Source: Octopus bimaculoides
Lineage: Eukaryota
Reading direction: 5' to 3'
NCBI RefSeq assembly: GCF_001194135.2
Contig: NC_068994.1
Location: 20,808,215 to 20,872,214 of the forward strand
DNA: 64,000 nt
Part shown: one piece after another, positions 1 through 64,000 of the stretch
Position numbering within the stretch: position 1 is the first letter of the stretch
Layout: each line of letters starts with the position of its first letter
The notes under the pieces: generated by a model
Databases searched by the model: none
Told to the model about the DNA's origin: nothing
What the model saw: the letters and a program-made list of their open reading frames with translations, nothing else
Made by a program: the position numbers and the translations under genes

Positions 1-1384
1 AAAAACTAGTCTGTAGGGCATAAAACAGCTGGGAATCTTTGCTACAAAGCATGAAAGTTTTGGTAGATATGTATTACCTGATTATTTTATAAGCCTCAAG
101 AAATTCCTTTTTTTTTAATAATACTTTTTGATTTCTTTATTCTTGAAGCTCTGTAGTGCTTTATCTATATAAATCTTTCAGTCTTTTTAGAAACTGGAGA
201 TTTTGATTTAGTCCAATATAAAAAATAAATTGTTAAAATATAACTATTGCATGAACTTGGATGAAATTTACTGATGTGATATAATCATTAGTAAACATTA
301 TGAATGCAGTTTTTACTTATTGTCATGTCCTTTCACCTACCAAGGGAGGGTGAATACAGTTAAACTGATTACTGGACATTGATTTCCTAATTAAATCATT
401 AATAATCAATAAATTACTAAAAAATAACATCCCTATCTTCTAATTCACTGCTGGCGTTATTAACAATTACTAAGCTTGAAAGTAGAGAGAAGGAAATCCA
501 GAGAAATTTATTTGATAAAGCAGAAAAAAAATATACACAGGGCATCTTTTGACAAGAAGTTCTTTGTAAAATGAAGCTAAACTTTGTTTCTCACAGAAAA
601 GAGTACTTAATTCTAGTTTTTGACTTTCAAATAACAACACAATTTGATCTATGATTTTGTGTGGATTAAGATTTGGCAATAGGTGTACATATCTGCAGAA
701 CAAGATTTTATCTTAGAGTTAATTACATTTTTTTCAAGCATGAGAGAAGCTAATGTAATTTGCAGTTTGATATACAACTTAATTCTGTTGTAATGTTTTT
801 GGTCAACTTTTCTTTTTGATGGAAGTTGGAATTGTGTTTATGGCCTTCACTTACCAACTAAGACTGATAAAATCAGTGCAGTTCCTTCTTGAACAACTAA
901 GTTGATGACTGCAGGAAAAACATGGAGATAGAGAAAATTTCATCAAGTCATTATTCTGCAGAAGGACTGATATAGTGGTTAGTTCAGGCCTAAGGTGATG
1001 GATAAAATAAGGGTGACGAGGGAGTTGGAAGATGGTGGCACAAGACCAACTAACTCTCAGTCGTAATAGAAGAGAGCATATGTGAATGACTTTTATTTAC
1101 TTTTCTATACTTTATTGAATTTTTGACAGTTTTTTTTATCTAGCAATTCCTGAAGAATAGCATTGTTTGTTGTTGTATTCCAACAGATAATTTACTGATT
1201 TGTTAGACCAATCGATTCATAATGGTGAGAGAAGCAAAGGGAGCATCTGTACCTTGGTGGAATTCATTTGAAGAGCCCCATTCTTTTTTTCTTTTTTTTT
1301 TTGATTTTACACTCTTTGCCAATCTATGGCAAAATATACATGCAAACACACACATGTGTGCACACACGCACACACACACAGACA

Positions 1385-1530
1385 CAGAATAAGTTTCTGC
1401 ACAGTTTCCATCTACCAAATTCCACACACAAGATATTGACCAATCTGTGGCTGTGATCAAAGACATTTATGCAATTGGATTGAACTCAGAACAATATCAT
1501 TGCAAAATATACTTCTTAACTACACATATT
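1385..1530 (-). mobile_element. SINE family A (CORE-like) degenerate 5' half
   Basis: cagtttccatctaccaaattcca...gacattt...ggattgaactcaga is the reverse complement of the family A head/core seen at 24025 and 37283. Confidence 0.55.
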
Positions 1531-2183
1531 GTTTCTTTCTGATTTTAATACCTTATCTTTCTTTCATTTTTTTCTTCATTTACTAATTTGCTATGTGGTT
1601 TATTCATTCATTATTATTGACTTTTTTCTCTTCTTGGGGAAGAAGTGGTATAAATGGTTGGATATGTTTCCTATGAATTTATAGCTTTCCTCAAAGTATG
1701 TCTATAGTATCTGCCTGTATATTTAATATAAGATTATTAAGATATTTATAGTTTATATTGTAATTTTTTTTTTTTTTTTGAGAATTTGCTGTAAAAATGT
1801 TTCTGGTTTATAATAGCCCAAAATTTCTGGTTTATAATAGCCCAGCAACCAGATGTCACTTAGATGTCAATACAACAGCCTGACTCTGGCTGTCAGGCTT
1901 ATATTTCTCTTTTTGCCTTGAGTTAATTATTGCTTAGGTATACATTTAGAGCAAAAACGGAACGTGTTTATATTTCTGAATAATGATATTTTCACATATG
2001 TACAGACCACTCTTCCTACAAAAAAAATCTCCCATAAAAGTATCTCATCCTTTTCTTTAGATGTATTTATTTCCTATAAATAAATATATTGTCTCTACTC
2101 CTCACTGAGCTCCTCCAGTCACCAACAGTTGATTGATTATTGTTTTACATTGGTGCCATCTACTCCAATTCGTCTTTCTTTAA

Positions 2184-2394
2184 CCCTTTAGTGTTCACAT
2201 TATTCTGCCAAAATCGATGCTTTTTTATCCACATTGCTTTGAACTAATCATGCATTATCTTGTAGCTATGAGATTTTAATAAGGTAGCTGCTAATTTTTA
2301 AAACGATATTGTAGGGTTGGTGTGAGAGACCAGATCTGGCCAGTTCTAACATAAAACAGGCAGAATACTTTTGGCCGGTTTAAATGCTAAAGGG
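2184..2394. mobile_element. Complete piggyBac-type MITE (TTAA target, CCCTTTAG TIRs)
   Basis: TTAA at 2180-2183 and 2395-2398. TIRs CCCTTTAGTGTT / AATGCTAAAGGG match 10/12. Confidence 0.8.
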
Positions 2395-3284
2395 TTAAAG
2401 TCATTATCCTCAATAATTTCAATTCATACAACTTCTCTTGACTCTCTGACTCCTCTCACACTAGCACTGCCAAGTTAGAGACCCACTTTAAACTGCCTGT
2501 ACTAGTTAATATCTTCACTTATTGTTATACTCGTACACTAACTGGTACACTTACTCTCTAAACATTTTTGGCCTCTTTTTCACTTCCAAACCCAGCCTTT
2601 GCCAACCTAGCCATCATAACTTCTGATTTCATTAGTTTGATTTTTTCCTAAGGAAGGCAATACACTCCATATCATTCTACTGTACAATAACTCCTACCCA
2701 TAAACCCATTATTTCTTCAAGTCAGCTGACTATCCTTGGCTGTAAATGTATATCAAACTTTAACCCATCTTTGACGGCTAAAAAGATGTATGATGTCACC
2801 TTTTAGATATGTTCCTCCATATGTTGACTCAGTTAGAACTTACAACCCTATATGGCTCATTTATGGCTGCATTACATATGTACTTCCAAAGAATACTTTC
2901 TCAAAAATTTAGAAAAATCACCACACCGTCACTTATAAGGAAGCATTTACCCATCATTGCAACTTCTGCAAAAGATTATCAAGAAAACAAAGATATTCTT
3001 TGTGAATCACATTACCTCCAAGTTCCTTCATTTTTCAACTGCAGCTTAGCCTTCTGCTTCTTTTCTAAAAGGGTTTCAGCCAACTTTATTGACCTTTCCT
3101 GGCCAACACTTCTCAGCTGAGAGGGTTCTGTCAGTAGAGTTTCTTTAGATAAAGCCACCACACTCGCTCATTCAACTCTACAATGTACACATGTACAGCA
3201 TAATTCTTTGCTTTACACAACCATTCATCCAGTGAGATACAATGACCAATATCAGCAGTATTCATACTATTACTTTCTGACAAT

Positions 3285-3700
3285 GGGCTCCAGAGCTAGA
3301 TCCTGTTTTTACTGAACTTCTCAATTTTTCTCTCTTTTGAGGAGTATCTTCTCCAAACTACAGGAACACATGACAGTGTTCCATTTCAAACTTAACAAGC
3401 AACATGCTATCTTTGCTCCCAACATCTCAAAGCTGCCAGACTTAGAAGAGACTCACCCTACTAAATGATACACCATCTGTCTCATTCTTTAGAACTTGGA
3501 CAAACACAATATTATTGTTATGTATATCAGAGGTCTTTGATGATGTCTGAATCATGTATCAATAATTATCTTGCCTGTTTACAGGCTATATCCATCTCTT
3601 TTGGATTGAAAATTTCCTGATGGACCACTTAACTGCAATATGTATCTCTCTGGTTCTCTTTCTCTAATTTATGTCTGCTAATTCTGGTACACTGCATAGC
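3285..3700 (+). pseudogene. Decayed CR1/L2-like LINE reverse transcriptase remnant
   Basis: Interrupted translations PELDPVFTELLNFSL*GV, LSLLPTSQ, ISEVFDDV and WIENFLMD follow the order of CR1/L2 RT motifs (PELAPVL..LFN.SL, ISLLP.ISK, SKAFD.V, WI..FL.DR). Many stops. Confidence 0.5.
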
Positions 3701-4686
3701 TTCATTGTTTCTTGTACTCTTTCTTCTCTAAATTGATGACCATCTAACTACAGACATGTTTCTATAAAGATTTACCACCATTCACTCCTCTTAATCTTAC
3801 ACATACACACACTCTCTCCTCCTCCCTCCCTCTCTCTGAAGCATTATCCGCATGTAAGAATTACACTATTTCCATGAAAAGGTACTTCAAAAAGTTTTTC
3901 CAAAGATAGTCTAGTTTTCTTAAACAGTCACCAAGACAATCCCTAAATGTATCTAGGAAACAGTTCTGTACTACACTATCCTTACACATGAACAAGATGC
4001 AACGAAATTCATCAAAATGTTTACAAATGTTATGCCTATGATCTCTCATGGTAAAACATTATCAAAACTACATCAGAAGCCAGAAATATTTCAATCTATA
4101 AAACTCATGCATGATTCACATAAGAATAGTGTTCACATAACTTTAGACAACCTGGCGTGCCTGTCTTTCCTCCTCTTGTCATCCATACTGTATATTACTT
4201 ATATCTAAACTCCTTATTAAATGCTTTGCCTTACTAATTCTTTTACTCCTCTTCTACCCACTTCTGTCAGCTTCTGTCAGCCTAGTTAAGTCACAAGCTG
4301 AACATCAACTTCATCAACTGCAGTTTAATTTAAGATTCCATAATCTCTGTTGTGCTTTCTTCAATGAACTCATAAGAATATCTTTATCAAGAATATTTGA
4401 ATGTTTTTTATTTCAGTTAATCAAGTTGTCACTTTACCTCAGTATCATATATCTATGGATAGAATGAGTATTAGTAACCACCATCTGTTCTGTATCTTCT
4501 AAAGTTGATTTATTTCAGCCATATGATGTTAGTTTTGAGCTGCTGTGTCTTATGTCACCTCCTGTTTTGACATACCTACCTTACAGCAACTCTGTTATTA
4601 TGCATGTAGTACACTATTTGTCTCTGTTTTGTTGATATATTGTCTTAATACCTATATTCATGGTTCTATTTTAAATATACTTACAG

Positions 4687-4762
4687 AAAGAAACTGAAGG
4701 GAAAAGTTTTGAAGAAAAAAGCACCTCCCAAATTTCCTGGGGCTGCTAACTGGAAAGTTCAG
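4687..4762 (+). CDS. Internal coding exon A of an unidentified multi-exon gene (xKKLKGKVLKKKAPPKFPGAANWKVQ)
   Basis: Acceptor tacttacAG, donor CAG|GTAAGT, 76 nt. Open only in the frame with 1 nt carried over; ends phase 0, compatible with exon B. Confidence 0.65.
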
Positions 4763-5624
4763 GTAAGTTATTTGAGTAACTTTATTGATTAGGTTAAGCA
4801 ATGACTTGCTATGTAAGACAGGAGCTCCAACTAGTATTCTACTGTTAGTAAATATTGGGAATGTTGTGCTCAATGGACTATCCTTTACATACAAATATTT
4901 CCAAAGAATTTGTGCTATGAGGTATTATTATTTTTACTACTAATTGGCTGGAATACAGAAATCTACTCCCATATTATATTCAATACACATACACATATGG
5001 AGCTGGCAATCACTTTTGATTTTATTAGAGGAAGACGTAAGGAGATACTTTTTCATCTCATCAGTGACATATATTCCAGTATGAATGAGCCAACAAAGGT
5101 GCCTCTAAGTAGTTGCTTGACTGGCAAGAAATAGCAGTCAAAACACCTTCAAATCACTTCCTACCACCTTAAAAAGGGAAGTATACATTAGCCTATGTAG
5201 TTCTGGCTCAATTAGAGGTGACTTGGCTTTAAACAACTACCACTACCAGAATTGTAAAAAGTGAACATTTTTAACACTATTAAGATGGTTGGGTGAAATA
5301 GTTGATGTCTGTCACTTTGTATAAAAATATTGCTATAAACAAACAAAAAAAACCTCATGTTTTTACCATTGAAAGTATAGTTACTAATTGCCAGGATTTA
5401 ATTGATCTTATTAGGTGGGTCCAGGAAATTCAATGACATCATATTTAGCAACATGACAGTCCTAATAATAATAGTTATTTTTTAACATTGATAATGTGTT
5501 ACAAATGTACAGAGTAACGGTATATCAAATTCATTCATTGGTGTTTTCTTTATTGGTCTTGGAGAGGCTGAAATACAAAGTTGAACTTGCTAAGTTTTGA
5601 ACTCAGAATGTGAAGGGATGTATA

Positions 5625-5786
5625 GGCACAGGTGTGGTTGTGGGATTAGGAAAGTTGCTTCTCAGTCATGTGGTCTTGGGTTCATTACCACTACATGGCA
5701 CCTTTGGCAAGTGTCTTCTACTATAGTCTAGGGTTAATCAAAACCTTGTGAGTGGATTTGGTCAGCAGAAACTGGTAGAAGCCTGT

Positions 5787-5788
<2 letters not shown>
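5625..5788 (+). mobile_element. SINE family A 5' half ending in (TA)n
   Basis: tRNA-like head, then ggcacctttggcaagtgtcttctactatag (CORE-like) and gtggatttggt...gaaactg. Confidence 0.7.
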
Positions 5789-5834
<46 letters not shown>

Positions 5835-5848
5835 TAGATAGATAGATA
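5789..5848. repeat. (TA)n-(GATA)n microsatellite
   Basis: Read directly. Confidence 0.95.
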
Positions 5849-5850
5849 TC

Positions 5851-6204
5851 AGGCGTGGTTTCTTCCCAACCACATGGTTCTGGTTTCAGTCTCACTGCAT
5901 GGCACCTTGGGCAAGTGTCTTCTACTATAGCCTTGTGAGTGGATTTAGTAGACAGAAACTGAAAGAAGCTTGTATATATGTGTGTGTGTGTCTTTGCATC
6001 TGTGTTTGTCCCCGATCACTGCTTGACAACCAATGTTGGTTTGTTTACATCCCCATGACTTAGCGGTTCAGCAAAATAGACCGATAGAATAAATACCAGG
6101 CTTAAAAAAACTGTCCTAGAGTCAATTTGTTCAACTAAAAACTCTTCAGGGTGGTGCCCCAGCATGACTGCAATAAAATGACCGAAACAAATAAAAGATA
6201 AAAG
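5851..6204 (+). mobile_element. SINE family A, near full length
   Basis: cccaaccacatggtt...ggcaccttgggcaagtgtcttctactatagcc, internal (GT)n, then 3' half ...ccccagcatg...gaaacaaataaaagataaaaga. Confidence 0.8.
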
Positions 6205-6294
6205 ACATACATACATACATATATAAGAAAGAAGAAGAAAAGAGATATATACACACACATATACACCTACACAAACATACATACGTGTGTACGT

Positions 6295-6510
6295 ACCATT
6301 GTCTTGAGATCAAATAATGGTTGCAAGTGAGCATCACCATCATACAAGCAATGTTGTTCACTTTCAGTTTTCTGTGAAATATTACCTTGCTTGGTAACAG
6401 GTGAGTGTTGACGACTGTAAGGGTATCTTGTTGTAGAAAGTCTGCCTCAACAAAATTCTATCTAACCTAGGCAAGCATGGAAAAAGAGATGTTGAATAAT
6501 GATGATTTCT
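6295..6510 (+). mobile_element. SINE 3' segment with RTE-like tail
   Basis: Similar to 53820-54055 (caggtgag..ttg..aaggg.atc..tagaaa...acc.a.gc.a.catggaaaa..gatgtt..atgatga). Confidence 0.55.
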
Positions 6511-6545
6511 TACAGTTCTATATTCTTTCCTCTTTTCCACTGCTC

Positions 6546-6585
<40 letters not shown>

Positions 6586-6699
6586 GAGGAGGAGGTAAGA
6601 GCGTATTTCTCACTGATACCAAGAGAACACTACAAATTGTCAAAAAAAAGGAGTATATTTGATTAAATCAATCCTAATTTATACACACATATGATATAC

Positions 6700-6850
6700 C
6701 TTTTTTCACTTTCTGTCTATCAAATGCACTCACAAAGTTTTTGTAGATCTAATGCTGTAGTAGAAGACATTTGCTTAAGGTGCCAAGCAGTGGGACTGAA
6801 CCCCAAACCATATGGCGAAGAAGCAGACCACTTAACCACACAGTCATTCC
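6700..6850 (-). mobile_element. SINE family A 5' half
   Basis: tagtagaagacatttgcttaaggtgccaagcagtgggactgaacccc is the reverse complement of the family A core and B-box region. Confidence 0.7.
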
Positions 6851-6905
6851 AATGCTTCCTGAATGCAAATTTTATGTGGAAACATCAAATTTATAACATC
6901 TTTAA

Positions 6906-7015
6906 CCCTTTAGCATTTAATCCAGCCATATCCAGCCCAAATATTCTACCTGTTTTATGTTAAAACTGACTTTATCCAACCTCTCACACCTACCCTACAA
7001 TGTCATTCTAAGAAT
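6906..7015. mobile_element. Truncated copy of the same TTAA MITE, opposite orientation
   Basis: TTAA|CCCTTTAGCATTTAA...cctaccctacaatgtcatt matches the reverse complement of the right half of 2184-2394. Confidence 0.7.
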
Positions 7016-8933
7016 ATTTATTTGCTATTTGTTTCTAATGTGGCAAGCTAGCAGAAACGTTAGCATGTTGGACAAAATGCTAAGTGGCAGTTTACTGGCT
7101 CCGTCTTCTAAGTCCAAATATCACTGAAGTCCATGGAATGTATACATTATAGAGACACTATAGAGGACTTTGTCTTTTTGTAGGACATCTAAAACAAGGT
7201 TTATAGACATATTCCCTTTCCAAGCTATACTGGGATGTATTGAATGCAGCACTTATGACTCACTTGTTAAATATATATTGCTACCACTGCTAATTTACTT
7301 AACAGTTAGATTGTTGTTCAGCCCCATGTCAGGCCTTTTTGAGAGGACCTTTGATCAAATACATTCCAGCCACGAGCATTTCATTTTTTCATCTAGTGTG
7401 TGTGATTTTGAGGGAGATTTGATTGCTCTGTTGAGTAGACTGAGTAACTGCACAGAGACTTCTTTGTTGGTTTGACTTAAAGCCAGGTTGTGTAGAACTA
7501 ACAGATTTGGTTGTAAACACAATAATACCATTCTGGATAGCGATGGTCATTATTTTGATTATTTCATTTGATTTAGTCATTTGTGGTCCCAGTCAATAAT
7601 ATATTTCAGCAACAACAGAAAGAAAAGGAAAGCTCTGTGCATGGAAAAAAGTAGGCAGTTTTGGAGTAAACGGTAAAGCACAAGATGGCATCTTGTTCAA
7701 TGTCTCATGGTTCTGTGTTTAAATCTTACTGGTATTTGGTTTACTGTTGCAGTTTACTTCTATTGTTGATATGTTAGAATTTAATATTTACAAAAATTGA
7801 CATTTTATATGTCAGCAGAAACTATCAGCTAGTTAGGGAGGATACATGCCATACAACTGTGGTAAGAGATAGTTTCCTGGTGGGTGGTCAACATTTACCA
7901 GCTTTGATTCTGTTTTTAACCATTTCTCTTCAGTTACATATCTAGACTTTTGAGAAAGGCATGCATATCGCATAATTCCAACATCCTTCCCTATATTTCT
8001 GTTGAACTTTAATAACATTAATAACAAACATCCAGTAACATCAGCACTTAAATAAATTCTTAGCCATGCTAAGATTCCTTTCAATCATTAATACTCTTGG
8101 ATGAAGAATGACAGTTACAGCTCTCCTATTTTGCTACTCTTTAAGAATATCCTGATAGGTAAGTTATTATTTATGAAGGCAGATAAAACCAATAGTTAAG
8201 AATTTGGCCAATCCTTCCCTCATTAACTGAAAATGATCAGTTGATGATGTTCCATTGAAAGGAAGCTAACAGCTATTTGCTTTTGTTGTAGTTGACTAAC
8301 CCCCAACCAGACCTCATTGAGCGAACCTAGGGTCAAAAGTGTTCCTGTCACAACCATCAACATGAACTGTCTTATTTTGAAAACAGGAGGTTGTGGTTTA
8401 AAGGAGGATTGGCTGTTATTTCTACAAGGTGGAACAACTACACAATAACCTACCTAATTAGACCATTGCATTTATTGCTATAATAATGATTCATATAGGT
8501 CACACATTTATGGAGGAGTAGATATTGACGTATATAGAGTAGGAAGGGTTTACAGCGCCTGGAAGAAAATACAATTTTTGCACTCCCACCTTAATTAACT
8601 GGCGTGTCCGTCGCCAAGGAGATGCACTGGACGGCGCTGCTCCACCTTACTATTCAATGGCGTACCCTCAGATTTACAGTGATACACTTATTTCTAAACT
8701 CCACTTCAGCATTATTACAAATTATTGCCCACCCAGAATATTCTGAAGCATCCCCTGGCACCAAAGTCTGGCGACGAGCCTGTTGACGGGTGCGATAAAC
8801 AAGTTGAATATCTGACTATATCTGACTGCTGTTTATAGCATGTTGTTGACCGCTTAAACGCTCTCTTGTTGGCCACGAGTGATTATGTTGTCTTTTGAGT
8901 AAAGCATTATACTCTTTGCTACTAAGATTATCT

Positions 8934-9170
8934 AGTTCTATATTTAAGAGATGAGGAATTATTTACATTATTTACATTATCTACATTTGACGGATATTCG
9001 TCCTCATCTTGTTTGTTGTTAACACAACGTTTCGGCTGATATACCCTCCAGCCTTCGCCAGGTGTCTTGGGGAAATTTCGAACCTGGGTTCTCATTCCTA
9101 TCGATGTTACTATTATTATTATTATTATATTATTATTAATCAGGTCGCTGCCGTGAATCGAACTCGTGTC
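8934..9170 (-). mobile_element. Second, inverted copy of the hammerhead SINE-like element (A box missing, longer 3' end)
   Basis: 8963-9110 is the reverse complement of 9931-10078 at 146/148 nt. On the - strand it begins with B box GAGTTCGATTCACGGCAGCGACC, then (AAT)n, and ends ...AATTCCTCATCTCTTAAATATAGAACT. Confidence 0.8.
9021..9066 (-). ncRNA. Minimal type I hammerhead ribozyme copy with core mutation (CUGGCGA, A6G)
   Basis: Reverse complement is identical to 9975-10020 except at 9058, which changes the conserved A6 of CUGANGA. Confidence 0.75.
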
Positions 9171-9262
9171 ACAGCTTTGCGATGTTCTTCTACCCTTATT
9201 TTGAGGGGGCGAAATGTTTCGCCTTTGTATAACCTACCACAGCTGCATGGGATGGAGTACAC

Positions 9263-9743
9263 NNNNNNNNNNNNNNNNNNNNNNNNNNNNNNNNNNNNNN
9301 NNNNNNNNNNNNNNNNNNNNNNNNNNNNNNNNNNNNNNNNNNNNNNNNNNNNNNNNNNNNNNNNNNNNNNNNNNNNNNNNNNNNNNNNNNNNNNNNNNNN
9401 NNNNNNNNNNNNNNNNNNNNNNNNNNNNNNNNNNNNNNNNNNNNNNNNNNNNNNNNNNNNNNNNNNNNNNNNNNNNNNNNNNNNNNNNNNNNNNNNNNNN
9501 NNNNNNNNNNNNNNNNNNNNNNNNNNNNNNNNNNNNNNNNNNNNNNNNNNNNNNNNNNNNNNNNNNNNNNNNNNNNNNNNNNNNNNNNNNNNNNNNNNNN
9601 NNNNNNNNNNNNNNNNNNNNNNNNNNNNNNNNNNNNNNNNNNNNNNNNNNNNNNNNNNNNNNNNNNNNNNNNNNNNNNNNNNNNNNNNNNNNNNNNNNNN
9701 NNNNNNNNNNNNNNNNNNNNNNNNNNNNNNNNNNNNNNNNNNN
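9263..9743. other. Assembly gap
   Basis: N run. Confidence 1.
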
Positions 9744-9825
9744 ATAGCATATGGGAACCGGTATTGAGGAAAGATAGAAAAATAATAGATTTATAAGCCT
9801 TAAAATTCACCCCATAATTGCCCAC

Positions 9826-9898
9826 GGGCATATGGCGTAGTGGTTAAGAGCGCGGGCTACTAACCCCAAGGTTCCGAGTTCGATTAATAATAATAATA

Positions 9899-9930
<32 letters not shown>

Positions 9931-10078
9931 GTAACATCGATAGGAATGAGAACCCAGGTTCGAAATTTCCCCAAGACACCTGACGAAGGCTGGAGGGTAT
10001 ATCAGCCGAAACGTTGTGTTAACAACAAACAAGATGAGAACGAATATCCGTCAAATGTAGATAATGTAAATAATGTAA
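9826..10078 (+). mobile_element. tRNA-headed SINE-like element carrying a hammerhead ribozyme
   Basis: Head GGGCATATGGCGTAGTGGTTAAGAGCGCGGGCTACTAACCCCAAGGTTCCGAGTTCGATT (A box 9833-9843, B box 9876-9885, resembles tRNA-Arg ACG), then (AAT)n, HHR body and a TAATGTAAA repeat tail. First T4 is at 10089-10092. Confidence 0.8.
9975..10020 (+). ncRNA. Minimal type I hammerhead ribozyme, intact core
   Basis: GACAC (stem I 5') - CUGACGA - A - GGCUG gaggguauau CAGCC (stem II) - GAAAC - GUU (cleavage triplet, cut after 10015) - GUGUU (stem I 3'). Stem III is reduced to the palindrome ACGU, as in Penelope-associated minimal hammerheads. Confidence 0.85.
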
Positions 10079-13000
10079 GATTATCTAATTTAAAATATCG
10101 TCAATCGTATGAAAAATATATGACAGTCTGTACATTCATGTCCATTGCTTTCTCCCTCTCTATTTGTGTGTGTGTTCATGACTGAGTGGTAACATTAAAC
10201 AAATATACATTTGGATTTTTAAATTAAAGAATAAGATGTTTCGATATGAACTGTTGTTTTCCTCCCTCAGTACGAACCATCACCTTTATAGTTCGAGTTG
10301 GATAAAACTCTTCTATATAAATTTATAGTATCGAATGTAATTAGTTGATAAGTTAATATAAATATAGGAGAAAAAGAAAACAATTGACAGGCACACGCAA
10401 AAGAAAAAAATGTCAATAATTAACTAGACAATCTTTCAAATAATAACCATAATAATTTCGTAGATTGGTGACACTAATCGACAAGTCGTAGAGGTGATGG
10501 TGGAAGTGGTACAGTTGCGTGTGGTGATGACGGAGACATTGTTTAGAATCAATTGAGCAGACATTTGTTGAAATGATTCCAATTATGACCACTCTACTTT
10601 GGTTTTAGGGACAGTGTATCTAGGACCACATCATTCAATGCGTCCTTCTTTTTTTCTTAATTTTTAGCGATAAGATGTGGTTTGAAGTAAATTTTATTGC
10701 TATTTCTAGCCAGTTAGTCTTGATCAACCAAACATGTGATTAAGGTTAGTTGAATTGGGGAAATATTCAGACACATTCACGAAAATAAACAAAAGATTTT
10801 TTAATGTTTCACAACTTCTAAATTATATTAATGTCATACTTTTAATACTACGTACCTCAAAGAACAGCTGTTTGTGCGCGTGTACGCGGACCCACCCACC
10901 TAACATGCATACATACATACAATTTGTCTGTTAACTACATCTCAAGGATGGAGCCTTGTATCTTTGTTGGAAACTGGCTCCCTCCTCAGTGGTAGATTTA
11001 TAATAATTAAAAAAATAAAAGAGATATACATACATACCTATCTATCTGTTTGTCTATCTATCTATCTATCTAATTGAGGCTAGCTTAATCTTCATAAAGG
11101 ACGAAAGATAAAGCTGGCATCAGCATCTCTTCATTTTTCTTCAGAATAAAATTAAAAAATAAATATGCAGCCACTGACATTGTTTCATGCAGAATTCAAA
11201 TGCTTCCCTTACCAACATTCTACTATAATTGTTATCAGAAAATGCGAGTGAGAGATAAAGAAGAAAATATGTCAAAACTTTGATGGAGTTGGGGGTTTAG
11301 AGATGAAGTGAGATTGGCGAATAGAGTTACTTCCCTTCGTCTGAGTCAGCTCAAAAACTTTGTGGGAGGATGAAGAAAGTTTTCTGAATCAGACTTCCAT
11401 TTACACTTACCATCCAGACTACGTCACCCTAATACATGGAAATACTCACTCGTGCGTTTCTTGGTGTTAAATCATCTACGTTCTATTAACTTAGTATTTC
11501 ATCCTCAAAGTTTTTTTTTTTGTGTTGTTCTACCAACCATCTAATGTTGATATTTCATGCGAAAAGTTATTGAGGTAGGATGTTGAAAAACTATTTCTCA
11601 CTGTCAGTTGTCCAGTATGAATGTGTGTAGTCGCATGCACGATGACATTTGTTGTTTCATGAAAATTCGTGATGAGATAATACTCTTTTGATTGATGTAA
11701 TTTTATTTAACGCTTTTACGCTCGCCTATGCCACTAACTTCTGTGAAGAGGGAAATGTTTTTAGAAGTCCTTAGGAAGAATGAATTGGCATAATATTTAG
11801 ACTTGCGGACAAAATATCTGTTGTTTTTTTAGACACTGTCTTTTATCTTCTGAGGTTAAGTCTCAACTTTCTGGAGTCATTAAAATGTAATACCAGTCAA
11901 GTTCTGGAATTGATTCCTATAATATATAGATATGAATGAAATTGTAACAGAAAAGATATACATATATAAACACACACAGATATGTGCCTTCTTTCTAAAA
12001 GCTTCGCCCTTAACCCCAGAACTCCGTTTGTCACACAATCCTTTTTTACGGATTTAAAATGTAGACAACTAGTTTCATCCAAGTACCCTCGGAATCATAA
12101 TTTGACACATTTGCACAACAATCGCGCTTTACTTCTAAAACTCCAGTCAGATTCTGTGATTATGTCAGGATTCTGTTGTGAATTTTTTTCTTCTTCTAAG
12201 TCTCATTTCCCTTCCTTCCTTTTCGAATACTTTAAATAATGTCTGTGACACCAAATTACTTGATGTTGATATGTGTCAAAATTAGCAGTTTCCAGGTTTT
12301 TTTTTGTTTTTTTTTTGTCTGTCTGTCTTATAATACTACTGAAATTGAAATGAAATGTGTTTAGTGTGTGCCTATGTTAAAATGATCATTGATATAGTTA
12401 TTTCTAACAAGTCCAAAGTTTTCAATCTGGAATTATGCGAAGTTCATAAATATTACTTATTTTGTAATTTAGCTGCTTGAATTAACAACACTTCTCTCTC
12501 TCTCACAGTAAATTTTCAGACACCCGCACGATTTTTACTAAGAAAAAAAAAAAAAAAAAAACAACTCGGATTTTTTGCATGGAATCAAGTATCCTGACCT
12601 CCTAATATGCTGCAAATCCCTTATTTTGGTTCGGAAAAAGTGGGGGCGAAGGGGGTCCCCTTCTCGGATTTATTGGAATTTTTTTTTTTTTTTTTTGCGT
12701 TGAATGAATTCCTGTGACATCCTAATATGCATTAGGTTAAGAAGTTCAGATTATTTACAGAAAATGATAATAAATCAGGACTCACAGTTGGAAATCATTT
12801 TATAAACTTGACCAACTTAGATTTGGGCTCAACGACACTGATGAGTATACTTTCATTGGTTGACGCTTTAAACTTTTGTTTTTGAAATATAGAACAATCA
12901 TATTTCTTGATCTTTCGGTGTATATTTAGTCTCCTTGTATTGTTTCTGTTTCGTTTATTTCAATAACTGTAGAACTACTCCGCAGTTGATTACTTTTTCT

Positions 13001-15159
13001 TCACTGTTTACATTGTGGAAAATATAAATTCAACTAAAGTAGAATATACGAAACAATTTGAATCAGTGGGGATGTATTTTCCTGCTAGCTTCAAGTTATC
13101 TTTGACAAGCGAGCAGCAGAATAACGATAGATGTAAAAGAGTATCTATTTAAGTGTAAGGAAATGTTATCAATTCCGTTGAATCCAGCGCTGTTATCTGA
13201 AAGACGTACAATGTTCTTGAATAACAGTGCAATTTTCTATCTGGAGAGTTCATTGAGTATATATACATGTGTGTTATAACTGAGTATGTGTGTATCCATA
13301 CATGTGTACATATGTATGTAAATGTAAAGATGAGTGTGTAAAAGTCAGTGTTCATATACAAGTGTGTGTTTATATACAAGTAAGTTTGTATATTATAGTG
13401 TGTGTGTGTGTAAGGGCATTGTAATGATTTAACTATTAAGTTGCCTTCAAGTGAAGGCTAACTGAATCAAGGTGAATTCATGTTCTTCATGTAGCAACAC
13501 ATGTCAACTGTTGATTTAGTTGACAACCCACGTAGAATGATCCTAACTCTGTTGACAACAGCATGTGTAAAATATCATATGTAGTAAGAGCTGTATTGTG
13601 AATATGTATGAATGTTAATATAACATCACACAGTTCACTACTATATAATTAAGTGTACATGTTATGTTTATATAATTGAGGATAATAATTCAGTATGTGT
13701 GGAACTAAATGTAATTGAAACTATCAAAATTAAACAATTTATATGAAAAGTTTTTGATCTATAAACAACGTCTGAAAGATTATTTTGCAGTTTTTGGTAA
13801 GTTATACTCCAGGTGCTTGTCTGGACCTTATCTCACCAAACAGTTTCACTTTTCATTTTACACCTAACAAATTCACTTCTACACTTCCTTTCAATTTGCT
13901 CTGACCTGCAGTAACTACAATAATCTAAAATGTATAAAGAAGGTGCAAAATTTTAAGTTCACAAATGTTAAAGATCAAAGTACTTATCAACTTCCCCCTT
14001 TTTTTAAAAGAAAAGACATAAGTGTTAAGAAAGATTGAAACAAATAAAATAGTGAATTACTTTTAAAGAAATTTAAAACCTATGAAAGGAACCAGTCATG
14101 ATCTTACTGAGGACAGTCTTGCTGAATTTATGGAGATTCAGAAGTTTGGTGAAGAATCCTTTTTTATTTTTGGTTCCAAGTCATCACTGCTCTTTATTCA
14201 TTGTGAAATTAACCCATGTTTTTCAAGAAAGTTTTAGTTTTCTTTTTTTTTCATTGGTGGGTGAGGCAGAATAAGTGGTTTCATCTTTAGCATTTGTCAT
14301 TATAAAATTGTTTAAGAAACATCATGTTTTGATTATATGTAGCGATTGTAAAAGCTTAAGTCAAAGAAGAAAAAGCATAATTATTTTGGTGAAAACTAGG
14401 CTGTTCAAAAACAGAAACCACTAAGGTGCAAATATCAAGTAATACAGTAGAATGCCAGTCTACATGTTTTTCTATATGTATCTTATTGTTCTGAATTCAA
14501 AATCAATGGAGATGGGATAGACCAAATAGGCTATGTCACTCTCTCTTTTAGAAAATATACCTTGTGTCTATTCAAAAAAATCCTGTGTTGTTTAGAATGT
14601 GTATTGTATTAGATAAATGTATTGTTAGTTCCTTGTGTAAAGTACATGCTCCATTAGAATTTTCTGCAATGATACAAAAGCCCCTATTGATATAATCTTA
14701 CAGGTAATCTGAGACATCTTCTTCAGAACCCTCTTAAATTCTTGTTATTGACTTGCATGTGAAATTCTGAAAATGTCATAATTGTAGCTTTTCTCAAATA
14801 AATCACACACTCACACACACAATGCACATTTACACATACAACTAATACATTTATTCATGATTAGATAACATTTTTGCTGTTTTGTTTTGTTTTGTTTTGT
14901 TTTTTTAATGCTATTGTAAATTCCTGGCAAGCTAAGACTGCATACTCTTCAACTGACTTTGTTTCATTTCATCAACATCATTAATGTTTCATGAAAGGCA
15001 TGGATGTTCTCTACTATAAATTTTAGTTTTATACTTTGGGGGAAATCAATACTGTTTGGCTTTGTAACAGCTCTGTGGTATATGTTTATTACCTAGTTTG
15101 ATAGACTGAAAAACCACTTAGCCAAATATGTAAATGATTACAAACCGACAAGGAAGTCT

Positions 15160-15345
15160 ATATGTGGCTGCTTGAGCTGCTAGAAATAGCAACCAAATTT
15201 CACTTCAATTATACCCTTCTATTTTAAAAACGATATCTAAAATTATTTTGGACTGTGTACATAGTGCCTGAAAAGTAAAAGACAAATGGTCACAGGCTAA
15301 AACCTCTTTGACCATAGGTCTGCTCTAAAACTATCGGGCTAAACA
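15160..15345 (+). mobile_element. Old SINE-like family C (representative copy)
   Basis: gctgctagaaatagcaaccaaat...accctt...ttaaaaa...gatggtca..gct...ctttgaccataggtctgct. Related degenerate copies lie near 5095-5250, 23300-23500 and 61345-61545 (+), and 10560-10740, 40975-41075, 54830-54925 and 57430-57580 (-). Confidence 0.6.
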
Positions 15346-16972
15346 GCTATGGCAAAATAAATTACCATTGTTCTTGCTGAGTGGGTGAGTTCATATATCA
15401 TTTATAGCACCATGCTAAGGAAGTCACTAAACCTCACGTATCTCAATCATCTGACAGCCAAGCATACAAGGGTTGTGATGACTAAGATCAGCACCATCCC
15501 TACAACAATTGAATGCTTAGTTAATAGATTGGAACATAGTTGGTAGTAAATTTTACTGAGGAATTAATTTAGCAGTAGGTATAAGAAAGAACTGAAGTCA
15601 ATTTAGTTTAACAATGGAATTCAGTTCCATTCATTATTGCAATTTATTTTATTCATGCTGAGTGACGGAAAGTAAAATTTATTGCAGTTCAGTTTTAATT
15701 TACAAATGTAAGACATCAAATCTTATGATTGAAAGCAATGTAGATGGAGACATTATCATTTATATCAAGACTACTCTGCTAATAATAGTAATAATCTGCA
15801 AATGATTTCTAACTTTGGCACAAGGTAACAGATTTATGGGAAACTGGCAATAATAGAAATGGTGATAGTTTCTTACATAAAAACAAGACTACAATTTTAA
15901 AAGGAAGGAGTAGAATCAATGCATGTAAAGAACTGGTAGTTAATGGCCTTCGGATTGACACTATCATCATCATCATCCAGTGTTTTAAATCTGGATTTTG
16001 TCCCTGTTAACTGGAGTGGCTGGATCTACCTCAATGCCATAGCAACAGAGGTAGGCAGGTGCAGCCCACCCCAACCTTTAGGCTGGCTGGTGCCCATTCT
16101 CCTTTGCTATCATTAGGCTTTTTTTGGAGCAGTATTTTCTATGGGGAGCATGCCCTTGCTTACCCCCAACCTCAGTTTCTAGACATGAGTGGTCCCGAGA
16201 CCAAGGCTTCTACCACGATTTTTAAGAAATGTGATGGAAAACTAGCTCAGGAAGGCAGGGACGCTACTCCCTGAAACCCCTTTCAGAGCCCCCCTACCTA
16301 GACAGTGGAATGCAAAGCTAGCCCCAACAGAATTTGGACTCAGAATGTAGATGTAGCTAAAAACTAGTGGAAAAAATTACTCTTAGCCTTTGAGATGTGG
16401 GGAGTGTGAGTGGAAAGAATATATGATACAGATAATGCCATTCTGTAGAAGAATGGTGAAGGCTGAAACACATGAACAAGTTAAGTTATGGAATTGGTTG
16501 AAGAAGTATTTAAGCGAATGTAAAAAATTGGGCCATGTGAAGTCAAAATGACGCTGAAATAATATTAAAAATACAGTGAAAACAATTAAGTGTTTAAACT
16601 GTGCTAGTTTGTACCTTCCTCCATAATATAGATTAAAAGTAACATGAAAAGTTGGGTGGAAAATTATGATCTTGCTTTGGTCTAAAATTTTGCACTTAGG
16701 GCCTGAGGAAATAGATTGCTAATTAACATAGTGCTTATATGTGCAGAAGTATACACACGTCTTTGGTGTGGTGAGTGATTTAGGTTCGTTATGGAGGTCT
16801 TGAGAACCATAAAAAAATATTTGTTTTTTTTTAATTTTGTTTTGTAGAAAATATTGACTAATTATAAATACATCAAGTAGCATTGCAACAACTTATGTCT
16901 GCCTCTTTTGATTTAGGTTATTTAGCTTCATTTTGTAAAAGTGGCATAGAAAGGTTACATTATGGTCTAGAA

Positions 16973-17189
16973 CAGTGATTCCCAACATGGGGCATATGTT
17001 CCACTGGTGGGACATGAGATCCAAAGTTTTTTTGTTTTCTTTTTTTTTTATAGTATGACATGGAATTGTGAAAATTTTGTTTTCACAGCAAACATACTAC
17101 ACCTATACTTTTTTCCAACCACCATTGGGGCATACATCTTTCTGGAAAGTTATTGTGGGGCCTGAAGGAAAGTAAGCTGGGCAACACTG
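16973..17189. mobile_element. hAT-type MITE
   Basis: TIRs CAGTGATTCCCAAC / GCTGGGCAACACTG; 8-bp flanks gtctagaa / gtctagag (7/8). Confidence 0.7.
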
Positions 17190-17357
17190 GTCTAGAGGTT
17201 GAAGGGATCTGACAGACCACTGGTTTAGAAGCAAGTTTCTAACAGGCAGTACATGACATCCATTAAATTGTCTGTTTCTTTTATGTCTGTTTCTATGGGG
17301 TGAATGATGTTTGTTGTCTGTTGTTGGAAATTTGAATACTCTGTGTATTCTTTAAAT

Positions 17358-17628
17358 CAGTGGTTCTCAACCAGGTTCCATGTGACTGCTGGGGGTCCAC
17401 ACAAGCAAAACAGTAAATCGGAGGTCCATGATAGTATTTTAGGGGTTAATGAAAAAATTTTGTTTCCAATGTATTTATTGCAAGAAGCAACTAGGTTTCT
17501 TCCCAATCACATAGTTCCAGGTTCAGTTCCACTGCATGGCACCTTGGACAAATGTTTTCTACTATAGCCTTGGGCTGGCTAAAGCCTTGTAAGTGAATTT
17601 GGTAGATGGCAACTGAAAGAAGCCCATC

Positions 17629-17698
<70 letters not shown>

Positions 17699-18105
17699 CT
17701 TTGTCTTTATGTTTCTGTTTGTCCCCTACCACTACTTGACAACTGGTGTTGGTGTGTTTACATCCCCATAACTTAGTAGTTTGGCAAAAAGAGAGCAATA
17801 GGATAAAGTCCTGAGGTCGTTTGTTTGACTAAAACCCTTCATAGCAGTGTCCCAACATGGCTGTAATCAAATGACTGAAACAAGTAAAAGATAAAAGATA
17901 GTTCAGTGTGTTTCTAACCACTGTGACATGTTCTCCCAGAGTGCTATTGCAAACCTATACAAGTACATGTGTGAAGAACAAAATTGGAATTTTGGAAGAA
18001 GTATCAATAAAACTAGTTTTTAAACATCAAATAATTATGGGGATCCACCTGAATAAAATAGTAATCAAAGGGGTCCATAGGTAAAAAAACAGTTGAGAAC
18101 CACTG
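17358..18105. mobile_element. hAT-type MITE interrupted by a SINE
   Basis: Perfect TIRs CAGTGGTTCTCAAC / GTTGAGAACCACTG; 8-bp flanks ctttaaat / ctttaaac (7/8). Confidence 0.8.
17481..17900 (+). mobile_element. SINE family A nested in the hAT MITE
   Basis: Family A core and 3' half with a long internal (TA)n at about 17630-17685. Confidence 0.8.
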
Positions 18106-18614
18106 CTTTAAACCGTTTCAGTTATATTACTAATGTCCTCAAGGAAAGCGTAATCATCATAACTTCTCATACCTTCTGTATCTCTTAGAATTCTTTGACT
18201 TCACACAAATTTAGTAAATCGTTACAATAAGTGATGGTTTGTTGGAACAGTAAAATGTGGAATGGAATACCATGTGCTGTTTACGTTGTGCCACTTCTAT
18301 AGATTTTTACATGAATAAAGTCAGAGCATTCAATACATACAGTGAAATATATTAAACGATATAATTCATTGGTGATAATTCATCATGAATTATAGTTTCA
18401 TATCCTGGGAAGCTGTTTAATCAATAACTCAGCCTCCATGAATTGTAATTTTTTTGTTGTTGTTTCCAGTATTGTATTATGAGTTTGAAATATGATAATG
18501 GGTGTAACTCATTACATATTTTATTCAGGGTGAGTTATTTCCCTTGGGTTAACTAAAAATGAAGTGGGTGCAGGTTTATGATGAGTAAGGAGGAAGGGTT
18601 AAATAAACTACTAT

Positions 18615-18888
18615 TCTTGTTGTTTGTTCCTTCTCAAGTTATGCCTGGCTCATAAAGGCCAGTTTCCTGGGTTTTATTGGCATATAAGTTCCCCACCTGG
18701 ACGGGATACTGGTCTGTTGCAGGTGAGCTGCTAGATGCAGGAAGAAAGGGTGAGAGAAAGTTGTGGCAAAAGAGTAAGTAGAAGTTCGCCATTACCTTCT
18801 TCCGGAGCTGTGTTTCACTCATAAACGCACACATTGCCCGGTCTGAGATTCGAACCTGCGATCCTTCCACTAGGCCATATGCCTCCAC
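18615..18888 (-). mobile_element. tRNA-derived SINE (family D, tail type 1) with a perfect 15-bp TSD
   Basis: TAAATAAACTACTAT at 18600-18614 and 18889-18903. The - strand head has TGGCCTAGTGG (A box) and GGTTCGAATC (B box) with the anticodon arm deleted; ends in an (AAC)-type tail. Confidence 0.85.
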
Positions 18889-21071
18889 TAAATAAACTAC
18901 TATATGATAGTGAAATTATGAAGTTATCAGTAAGTGTACTGTTATATGATATAGTAGGATAAAGACAAAAAAAGAGATAGTGTGATTGCTCCTAATAAAT
19001 AGTTTAGTATTAATCCATTCACTCAGTTAGGGACATAATCTGCCAGTGTTTCGATATATATTTACTGATGTATTCTTTCAAAAACTAGATGTAATTGGAT
19101 TGTTTTGTTCCGCTTTTCTGTATTTCTGATAAAAATAAATACAGCTGAAATATTGTTGCTTAAATTTACATCTACCATACAACTTACTCTACAAAGAATA
19201 TCACAACTCCATCTAAATAAACATTATATGAAAGAGTTACTGAATAAGGTAGATTTAGTTAAATGCATGTGCTAGAAATTTTTCATCTATGACCCTCAGA
19301 TCATGAATAGTAATGTTACTTTAATAGAAAGACATGCAACTGTCAAGGATTTAAGGATATTAGAACCATTAAAATCTGACTCCTTAGTTATGATATCCAA
19401 AATATATTCCATAAATACATCAATACAAAACAATAAGAAACAAAACTTCTTGCTATCAGATAAAACAAAAAACCTTTTTACAGCAGTAAATAGTTCCTAT
19501 AACAAACTCTTAAATAAGAACATTACAGATATACAAGATATTTAATAGAAATATCATTAAGAGTAGTTATAGTTGCACCAAAAAATCATTGCTGCTTTTA
19601 TAGCCAATATAAGCAAAAGAGAACTTCTCATTACAAACATACGAAACTCTCCTGTGTGTAATTCTATAATTCCCAAAACCCTAATATCTCAGTTTCTATT
19701 TCTAGCAAGATGAGCAACCATTTAGAGGCTCTCATAATTAGCTGTTATATATATATGAATATTAATCAGTGGTTAACTTCAGTAGAAATTTTTCATATAC
19801 TAAAGATGTCTTCTGTTTCTTATTTCTTACTCTTATTGTTTAACCTCTGGTAATCCTAGTTAAGCAAATAATTCTGGCCATCCAGTATCCTATTTTGGTT
19901 TGTTCTTAAAGTTAGTAAAATGTGATTTGAGAGAGACTTGACTACTATTTCTAACTGCCAAATGATCATGCCTTTTTGTGGAATGAGAGTTAAATTTTCA
20001 GGCCAGGGTGGGTGGGGGCACCCTAATACATTCGTCTGATGTATGAAATCACAGTTCATTAACAAAGGTACTACTATTTTATGTTCTCACTTCAAAAATT
20101 GAAAACAGCCAGCAGTCTCTTGTTTTCCCGGCTGTTCATATTTGCTTCCATGGCTCACAAACACAGACTACTGATTTAGTGATTGTTATAACAAGTGTAA
20201 TATGTGTGTTTGTGTGTATAAAAAAGCTCTGCTTTTTTGACAGTAATGCTCAATTTTTTTGCCCATCATGATCTCATAGTCTCTCTTTTTTTTTTCTTTT
20301 GTCTGCCTCTTCTATAATTTCTATAATTTACATCAATGTCCAAAATTTGCTAATTATACTTGAAGCCCTCACATTAAATCAGTCTCAGTGTTCTATTTTT
20401 CACCTTAAAGTCCCACAATAAGCATCAAATACAAAGTTTTAATTCTAAAAACTACTGTATTTGCAATACATTAACTCCCAAATTTTCAAACTCTACATTA
20501 ATTGTACACAACAGTACTTATCTTCTCCATCTTCTTGGTTCAGTAGTTCTTATCTCATCCTCAAAAGTACACTGTTTCTCTGCTAAAAAATACTTGATCC
20601 TCAGTTCTTCATTCAAAAGGAATTGTTCACTACTGTTAGTTGTGAAAGCCCAGTAGAATTAACTAGTTTCATTAGCTTAGTGTATTTCCTAAAGGTTTAG
20701 CTTAAAGACGGATGACTTCAGCATGGAGAAGGATAGGCTCAGTTATTAGAGACACTTTAGGTACAACACACTGAGTCAAATTTTGCTGTATACTAATAAT
20801 ATATGGGTTACCTAGCAGCTACTTGGTAACTTAATAGGAGCTGCTGTTCCTATTAAGAGTGTTACCTTAAAACAATAAGGAAGATGCCTCACATTTCCAA
20901 ATTCAATTACTACTAAGATGGATTTTTGCTTCACAACCAATGAAAATAAGTCTTTAACATAAGTATCCAAAACACACCAAGTTTTGTTACCTCCCTCTTT
21001 TACGAAAAGCACTTTTGTCTTTTTTTTTTTAAAGCAAAATATTTATTACTTATTTTTCTTTTGTTATCCAG

Positions 21072-21516
21072 GATGGTGATGATGACATAAAGATAATGAT
21101 ATCAGAAAAGAAATCATCTCCATCAACAGCAGAGATACCCAGTAACATTGGAGTAGATCAGCATATCAACAGCCCTGTGGACATGGTCTCTTCTTACCCC
21201 GAGCAAAGCTCACCAAATGAAGAGCATTCACCTCTCAAGGAGAAACCAAATAAAAAGAGTCTTTCAAAACTTGTCCGGAAGGGCAAAGATAAAATCCCTG
21301 TGGTTCAAGTGCCTCCTCAGATCAACAGACAGGACTTGACATGTGATGACAAGATCAAGGTTGATCCTTCTTCTTCTTCTTCTCCATTCAACTGCATTCC
21401 TCAATTAGAGACAAGCCTTTCTTCGGATTCTTACCCAGAGATGGCTCCAGATTTCGTTGCTGATGAAACAGATTCTCAAGATATTGCAAATGAAGGATTT
21501 GTACCCGCTTCAGAAG
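21072..21516 (+). CDS. Internal coding exon B (DGDDDIKIMISEKK...ANEGFVPASE), Ser/Pro/Asp/Glu-rich, probably disordered
   Basis: Long pyrimidine tract plus tccAG, 445 nt with no stop (ORF 21096-21575 overlaps it), higher GC than flanks, donor AAG|GTAAAA. Phase 0 in, phase 1 out. Confidence 0.85.
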
Positions 21517-24024
21517 GTAAAAGAGATTTTGCTTTTATTTCTGTCTTTTGTTTTATCAACTCTTTTTGCTTATGATTGTAGCATCCTTTATGCTAATTAT
21601 ATATTATATATGATTGGTGATAATGATATATTTTTTTGTTTTGTTTTTTTTTTTCATATTGTATACTATAATCTTGTTTCAAAGACTGTGATCTTTTCAC
21701 TGATCTCTGCAATATTTTTTCCAACACACAATTTCAGGTTTAGCTTTGCTTGCCAAATATATATACAAGATAGATTTTGCATTAATTTTTATTTATTTCA
21801 TAGTGTATGTTTGGTAGTCTATAAAATACCTCCAAATTTGCATTAATTAGTGGAAGAAATATTTTCATTTGTTTTGAATACCTAGAACGACTTTACTGAA
21901 AGTAAGATGAGGACAAATTAAAAACGAGGGAGAATGAAGACAGTAACTTGTGAAATGCACACTGACAATTAACACACTGCCATAATATAATTAATTAATC
22001 AGTCAAAATCAAGTCTTGGGAGGCTTACCTTCTACACCTCAAGTTTTCCACCATCTTTCTCCTTATTCATTCTATAATATTGCTCATCTCCACCCTTGTG
22101 CTCTTCTTATTCCTATTTTATCAGTATTTGTCCATGCATGTCTGTTTATTAAAGGTAGGGTTTCATGGTGTTGTTTTATATGACCAAACCATTTCATTTA
22201 TAGCCTTTTCAAACTGACAGAAGAGTTTCATGGCTTACAAGTCTTCTCAAGTATTTCTTTACTAGTACACTCACTAGTTTGATGTTCTTTATAGCTTTTC
22301 AGTAATATTCTATTCCAAAGCCCCAGATCCTTTTCTCACTTTCACCAACTAACAACCAACATTCACACTCTCACAGAGTAAAGTTGAAATATGTGTGTAT
22401 CTGTGTGTATATTTAACATATATTATATATCTATGCATATATTATTATATCAGTCGGTGGTTCATATATCTGAAAAAGAAGCACACTCTAAAACATTAAA
22501 GTAGAAATATTTAGAAAGTTTTTTTTTTTATGGTTGGTCAGAAAGTGACCATTGGTTTCACACTGATAAAGCTCTTAACTGTATAGGCAACTATATAGCT
22601 AAGAGCTTTATTGGTGCAAAACCAGTGATCGCTCTCTGACTGGCCATAACCTTCTAAATATATATTGTTTGATGTGATACAGTCATTTTTTTTTTGTTTT
22701 TTAAGGAGATATAGACAACTAACTTCAGTCTAATATATTATTGATTTCTATTTCATTCATACACATGAATGAAAAGCACAATCAAACTTAAGATTTGAAT
22801 TGATGTATAGTTTATGGTTCACTTGCATTTGTATCAAATCTCTCCTTCCCCCATAGAATAGAAAATGAATCTGTTTATAAAAAAAAAAATTGTTTGCATA
22901 GACAATAAGTAGGAATATCAAACTGTTGATTTGAGCCTATTACTTTTATTTGTTTTATTTAACAGTGGTGGATTTCAGTACAGTATTTCAAAGATTCAAA
23001 CTAGATATGCAAAAATAATTTCGTAGTACTAGTATATTAGTTATTTCCTGCTTCACTAAGTTATGCAATCATGGTAGTGTGTGTGTGTATGGTGTGAGAG
23101 GGAGAGAGTTATCTCTACATCTGCTGCAATTAGTTGGAGGATAGAACCATATGAACAAGCTACTTTTTCAACACAATGTTCTACCATTACTTCCTTTGTC
23201 CCACCACCACCACCACCACCAAAAACACCTCCCACTATTGCTTTTAGTGTTTACTTCACTGACATGTTTAGTATTTATAACCCTTATCGTTATCACCATC
23301 ATTACTGTGAGCCAACAAGTAGTCTCTACAGTCACTTGAACTGCTAGTGATAACTAAATCTCTCTCTTAAATCAAAATTATCATTTTAAATTAAAAAAAA
23401 ATAAAGGAGTAATAGATAAGGTAGCTGAGCAGAGATTACCACTAGAACATCTGCTTGATCAGGACTGGTCTGAAGTTGTTAAACAACCATTGTTTCTTTA
23501 GTGTATTTTTGTTTCCATGATAGCTTGGGTTGAAAAGACCTTCGATTTCACCATATATCCTGAATTGTATGTAATCCTGTGTTAGACATGGAAGCAATAA
23601 TGTCTTTGAGATCCAGTGTTCCCCACTTTGATAGAAGAAACTGCTACAAATTACAACAGATTTTAAAATGAAGCAAATGAACATTTAAAAAGTTTTTCAT
23701 TTAAATTGTGAATAAGGAATTGAGAGGAAAACTTTGGTTTTAGTTATGTGGTTTCATAAGAACATCTACATTTCCTGATGATTTTCAAGCTCATTCCCTT
23801 GTTTTGTTATGAATAAATATTAATTATGTCAAAATTAGAGGAATGGAAAATCTGTCATGTGACTTTTGTGCTTTTTCCAAGTACATTAACTGCACTAGTG
23901 AAATGGTTTCAACTGTAATTGAAACTGTATTATATCTTACCCTGAGTTTATTCTGGTATATGAGAAATTAGTTGATAAATTAAGAAAAGAACAGTAAACC
24001 ATTTTTAGAATAAAGCAGTTTTAT

Positions 24025-24378
24025 AGGTACAGGCATGGCTGTGTGGTAAGAAGCTTGCTTCCCAGCCACATGGTTGCAGGTTCAGTCCCACTGTGTAGCA
24101 CCTTGGGCTAGTGTCTTCTACTATAGCCTCAGGCCAACCAAGACAGAAACTGTATGTGTGTGTGTGTGTGTGTGTGTCCCACCACCACTAATTGACAACC
24201 GGTATTGGTTTGTTTACATCCCTGTAACTTAGCAGTTTGGCAAAAAGAGACCAATAGAATAAGTATCAGGCTCAAAAGCAAAATAAGTACTGAGGTCAAC
24301 TCATTTGACTAAAAGTTCTTCAAGGTGGTGCCCCAGCATGATTGTAGTCTAATGATTGAAACAGATGAGATAAAGATA
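24025..24378 (+). mobile_element. SINE family A, full length
   Basis: ggtacaggcatggctgtgtggtaagaagcttgcttcccagccacatggttgcaggttcagtccc...caccttgggctagtgtcttctactatagcc...(GT)n...3' half. Confidence 0.85.
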
Positions 24379-24899
24379 CAAGACTGGATATCTGGTTCAT
24401 TACAAGTATAACCTATCAAAATTTTCCTCATCTCATTTGTGCTGGCAGAAATACAGCCTGGACTAAATATATTGATTAAAAAGCTCACCTAGCATCATTT
24501 GAACAAATAACTCTTAAATATTTTCTCCAAGTATGTCTGCTAATTATGATAATGTTTTCAAGGGGCTGATATCGCCAGATTCTCCATCACCTGTAGAGCT
24601 GCCACGTGATTATGTGATCCTTTGTAGAAATGATCCTAAGGGGTCATCACTTGCAACAAGGGGCAACACAGCCAATGCACTGGAAATGGGCAGTTACTGA
24701 GGGATCAGTTGATCAGCCAAGTCAAGGGCGTAGCGAATAAGTTCTTTAGCTAAGTCAATAGAGGATACTGTTAGCTTGTATAAGATGCAAGTTTGTTTTT
24801 GTCAAGAGGTAGAATAATTCTGATCACATATAAGCATGCAAAGTGTAAGTAATGTCACAATGTCAATTGCATGTATATATATATATATATGTAATCATC

Positions 24900-25265
24900 A
24901 TCATTATCTTTTAACATTTGTTTTCCATGCTAGCATAGGTTGGACAGTTTGACCAGAGGTAGCAAGCTGGAGAGCTGTACCAGGTTCTAGTTTGAATTGG
25001 CTTGGATTTTGTGGCTGGATGCTCTTCCTAATGCCAACTGCTTTACAGAGTGTGCTGGGTGCTTTTAACATGGCACTGACATGAATGCTTTTTGCATGAC
25101 ACCATCATCATCATCATTATTGTATGTCCGCTTTCCATACTGGCATGGGTTGGACAGTTTGACTGAAAACTGGTAATCTGGGGGTTGCACCAGATTCTGA
25201 CCTGATTTGGCAAGGTTTCTATGGCTGGATGCCCTTCATAACACCAACCACTCCGAGAGCGTAGT
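24900..25265 (-). mobile_element. Two tandem RTE 3'-tail fragments
   Basis: Each is (ATC)n...ccat.ct.gcat.ggttggacagtttgac...ggctggatgc.cttc..aa.ccaac, the reverse complement of the 58530-58699 tail. Confidence 0.75.
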
Positions 25266-25699
25266 GTGTGTTTTTGGATATAAAAAATATGAATTCTGTA
25301 GACAAGGTCAGAACAGTACTAGAGGAGTATTTTTCGTCCTGGACAGGTGAATTTTGGAAGAGGGACCTTGCAAGTCTACTAAATAGATGGAAGCGATTGT
25401 AGAAAATGAAGGAGAGTATATTTTAGATTGAAAAAGAACTTTGTAGCAGACATCCTGTCCTTTGGGCAGTTGTTGGCAAGTCATTAGAATGGAGATATGC
25501 ACATACACCCACACATATATATATAATGTATGTGTATGTAATTATATAAAGGTGATTGATTGACAGAGTCATTAGAGTATTGGATAGGATGCTTTGTGGT
25601 ATTTATTCCTGTTCTCTATGCTGAGGTCAAGTTTGTCTTTACTCCTTTGGAAGTGTCAATAAATAAAGAGTATATTAAATATAGAGGGAGGATTATTCT

Positions 25700-25702
25700 T
25701 TC

Positions 25703-25762
<60 letters not shown>

Positions 25763-25842
25763 TCTCTGTCTCTCTCTCTCTGTCTCTCTCTCTCTCTCTG
25801 TCTCTCTCTCTGTCTCTCTCTCTCTCTGTCTCTCTCTCTCTG

Positions 25843-25872
<30 letters not shown>
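25700..25872. repeat. (CT)n/(CTGT)n compound microsatellite
   Basis: Read directly; source of the SLSL / ERER ORFs. Confidence 0.95.
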
Positions 25873-25881
<9 letters not shown>

Positions 25882-26242
25882 TTGTGCTCAGATAAAAAGT
25901 GGGATGAGCTTTATCAGCTTCAAAAATACCCAAGATATGCTGTGTCTTGGCTGTAATCCTACAACTCCATGTGGGGTTGAGGGCTCCACCAGAACGTAAA
26001 TGTGTGTGTGATATCTACAGTCAAGGCTGCAGGTTTAAGATTAGACTTCCTAATGATTCCAGCACTTGCCCTTCATCCTCTTCCACAGGTGTGCTCAGTC
26101 TGCAATGCTGATGGATGCCTCTTAGATGCCTACATATGTACTTAGGTACATACATGCATGCAGACAAACAAATAGACAGGTGGTGGTTATGTGTTGTATA
26201 TACGAGTGTGCATGTTATTACTTTTCTCTCAGCTTTCTTCTA

Positions 26243-26249
26243 TGACATA

Positions 26250-26290
<41 letters not shown>
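26243..26290. repeat. (CA)n microsatellite
   Basis: Read directly. Confidence 0.95.
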
Positions 26291-26293
<3 letters not shown>

Positions 26294-26627
26294 TCCAAAT
26301 GCTTTATCTCAGGGAATGACTCATTTCTTTACTCTGCTGAGTTAAGTGTTTACATTTCTTTTTTTTTTTTTTTTTTAAGTCTTTTCAATCTTGTTAATAT
26401 ATTTTCTCTCTCTTCTATTACCTCAAATATCAAAGGACACTTAGATATAATTTATTCCACTTAGCAAATATTTTGATAGTCTTTCTACTACATAACAACA
26501 ACAGTGTTAACTACAATATTCCAAGGTTTTCTAATGACAAAAATCTTATATGTACACATACATATAGTAGCATACATGCATGCACAGTGACTTTACTTAG
26601 TTTAAAAATGAGGGTATACTTCAATGA

Positions 26628-26668
26628 ATAAATTTCAATGAGTAAATTTCAATGAGTAAACTTCAATT
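26628..26668. repeat. 14-bp tandem repeat, about 3.5 units (ttcaatga.taaat)
   Basis: ttcaatgaataaat ttcaatgagtaaat ttcaatgagtaaac ttcaat. Confidence 0.85.
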
Positions 26669-26821
26669 ATTTCCGTTTATTTAATTACTGATGATTCAAA
26701 ACTACATATAGACAAAATGAGAATTTTTTATTTTTTCAAACAGTGTTAAGTTTAAACTCACAAAAATTTTAATTAGCATTATGCAGTCATTGAAAGCAGA
26801 GTATATAATCCATTTTCTTAA

Positions 26822-27010
26822 CCCTTTCATTGTCATTTCTCTGTTGAAATACACTGCCTTTATTTCAATTAATTTTTTAGATAATGGAGAATTTCGTAAA
26901 ATAACTTTGTCACTATTAAGCTGGTGTTTGGTTCATAAATTAGCACAAAATTTTAATGGAAAGTTTTTAACTTAGATTATTTTAAAATATAAATTTCATA
27001 ATGACAGAGT
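26822..27010. mobile_element. Second TTAA-CCC MITE family, partial
   Basis: TTAA|CCCTTTC... with core attaagctggtgtttggttcataaatt. Inverted relatives at 40231-40449 and about 43660-43846 (ttccaaacaccagcttaatga). Confidence 0.6.
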
Positions 27011-27059
27011 ACCAAGATATGTGGTGCATTGTTGTACTCAAGAAGACCTGCCCACCACA

Positions 27060-27306
27060 ACAGAATTAAGATCCTAAAATCAAGGTGCCACACAAAAAGC
27101 ATTGGTGTGGGTGCTGGTGCCATGTAAAAAGCACCAAGTACACTCTGTAAAGTGGTTGGTGTTAGAAGGGGCATCCAGCTGTAGAAACCAAGCCAAAACA
27201 GACTATGGAACCGGGTGCAGCCCCTCACCCTGTCAGTCCCTGTCAAGCTGTTCAATCCATTCCAGCATGGAAAAAGGATGTTAAATGTTGTTGATGATGA
27301 TGATGA
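27060..27306 (+). mobile_element. RTE 3'-tail fragment
   Basis: gtaaaaagcacc...ggcatccagctgtagaaac...ccagcatggaaaaaggatgttaaa (GAT)n. Confidence 0.75.
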
Positions 27307-27567
27307 TAATTTTTTTTATCATAGAATCAGGGTCAGTCTCAGGCAGGTTGTTATCAAAAGGGTATAACCAAAATCAGGTATTTTTTTTTGCATATTAGAA
27401 GTTCCACAATTGGGAAATTCTTGAAGGTAATTGGAAAGGTTTTTAAAAATTGTTCTATTGTTGTTGACAAGTTGATAGTAAAAATTGTAATAAGAATTAT
27501 TTTGGTGAAAATCAATGTCATGTGAAATTGAACTGTCAGAAATTTTTTTATAAAACTACTCCTCACA

Positions 27568-27975
27568 GTATATCTTGTATCTTTTACTTGTTTTCAATCA
27601 TTGGACTGCAGCCATGCTGGAGCACTGCCTTGAAGGGCTTAGATGAACAAATAAAGTTCAGTACTTTTTTTTAGGTTTGGTTTTTATTCTATCAGATCTC
27701 TTTCACCTGGCCACTGAGTTATAGGAACATAAACAAATCAACACTGGTTGTCAAACAGGAACACACACACACACACTTACACATGCATGCACATGTGCAT
27801 ACACACACACAGATATACAACAAGCTTCCACATAGTTTCCATCTACCAAGTTCACTCATAAGGCATTGATCAGTCCATGGATATAGTAGAAGATACTTGC
27901 TCAAAGTGCTGTGCAGTGGGACTGAATCCAAAACCACATCGTTGCAAGCTTTTTGACCACATAACCAAGCCTGAA
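27568..27975 (-). mobile_element. SINE family A variant
   Basis: cttttacttgttttcaatcattggactgcagccatgctggagcac (3' end) and agtttccatctaccaa...agaagatacttgctcaaagtgc...gggactgaatcc (5' half). Confidence 0.7.
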
Positions 27976-30366
27976 ACTGCATTATGAAATGTAAATACAT
28001 ATGTTTAGATTTGGGTCCCAGACCCAAGCTGTTCCAATTTACTAAAAACAAATATGTCATCATTTTGAAATCCAAAACACTTCCAGTCTGGCCCCAAGTA
28101 TTTCAGGTAAAGGACTACCAACTGTATTTGTTGAACCTCAAATACAAATCTCACTTAATTTAAACACATTTTAGAAAAAAATATTTTTATTCTAATATTT
28201 GATATTATATTCTAAATAAGACAAACTATTCTTAACTATTTGATTATCTCATTCTAAGATCTGTTGTTGGGAAATAAAAGTGTTTATCAACAAAAATGTG
28301 ATCAAGAATTTCTTAACTGCATAAGCTGAAATAGAAATTTTTAGCCACAACTGCTGATGTTGGAGGCTCAATAACTGTGGTTTATCATATTGTAAATCTT
28401 TTCAATGAAACTAATGTTTTTTCTGACTATCTTAAATCAGGGTAGTAACTAAAGAATTTCTGAAAGAATGGATCGATACTTTCATCATTTGCTGATGAAG
28501 AACAGAAAAATGATTGCTAATTGACATTTTGAATGACATTTGACAGAAATGCTGCGTGCAGACTGGTATCGCTACCATAAAAAGATAAAACTAATTTTGG
28601 TTTGTAGAATGTGATACACATTAATAAAAAAAAAATTGTATATTTCTCTGGGAAACCAATGTGCCTGCATACAATTTGCTTGAGAGTATAAGAATTGCAT
28701 GTCTTCAATTAGATCAAAAATTTTGTGATTAGTTGAGTTGAAATTAAATTTGTTCATCCTCTCTCCTTCATCTGCCACCTTATCTCTTCCTATCACTCAC
28801 TCTTCTTTTCTCACACTTTGTGTGATATTCTCTATTCAGTCTCATTAACAAGGGATGGCATCAGATCTGTCTTTATTCAAAACCTTTCACCTTCATGTCT
28901 TGTTCTAAAGACACCCTACCATCCTCTTAAATCTCCCATCTATACACCAGACTAATGAATTTAAGGTGGCTTTGGCTGAGGAGACAGAATGATGTCAAAA
29001 CACATGATGTCCCAAAGTCCCTTTTTGCTAATGAATCAAGTATGTTATGAACATATATATTTATCTGAAAGGAGAAGTTTTTCTCCAATGATGAAATACA
29101 ATATTGATTAGCATATTCACAGTCTGAATCTGCCAGAATGAATATGGATGTCATTGCTCTGATTCTCACTATTCACTGCACACAACGATTTATTGTTTTT
29201 TTTTTGCTAGTTTGTTTGTATAGATGTATGTATGTATGTATGCATGCATAAAGGACACAAGCAAGGCTAAATGCAATATTGAGGTTCAAGGTTTCATCCT
29301 GTTTCATAGCAGCTTGAGGAAATGCCTTTACTTACAATGCTTGGGTGGAATCAAGCCTTGGGAATAAACTTGGTAGACATAAACTGTGTAGAAGCTATTC
29401 AGATGGACTGTACCCACGATTCAAAAGTCTAGTGTTGTTACATTGATTCTACTTGGGAATTGCATTAAAAGTACACATATCAATGGAAAATACAGCCACT
29501 CCACTTACTAATTCGATGGGTAGGTCATCTATTTGACTGAATAACTGAAAGCTCATTTGTCAAAGTTGATGGGAGAGTCCACTTCTCTCACACACACACA
29601 CATGGACATATATATATATATTCACTTTTTGTTTCCTTTGTGCAAAGAATTTTGTGTATCATCATCATCTTGTCTACACAGAGAAACCCCAATAAAATCG
29701 AAGTGAATTATCAGAGGCACTGATTGAATACTTAATATACTATTATAAATCTCTACTTACTACTATTTTTTAAAAATGAAATCAAGGCATCGATTTTTAT
29801 CCACTTTTCTTCAGTGTCTGAACATTTTGTACTTTCTGAGCCTGAATGACACAAATGTCAAATACTCTATTTTTTTTTTTTGCATATAGGGAAAAGTTCT
29901 CAACTTCTTTAAATTCCTTCAAATTACTTCATATTCTAGACACTAATACTCACTCTTAATATCAGAAGGATCTTATTTTATCATTCCAACAATGATTAGA
30001 TTGCCTTAGTAACATAACTTATCTACTTCTTGGAATGAACTCTATGCTATCTTAAACCATAGCCTCATCAATATGCTTAGATTTCATCAACTTACATGGT
30101 TGAAACAATATACTTAGCCGTAGTTAAATATTGGTTCATAGAGTCAGCTTACTTGGAATGCTGCTGCACTCCTTAAATATTATTATGCTTCATAGCCTGC
30201 AACATTCCTATCTATTCCTTTCCTTAGTCATCATTATGAACTTTAATACTAAGGGCTCACTTTTAAACATTTATTATGTTCTTGCTATTTCATTAGAACT
30301 TCCTTCCAAATTTCTTTTTCAATTCCTTGATTAATTCTACAAGAAGTTTGTTCCTTCTTTAACATT

Positions 30367-30984
30367 AATATGCAGAAACTATAGGAGAATCCCAAGTTTT
30401 GCTTTGAAGTATTCAAGGACAATACTACAAAAGATGAAACTGCTTACAATTCATTTAACTCAATGTTAAAATTTATATTGTGAAGGTGCAATGGCCCAGT
30501 GGTTAGGGCAGCGGACTCGCAGTCATAGGATCGCGGTTTCGATTCCCAGACTGGGCCTTGTGAGTGTTTATTGAGTGAAAACACCTAAAGCTCCACGAGG
30601 CTCCGGCAGGGGATTGTGGTGAACTCTGCTGTATTCTTTCACCACAACTTTCTCTCACTCTTACTTCCTGATTCTGTTGTGCCTGTAATTCAAAGGGTCA
30701 GCCTTGTTACACTGTGTCACGCTGAATATCCCCGAGAACTACGTTAAGGGTACACATATCTGTGGAGTGCTCAGCCACTTGCACGTTAATTTCACAAGCA
30801 GGCTGTTCCGTTGATCGGATCAACGGGAACCCTCGACGCCGTAAGCGATGGAGTGCCAACATACAATATGAATATGCATAAACTATAAAGAGAATCCCAA
30901 GTTTTGCTTTAAAGTATTCAAGGACAAAACTACAAAAGATGAAACAGCTTACAATTCAGTTAAGTCAATGTTAAAATTTGTATT
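30367..30984 (+). repeat. About 113-bp direct repeat pair (30367-30479 and 30871-30984) bracketing the SINE
   Basis: Hand alignment gives about 8 substitutions plus 1 indel. Confidence 0.9.
30480..30866 (+). mobile_element. tRNA-derived SINE (family D, tail type 2), CpG-rich and apparently young
   Basis: Head GTGAAGGTGCAATGGCCCAGTGGTTAGGGCAGCGGACTCGC...GGTTTCGATTCCC; body shared with 18615-18888; distinct 3' half ending gagtgccaacatacaa. Confidence 0.85.
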
Positions 30985-31279
30985 AACCTGTAAGTTATTG
31001 AGAAAAATTTCAGAAGTAACATTTCTATGCATGATTGCATGTTCAATATGCACCAGGTAATGTTCCAGTGGTGTTAAGTGGAAGGCAAGCCTCCAATAAT
31101 CCAACATTATGATGTAGTTTCAATCATTGCATTTCTCTTACACTGCTAATATCCTTGAAAAAGACATTAAACCTCATAAGCCCTACATTAACCTGTCTTC
31201 TCAATTGGATTAATCAACCTATACTATAAAACAAGTAGAAAATTTGTTTAATATTTGATGTTTTAGTTTTCATTTGAAG

Positions 31280-31642
31280 GTGTCTATGTGATAAGAAGCT
31301 TGCTTCCCAACCACATGGTTCTAGGTTTGATCTGACTGTGCAGATCAAAGCCTTTTGAGTGGATTTGGTAGACAGAAACTGAAAGAAGCCCATCATATGT
31401 GTGTGTGTGTGTGAGAGAGAGCGAAAGAGTTTATGTGTGTGTTTGTCCTCCACCACCACTTGACAACTGGTGTATTTACATTCCTTTAACTTAGCGGTTT
31501 GGCAAAATAGGCTGATAGAATAAGTACTTGGTTTTAAAAAAATAAGTACTGGAGTTGATTCATTCAGGTAAAAATTCTTCAAGGCAATGCTCCAGCATGG
31601 CTACAGTCTGATGACTGAAACAAATAAGAAATAAGATAAAAG
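31280..31642 (+). mobile_element. SINE family A with internal deletion
   Basis: taagaagcttgcttcccaaccacatggtt...gtggatttggtagacagaaactgaaagaagcc...3' half to aaataagataaaaga. Confidence 0.8.
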
Positions 31643-33009
31643 AATTATTTCACTCACATCAATATTTCCTTCCCAACCTAAAGATCTTAGGTTCTGTGTT
31701 GTAAGCAACATGAAGAGCTACCAACATAGAATCTAAATTTGTTTGAAGATTCAAAATATGGAAAACTGGAAATACAGCAACCACCATATTGGTTTTTTTT
31801 TTTTCTGTTGGGTTTATTATTGCTTAAATTATAGATGTAAGAAACATTTATAATTTTATGTTTGTTTTTTATATTATATTATATATTATTTATATATTTG
31901 AAATTCTCAATGTAATATGGACCTTTATTAAATATATATGGTGTTAATCATTCGTATGTATTCAAAACCCACTCTATTTGTAACTCACTAAAAAAATAGA
32001 ATAGCTGAAAATATATGTTAGATTTTTGGGTAATGAGATTATATCATGCACTTAATTATTAAAAAACTACTGAGCACCAGTTCTGATGTTCTCATTATTT
32101 AAACTGCATCCCCCAAATATTCTCTGATTACATTCATCTTTTATATGAACAAAACATGACTTTTTAAATACCTAAGTGTATTGAATATTAACAACAGAGT
32201 GTTAGAATGCTTAACAGCAAATACACAAGACGTATTTACTTTTGTAAAACATTATTATTTAACTTTCCTGATTGTTGTGAGGATATGAAACGCATACGAC
32301 CCACATCATGCAGATGATTGTCCTATGGTGGTACACTAAAAATTTGTAGAATGAAATTGTCATCCTGAACGTACATTTTTTCCTAGCAAAACTATCTTTT
32401 GTATAAGTTATCAGTTTTATACTTTGTTGGGCATATGATATAGCAAGCATGAAAAAAAAAAGTATCTCGGTGCTAATTGCAAGAAATACTATTGTGACAA
32501 ATGCACGGAGCACGTCATTCAGAATCCATTTCAAATCTGGTCTCAGTATTACTAATAATATTGATGGGAACGTATTAGAACAATTATTCGCTTATAAAAA
32601 GTTTTACGTTTTTGTCCTGAAAAACACCTACTTCTGACAAGGTAAAATATTTTTATTGTTGTAGGACTCTAGAAACGGAAATGGAGTGCCGATTTAACTG
32701 CTATTTCTTGCAAAGCGAGCGAGTGACCACACAGAAGCTCCCTCGTTAGTGAGTTGGTCTCAGGGAGACAACTCTTGGTATCTTATTATTTCAACCTGTT
32801 CGTTCATTAGAAAAATTTTTTTTTTTTTACATATTTTACTACTTGTAATATTTCAAACTCAGCAGTAGTGGAATTAAAGTGTTCAGTTACAAATTAAAGC
32901 AATGAGCTTTTGGCTGATGACATGTTTTCTGTCAATCTGAAAGTACGGTTCGGATTAATGACGATACAAGCTCCTTACCGATTGAAAATGTAGCAAGAAA
33001 AAGATAAAA

Positions 33010-33710
33010 TCTCTTGTTTCAGTCATTGGACTGCTGCCTGCCTGGGTACAGCCTTGAAGGGTTATAGTCGAACGAGTTGACCTCAGTAATTCTTTTTCTA
33101 TTTAACCTGGTTCTTGTATCAGTCTCTTGATACAGGGACGTAAACAAGCCAACACCTGTTGTCGAGCGATGGTGTGGGACAAACACACATGTGCGTGTCT
33201 TTTATCTTTCACGTGTTTCAGTTATTTGACTGCGACCATGCTGGGGCTCCGCTTTGAAAGGTTATAGTCGAACAAATCGACCCCAGGACTTTTTTTTAAA
33301 AACTTAGTACTTATTCTATTGGTAGCGCACCAACACCGGTTATCAAGTGATGACAGGGGACAAACACTGATACAAAGAAACACACACACACACACACGCG
33401 CGCATGTGTGTGTGGTGGGCTTCTTTCAGTTTCCATCTACCAAATCCACTCCCAAGGCGTTGGTTGGCCCAAGGCTTTTCTAGAAGACACTTTGCCCAAG
33501 GTGCCATGCAGTGGAACTGAACTTGGAACCATGTAGTTGGGAAGCAAGCTTCTGACCACATGGCCACGCCTACGCCAATACATGCAACAGGCTTCATTCG
33601 GTTTCCATCTACCAAATCCACTCACAAGACTGACCTGGAGCTATAGGAGAAGTCACACTAACACAAAAAGCATCACGCAGTGGGTCTGAACCCAGAAACT
33701 TGTGTTTGGT
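33010..33710 (-). mobile_element. Cluster of family A SINE pieces (two 3' halves, one near-complete 5' half, one short core)
   Basis: Repeated tcttg/gtttcagt.att.gactgc...ccttgaagg(g)ttatagtcgaac and tttccatctaccaaatccactc motifs. Confidence 0.75.
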
Positions 33711-34167
33711 AAAAATACATTTGTTTTATATCATGATCCAAATCACTGAAAATATCATTGCCATCAAATTAATTATATTAAAATAGAGGAAAGGGATCTT
33801 TTCTGTTTGGCTGCCAATTTGCAATCTCTTCAATTTCTGTTTGAATTGATTTCCTATTCGGTATAATGATATAGTTTTATGTGTTAATCAATGCCTTGAA
33901 ATTCATTTTTACGATAAATCAATAAATAAATAGTTAATAGTTTTTAAAGTTTGCTAATTTTGGGTAATTTTAGCCAATCATAAGCCACAGGTACATTCAT
34001 GTGTGTTTCCATAGTAATGAGCCAAGCATGAGAACTCTTTTGTCTGCAAGAAAGCATTTGTTAACAAATATATTCCACTCACTGAGGTGGTGGTGGATTT
34101 GCTAAAAATAACAGCTCAACAGGCCTTCAATCACACACCCCCAAATTTTTTGTTTTTGTTTTTGCAT

Positions 34168-34640
34168 AATCATATGAATTCCCATGTGTAGAATACAAAT
34201 TTTCAAAAAATTTCTGAAAATTCTGGATAATTAAAAAGTTATGAAGGGATGCATAAAGCAGAATTCCACCAGTATTTGATTTGTTTACAAAGAATAAAAT
34301 GTTTTGAATGACACCACAATATACTATAATACAAACAATGGACTATAAAAACTGTTGTAATTTAATCATCCACAATCTGATGTGATATTTCAGAATAAAA
34401 ATTCCTTCTTCAGATATCCTTAGGAATTGATGGAGCCGCTGCTATAATCGGTTTTCCAACAGCTTTTCTGTTTACAGTTGATATGTTCTGTCACGCACAA
34501 AATGAAAGCTTCCAAATCTTGTTCTCTGACTGGGTAAAAATTATCAAACTTTAAACCTCTATAACTTCTTTTTAAAATTTTTTCTGGAAAAAGTGAAATA
34601 TCACTTGAGATTCAGCTTGGAAAACTTCATTAATGTACCA
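34168..34640. mobile_element. Unclassified interspersed repeat (probably a DNA-element fragment)
   Basis: AATCATATGAATTCCCATGTGTAGAA is identical at 34168-34193 and 42210-42235, with similarity continuing to ...aaaaagttatga. Confidence 0.5.
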
Positions 34641-34791
34641 AATTTAAAAAATTTTAATAAACTTTGAATTTTTGAAAATTGGCAGCCAAACTGAAAAGAT
34701 CTGAGGAAAGATCTTTATATGGAAAGAAACTTTGATGCTCTGTGCTACCAATGGGATTTTAACAGAAAGGCGTATATACTCGAAAGTTCTC

Positions 34792-34837
<46 letters not shown>

Positions 34838-34990
34838 TAGAACAATTCAAATGTCATTTCTTTATTAACACACATGTATTATGTGGTTTTATTTCTTCTC
34901 TGATTTTCATCTTAATTTTTTATATTTTCTTTCTCCCTTATTTCCTCCTTTTACACAGTCTGATAACCATTTTTTATATTTTTATTTCAG

Positions 34991-35046
34991 TTTTCAATGA
35001 ATCCACAGCATGGGAGATGTTAGAGAAATTTGGAGAAGAAGGAAAT
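34991..35046 (+). CDS. Internal coding exon C (VFNESTAWEMLEKFGEEGN)
   Basis: Acceptor tttatttcAG, donor AAT|GTAAGT, 56 nt. G from exon B plus TT gives Val and the frame stays open; ends phase 0. Confidence 0.75.
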
Positions 35047-35299
35047 GTAAGTTAAAACAGAAAGGAAAAAACAGATAAACCTTTTCTTTCTTTTTTTCTT
35101 TTTGTTTACAGGATATGCTGCTGATATTTCTAGATTTACTAATGATGAAAAAAATTGAGTATATATTAGGGAACTGCTAGTGTATCAAAGTAGGTAGGGG
35201 AATGGGACAACTAGTTATGGAGGAGTCAGCTCTTTATCTCTTGCGACCAATTTTCATTTTTGCATAATTTAGTTGACAATTTATTCACCGCACTTTGTA

Positions 35300-35500
35300 T
35301 ATATATGTGTGTGTCTCTTTGTGTCAGTGTTTGTCCCCCACCATCTCTTGACAACCGATGTTGGTGTGTTTACGTCCCTTTAACTTAGCAGTTCAGCAAA
35401 AAAACCGATAGAATAAGTACTAGCCTTACAAAGAATAATTCCAGTACTGCAGTATAGCCGCAGTCAAATTACTGAAACAAGTAAAAAAAAAATAAAAGAA
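35300..35500 (+). mobile_element. SINE family A 3' half
   Basis: tttgtccccca..gacaaccgatgttggtgtgtttacgtccc...gatagaataagtactag...actgaaacaagtaaaa. Confidence 0.75.
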
Positions 35501-35539
35501 TATATATGTACACACACATACATATATATATATGCATAT

Positions 35540-35720
35540 ATGTATCATTTAACATCCATGCTGGCATGGGTTGGATAGTTTGACAAGATCTAGTAGATCC
35601 AAAGACTACAAAATCCTCCAATGACTACTTTGGCATGGTTTCTACAGTTGTATGCTCTTCATAATGCCAACCACTTTACAGTGTGTACCAGGTGCTTTTC
35701 TCATGCCACCAGCACTATTA
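35540..35720 (-). mobile_element. RTE 3'-tail fragment
   Basis: catccatgctggcatgggttggatagtttgac...taatgccaaccacttta...ggtgcttttc. Confidence 0.7.
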
Positions 35721-36034
35721 AAGTCACTTGAGAAACCTACTATTTCTCCACCTGAAAATTTAACTTGAATCTTTTTGGTAGTCTGCCTGATGATAAACCA
35801 TGTCTCATGGAACCTGTTACCCAGAAAAGGTTACCCATGTCTGGACTAGAGTCCGTTACAATGACTCCAAAAATTGACTAAATCATCTTTTATTGACTCT
35901 TGATTGAGGAAATACATAATTTAAATCCAACAAGAGTTGACACTCGAGGAAGAGAAATGAATGTTGCAGGACTCTACTGTTTCTATCAAATCATCACTTT
36001 TTTTCACTATCAATAATAATAATGATAATCCTTT

Positions 36035-36610
36035 CTACTATTGGCACAAGGCCTGAAATTTTGAGGGATGGGATTAGTCAATAACATTGACCCCCAGTGC
36101 TCAACTGGTATTTATTTTGTTGATCCAAAAAGGATGAAAGACAAAGTTGACCTTGAACTCTGAACTCAGAACATAAAGAGCCAGAAGAAATGCCACCAAG
36201 CATTTTGCCCAATGTGCTAACAATTCTGCCAGCTCACTGCCTTTATTATAATAATAGTAGTAACTGGTGGTGGTGGTAAAAATAGTAATAATTATAATAA
36301 TAGTAATAATAATAATAATAATTTTTTCTACTATAAGTACAAGGCCAGCAATTTGGTGGGAGAGTGCCCTATATTATAATGATAATAATAATAATAATTG
36401 TTTCTACTATAAGTTCAAGGCCTTAAATTTAGGGGCAGGGGATAGTCGATTACATTAACCCCAGTGCTCAACTGGTACTTATTTTATCAACCCAGAAAGG
36501 ATGAGTGGTAAAGTCAACCCCAGTGGAATTTGAACTTAAAACGTGCAGACAGAAGAAATACTGCTAAGTATTTCACCTGGCATCCTAACAATTCTGCCAG
36601 CTCGCTGCCT
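36035..36610 (-). mobile_element. Two tandem SINE family B copies (36035-36243, 36400-36610) separated by (AAT)n tracts
   Basis: Reverse complement of 43891-44103: ggcacaaggcc...ccccagtgctcaactggta.ttatttt...aaaggatga...aagt..acc...tgaact.a.aac...aacaattctgccagctc.ctgcct. Confidence 0.8.
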
Positions 36611-37282
36611 TAATAATAATAATAACAACAACAACGTTGACAACAGTTATAATAATTTCTTCTTACTTGAGCATGAGGCCACGTGTTTGTTTATGTACCT
36701 AAAAGTTGGTTTAACAAAAGCAGTAAAATATGCCTGAAGCATTTATTAAGTTGTTCTTTTGTTCAACACCATGTTTTCCTTTTCATAGAAGTGATGGGGA
36801 TGGATGGATAAATAGATAGGCACAGATTTTATATTGTTAGTTAGGTAGTTGCCCATAGCAAAAAAAAAAAAATCAACTTAACTGCTATTATAATTTGTTA
36901 TTCTAGTAGAAATAATCTCTTCTATTAACAAAAAGCTAATTTTTATGTTACTTTAGCTTATGCTTTTATAATTTTCATTCTTTTTAATTTGTGTTTATTC
37001 ATTCATAAAACTACTTTTTTGAAGTCACCATGTATTTTTTATATTCATTTATACTTTCATCCCATTTTTAAACAATAATTCTTACACCTGTAGGCTTTTA
37101 TTTTATCTTAAATCAACTCTTGTTATAGTGAAGCACCACAAGTTAATAAGAATCAAGAAAAGAAACAATTTCAAGTTGGCTGTTACATTGCAACTTCAAG
37201 AAATAACTTAATGTGATGTGACACGCACACACTCATTAAAAAAAAAAGAAACAAAATATATCAGAGTAATAACAAGGATAAT

Positions 37283-37620
37283 AATGAAAATTTCTTGCAT
37301 AAGGTGCAGGTGTGGCTGTGTGGCAAGAAGCTTACTTCCCAACCACATTGTTCTGGGTTCATTCCCACTGTGTGGCATCTTAGGCAAGTGTCTTCTAGTA
37401 TAGCCTTGGGCCAACCAAAGCCTTGTGAGTGGATTTGGTAGACGGAAACTGAAAGAAGCCTGTCATATGTGTGTGTGTGTGTTTGTTATCAACCACTGCT
37501 TGGTGGTGTGTTTACATCCCCATAACTAAGCAGTTCGGCACAAGAAGCTGACAGAATAAGTGCTAGGCTTAACAAAAAAATAAGTACAGGGATTGATTCA
37601 TTCAGCTAAAAAAATTCTTC
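37283..37620 (+). mobile_element. SINE family A, near full length
   Basis: ggtgcaggtgtggctgtgtggcaagaagcttacttcccaaccac...gggcc.accaaagccttgtgagtggatttggtagacggaaactgaaagaagcc. Confidence 0.85.
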
Positions 37621-37633
37621 AGTCATTAGACTG

Positions 37634-38505
37634 CATGGCTACCACCATTCTTCCAGTCCTTCCAAGCTTGTTTCTTAATGGTCCTGTCAACAACATTGTC
37701 CCACCACCACGTTACCTTGGGTCAAGAGGGGACTTTGCACCACCAACAGATCTGGTCAGTGACCCTCAGCAGTTTGTCCCGTAGAAACCTCCAGTTGTCT
37801 TCCACATCATGTGATGCTATATCCCCCTCTATTTCATCAAAAGCTTCAAGTAATATATCTCTAAATCTCTGTCCATTCGCAGGATCTTTAAGCTTCCAGA
37901 CCCTTCTCCTCCATACTGGTCATCTTTTGGGCATCCGTTTAGCCTTGATCCTGAAGTTGCTAACTACTAGTCTATGTTGTGGGGTACATTCTTTGCCTGG
38001 GAAGGTTTTGGCATTTATAAACCGCCATCTTTCCCTTTTTCTGGTGAGGATGTAGTCAATTTGACTAGTGTGTCTACCAGATCGGTAGGTGACTAGCTGA
38101 CTGGCAAGTTTCCTGAAGTTAGTATTGCATCCAGCAGCCTGGTTCCCTCCTCATTGCGAGAACCAAAACCATAGCCTCCATGTATGCCATGGAAGCCCCC
38201 TGCATGTTGTCGAACATGTCCANNNNNNNNNNATGCCATGGAAGCCCCCTGCATGTTGTCGAACATGTCCATTGAAGTCACCAGCCACAAAGAGAAGATC
38301 CCTGTCATTCGTCAACGAGGTAGTCAGTAAGAGAGTGTCATAAAATTGGTCTTTCTGTCCATCAGGTAGCCCCGGCTGAGAGGCATTGGCTGAGATAATG
38401 GTTGCTAACCCATGACGTAGCATTAATCTAATCTTAAGTATTCTATTGCAGACTGACTACCTCTATTACCTTATCAACCCATTTCTCCGCAAGAAGTATG
38501 CCCAC
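37634..38505 (-). mobile_element. RTE-clade LINE fragment: apurinic-like endonuclease domain and linker, pseudogenised
   Basis: Translations GILLAEKWVDKVIEV, TIISANASQPGLPDGQKDQFYD, LFVAGDFNGHV and HGGYGFGSRNEEGTRLL are RTE APE motifs. Stops and frameshifts present. Confidence 0.9.
38223..38232. other. 10-N assembly gap with a 39-bp overlap duplicated on both sides
   Basis: 38184-38222 equals 38233-38271. Confidence 0.95.
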
Positions 38506-39399
38506 TTAGAATGAAGTAGCGGAATCCAAGTGAGCTAGTTTATGTAGGGTGGGGTGGTGGAGGAGGGGGAAGTGTTGGAGAAGCAAGTGGTTATCGAGAC
38601 AGAGAGAGAGAGGACCAGAGTTAGGCTGGTCAAGGATGGAACACGAGAGAGAAAAATATTCTAGGCAAAAGAGCCCAAGGAATTGGTAGACAGTAAAAAA
38701 GTAAAACAATAAGATAATAGCAAACAAGAAACAGTGGGGCATAAAAAAGTGATATCAACAGTAACAATAAAGATACATTAGTAGATAACAGTAATTAAAC
38801 CCACTCTCCTGAGTCACATGTCTCTCATTGTCATTTACTACAATCACCTTTATCCTATCTCTCCTTAGGTTCTCATGAAACTTCCCTCTCTATCTTTCAT
38901 TTCTTTACATATCTTCTGGCTCGTTACATTCTGAATTCAAACTCTATCAAGGTCTATTTTGCTTTTCATCCCTTTGGGATTGCTAAAATAATTGTAATGC
39001 TGAAAAACTAGTACATTTCAGGCATGACTATCCCAACTTGTTTTTCCGGTATAGTGTCTCTTGGACTACATTATTGTATCCTCAATAAGGTAAAATTATT
39101 AGTGGCCGAGACTTCTGGTGATTTGTTGTGCTTGAGAAGATGTGTCAAGCTAAGTGTAATGGTGGTCAAGACCAGTGCCAGTGACACAAAAAAGACACAC
39201 AATACACTCTGTAGAGTGGTTGGCTTTAGGAAACTAAGCCAAAACAAACTGACACATCTCCCACACCATCTCTCTCTCTCTCTTTGTCTGTCTATCTATT
39301 TATCTATCTCTCTAAGTCTCTCTTTTCTTTTCCAACTGGAGTATCTTTGTATTACTTCTACAGCCAGACTCCTCTCTCTATTCCCCTATAATTCTTTTT

Positions 39400-39690
39400 A
39401 GCCTTTCATCATCTGCCACAAAGCCACCTCCCTCAGTACTAGTCCCCTTCCTAGTTGAGGGGTCTTTGTCTTGCAAGTTATTTGGTACCCCTGGCAGTGC
39501 TGGTGCCACATGAAAAGCACCTTGTGCACTCTGTAAAATGGTTGGCATTAAGAAGGGCATCCAGTCATAGAAACCATGCCATAGCAAACAGTAGAGCTTG
39601 TTGCAGTCCTCTGGTTTTCCAGCTCTTGTCAAACTCTCCAATCCATGCCCGGAAGGAAAATGGGCATTAAATAATAATAATAATAATGAC
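39400..39690 (+). mobile_element. RTE-type 3' tail element with an extended 5' segment
   Basis: aaagccacctccctcagtacta...gtgccacatgaaaagcacc...aagggcatccagtcatagaaac. The same layout occurs at 51460-51775. Confidence 0.7.
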
Positions 39691-41081
39691 AATGACGTAA
39701 CTGCAGCTGCAAAATAACAAAAAGATCTTCAAGAGGGTGGTGGAATGCATCCATATAGGTGATTCTCAGCACTTTACACAACTCTGGATTGTTCTCAGTT
39801 CTTGTCACCAACTTAGAGCCACATACTACGAGCATAATTTCACCACTTGCACCTACCTTTCATGAAATTTACTGGAGAACTACACCTCTCTCACTACACT
39901 CAAAATACTTGAAGTTGATAAAGGTTTGGTCTTGCAACTGCATATTTTTACATTCATTTGGAATATTTTGTCTTCAAGTTTGTCACTGATAGATGTTTAT
40001 ATAAACTCAGTGTGTTTGTAGATTCTAAAGGACATAGAAAGGAAACCCTAAAGTGACTACCTGGTTGATACTTTGTTGTGCTGCTTACACCAAGTGCTCA
40101 CTTTTAATTCCTGTCCTCTTATTGCACTTTATTTAAATATAAAATGCATTCTTTGTTCAGTCTGACATGAATCTCAATAGTTCAATTTATGACTAATGTT
40201 TCCTTGGAAGAGGTAAATATCCCGATTTAGCCCTTTTGATACCAGCCTGCTTGACACAACCTCTGGTTCTATGTTACAAAATTCTTGTTTTAAAGAGACC
40301 TAAATCAAAACCATCCATCAAAATTTCATGTTAATTTATGTTCCAAACACCAGCTTAATGACGATAGTATTTTACTAAATTCTTCATAATTTTTAAAATT
40401 AATTGAAACAGTGGAAGTACATTTCATTAGAAATATAGTAACAAAAGTATTAACAATTCTTCTACCTTAAAACCTTTCAAAATCTTGACTATTTAGCCAC
40501 TTCTTGTCCTCTTATTGCTAAGTTTTGCTGCACAAATTTTTATTATTCTGAATCAATATATTTGTAGATTTAAAAACTATAGTCATAATAAAGAAGAATT
40601 AGCTGCTACTGGTGGTGGTGGTTTTTAGCTCAAGTGCAACAAAGAAACAAGCTTAACAATACAGTGCAACAGCACACAAACCATGGGACATGTATATATG
40701 TCCACAGGAAAAGATAATAGAAATGTATGATACATACATGGAATGTTATATATTCATAAATGAATAATAAATATATTAATATATAATTTTTAAAATAAAT
40801 GCAAATTATGATAAGATATGATGATAAAAAAAAGTTCTAAACTTGTGTTTTTGATGAATGGAAATAGAGAAGACAGTTGTATAAATCTGACAGAGATCAA
40901 GAAGTCTATGAAATTGAATTTATCAGAATTTCTTTTTTTTTAAATAATTAATAAATGATAATGTCTCTCAGTCTACATTACTCAATGTGTCCTTGGGTAA
41001 TGTAGACTGAGTAGGATGTGATTTAAGGGAGATTCGGCTGATATTTTTAGCAGGATGTGTGACTGCAAAGAAATTCCTTTA

Positions 41082-41112
<31 letters not shown>

Positions 41113-43890
41113 GAGAGAGAGAGTGGGGAGAGTTTGTCTCCTGTTAAAGAAGCCAAACAACTTGCTCTAATTTTGCACCAATGTTTCCAACATTTTATCT
41201 CATTCTAGTGTCTTCACTACCTCAACAATCAGATTCTATACCCTTGTTCCAGCTGCCTTATTTCTTATCTTTACCCCCTCCCAACTTATCTCCACTCATC
41301 TCTTTTTCTATCCGCCCCAAGGACTTATTTTCACACATCCTTCTCTCCATAAGCTTTATTTCATCTTTTGCCATTTATCACTTTCACTACTTTCTCCTCT
41401 TCCTTCTCTTTCATTCTCCTCCTCCTCCTACATCATCTAATTATGTTGCTGCTCTCTTACAGTATGTCCTCTCTTTCTGTTATCTTCTCATGTTGAAATT
41501 CAAGCTTTTTTCTCCAATCCACTGTTTATTGTCTGGATTATCTTGAACAGATGTCAAAAAACTGCTACCATCCATAATATCCAGACCATCACCACCATCA
41601 CCATTTCAAAAATTTAAATTCAACCAAATCCCTTCCTCTGAAATAGTTACATAGTTCACACATACACATACATGAGCATACATGCATGTACGCATGCACA
41701 AGCACACACATCCACACACATACATACATCCACACACATACACGCATGCATGTGCGTGCACACACACACACACACCTCTATATATACACACATACACACA
41801 CCTCTATATATACACACATACACACACTCATTCTTTCTTTCTTGTCCAGTAATATTTTATAGACTTTAGAACAGTGGTTCTCAACCCTTTATGATCCCTA
41901 TTTTACTCCTAAGTAGTCAATGATTTAAAAAATTCTATTATATTTTTATAATTAAAAATTATCAGAAAAAATATATTTAAAAATTGTTAAGTTATTTTGT
42001 GTATTATAGAAGTATAACCAATTCATTGCACATAAATTTTAACAGCAAAATTGATGCACCCAAGGGTAGTCCACTACTAGGATCTAAGCAAAACATTCAG
42101 ACTGTATTTCAAACTGATTTTAAAACAATATTCAAAAAAGAGTGAAACTTTTAGGATTTATGGAGGGGGAAGGGGGTTAAAAAGTGGGGAAAATTTTTTT
42201 TCTTTTCAAAATCATATGAATTCCCATGTGTAGAACACTAATTCATAAAAATTTTCTGAAAATTCCAAAAGATAAAAAAGTTATGAGGGGTTATATGAGG
42301 TGCTTAATCCAGAATTCTGCTGCAAACATGAATATAGAATACAGAAAAGAAAAGTGAAATGTATTGTGCAAAGTACACAACAATAACCTCCATATTGTGG
42401 GTAAAGAGTTAAGCTCTGTCTTTAGTGCATGAGACAGTTGGTTATGTTCCAAAGTACTTTCATTTTTGAGTTTTGACCCTTAAAAAGAATAAATATGTTA
42501 ACCCTATGATTATAAATTTAGATAGTTACTGATTTATATGTCAATTTATTTAGCATTGCTGTTTTGTTCATACTAGCATAAGTTCATTGTAAGAATGTGT
42601 GTGAAGGTTTCATATAACAAGATTATAACCAAATAGCTGAGATACTTTTCCTTGTGTCAACCACCTCAACCATATCGTTGGAGTAGCATCTAGATTTCAA
42701 GCTAATTAAACTAGATTATATTTGTATTTTCTTAGTTGTTAGACCAGATAGACAGTGGACTATTTGTGGACATATTTAAGATGAGGACTCACTCATTTTA
42801 CAGAACTTACTGAGTAGTTTTGATTAGAAATTTCTGTTTTTGATAGAGATAAATGTGTGTGTGTGTGTGTGTGCAGCAATTGAAATACCCAAATACATAA
42901 GATAATGGATCACTAGTTTTAGGGTTTGGAGTTCAAATCTGCTGCAGGTATTTGCAAATCTTGAGAAAAACACCTAATTCTCTGTCATTTAATTGTTATT
43001 GTGAGCACACCTTTCTTCTCCCTGATCAACCTTTATTAAACTGACCTTATGACAAGGTGTAGTGTGAAGGAGGTTTGGCTTTTATTTTTGCTTGTCAAAT
43101 AACTGTGCCAGAGCTTTTCATTGTCTCATTTAGTTGTTGACAGCAATTCCTTTGGCCAATAGAATTGATCACGTATTGATAAATATTTCTGTTATCAAAA
43201 ACAAATTGTCCTTTAAGAAATATATGGAATACGAATCCCTTTTTTCAAATTTGTGTTTGCATGTGTGGAGAGAGAGAGAGAGAATGAGAGTGAGAGTGAT
43301 GATGACAATGTTTCAGTGGATATATTGCTTAACTTCTTAATCTCTTTAGATGGAATTCAAAATATAATAAATCAGTCCCAGTCTTAATTCTTTGACATTT
43401 TTTTTCCTTCACATGTACCATTTACTTTCTCTCTGCCTCTGCAATCCTGTAATCTCCTCTCTCTCTCTCCGTAGAGAGAGAGAGAGAGTGTCAAGCCACT
43501 TGTATTTCTAAAGGTATCTCAGCAAATTTTTATGGTGTCCTAGAGCAGTTCAAGTGTCAAAGATACTCTCTGAAGTATTTTGGCTTAGCCCATACAAGAA
43601 TAAAAACCATAAAATAAAAGTTATTTCTCTGATTTAGAACTTGTAGGACACTTGACTTCTTCATACTGGCCCACCTGAAACCATCCCTTGTCATACAGTG
43701 ATCAAAATTAAAACCTTTCATCAAAATTTCACATTAATTTGTGTTCCAAACACCAGCTTAATGAGGATAAATTCTCCATTGCTTTAAAAACTGAAATGAA
43801 AGTATATTTCAACAGAAATATAACAAAAGGGATTAAAGGAAAAATCATTATTGTCAATTGAATTGGCTTTAATATGTTACTGCTTGTTAA

Positions 43891-44103
43891 GGCAATGAGC
43901 TGGCAGAATTGTTAGCATGCTGGGCAAAATGCTTAGTGGCATTTTGTCCATCTTTACGTTCTGAGTTCAAATTCTGTTGAGGTTGACCTTGCCTTTCATC
44001 CTTTCAGGGTTAATAAAATAAGTACCGGTTGAGCACTGGGATGAATATAATCAACTTACCCCCTCCCTTGAAATTGTTGACCTTGTGCCAGAATTTGAAA
44101 TCA
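43891..44103 (+). mobile_element. SINE family B, full length
   Basis: ggcaatgagctggcagaattgttagc (A-box-like), gagttcaaattc (B box), gaccttgcctttcatcctttc...ataagtacc.gttgagcactggg...ccttgtgccagaatttgaaatca. Degenerate copies lie near 7040-7140, 44905-45050 and 45310-45540. Confidence 0.8.
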
Positions 44104-47100
44104 ATATGTTACTGCTTATTATGTTATGAAATAAATTTTTTAAATAGTGAGAATTCTTTAAATCCATTTAAAGAATACAAAACTTAGGTGGCTCTCACAT
44201 AGTTTTGAACTCAAAACTATGTCTACTACATTTTTATTTGTCCTTCAAGTTATCACTCTTTTACTGGTTTCACTCAGATCCATGATGCAAATTGCAGGAC
44301 AAAACACAAATGTAATGAAGCTTTATGGTATTATATGGGTGTGCACACATCCCAGTTATCACTATCTTTGCTGTCGAGGAGATAGATCAAGTGGGAAGGG
44401 TGACTCAGAACGACTGTGACCTATTCTCATTTGCAGGAGGCTGCTAGAAATCCTATCTGTTGCAAACCAACTTAAAGCTGACTGCCACAACTTGCTTTCT
44501 CTGTCTTTGTCTTCATGAACTCACCCACAACACAATTGACAGTGAAAATAGTTTCCCTCCAACATAGCTAAAGAACCTTATCTATGCCTCTCCCACCTTG
44601 ATGTTCTGACAAGAACTTGGGGGGGGGGGCATCCTTCTCTGAGTCACCTAACAGCATGCTCATTTACCATCTCTGTTATTTCTATCCCCATATGTGCATA
44701 TACAACAAACACATGTATACTAAGAGAAACACCACCCTTTGGGCAGTTTTCTTACAGGTAATGTAATATATCACTTTGTTTTTCTGTATATATTGGATAT
44801 ATTGTTCAATATGTCCATTCCTAATTTAAGATAGTAAAATATTATTTGAAAGATAATTGGCAGCTATTTCTAGCTAACTCAGCAACTGTACAAAGACTTG
44901 CCCTTATTAACTTGAGCTGTTAGAGCTGCTGAACTATTGGATAAAATACCTTGCAGTATTTGTTCTTACATACTGCTGTCTGAGCTCAAATCCCTCCAAG
45001 GTCATTTTGCCTTTCATTCTTTCAGGATTTGATAAAATTGTTATCAATTCAGGGTGGTGGATTGATGGAATTATTAATATATATTCTGGTTTTTTGCCTT
45101 CTGATAATAATGCCTACAACGCAGGTACCAAGCCATACTGGCCCAAATCAGCAGGCTTCCTTTGAATAAAAATCAATGGCATGGAGAGGGGAGACTTACA
45201 TGTACTTCCTCAAAGTATCTTGCCCAGGCCTGTGCAGACATGTGCAGATGCAAGGTCAAACTTGATTGATGACAACCAGGTTATAGTCACCTTCTGTAAA
45301 TCGTAGTTGGCCATAGATCTATTATAACATATTAAAATACTGGACAAAGTGTTTTGCAGTATTTAATTGTTTAATGATTTCAAATTCTTCAGAGCTCAAC
45401 TTTGCCTTTCATACTTTTATAAAATAAAATAAGCACCAGTCGAGTTAACGGTGTCCAGCTAATTAGCTATATCCCAGCTCCGAAATAAATAAATAAGTAA
45501 ATAGCTATAATTTGGGTCTTGTGCCCTATTTTAGAAATCATTATTAATTCACTGAGCGCCAAGTTCTCAGTAGGCTCAGTCCCAGACTTCGACACAAAAA
45601 TTTGTATAAAAACAAATTTGAACCTGCATCAATATCATTTTGATTCAGATTGCTAACGCCTTCACAAAAGGTATGATCGTCACAACTTATCGTTTCTTTT
45701 CGCCTAAGAAAAATTATTTTATGTGTGAGAGAGAAAAGGTGGGGGGGGGGAAGAGAGATTACGAGGGAGTGGGGAGAGACAGCGCGGGAGCTTTCCTGGG
45801 ATGTCTTACTTAGCCTCAGGTTATTTCGAAATGATGAGGGTCACAGTGGTAGAAAACGCTGATGGGTTTAGTGGTTGAATAAGAAACAAAATAGTACCCG
45901 CGATTCATTTCCCTGTAAATGACTCATCCATGTCTGTTTATATAAATGCTATTGTTTGTGTGTATGAGAGAGAGAGAGAAAGATGGAGACAGACAGACAG
46001 AAATAGACAGACAGCAGAGACGTATGGCAAGCCTGCGGAAGGGAAAGGCGAGATAGAGATTATATAACATCACTATGGGTACAGAGTAACATTTGTGAGT
46101 CATAGCAACAGTTGCTACGCCAGTATTCAGTGGTCTCTTCGCGCTAAACGCTCTCTTTCTTCCTCCTCTTTCTTATTTATTGCCCTTTCTCTTTTCTGCT
46201 CTCACCCCTTGTATCTGTATACTGCTTCTTTTCCTCTTTCTCACGTGGTCCCAGTCGCCTTTCATTACTCTCTCTCTCTCTCTCTCCCTCCCTCATAATC
46301 AACTGTCAATAATTGACCACACGCACTCACACTGTAAACCTTATATTCGCTATGCCAACAACAGCAACAACACTGATGGATAATCAATAGGAGCCCTGTT
46401 TGCTGTGTGGATGGCAGAAATAGTAGTCGAGGACCACAAAACGACAATTATTTAATCATCATTACAATTAATTAATTTTGTATTTTTACGCTTTCATTTT
46501 TGACAAGTTTCTTGTGAGTGTTAAACAGTTTTGACTTTTCACTGATAATTTCATGTTCTTTAGTTATAGTTTGCCTATTTCATCCTAAAAACAAATATAC
46601 CCCTACATATACATTTTATATATTATATACATGTATTTGTTTATTTCAATGTGGAAGCTAATTTGGCAAGTTCGTGAAAGTTTTTTAAAATATTTTTATT
46701 CTACATTAACTTCTATAATGCCATTATAGCTTGTTTTAATTTTTATTTTAAATCATTGAAAATTATTTAGATCTTTCTATGGAAAGAATGTACATTCTAT
46801 GATAAATAAATGAAAAGAATGAAAAAGATGAATTAATTGAAAAATAATTATGGGAGATATGGTTTATAGAAAGAATTTTCTTTGAGGAAACCCATTATAA
46901 AGATTTCTTTCGCGTCAGTTGACTTGCATTTAGTTATTTTATTAGTATTGATTTCTTGCAATCTCTTTCGTGATCATATGGGATCGTTTCGATGTATATG
47001 AAAGCACCTTTGCTTTAGTGATGCCTCCACATATATATGTATCTAAACACGAAATTACATATCCATATCTAGATGCACACATACACATAATGCAGCTACA

Positions 47101-48639
47101 CATGTATTATTCCATGGAGTAACTTGCCATACAATATAGCTGACAAAAGTTTACGAATTAATTCCTAGAATAAAAGCTCCCAAATGTTTTCGTTCAATAT
47201 CGAATTAAAAGGTATTGACTGAAAATTCTACTCTGGCAACACGTCATGGATATGCAGCACCACAATGCAATTACACGCCGGACCTACTACATTTGACAAC
47301 ACCATACCATAAAATTACAACCTCAAGGGAGGACTCGTTGGACAGTGAGACAAGATGGTCAACGTTGTAATGTCTTCGATTAGGTTTGCTTAAACAGAAT
47401 TGGCCTGGGACTAAACAACTGCAAGCCATTAATTATATCTGTGCGGTATATATATATAGGCCACTTGTTTCTTCTCTCGCGGTATTTTGACAGCTTGATA
47501 ATTCAGTAAACACATGCTAAAAGAAAGAATTTAAAAGTGTTTGTGTGTGCTTACGTGCGTGCGCCCGGTCGTTGGTCTTATTCAGATTTGAATATGGATC
47601 GAACTTTGAATCACGCAAAACATCCCATTCAGTTCTTTGTTATCTAAACCATCGTTTATATTTTATTGTTTACATAATCGCGTGTAGATTACTGGTAGAG
47701 AATCTTAACTGTTTAGAATTTTGTTTCTTGAAACCTGTAGAAGCATTGTGTAGGGAAATTTTTTTATGGGTATTAACGATCGAAGCTTGTAGATGGAAAC
47801 AAGGGTTGCGCTTGACACATGATTTTACCTCATTATTAAAAAAAAATTTTGAGGAGTCCCATTTGTGATCGCTAGGTCTGGTAGTCACCAAATTTCCCTT
47901 TATTTACATTCTAATGGCAATGTGACCTTATAGATACACAATACTCAAGAAAAGAATGGGGTGGTCATGGTTGGAATGCCTTTGATCATAGATCTGTTCA
48001 GTCAATGTTGACCAGTAGTTCTCAGTCCCCGGAATAAAAACACTTTAGGCGCGTTAACCTTAAGTAACAGGCATAATAGGCTAGAAGGAATTTCGTGCTC
48101 CTCCCCTGTGCCTCTGATGTTGACCTTGTGTTAAACAAAGATGATTAAAAAAACTAATAAATAGGGACATAGTTTTTTTCTTTCTTTTGTTTCTCTCAGA
48201 ATTGTAATTTCCTATGCTTAAAACAATTTTAGAAAATAATATTGGTGTGAGGAACCGAAAATGAAGGGAAAAAAAAAAAATTTTTATAACTTTTCCCTAT
48301 TGTAAATAAGTAACAGCAAAGTAGAGTGCTTATTCCTAAACTGTCAAAAAAGGGAAGTGGAAATGTTCATTTTTCTTCAAGGGTTTAGTGACTACTAAAT
48401 GCCAAAACCTGATTTAGCAACAAAAATTTCCTCTTAAACCACTCTACTTTTCCAATTCCCAAAATAAAGAAATAAGGTGAACAAATAGCTCCTGTAAGTG
48501 TTCTGGACTTGAAGAATTCATTACTACTTTACTATGTAGTTAATTTGATCTGTTTTCTTAATGCTATGGGAATAAATCCTGGAGTTCATTTTACATATCC
48601 TCAGAAATTTCTCCTCTTGAGCTTCAGTCAATTTTAATA

Positions 48640-48830
48640 TCGTCATCATGATTTAACGTTCGTTTTCCATACTAGCATGGGTTGGACAGTTTGCCTGAAG
48701 CTGGCCTGCTGAAGAGCTACCTGGGCTCCTTATCTGTTTTGGCATTGTTTCTATGGCTGAATTCCCTTCCTAACACCAACCACTTTACTGGGTGATTTTA
48801 CATGGCACCAGCACCCACAAGCTCGCAAGG
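48640..48830 (-). mobile_element. RTE 3'-tail fragment
   Basis: catcatgatttaacgttcgttttccatactagcatgggttggacagtttg...ttcctaacaccaaccacttt. Confidence 0.75.
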
Positions 48831-48914
48831 TTAGGATCACTCAGCTAAAGAGGGATACAGGGGACATGCCTCTATGCAAGGATAACTACATTGTTATATG
48901 TTTTATAAAATTCA

Positions 48915-51351
48915 CCCCTCAACATAGACTAGTAGTTAGCGACTTTGGGATCAGGGCTAAATGGATGCCCAGAAGACAACGAGCATGGAGGAGAAGGGTC
49001 TGGAAGCTTAAAGATCCTGCAAATGGACAGAGATTTAGAGACATATTACTTGAAGCCAATGTTCTGCACCGTGAGGACTTGAAGTATTTTGTGTTGCAAG
49101 ACAGTGTGTGAGAGAGAATCGTGATGTCGTAGGAGAGAAATGTGTCTGCATGGACGATGATAAACGAGGCTGCAAAGAGAGAGGTTTGGAGATGCCACTA
49201 TGAAAGGTTGCTTAATAAAGAGAATGAATGGGAGAAAGAGAGTCTGCCGAATGTCGACCCAACAGAAGGACCAGCTATCCGAATTGACAGTACATTGTAG
49301 ATAAAGTAATTAAGAGTATGAAGATAGGGAAAGTCCCCAGTCCATCAGAAATCACCGCAGAGATGCTCAAAATCTGGCGGTGTCGGCTATAGCCTAGTCA
49401 CCCATATAATTAACCAGGTGATACATGAAGGAGTCATACCCAATGATTGGTGTAGCAGCACCATAGTCAACTGCTACAAAGGTAAAGGTGATGCTTTAGA
49501 TACAAATAACTACAGAGGTATCAAATTGTTGGATCAGGTAATGAAAGTCACAGAGAGGGACATAGCCCAACTAATTAGGTAGAGAGTCAGTTTAGATAAG
49601 ATGCAGTTTGGGTTCGTGCCAGGGAAAAGCACCACTGGTAAGACATTTCTGGTAAGACAGCTGCAGGAGAAATACCTAGTCAAAGATAAACCTCCGTACC
49701 TCGCTTTTGTTGACATGGAGAAAGCCTTTGACAGGGTCCCCCAATCCCTTATCTGGTGGTCAATGAGGAAACTAGGGATAGATGAATGGTTAGTGAGAGC
49801 TGTGTGAGCCATGTACAGGGATACTGTCAGTAAGGTGAGGGTTGGCAACGAGTACAGTGAAGAATTCCAGGTAGAGGTAGGGGTCCACCAAGGTTCTGTC
49901 CTCAGCCCCCTCCTATTTATCATAGTCCTCCAGGCAATAACAGAGGAATTCAAGATAGGATGCCCCTGGGAGCTCCTCTAAGCTGATGACCTTGCACTAA
50001 TTGCTGAGTCACTATCAAAACTAGAGAAGTTTCAGGTGTGGANNNNNNNNNNNNNNNNNNNNNNNNNNNNNNNNNNNNNNNNNNNNNNNNNNNNNNNNNN
50101 NNNNNNNNNNNNNNNNNNNNNNNNNNNNNNNNNNNNNNNNNNNNNNNNNNNNNNNNNNNNNNNNNNNNNNNNNNNNNNNNNNNNNNNNNNNNNNNNNNNN
50201 NNNNNNNNNNNNNNNNNNNNNNNNNNNNNNNNNNNNNNNNNNNNNNNNNNNNNNNNNNNNNNNNNNNNNNNNNNNNNNNNNNNNNNNNNNNNNNNNNNNN
50301 NNNNNNNNNNNNNNNNNNNNNNNNNNNNNNNNNNNNNNNNNNNNNNNNNNNNNNNNNNNNNNNNNNNNNNNNNNNNNNNNNNNNNNNNNNNNNNNNNNNN
50401 NNNNNNNNNNNNNNNNNNNNNNNNNNNNNNNNNNNNNNNNNNNNNNNNNNNNNNNNNNNNNNNNNNNNNNNNNCCTTGACTGCTGAGGACATGCGTAAGC
50501 TTGCAAGGAATGAAGCCAGTATGCTCCGCTGAATGTGTAATGTCAGTGTGCATACCCGACAGAGTGTAAGTACCTTGAGAGAAAAGTTGAACCAAAGAAG
50601 CATCAGTTGTGGTGTGCAAGAGAGACGACTGCACTGGTATGGTCATGTGTTGCGAATGGATGAGGATAGCTGTGTGAAAAAGTGTCACACCCTAGTGATT
50701 GAGGGAAACTGTGGAAGAGGTAGACCCAGGAAGACCTGGGATGAGGTGGTGAAGCACGACCTTCGAACATTAGGCCTCACCGAGGCAATGACTAGTGACT
50801 TAGACCTTTGGAAATATGCTGTGCTTGAGAAGACCCGGCAAGCCAAGTGAGACCATAACCTTTGGCCTATGCCAGGGGTGTAACCAGCCCACTTAGGAGT
50901 ACCTTTCTTTCATTGGACACTAAACTCTGCTTGTGAAGACCTGCTGAGGCAAGTGAAATCGAAATCAAATTTGATGACAGCACCGCATGACTGGCATCCG
51001 TGCTAGTGGAGCGCTAAGAGCACCATCCAAGCATGATCGTTGCCAAGGCTGCTGACTGGCCCCCATGCCGGTGGCACATAAAAGGCACCATTCGAGCGTG
51101 ATCGTTACCAGTGTTGCCTTACTGGCACTTGTGTCGGTGGTACGTTGAAAACAACATTCGAGTGAGGGTGTTGTGCAGGTGACATGTAAATACAGCATTT
51201 GAGTGTGGCCATTGCCAGTACTGCCTGACTGGCCCTCGTGCCAGTGGCACGTAAAAGCACCTGCTACATTCTCGGAGTGGTTGGCGTTAGGAAGGGCATC
51301 CAACTGTAGAAACTCTGCCAGATCAGATTGGAGCCTGGTGATGATGATGAT
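48915..51351 (+). mobile_element. 5'-truncated RTE-clade LINE (RT domain, C-terminus, 3' UTR), inactivated, contains a gap
   Basis: QHRLVVSDF (end of APE), MQFGFVPGKST, AFVDMEKAFDRVP, GVHQGSVLSPLLF, CPWELL*ADDL (YADD Tyr codon is TAA at 49979-49981), RRLHWYGHVLRM and GRGRPRKTW; stop at 50850; (GAT)n tail. Confidence 0.95.
50043..50473. other. Assembly gap inside the RTE LINE
   Basis: N run. Confidence 1.
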
Positions 51352-51789
51352 TTTTATTTTAGGGTCTGTTTTTGTTGTCCGTTTTTGTCATTAAATGGAC
51401 TTAGCTTATATGCGTATGCCCTGATACACCATCTTCACCACCATCTCTCTCTTTAGCAAAGCATGCCACTTGTACCTGTCTCTCTATTGTACTTTAACCT
51501 CCCATCACCTGACATAAAGCCACCTGCCTCAGTACTACACCCATTGAGTTGGTCTTACTTTAGAAGTTACTTTGTGACCACAATGGTACCTGTGCCATAT
51601 GAAAATCACCCAGTTCACTCTGTAAAGTGGTTAGCATTGGGAAGGACATTCAGCTGTTGTTACCATATCAGTGCAGACATTGGAGCTTGGTGCAATCTTC
51701 TGGATTGCGAGCTCCTATTGAACCATCCAATCCATATTCCATATTGGAAAACGAATGTTTAATGATGAGATTAGTGATGATAATGATTT

Positions 51790-51990
51790 CAAATTTTGAC
51801 ACAAGGCCAGCAAGTTCGAGGAGAGGATAAGTCGATTACATTGACCCCATTCCTCAGCTTGTACTTATTTTATTGAACCCAAAAGGATGAAAGGCAAACT
51901 CGAGCTTGGTGGAATTTGAACTCAGAACATAAAGATGGATGAAATGCTGCTAAGCGTTTTACCCGGCATGTTAATGATTCTGCCACCTTG
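51790..51990 (-). mobile_element. SINE family B
   Basis: gacacaaggccagca...gtcgattacattgacccc...aaaggatgaaaggcaaactcgag...gaatttgaactcagaac. Confidence 0.75.
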
Positions 51991-52165
51991 AGGATAATGA
52001 TAATGACTTAGCTTTGTCACTGTTTTGAGATCAAATATCACCTAGCATCTTTGCAATTTGCCCATAGGTCAAAACTAAGAAGCAGGATAGTTATAAGTCG
52101 TATTTAATAGACTTTGTCATTTGTAAAGGGAAAGAAATTATTGTAATGTGTTTTTCATATGTCCA

Positions 52166-52390
52166 TCTCTTTTACTTGTTTCAATCATTTTGACTGTGGC
52201 AATGCTGGAGCACCACCTTTTAGTCGAAGAAATCAATCCCTGGACTTATTCAGTTTCCGTCTACCAAATCTAGTCACAAGACTTCGGCCAGCCTGAGGCT
52301 ATAGAAGAAGACACTTGCCCAAGGTGCCATGCAGCAGGACTAAACCTCGAACCATGTGGTGGGAAGCAAGCTTCTTACCACGCCTGCGCC
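52166..52390 (-). mobile_element. SINE family A with internal deletion
   Basis: tcttttacttgtttcaatcatt...gctggagcacc and gaagacacttgcccaaggtgccatgcagcaggact...gcaagcttcttaccac. Confidence 0.8.
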
Positions 52391-53571
52391 TATCTGTATA
52401 CATTATATATTTCCTTTGATAAAGAGTTCCTTACAATCTTATATCCCATCATTTGTTACATGCAAGCTCCTGTAACAAACTCCTCACGCTATCTCTAATA
52501 TCATTGTTGGATAATTAATGTATTCACAGTAGAGTTTCATAGAATCTCACAAGGACTACCAATTTACAGGCAATTATTAAATTAAGTTTGACAGAACTAA
52601 GAGATGAATTGATAATCATTGGTATACTACCTGGTAATAATCAAGACTTTGAATCTGACACCAGACACTAAAATGTACTAAGTATTTAGTTTTAGTCCTC
52701 TCAGTTCTAAGTTAAATTCCTGTTGTTGACTTTCTCTTTCATCATTACAGGATAAAAAAATGTACCAGTAAAATACTGGGATCTTAGCTAATTATATCCT
52801 CATCAACAAAATTTGGCACTTTACCTAGTTATAAGAAAATTATCTTCTTCATTATCATATCCATCTTCTTGAAGCAGTTATTTGGTTATTGATTAGTTTG
52901 TTTTTTAATTAGTGAATCTGCTTTCTGTATGATTTTGGTATATCTGGCATTATTGTCTTTTAGGTTTGTTTTTTTTTCCTCTCTTATAAACAGAACACAC
53001 ACACCCATCTTATTGCCCAGGACTTGCTTTTGTTGCCAACTCCTGTTGAGCAGATTTTTTTTTTTTTTGAAATGTTATTGCTAATTTCCCCACTATATTT
53101 CAAGATGAACAGCTGAAATTTGGTTGTATCCAGTAATTCTGGTGTTCTTAAACTTGGATGAGAATACAAGAATGTGAGTGTGTGTGTGTGTATACAGGCT
53201 GTATATCCATTGAGGACTCTACAAGGTTACTCCTTGGAAACATAAAACCATTAAGGAATCAAAAATAAAGTTAACATACACTATAGACAAAAAATCATTG
53301 CCACATGATCAGGCCAACTTGAATAGACTGTACTTTATCAATGAAGTCTTACAGACTAAAACATGTCCAAAGCTGTCACTTGCCTGCAAACAAAGATTTG
53401 ATATTCCCCTAAGCATGTAATTTAGCTGATTAGTTAGAGATTAATTCTTAATTTCTTGAATTGTCTTAATGCTATTAACCATTTCATTTCTGTTCAGAGA
53501 TTAAAGTAGCATATCTCCATTAGAGGATGTTTTCAAGTGATGCAGTATCTTTTGAATTCACTTGTTACATA

Positions 53572-54055
53572 GGTGCAGGCATGGCTGCATGGTAAGAAGT
53601 TTACCTGTCAGTCACATGATTTCAGGTTTAAGTCCCACTGTGTGGCACCTTAGGCAAGTGTCTTCTATTGTAACTTGAGCTAATCAACACCTTGTGAGTG
53701 GATTTAGTAGATAGAAACTGAAAGAAGCCCATTGTGTGTGTATGTATATGTGTGTGTCTCCCCTTGTCTTGATATTGCATATGTATGGAAATGTATACAT
53801 ATATGTATGGGTGTGAGTATACTTATGTCTGTCTCCTTGTCTTGACATCCCATGATAGTGCCACAGTCATACAAGCAGTGTTGCTTATTTCCAATATTCT
53901 AAGAAAACATGTCTAGCCACGGGAAAATGTTACCTTGCTTGGGACACAGGTGAGGGTTGGTGTAAGGAAGGGCATCTGGCAATAGAAAATTTACCTCAAT
54001 AAACTCTGTCTGACCCATGCAATGGAAAAAAGGACATTAAAATGATGGTGATGTT
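53572..54055 (+). mobile_element. SINE with family A head/core and an RTE-like 3' tail
   Basis: ggtgcaggcatggctgcatggtaagaag...ggcaccttaggcaagtgtcttcta; 3' end ggaagggcatctggcaatagaaaa...acccatgcaatggaaaaaaggacattaaaatgatg. Confidence 0.75.
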
Positions 54056-56114
54056 GTTGTTACTAGTGTGAGAAAAGTCATTGAAGAATAAAGAATAGTG
54101 TCATTTGCACAGTAGTAAATATGGTTAGGAGTGCTTCCAAAAACAAACGAAGAATGTGGGTAACATAACTAAGCTTTGAGGCACATTCAGCAATTGATAA
54201 AATGTAGGCTAAAGAGAGCACTGCCAACACATGTTGCTTTGCAATAGAATGATCTAACAGCAAACTGTCGATTCAAGAAATGAGAGACAGATGGAACTCA
54301 CAGGGGGGTTTACTGTGCCAGAAAGTTCTACTAGACACAGTTTTGCCGATATATCATGGACAACATTGCTTTCACTGGAGTTGTTAAGTGCAAATGCCAC
54401 TGACAGGGGATGTATACTTTACTCAGTATTAATCAAGAGTTTGAAAAATAAGAGTAAAGGTAGAATGCTCTCATAAATCACTAATTAGAAAATTTAAGAA
54501 CTTTGTAATAAGTAAATGAAAGAAAAAGAAATTAGATAAGTGAATTTTATTTCCTTATAATTCCTCAATTTCAAATTTAAATTATACAGTATCAATGCTA
54601 TTAATTAGTAATAAAACTAAAGTGAGTACAACAGTGTGTGTTTTAAATGGTTTAAACAACTCTATCACAATTTTGGTTTCAGAACATGATCCTCAAATAA
54701 AATCAGCTAGTGTCAGAATTTTAAGAAAAATATTGGCACAGATAAAGAAAACAGTTGTTTCTGTTGTTTAGTCCTGGTCAAGCAAACCTATGATTAACAT
54801 CATTGAAACTGTGACTATCACGTCTTTATTCAGATATAATGTATCTAACACTACACTGTATCCCCTTTTAAAGATGGTAGGATGGGAGAGCAATTTGGCT
54901 GTTATTTCTAGCATGGTGCTCCCTCACCTTTCTCCATTAAAGAAAACAAGTTTGATCAATTGTAGTAATGCTGTAATTTTAATGTATAATATTGCATTGT
55001 TGTAGCTTCATCAGCAACAACATACTCAACTGTGTATGTGGGTTGTGTTTACTTCTTCCTGCTGCTTATTAGTTTTGGCTATGCTTTGACATTGGTTATA
55101 TAAAAATATTTGCTGTTTTATTGGTTCCAGCAAATTTCAACACCAACAGCTGTTACTGAAATAAACTATGTGCATTAATGTGGATGTATTTCTGCAGTTG
55201 TGTATATATTTCATGTTTACATATGTACATGTATGGGTTTGCATACATGCACATTTAGGGGTATATGTTATTTGTTTGAAAACTGAGGATTTTTTTTTTC
55301 TATTTGTTGTTTCAATAATTTTTCAGAAGCTCTATTTTCAATGTTTTGGTATTAGCATTTGTTTGAGATTCCAAGCAATGTCATTCTTGTATTTTTTCAT
55401 TATCTCTAAAAGTTTGGTGGCACATCTATCTTCAGATAGGCATACAATGTATTTTAAAGAGAAATGCGAGATTTGATGTTCTCATTTTCCTTAGAAATGG
55501 AATAAGGACTGAATGACCTTGGTTTTGTTAAACAAGACCCTACATTACTCTTCAGCTTTTATAGAAGTTATTAATGCAGTACCAAGAAAATGTAGATTAT
55601 GATAGTTTTAATGTTTTTACTTGTACCATGTTTCAATCAATATACTCTCTTTGATCATCTCTTTGTACAGTATAATTTCCTGATAGAGTACAACAGTGGA
55701 TAAAAACAGAAATTGTGTGAGATGCTATAACTATTTCTGAATTGAATTCTATTTTAAGGAAATGTTACATACAAAAATATAGTATCAGAAGATAACCAGA
55801 GAATACAACTAGGATCCAAAGAGTTGTAAGATCAAATAATAGCAGTTATTGTTTATTCATGTCTTTGTTGTAGGTGTTATATTTGTGTATTTCTTCATTG
55901 AGTCACTTCACTCTGTTCTGGTGATATATTAATTTCATCATTCTATAAAAAAATACAAAAAGCCTACTTTCTTGTTGATGTGTAGCTACATCATTAAACT
56001 TTGCGCATCAGACTCTACCATTGGCTTTTAGCACTCTGGCTTCTATTACATCAAGGGTCCTCTAGGGTCACCAATCTGTCATTCAGATCTGAGGAAATCA
56101 CTCCCAACACAGAC

Positions 56115-56261
56115 TAGTATTTTCAAAACATAGCAACCATTCCAGTTGATTTTTTTTGCATGCCTTCTTCTAAACAGTTGTCCTACCTCCCCTGTACAGG
56201 TAACAGTTCTATCCTTTTGCCATAACCTTAAAGCCAGGAACTTTTCAGCCCCCCCCCTGTA
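56115..56261. mobile_element. Mariner-type MITE end (single TIR)
   Basis: The reverse complement of 56230-56261 reads TA-CAGGGGGGGGCTGAAAAGTTCCTGGCTTT, a mariner-like TIR. The partner TIR was not found. Confidence 0.5.
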
Positions 56262-56494
56262 TGTATTATGTATGGAGTATATGATATACAGCATGAGCTG
56301 TTTGCATGAATTAATTAAATCTTTTAAGATCTTTTATTTGTCTGATGTAATGGAGCCAAAATGTTGACAGCCCTGATAAGTCATCTCTCTCTCTCATTCC
56401 TTGATCATTTCTTAGAGATATCTTACCTATGAGTGAGAAACCCTATAGTAATGAAAGTTATGTTGATGATGCCTTTCATGTCTAGAACATAATC

Positions 56495-56850
56495 ATCATT
56501 ATCATCATTAGTTTTTTCAAGTGAGCATGTGTTTGTTGGATCTTCTCTAGCACAATGCCTCACCACAAGTTGTAGGCCATCATCATGTTTGTGAGGTTCA
56601 TCCAGCTTCCAGGAGATTAAATACGCTCCTTCTCCAAGCTACTTCCACAGCCTCCCTTCACTTGAAATGCTTTGGCACCTCTTCATCTAACTGTCATCAT
56701 TCATATACTTCACATGTCCATATCAACACAGTTTACTCTTTCATGCTATAGCTGATTCTCCCAATATGCATATTTTCTCTCAGTTCATCTGTACACTGAC
56801 TTTATATACCCCATGGAGCTGGATGTGTAAAGCTAATGTACATAACAGGG
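56495..56850 (-). mobile_element. Decayed RTE 3' coding end
   Basis: The reverse complement parallels 50550-50850 (LRE..I..I...LxWYGHV..M...C...V.G..G) and ends in (GAT)n. Confidence 0.5.
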
Positions 56851-57136
56851 CATTACATGTTCATTAAAGTTATCAGCTATGATAATAAGGTCAATGTTGT
56901 CTGATATTGACCTAGTCTGCTAGAGGATCTCTTAGAAACCAAGTCCTTGTGTTCATCTGTCAACCCTGACTATTTCACTGGCACAGATTGCGATTGCTGC
57001 CATGTTCCCCATGACTAGACCGAACTTAATTACTAGAGCAAAGTAGGTATGAATGAGAACTGAATTTGTGAGTTGAAAGTTTACTAAATATACTGTAGCA
57101 CTTACACAACACAACACAACACAACATGCACGCACG

Positions 57137-57173
<37 letters not shown>

Positions 57174-57738
57174 TCTTGCACATCAGCCATCACTATTCCA
57201 CCAAGGAAAAATGTTTCCACCCTCAGGGCTGACAACTGTATATATTGTTCCCTTGTCTAGCAGTATTTGAGATTGTTTAAGGGAAATGCTACTTCTCATA
57301 AAAAAAAGTAGATGCAGGTATTGATAACAGCAAGGAGAATAATGTATGTTATAATTGAATCTGTTAAGTTGTTGTTGCTGCTGTTTAGCTTCAAATTGAC
57401 TCTCATCTACAAAATCATGGCCAAAGATGTTCTACATGCAAATATCTCATCTTTTTCAGACAGTATAGCTAGAACCAGGACCATTTAATCCATTGCATTC
57501 TTTTAAAGTGAAGGTGTAGTTTGATGGAGATTTAGCTGTTCTTTGTAGCAGGTCAAGCAATCATGTGGAAGCTTTCACACCAGCTTATAGCTTGTAGGAA
57601 ATCAAATTTAGTCTCCTGTGTAGCAGATGGTGATATTTACCACTAATTTATTGATATTTTCCATGCTGTTATTATTGTTACCTTACTTTTGCAATTATCA
57701 GTCTCCTAACTATATTAACTTCCTTTATGTATTTCCAG

Positions 57739-57847
57739 TTCAAGGATTCTGACCAGGCCCCACAGTTGGTATATATGAAACTAGAACCTCATTCAACACC
57801 ATCTCCTTCTGTTGGAGCTGTAGCAGCTGGGATGCTTGATTCAGCAG
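57739..57847 (+). CDS. Internal coding exon D (FKDSDQAPQLVYMKLEPHSTPSPSVGAVAAGMLDSA)
   Basis: Acceptor atttccAG, donor CAG|GTAAGA, 109 nt. Only the phase-0 frame is stop-free, matching exon C; ends phase 1. Confidence 0.75.
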
Positions 57848-57893
57848 GTAAGACACTTATCTTCTTCATGTAATATATATATATATATATATA

Positions 57894-58409
57894 NNNNNNN
57901 NNNNNNNNNNNNNNNNNNNNNNNNNNNNNNNNNNNNNNNNNNNNNNNNNNNNNNNNNNNNNNNNNNNNNNNNNNNNNNNNNNNNNNNNNNNNNNNNNNNN
58001 NNNNNNNNNNNNNNNNNNNNNNNNNNNNNNNNNNNNNNNNNNNNNNNNNNNNNNNNNNNNNNNNNNNNNNNNNNNNNNNNNNNNNNNNNNNNNNNNNNNN
58101 NNNNNNNNNNNNNNNNNNNNNNNNNNNNNNNNNNNNNNNNNNNNNNNNNNNNNNNNNNNNNNNNNNNNNNNNNNNNNNNNNNNNNNNNNNNNNNNNNNNN
58201 NNNNNNNNNNNNNNNNNNNNNNNNNNNNNNNNNNNNNNNNNNNNNNNNNNNNNNNNNNNNNNNNNNNNNNNNNNNNNNNNNNNNNNNNNNNNNNNNNNNN
58301 NNNNNNNNNNNNNNNNNNNNNNNNNNNNNNNNNNNNNNNNNNNNNNNNNNNNNNNNNNNNNNNNNNNNNNNNNNNNNNNNNNNNNNNNNNNNNNNNNNNN
58401 NNNNNNNNN
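57894..58409. other. Assembly gap
   Basis: N run. Confidence 1.
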
Positions 58410-58699
58410 GTAGGATTTTCGAGCGAGATCGTTGCCAGTGCCCCTGGACTGGCTTGTGCGGGTGGCACATAAAAGACACCATTTCGAGCGTGGCCGTTTT
58501 CGTGCGGGGGACACATAAAAGCACCCACTACACTCTCGGAGTGGTTGGCATTAGGAAGGGCATCCAGCTGTAGAAACTCTGCCAAATTAGATTGGAGCCT
58601 GGTGTTGCCATCCGGTTTCACCAGTCCTCAGTCAAATCGTCCAACCCATGCTAGCATGGAAGGCGGACGTTAAACGATGATGATGATGATGATGATGAT
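58410..58699 (+). mobile_element. RTE 3' UTR and tail, well preserved
   Basis: Matches 51050-51340 and continues cagtcaaatcgtccaacccatgctagcatggaaggcggacgttaaac(GAT)n. The 5' part lies in the gap. Confidence 0.85.
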
Positions 58700-58708
58700 A
58701 TATATATA

Positions 58709-59123
58709 TAAGGTCTGACCTATAAGTATCCAGACTGGTGCTATAAAAACAAGACTATATGTACCAACTTGGTATGTAATCTCTTTCAAAATAGCCCCCT
58801 TCGGAAGCCACACACTTAAACCTGTGCTGTTTCCCTTGAAGGAAGCATTCCTGAAACTCGTTTTATGGGATAATCAGCATATGCCTCGTCGCATACACTT
58901 TGATTTCCTCGATATCCTGAAATCTTCCTTTCAAGTGGGATTTGATTTTTGAAAAGAGGAATTGCAAGGGGCAAGATCTGGGGAATACGGAGCTAGAATG
59001 TTAAAAAACTCAGTACGCATGCACAGCAGAGTTCAAGGTCAATCTATGCCAAGCGGCTTCACTCTGCGTGCTTTAGCTTCATTTCTATGGCAACAATCCG
59101 GTACTTATTGATCAGACCATGTA
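58709..59123 (-). mobile_element. Internally deleted mariner (Tc1/mariner) element keeping both TIRs and the transposase C-terminus
   Basis: Ends TA-AGGTCTGACCTATAAGTATCCAGACT and (rc) TACATGGTCTGATCAATAAGTACCGGATT, in TA runs. The - strand 58990-58780 translates PYSPDLAPCN...KSHLKGR-FQDIEEIK...QECF...CVASEGGYFERD. Confidence 0.9.
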
Positions 59124-59514
59124 TATATATATATATATTTATATGCTTTTTATTAAAGCCAAAAACATCTTCACAAATTGTTACTCAAAGTTTCATGTTA
59201 CTGTTCATCAGACTGCTGTGACTGTACTATCCAGCAAACAGTAACTTGAAACTCTGGGCAGCAATTTGTGAAGATTTTTCCAACTTTGATAAAAAGTATA
59301 TTACTGTACCTTCAGTATTTGAGTATGATTTTTTTCCCACCTTGTTTTGCATTTATTTGCTTACTTGTGTTTGTCTATATATATATATATATATAGTTAC
59401 AAGTAATGCTATCTGTTGGAGTCTCAGCTTTTTAGCTGCTATTTCCGAACTTCGGTATGTGGTGAAGCAACTGTTTGCTGATCCCTTAATTATGTTTATA
59501 TATATATATATATA

Positions 59515-59605
59515 CTAGCAGAAATACCCGGCGTTTCCCGGGTTAAAGAGAATAATGAAATCTAAAAACGCCGTCTAGACTACGCATCATCTTTATATAT
59601 AGAGA
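59515..59605 (-). mobile_element. Minimal (91-bp) Helitron-type element
   Basis: The - strand starts A|TCTCTATATATAAAGATG and ends with hairpin CCCGG-gaaacg-CCGGG, 8 nt, CTAG|T. These are canonical Helitron termini at an AT target. Confidence 0.7.
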
Positions 59606-59713
59606 TGTATATACACACACGCACCCAAACACACGTATATATATGTATATCAATATAAATATATGAAAGTCAATGAAGTTTCGTAAAAGAAGGTGATCAT
59701 GTACATACTTTCT

Positions 59714-60661
59714 NNNNNNNNNNNNNNNNNNNNNNNNNNNNNNNNNNNNNNNNNNNNNNNNNNNNNNNNNNNNNNNNNNNNNNNNNNNNNNNNNNNNNNN
59801 NNNNNNNNNNNNNNNNNNNNNNNNNNNNNNNNNNNNNNNNNNNNNNNNNNNNNNNNNNNNNNNNNNNNNNNNNNNNNNNNNNNNNNNNNNNNNNNNNNNN
59901 NNNNNNNNNNNNNNNNNNNNNNNNNNNNNNNNNNNNNNNNNNNNNNNNNNNNNNNNNNNNNNNNNNNNNNNNNNNNNNNNNNNNNNNNNNNNNNNNNNNN
60001 NNNNNNNNNNNNNNNNNNNNNNNNNNNNNNNNNNNNNNNNNNNNNNNNNNNNNNNNNNNNNNNNNNNNNNNNNNNNNNNNNNNNNNNNNNNNNNNNNNNN
60101 NNNNNNNNNNNNNNNNNNNNNNNNNNNNNNNNNNNNNNNNNNNNNNNNNNNNNNNNNNNNNNNNNNNNNNNNNNNNNNNNNNNNNNNNNNNNNNNNNNNN
60201 NNNNNNNNNNNNNNNNNNNNNNNNNNNNNNNNNNNNNNNNNNNNNNNNNNNNNNNNNNNNNNNNNNNNNNNNNNNNNNNNNNNNNNNNNNNNNNNNNNNN
60301 NNNNNNNNNNNNNNNNNNNNNNNNNNNNNNNNNNNNNNNNNNNNNNNNNNNNNNNNNNNNNNNNNNNNNNNNNNNNNNNNNNNNNNNNNNNNNNNNNNNN
60401 NNNNNNNNNNNNNNNNNNNNNNNNNNNNNNNNNNNNNNNNNNNNNNNNNNNNNNNNNNNNNNNNNNNNNNNNNNNNNNNNNNNNNNNNNNNNNNNNNNNN
60501 NNNNNNNNNNNNNNNNNNNNNNNNNNNNNNNNNNNNNNNNNNNNNNNNNNNNNNNNNNNNNNNNNNNNNNNNNNNNNNNNNNNNNNNNNNNNNNNNNNNN
60601 NNNNNNNNNNNNNNNNNNNNNNNNNNNNNNNNNNNNNNNNNNNNNNNNNNNNNNNNNNNNN
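59714..60661. other. Assembly gap
   Basis: N run. Confidence 1.
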
Positions 60662-60699
60662 TCTCTCTCTGTGAAAGTATCTGTCACTACAGTATCGAA

Positions 60700-61004
60700 A
60701 TGTGATTGTTTCAGTTAGTGGAATAGTTTCATTTTTAAAGTGAAAGTATTTGACATGAGTGTTTTTGTTTCACTTTTGACATGTGATACTTAAATAGTGG
60801 AGGAGATATTATGTTGCCGTGTGCTCGAACTCTGCAAGAAGTTAAACATTTTTTTTGACTAAAACACAACTGAAACCCTAAGTAAGGCATGTGTAAAATT
60901 TGAATGAAATTGGTTGCGTAGTTCTCGAGTTTTAGGGATTCACACAGACAGACAGACAGACACACACACACACACACACACATTCTCATTTTTATATATA
61001 TAGA
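60700..61004 (-). mobile_element. 5' part of a longer non-autonomous Helitron-like element with a (TG)n/(TCTG)n microsatellite
   Basis: The - strand begins A|TCTATATATATAAAAATGAGAATG(TG)n(TCTG)n...ccaatttcattcaaattttacac; it continues into the gap. Confidence 0.6.
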
Positions 61005-62482
61005 TAACTAGCTCAAAATATTAGATAATTCATTAGTAATCTTATTTAAATTAGCATGTGTAGCTTCTCTCATTTTATTTCAAAGTTTCTCTTCTACATA
61101 GTGATATCACTAATGATAGCACATTTTGAACAATTTTAAAATCTGCAGGGATACCAATTGAGTTGGACTATAATTTTTGCTTTACATTTAGATTAACTCA
61201 AAGCAATATCTGTTCATTTTAGATCCCAATGCACTGAATGGTATAGGATTTGAACCAATATGAAAGTTTGTGATTAAAACTGATATCTTTTTCACTTTAA
61301 CTACTTAGCCACTGCTTTATTTTTAGTCCAAAGAAGGATCCTCTATGTAGTCACTTCATCTGCTAAATATAGCAGCTAGATCTCCCTTAAAAATCACATC
61401 CTACCATCTTAAAGAAGGGACTATATTGAACAATGTAGTCCCTGATATACAAAAAAGATGATTGTTACAACTGAAGTAACATTCACCATTGATCTGCTTG
61501 ATCAAGTCTGGCCTGGACTTGATCGAACACTGGACTAAACTGCAGCTACTTCTCTTTTTTCAATATTTCTTATATATTAGTTTTTAAAAATTCGTTATTA
61601 AAATTAATTTAATTTTTATTTTTGAAATATTCCATCCAGTTTTTTCATTTTCATATTTATTTTATTGTTATTCCAAATAGAAATGTTTAAACACTTTGAA
61701 ATATGGTATCCATCCTTTCTAGCTAAATTATTTTAACCTCTTCAACAGTGCATCTGCCAAAAATTTGTATGTTTTTTCAGACAAAATATTTTCATCAAAT
61801 TTTTAGTTACATTCCAAAGAAGAAGTTTCTCTAAGATTCTTCAAATAAATTGAAAGAAGCAGGAAGAAATAGAAAGCAGTAGTAAAAGATAAAAATCATT
61901 AAAAAATTTCCGATTTATAAATTTTTGAATTGATGGAATAACATACAATTTTAGCAGTGGAATGGAAGAACCATTTTAGTTATCTAAATATACAAAAAAC
62001 TCTTACAGTCACTTTCCATTTATTTCTTTAGGTATCAAAATTTTTGAAGCTCCACACCCATCTGGTCACCTACATAGTTGAGTGGAACTATGTTGGTGAC
62101 AAGATCACAGGGATGTGACAAAAATTTTGGACCCTTAAGAAATAAATGAAAAGTGAATATAACAATGTTTGTGTTATCAAACGGCTAAAATGTCTCTTCC
62201 ACAATATATTCACTTCAGTTTCATTTAATGGTCTCTCAGATCAAGTCACTTGATGGATAAGTACAAACTCTAAAATATACAGATTTAGTAATCTTTAAGC
62301 TTTTAGTGTATTTGTACTGAAATATACCAAGACTTCAATGCTATCTGTAAGACCAGTCTGTTGGAAGAAGCTAAGCAGGGAGGTAGAGGTTTATTCAAGT
62401 GCTCTTCTTCCTGATTCTCTTAATATATATCTAACATCACTTCTTTGGGATATCAAACATCACTTCTTTTGTCTGTTTTGTA

Positions 62483-62784
62483 ATGTAGTTACTCGTCGCC
62501 AATTATTGTAGTATCGCTACTATTTATGACAATACTTGTTTACACTATAACCATGTAGTAACAATAAAACATATAACATAAAGCAGAGTAACAACAGCAT
62601 AATAATCCAATAAACTCTCCATGAACTATACACAAACCAAGAAATGATATTCCAACAAACTACCAAAACGGCACCTTACAATTACCTGCGATTACCACCT
62701 ACCTCTTTCTTACTCAGACTGCTACTATTTATAGTCGTTCGGTCAAGTCTATTCTCATGGGGTGTTGTAACTCTCAACACAACA
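62483..62784 (-). mobile_element. Probable 3' LTR of the Gypsy element (left edge uncertain)
   Basis: On the - strand the purine tract AAAAGGGGAGATGAGA (62800-62785) is followed directly by TGTTGTGTTG. The far end is guessed at a TGT/ACA near 62480. Confidence 0.45.
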
Positions 62785-62889
62785 TCTCATCTCCCCTTTT
62801 GAGATTTTAACTTCTGTAGGAAACAAAATTTTTTTATTTTTTTTATTTCTTTCCAACACCTCTCCCTTTTTGAAATTTTGCTTCCCTAG

Positions 62890-63510
62890 GGAGTTCAGTA
62901 CCTTTTCTGCTTGGGGATTATTTCTAAATGTTCAGTCTATTAATGTTTTCTGTTACTGCTTCGTCTAGGCTCAATCTCTTTCAGTGCTGGCACATCGAAC
63001 ATGTCATAAAGCACTTCCATTGAAATTTCCTTCCTTTCTTCTGTATGTGTGATTTTTAATTGATTTAGGTGGCGTTTATGCTCCCATCATTGGCCTTTCA
63101 TTAAATACATCATATTTCCAATTCTTTTAGTCACTACACCATCCTGCCAACTCTCTTTACCATTCTTGTATACTTTCAAATGGACTTTGTTTCTGACATC
63201 AAAATGTTTAGTTGAATTTTTTGTATTTTCTCTATACGTTTTTTTCTTTGGCAACAATTTAATCTTTTGAGCAAACATTAGTTCTGCAGGCGATTTGCCT
63301 GAACTGGTATTCAGATTGGGTATTGTTCTGTACACCCTTGAAAATTTAGTTAGCACTTCATCATTTCTTAACTCGTTACTTGCTTTTTTTAGTACTTGCT
63401 TGAAAGCATCTACAAATCGTTCTGCTTGCCCATTTGACCTTGGGTGGTAGGGCAGGGAAAACATGTGCTTGACTACATGCATTTTGCAGAATTTTTTAGT
63501 TTCAGAACAT
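62890..63510 (-). mobile_element. Ty3/Gypsy pol remnant (integrase core and C-terminal region)
   Basis: ORF 63087-63482 has PYHPRSNGQAERFVDAFKQ, YRTIPN..SGKSPAELMF and WQDGVVTKRIG. Another frame continues KRHLNQLK...PRRSS. Confidence 0.9.
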
Positions 63511-63895
63511 GAGGCATTTTGAAAAATAACCTCAGTGTAATCGGTAGAACTATGTGCAAGTCTTATTTCATGAAGACAATACGTGTATAGTTCTGCAAAT
63601 TATATTGATTCTAGAACGGCTGTGCTGACGAGAACATGGATGTCATTATGTAAGTAAAACGCTAATGTTCAAAACTGCAGTACACAGCTAATTCTTTATT
63701 TTACATTTCTCATTTTGTCGTGTTCTGGTGCTTTGCGAAATTTTTCTGGAGAACATTATTTTTCTGTGGTTGGGTCGTTGGTGACCTCTTTCTAGCATAT
63801 TGGATGTCCACCTGAATTTTCAGATTTTTTTATATGCTAGGCCACTTGGTTTTAAATTGAATTAATAGTCAATTTATCACCCTATCTATATAAAT

Positions 63896-63896
63896 A

Positions 63897-63953
<57 letters not shown>

Positions 63954-64000
63954 CATATGTATATATACATATGTATATATACATATGTATATATACATAT
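63896..64000. repeat. (TA)n-(GT)n followed by a 14-bp tandem repeat (ATATATACATATGT)n
   Basis: Read directly; runs off the window edge. Confidence 0.9.

Follow-up and report, generated by a model that had tools for sequence, protein, structure and literature searches.

A tRNA-like head joined to a minimal hammerhead ribozyme in Octopus bimaculoides appears to be the end of a Penelope-like element

The window analyzed here is a stretch of 64,000 nucleotides of Octopus bimaculoides contig NC_068994.1 (assembly GCF_001194135.2, positions 20,808,215 to 20,872,214 of the forward strand). At window positions 9826 to 10092 it carries a tRNA-like head followed by a hammerhead ribozyme (HHR), which raises the question of whether this segment is a short mobile unit in its own right or part of a larger element. 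An earlier note, made from the sequence alone, favored a ribozyme-bearing SINE or retrozyme. Our comparisons make it very probable that positions 8935 to 10078 are a single insertion of a Penelope-like element (PLE), composed of two 5′-truncated copies in inverted orientation whose junction lies inside an assembly gap (Table 1). The segment at 9826 to 10092 then appears to be the 3′ untranslated region (UTR) and terminal repeat of the right-hand PLE arm, and the copy as a whole appears to be a dead, broken element.

Table 1. Features of the PLE insertion and its borders (window coordinates).
Feature	Position	Strand	Basis or remark
Left target-site duplication (TSD) GATTATCTA	8926-8934	.	Identical 9-mer at both ends
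28-nt PLE "tail" extension ATAATTCCTCATCTCTTAAATATAGAAC	8935-8962	-	Left arm only; recurs in L029, L030
Inverted copy, post-hammerhead terminal block	8963-9020	-	98% identical to 10021-10078
Inverted copy, hammerhead, core CTGGCGA	9021-9066	-	A6 to G at 9058; alignment
Inverted copy, pre-hammerhead block, (AAT)n spacer and TGATT linker	9067-9142	-	Alignment, TRF
tRNA-like module, 3′ part (T-loop, T-stem, acceptor-like) CGAGTTCGATTCACGGCAGCGACC	9143-9166	-	Lacking in right arm
Putative PLE GIY-YIG endonuclease (EN) fragment VYSIPCSCGRLYKGETFRPLKIRVEEHRKAVTR	9164-9262	-	phmmer; runs into gap
Assembly gap, 481 N, covering junction of inverted arms	9263-9743	.	
PLE ORF C-terminal end (SIWEPVLRKDRKIIDL*)	9746-9796	+	Translation; match to P0012 in L029
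Conserved 3′UTR block with TATA-like TTTATAAG (9790-9797)	9787-9825	+	Common to related loci
tRNA-derived module: A box 9833-9843, B-box-like 9874-9882, 3′ side truncated	9826-9884	+	
(AAT)n microsatellite spacer	9885-9930	+	TRF
Pre-hammerhead block with invariant GTTCGAA (9958-9964)	9931-9974	+	Invariant columns, 8-UTR alignment
Intact minimal type I hammerhead, predicted cleavage after U 10015	9975-10020	+	
Post-hammerhead terminal block, 3′ end of arm, without 28-nt extension	10021-10078	+	
Right TSD GATTATCTA	10079-10087	.	Identical 9-mer

The 9-bp TSD expected of a PLE abuts both ends of the inverted pair, and its position outside both arms points to a single insertion event with the inverted twin that is usual for PLEs. 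The right arm reads, in order, ORF C terminus, TATA-like block, tRNA-derived module, (AAT)n, hammerhead, and terminal block; the left arm runs from the GIY-YIG fragment across an internal deletion to the 3′ tRNA-like part, and then through (AAT)n, a hammerhead with the A6G change, and the terminal block to the 28-nt extension. Hallmarks of PLEs include an adjoining inverted, 5′-truncated copy and an optional tail confined to one end. The borders drawn in the earlier note had to be moved on both sides: homology to the PLE ORF end and UTR extends past 9825 in the upstream direction and reaches the gap edge at 9744, and the element ends at 10078, the next nine positions being the TSD. The inverted second copy (8935-9166, minus strand) had not been reported in that note.

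Both arms stop exactly at the gap edges, and inverted repeats are difficult to assemble, as would be expected if the inverted duplicate and the juxtaposition were assembly artefacts around the gap. The inverted copy is 98% identical to the right arm, but the arms differ by 3 substitutions, an 18-nt indel, unequal (AAT)n lengths, distinct upstream sequence, and the 28-nt extension carried by one of them. In addition, the pair is flanked by the 9-bp TSD, and long-read assemblies show the same architecture (L027, L028, L029, and L033). We therefore consider an artefact highly improbable.

PLE coding remnants lie on both sides of the gap. The minus-strand fragment encodes 33 amino acids with the motif VY..YKGE..R..EEH, as in a C-terminal GIY-YIG endonuclease, and gave 167 phmmer matches, with homology ending at residue ~34. 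Long matches carry RVT_1, and one distant match carries Pfam GIY-YIG; the GIY-YIG assignment is based on the motif and the distant match P0140, Pfam having made no GIY-YIG call on the 40-amino-acid fragment or its closest relatives. Word-indexed protein searches with this fragment, and with a reverse-strand ORF over tail, spacer, and head chosen to sample further head-plus-tail copies, returned zero candidates. At the DNA level the fragment is 91% identical to L029 10058-10154, within an intact EN reading frame. It is joined to the tRNA-like T-arm through an internal deletion, with the microhomology CGAG at the junction. Splicing was considered as the source of such EN-to-T-arm junctions and rejected, because GT/AG borders are missing and the junctions are unlike between copies.

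On the other side of the gap, the ORF end matches ..NSIWEPVLTKG* of P0012, and positions 9745 to 9825 share 87 to 89% DNA identity with the ORF end and UTR of L029 (Octopus vulgaris) and L030 (O. sinensis), where the homologous ORF end continues upstream into an intact EN frame. No reverse transcriptase (RT) sequence assembled in the window was found by tblastn, its expected place being the N gap; RVT_1 is present in the same ORF at related loci. The suggestion of a Penelope-like RT behind the hammerhead unit is upheld, with Penelope-like RT/EN as the probable machinery.

PLE copies of O. vulgaris, O. sinensis, and other assemblies show the same order from ORF end to tail as the window, and more distant PLEs (L028, L033, L032_b, and L027) run from stop codon through TATA-like block, tRNA-like module, and HHR to tail. 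Inverted arrangements like that of the window recur in L027, L028, and L033. A 28-mer extension, 96% identical, follows the tail at two places in L029 and two in L030; overall, 5 copies carry the extension and 2 (window right arm and L029_A) lack it. The (AAT)n spacer differs in length and composition among copies. The repeats described earlier were recovered by TRF: the (AAT)n spacer at its reported position and, as the repeat tail, a 9-mer repeat at 10054 to 10078.

The claim of a complete minimal type I hammerhead, predicted to cleave after 10015, held up in full, all core parts being located in the right arm. Stem I pairs GACAC (9975-9979) with GTGTT (10016-10020), and helix II pairs GGCTGG (9988-9993) with TCAGCC (10002-10007); the core comprises CTGACGA (9980-9986), an extra A (9987), GAAA (10008-10011), and C-G-T-T (10012-10015). 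The motif thus has the CUGANGA...GAAA core and a cleavable N-U-H triplet (C-G-U-U). The unpaired A 9987, the G9988-C10007 pair, the ACGU palindrome at 10011-10014 without loop III, and the GACAC/GUGUU helix I are the diagnostics of the minimal, dimer-type HHR that marks PLE ends, and every one of them fits, as the earlier note had proposed. As in PLEs, the hammerhead sits in the terminal repeat, at 9975-10020 and again at 9021-9066 (minus strand). A pattern scan for the core gave 1 intact match in the window versus 0.03 expected.

Rfam returned neither a tRNA nor a hammerhead match, at gathering thresholds or at an E value of ≤10, for the 456 nt searched. For the hammerhead this is expected because the model requires a helix III loop: an intact relative scored 12.3 bits against a threshold of 34 for Hammerhead_1 (RF00163), with the helix III loop deleted. 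We therefore treated the missing match as a limit of the model for loop-less HHRs and not as evidence against the motif.

Comparison among relatives bears on whether the fold is maintained. Helix II is paired in 93% of cases, versus 13 to 52% in slid controls, and one of its pairs occurs as C-G (7), U-A (6), or U.G (2). Its covariation score was 0.203 versus 0.136 in shuffles and was reached by 0 of 500. The stem covariation that had been proposed as a check is therefore present, as compensatory helix II pairs between subfamilies; in helix I only the inner 3 bp are kept. Core conservation, the companion check, came out both ways: between subfamilies the HHR block is the best conserved of the UTR blocks (0.70 versus 0.39 to 0.63), but among young copies the core is no better conserved than its flanks. 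Individual copies decay, as the inverted copy in the window shows with its A6-to-G change, which is predicted to be inactivating.

Published minimal HHRs have a dimer requirement, occur as dual motifs on opposite strands, and cut poorly even as dimers (PMC4209133). Self-cleavage of a transcript made at this locus is predicted to be unlikely, because the window has no assembled RT and its two hammerheads, one of them mutated, face in opposite directions on the two strands. A scan of viral contigs for the HHR found 0, and a metagenome scan found 26 HHR loci on unrelated contigs with the same architecture and different stem I pairs; none of the 26 belongs to the window's family, and they were used only for comparison of architecture and stem I.

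The alternative raised in the earlier note is a tRNA-promoter SINE, that is, a Pol III unit of ~265 nt with a tRNA-like head and a PLE-derived hammerhead tail, moved in trans by a PLE. The head combines a perfect A box with a B-box-like motif, spaced as in a tRNA, a TATA-like block lies ~30 to 35 nt upstream of it, and several copies have head and tail linked. However, the linked parts are components of a PLE 3′UTR and not a separate unit, so the linkage itself was confirmed and its interpretation was not. In 4/4 forward copies whose upstream sequence is available (window, L029_A, L030_b, and L030_d), PLE ORF end and UTR precede the head, and 0 of ~24 tail copies (~246 kb sampled) begin at the head. 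This census covers loci fetched through PLE proteins and is biased to PLE-bearing places, so that a derived SINE family might exist at other genomic sites. The TSD surrounds the inverted pair and not the 265-nt unit; a start at the head, a TSD of its own, and a 5′ end shared by many copies, which would mark a tRNA-derived SINE, are all lacking in the copies sampled. The T4 terminator placed at 10089 proved to be TTT only, and the first run of at least four T residues after the head (10216-10220) falls outside the element. The window does contain a genuine SINE, at 18610 to 18895 (minus strand), with its own 14-bp TSD and without an HHR. A free SINE with a Pol III-defined 5′ end is thus very unlikely here.

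An animal non-LTR retrozyme, in which tandem HHR repeats give small circular RNAs, would share the type I HHR and the AT-rich composition, and in other molluscs retrozymes are found together with PLEs (PMC7229834). Against this, the direct tandem repeat is missing: there is no head-to-tail unit of 170 to 400 nt, and TRF shows only 3-nt and 9- to 10-nt repeats. The two HHRs lie on opposite strands, and they belong to the minimal class known from PLEs, whereas retrozymes carry canonical type I HHRs with loop-loop contacts. This part of the earlier proposal has to be dropped as extremely improbable.

With the PLE reading preferred, the tRNA-like head calls for an account of its own. The segment described earlier as a tRNA-like head stands, at 9826 to 9884, with an A box (TGGCGTAGTGG, 9833-9843) that exactly matches TRGCNNAGTGG. 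In the right arm, however, the (AAT)n run truncates its B-box-like motif (AGTTCGATT), which is complete in L030_b (AGTTCGATTCC), and no program called a tRNA: ARAGORN found 0 tRNAs, and hence no tRNA-gene cloverleaf, in the window and 10 loci (L027-L036), and Rfam gave no tRNA match at an E value of ≤10 even with the full 73-nt module of L030. Its D-loop and anticodon loop, we presume, resemble tRNA-Ser(GCU) at least as much as the tRNA-Arg(ACG) named in the earlier note.

Homologous modules occupy the same position in L029_A, L030_b, L030_d, L028, L033, and L032_b, and the T-arm/acceptor-like segment of the left arm (9143-9166, minus strand) also continues the module in L030_b and L030_a. The position is conserved across subfamilies whose ORFs are only ~55 to 60% identical, and the A-box and B-box parts are better conserved than the middle of the module (0.59 and 0.55 versus 0.39). 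The TATA-like block lies 5′ of the module in the window, L029, L030, L028, L033, and L032_b, and takes the form TTTAATAG in L027. At the corresponding site, L031 carries a different tRNA-like piece. L029_B contains a snap-back that turns 3 nt upstream of the tRNA-like +1, near the first base of the head, as if a short RNA began there, which would also suit the SINE alternative. Upstream of unrelated metagenome HHRs, tRNA-like modules were seen in only 1/20 (L016, in an ambiguous context). The PLE literature searched makes no mention of a PLE 3′UTR that holds a TATA-like block and a tRNA-derived module bearing A and B boxes.

The 3′UTR of this PLE lineage includes the tRNA-derived module as a conserved component, whether passenger or working part. 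That module and TATA-like block together are a working part of the terminal repeat, as a promoter (Pol III or TFIIIC/Pol II) or an RNase P/Z signal, is a speculative and rather unlikely proposal; in its favor are the conserved position, the better-kept A-box and B-box parts, the tRNA-like piece of L031, and the L029_B snap-back. If the module were a Pol III promoter, it would yield short tRNA-like-plus-hammerhead RNAs ending in the RT entry site, and each truncated copy would be a potential built-in SINE gene; if it marked a TFIIIC/Pol II start, it would start the next unit in a tandem.

Published work on PLEs suggests how such an insertion could arise. The GIY-YIG endonuclease would nick the target, and the RT would prime on the nick. 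PLEs have two RT start sites (PMC11167929), and initiation by the RT at one or the other of two internal positions close to the 3′ terminus of the RNA would give copies with or without the 28-nt tail. The optional tail of PLEs is 30 to 40 bp (PMC8557442, PMC11167929), with which the 28-nt extension agrees. A template switch would then produce the inverted twin; inverted truncated copies and one-sided tails are described for PLEs (PMC8557442). Because the hammerhead lacks a helix III and carries only the self-complementary ACGU, it would need two paired copies and would cut only in longer-than-unit or tandem PLE transcripts, trimming the RNA to unit length.

The main value of this analysis is a correction of annotation. 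The hammerhead type at PLE ends has been described since 2014, and the striking combination of tRNA-like head and ribozyme at 9826 to 10092 appears to be an ordinary PLE end and not a new ribozyme-bearing SINE. The locus offers a clean cephalopod example, with inverted twin, one-sided tail, TSD, and minimal HHR, all four PLE hallmarks, within 1.1 kb. It also illustrates why PLE insertions leave gaps, inverted or tandem insertions being known to break short-read assemblies (PMC8557442). Less ordinary is the conserved tRNA-derived module in the 3′UTR of an autonomous PLE lineage; should it drive or process transcripts, it would provide a route for ribozyme-bearing SINEs like Sm-alpha to arise from PLE ends.

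Among known systems, the closest are canonical EN+ PLEs, such as Penelope/Poseidon, with a minimal HHR in the terminal repeat (Cervera & de la Pena 2014, PMC4209133; Craig et al. 2021, PMC8557442; Frangieh et al. 2024, PMC11167929). The octopus insertion shares with them a GIY-YIG-type EN fragment, the ORF end, the TSD, the assembly break, the inverted 5′-truncated twin, and the optional ~30-nt tail, and its ribozyme shares the extra nucleotide after A9, the G10.1-C11.1 pair, the palindromic 15.2-16.2 pair, and the 5-bp stem I. Unlike the EN+ PLEs of the literature searched, it has the tRNA-derived module and TATA-like block between stop codon and HHR. Sm-alpha of Schistosoma (Ferbeyre et al. 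1998, via PMC4209133), reportedly a free, high-copy, short SINE with a canonical HHR, likewise brings a Pol III promoter sequence of the tRNA type together with a hammerhead in little space. The octopus stretch differs in that it terminates a copy of an autonomous element and in that its HHR is minimal. Animal non-LTR retrozymes (Cervera & de la Pena 2020, PMC7229834; Li et al. 2026 preprint, 10.64898/2026.07.22.740005) also have HHR sequences related to PLE terminal repeats; they form tandem arrays that give rise to circular RNAs, whereas the octopus locus has no tandem unit. Helenus and TRIMp3 are LTR elements whose LTRs contain tRNA-like sequence, probably from SINE insertion (Kojima 2024, PMC10886601). 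These are non-autonomous, whereas the carrier in octopus is an autonomous PLE lineage with putative Pol III use, but like them it holds a tRNA-derived, promoter-like segment inside a retroelement terminal repeat.

The stretch described by the earlier note as a ribozyme-bearing SINE or retrozyme (window positions 9826-10092) is the 3′ end of a Penelope-like element (PLE) insertion, a dead one of the inverted-twin type. The observation behind that description was largely real, and its interpretation had the type of ribozyme and the connection to Penelope right but the unit wrong.

Window features of the insertion and its surroundings
Feature	Position	Strand	Source
Left arm (inverted copy)	8935-9262	-	
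Gap of N	9263-9743		
ORF end and UTR	9745-9825		
tRNA-like stretch	9826-9884	+	sequence reading of 9600-10320
(AAT)n tract	9885-9930		TRF
GTTCGAA	9958-9964		
tRNA-derived SINE	18610-18895	-	
131-aa ORF	63087-63482	-	

After the (AAT)n tract lies a complete minimal type I hammerhead, with stem I (GACAC/GUGUU), CUGACGA, an extra A, helix II (GGCUGG/UCAGCC), GAAA, and C-G-U-U; cleavage is predicted after 10015. The 64 kb contain a single match to its core pattern (0.03 expected). In the minimal PLE hammerhead defined by Cervera and de la Peña (PMC4209133), helix III has no loop and the 15.2-16.2 pair is palindromic, an unpaired nucleotide lies between A9 and 10.1, the G10.1-C11.1 pair is conserved, helix I has 4 to 5 bp, and motif pairs on opposite strands are frequent. 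Every one of these defining traits is present in the window motif, and the sequence reading confirms the features noted earlier. The Rfam search proposed earlier returned no hammerhead match in the region, at the gathering threshold or at E ≤ 10, because the Rfam model is built to expect a hairpin at helix III; in L031, the locus of a more distant PLE (P0041), an intact relative scored 12.3 bits only, with the helix III loop deleted in the alignment.

All 26 metagenome contigs fetched by the helix II and core pattern share this build; their stem I sequences vary and are mostly complementary. Covariation was found in helix II of 15 homologous PLE tails, which is 93% paired (slid controls, 13 to 52%), with one pair being C-G in 7, U-A in 6, and U·G in 2; its score of 0.203 (0.136 in shuffles) was reached by 0 of 500 shuffles. 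In stem I, pairing is general only in the inner three pairs. Core conservation held between subfamilies, where no other UTR block is as well kept as the hammerhead (0.70 identity versus 0.39 to 0.63), but not within young octopus copies (0.79 versus 0.69 to 0.90 in the flanks), and only about one-third of copies passed a strict descriptor. Such a pattern would be expected if active master copies were under selection and inserted copies decayed neutrally. As monomers, published minimal hammerheads show no cleavage, and as dimers only weak cleavage (PMC4209133), and PLE insertion in vitro is unaffected by hammerhead mutants (PMC11167929).

Just 5′ of the hammerhead, GTTCGAA is invariant in 8 of 8 aligned 3′ UTRs (window and L027-L033) and has three copies in L028; it is a candidate second B-box-like or protein-binding site. 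A hairpin immediately 5′ of the L031 hammerhead (11799-11844) gave a sub-threshold Rfam match to the histone 3′ UTR stem-loop (19.9 bits, E = 0.005), probably by chance. The 7-kb contig L028 carries, besides its PLE, a second, different hammerhead type (~105-138(-); CTGATGA-GGCGTAATAACGCC-GAAA-CACGTG-TC), whose stem I is 6 bp long and whose helix III is palindromic.

Self-BLAST showed that 9902-10078 recurs at 9138-8963 on the minus strand (98% identity), beyond a gap of 481 N; the inverted hammerhead core reads CUGGCGA, with essential A6 changed to G. The minus-strand sequence upstream of this copy codes for VYSIPCSCGRLYKGETFRPLKIRVEEHRKAVTR. An exhaustive phmmer search with this fragment gave 167 matches, with homology ending at residue ~34; long matches have RVT_1 followed by the fragment's motif, and Pfam called one distant match GIY-YIG. 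Judged by homology, the fragment is the endonuclease (EN) of a PLE. It breaks off after ..AVTR, where CGAG microhomology joins it to CGAGTTCGATTCACGGCAGCGACC, the 3′ part of the tRNA-like module that the forward copy (copy 1) lacks. EN deletions start within the same ~45-nt coding stretch (HRKAV(V/T)RGDIEKSGI) in four independent copies (window 9164-9166; L030 ~7150(-); L036 ~10270; L034 ~5950) and extend into the module's 3′ half or to the hammerhead's 5′ edge, with no splice-site borders at the junctions. This stretch is a candidate hot spot for template jumping by the RT.

A profile built from the phmmer matches recovered 629 relatives, whose contigs were fetched, including Octopus vulgaris L029 and O. 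sinensis L030 (accessions checked against PMC10700109). The intact EN frame of L029 ends ..NSIWEPVLTKG* and is followed by ..TTAGATTTATAAGCTCTAAAAT.., GGGCATGTGGCGTAGTGGTTAAGAGCG.., a spacer, the hammerhead, and a terminal block. The window sequence preceding the tRNA-like stretch (9745-9825) translates as SIWEPVLRKDRKIIDL* and is 87 to 89% identical to the ORF end and UTR of L029 and L030. Position 9826 is therefore not an element border; copy 1 runs on 5′ into the N gap. More distant PLEs (L028, L033, L032_b, and degraded L027), with ORFs ~55 to 60% identical, keep the order stop codon, TATA-like block, tRNA-like module, spacer, hammerhead, tail. PLEs with the same 3′ end exist, and the Penelope link is borne out by them, the EN fragment, and the ORF end. 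Head and hammerhead are linked in these copies as in L029, as PLE parts, with the head not a unit start.

A SINE unit starting at 9826 did not survive comparison. All four forward heads with upstream sequence (window, L029_A, L030_b, L030_d) follow an ORF end and UTR. When all matches to two 3′-region queries were chained across the window and L027-L038 (~246 kb, a sample biased towards PLE-bearing loci), the 5′ ends of ~24 copies fell 5′ of the head, within the T-arm, past the head, within the hammerhead, or in the terminal block; the first base of the head was the start of none. Given that bias, a derived SINE family could still exist at other places in the genome, although nothing in this sample points to one. 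The retrozyme option was rejected because TRF finds no tandem unit. As to the head itself, the A box TGGCGTAGTGG matches the consensus exactly, AGTTCGATT is only B-box-like and abuts the (AAT)n tract directly, and no tRNA was called by ARAGORN in the window or by Rfam in the region (gathering threshold or E ≤ 10). The T4 placed at 10089 is only TTT; the earliest run of at least four T's after the head is at 10216.

The window also holds a genuine tRNA-derived SINE of ~270 bp with a 14-bp target-site duplication (TSD; TAGTAGTTTATTTA) and no hammerhead. The first 17 nt of its head (GGCATATGGCCTAGTGG..GCAGGTTCGAATC) resemble the PLE module, which, on this resemblance, may have descended from such a SINE. 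Elsewhere, a 131-aa ORF has, on sequence reading, a ..PYHPRSNGQAERF.. motif typical of a retroelement or transposon integrase core.

Both arms of the insertion (8935-10078) are enclosed by one 9-bp TSD, the plus strand reading ..GCTACTAA-GATTATCTA / element / GATTATCTA-ATTTAAAAT. The left arm runs 28 nt (ATAATTCCTCATCTCTTAAATATAGAAC) past the right arm's end point; four other copies have this 28-mer after the tail, and L029_A lacks it. The arms differ in several ways, making a duplication artefact of assembly unlikely; the same inverted layouts also occur in the long contigs L028, L033, and L027, the last with two ORFs facing head to head. In the snap-back copy L029_B (11790-12140(-)), the tRNA-like module is reverse-complemented and partly deleted; it joins forward CAC-GGGCATATGGCT, after which come (AAT)n(AAC)n, an intact hammerhead, and the 28-nt extension. 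The turning point lies 3 nt 5′ of the module's start.

The tRNA-derived module and a TATA-like block ~30 to 35 nt upstream are, on sequence comparison, conserved 3′ UTR parts of this PLE lineage, with the A- and B-box parts better kept than the module's middle; the module may act as a promoter or as a processing signal, or may be carried as a passenger. L031 has a different tRNA-like piece, TTGGTGGTCTAGTGGATAGCG...GGGTTCGAATCC, at the equivalent position (11650-11720), ~12 nt after the stop codon and ~110 nt upstream of its own intact minimal hammerhead (core from 11829). Among 20 unrelated hammerhead loci, only L016, a non-cephalopod metagenome contig, has a nearby tRNA-like head (TGGCACAGTGGTTAAGGCGCTCTGCTACTAATCGGGAGGTCGCGGGTTCGATTCC; ~640-700(-)), ~300 nt upstream of a minimal hammerhead, between two inverted hammerhead tails; its CTACTAA loop is identical to that of the octopus module. 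No paper that connects PLEs to tRNA-like modules turned up in full-text literature searches; the nearest analogue is the tRNA-like sequence in Helenus element LTRs (PMC10886601).

Element and hammerhead are both of known kinds. PLEs have a 5′-truncated inverted copy adjoining the element and a 30- to 40-bp tail at one end only, and such insertions break short-read assemblies (PMC8557442); two alternative internal RT start sites explain the tail (PMC11167929). The window insertion shares with published PLEs the inverted 5′-truncated copy, the one-end tail, and the assembly break.
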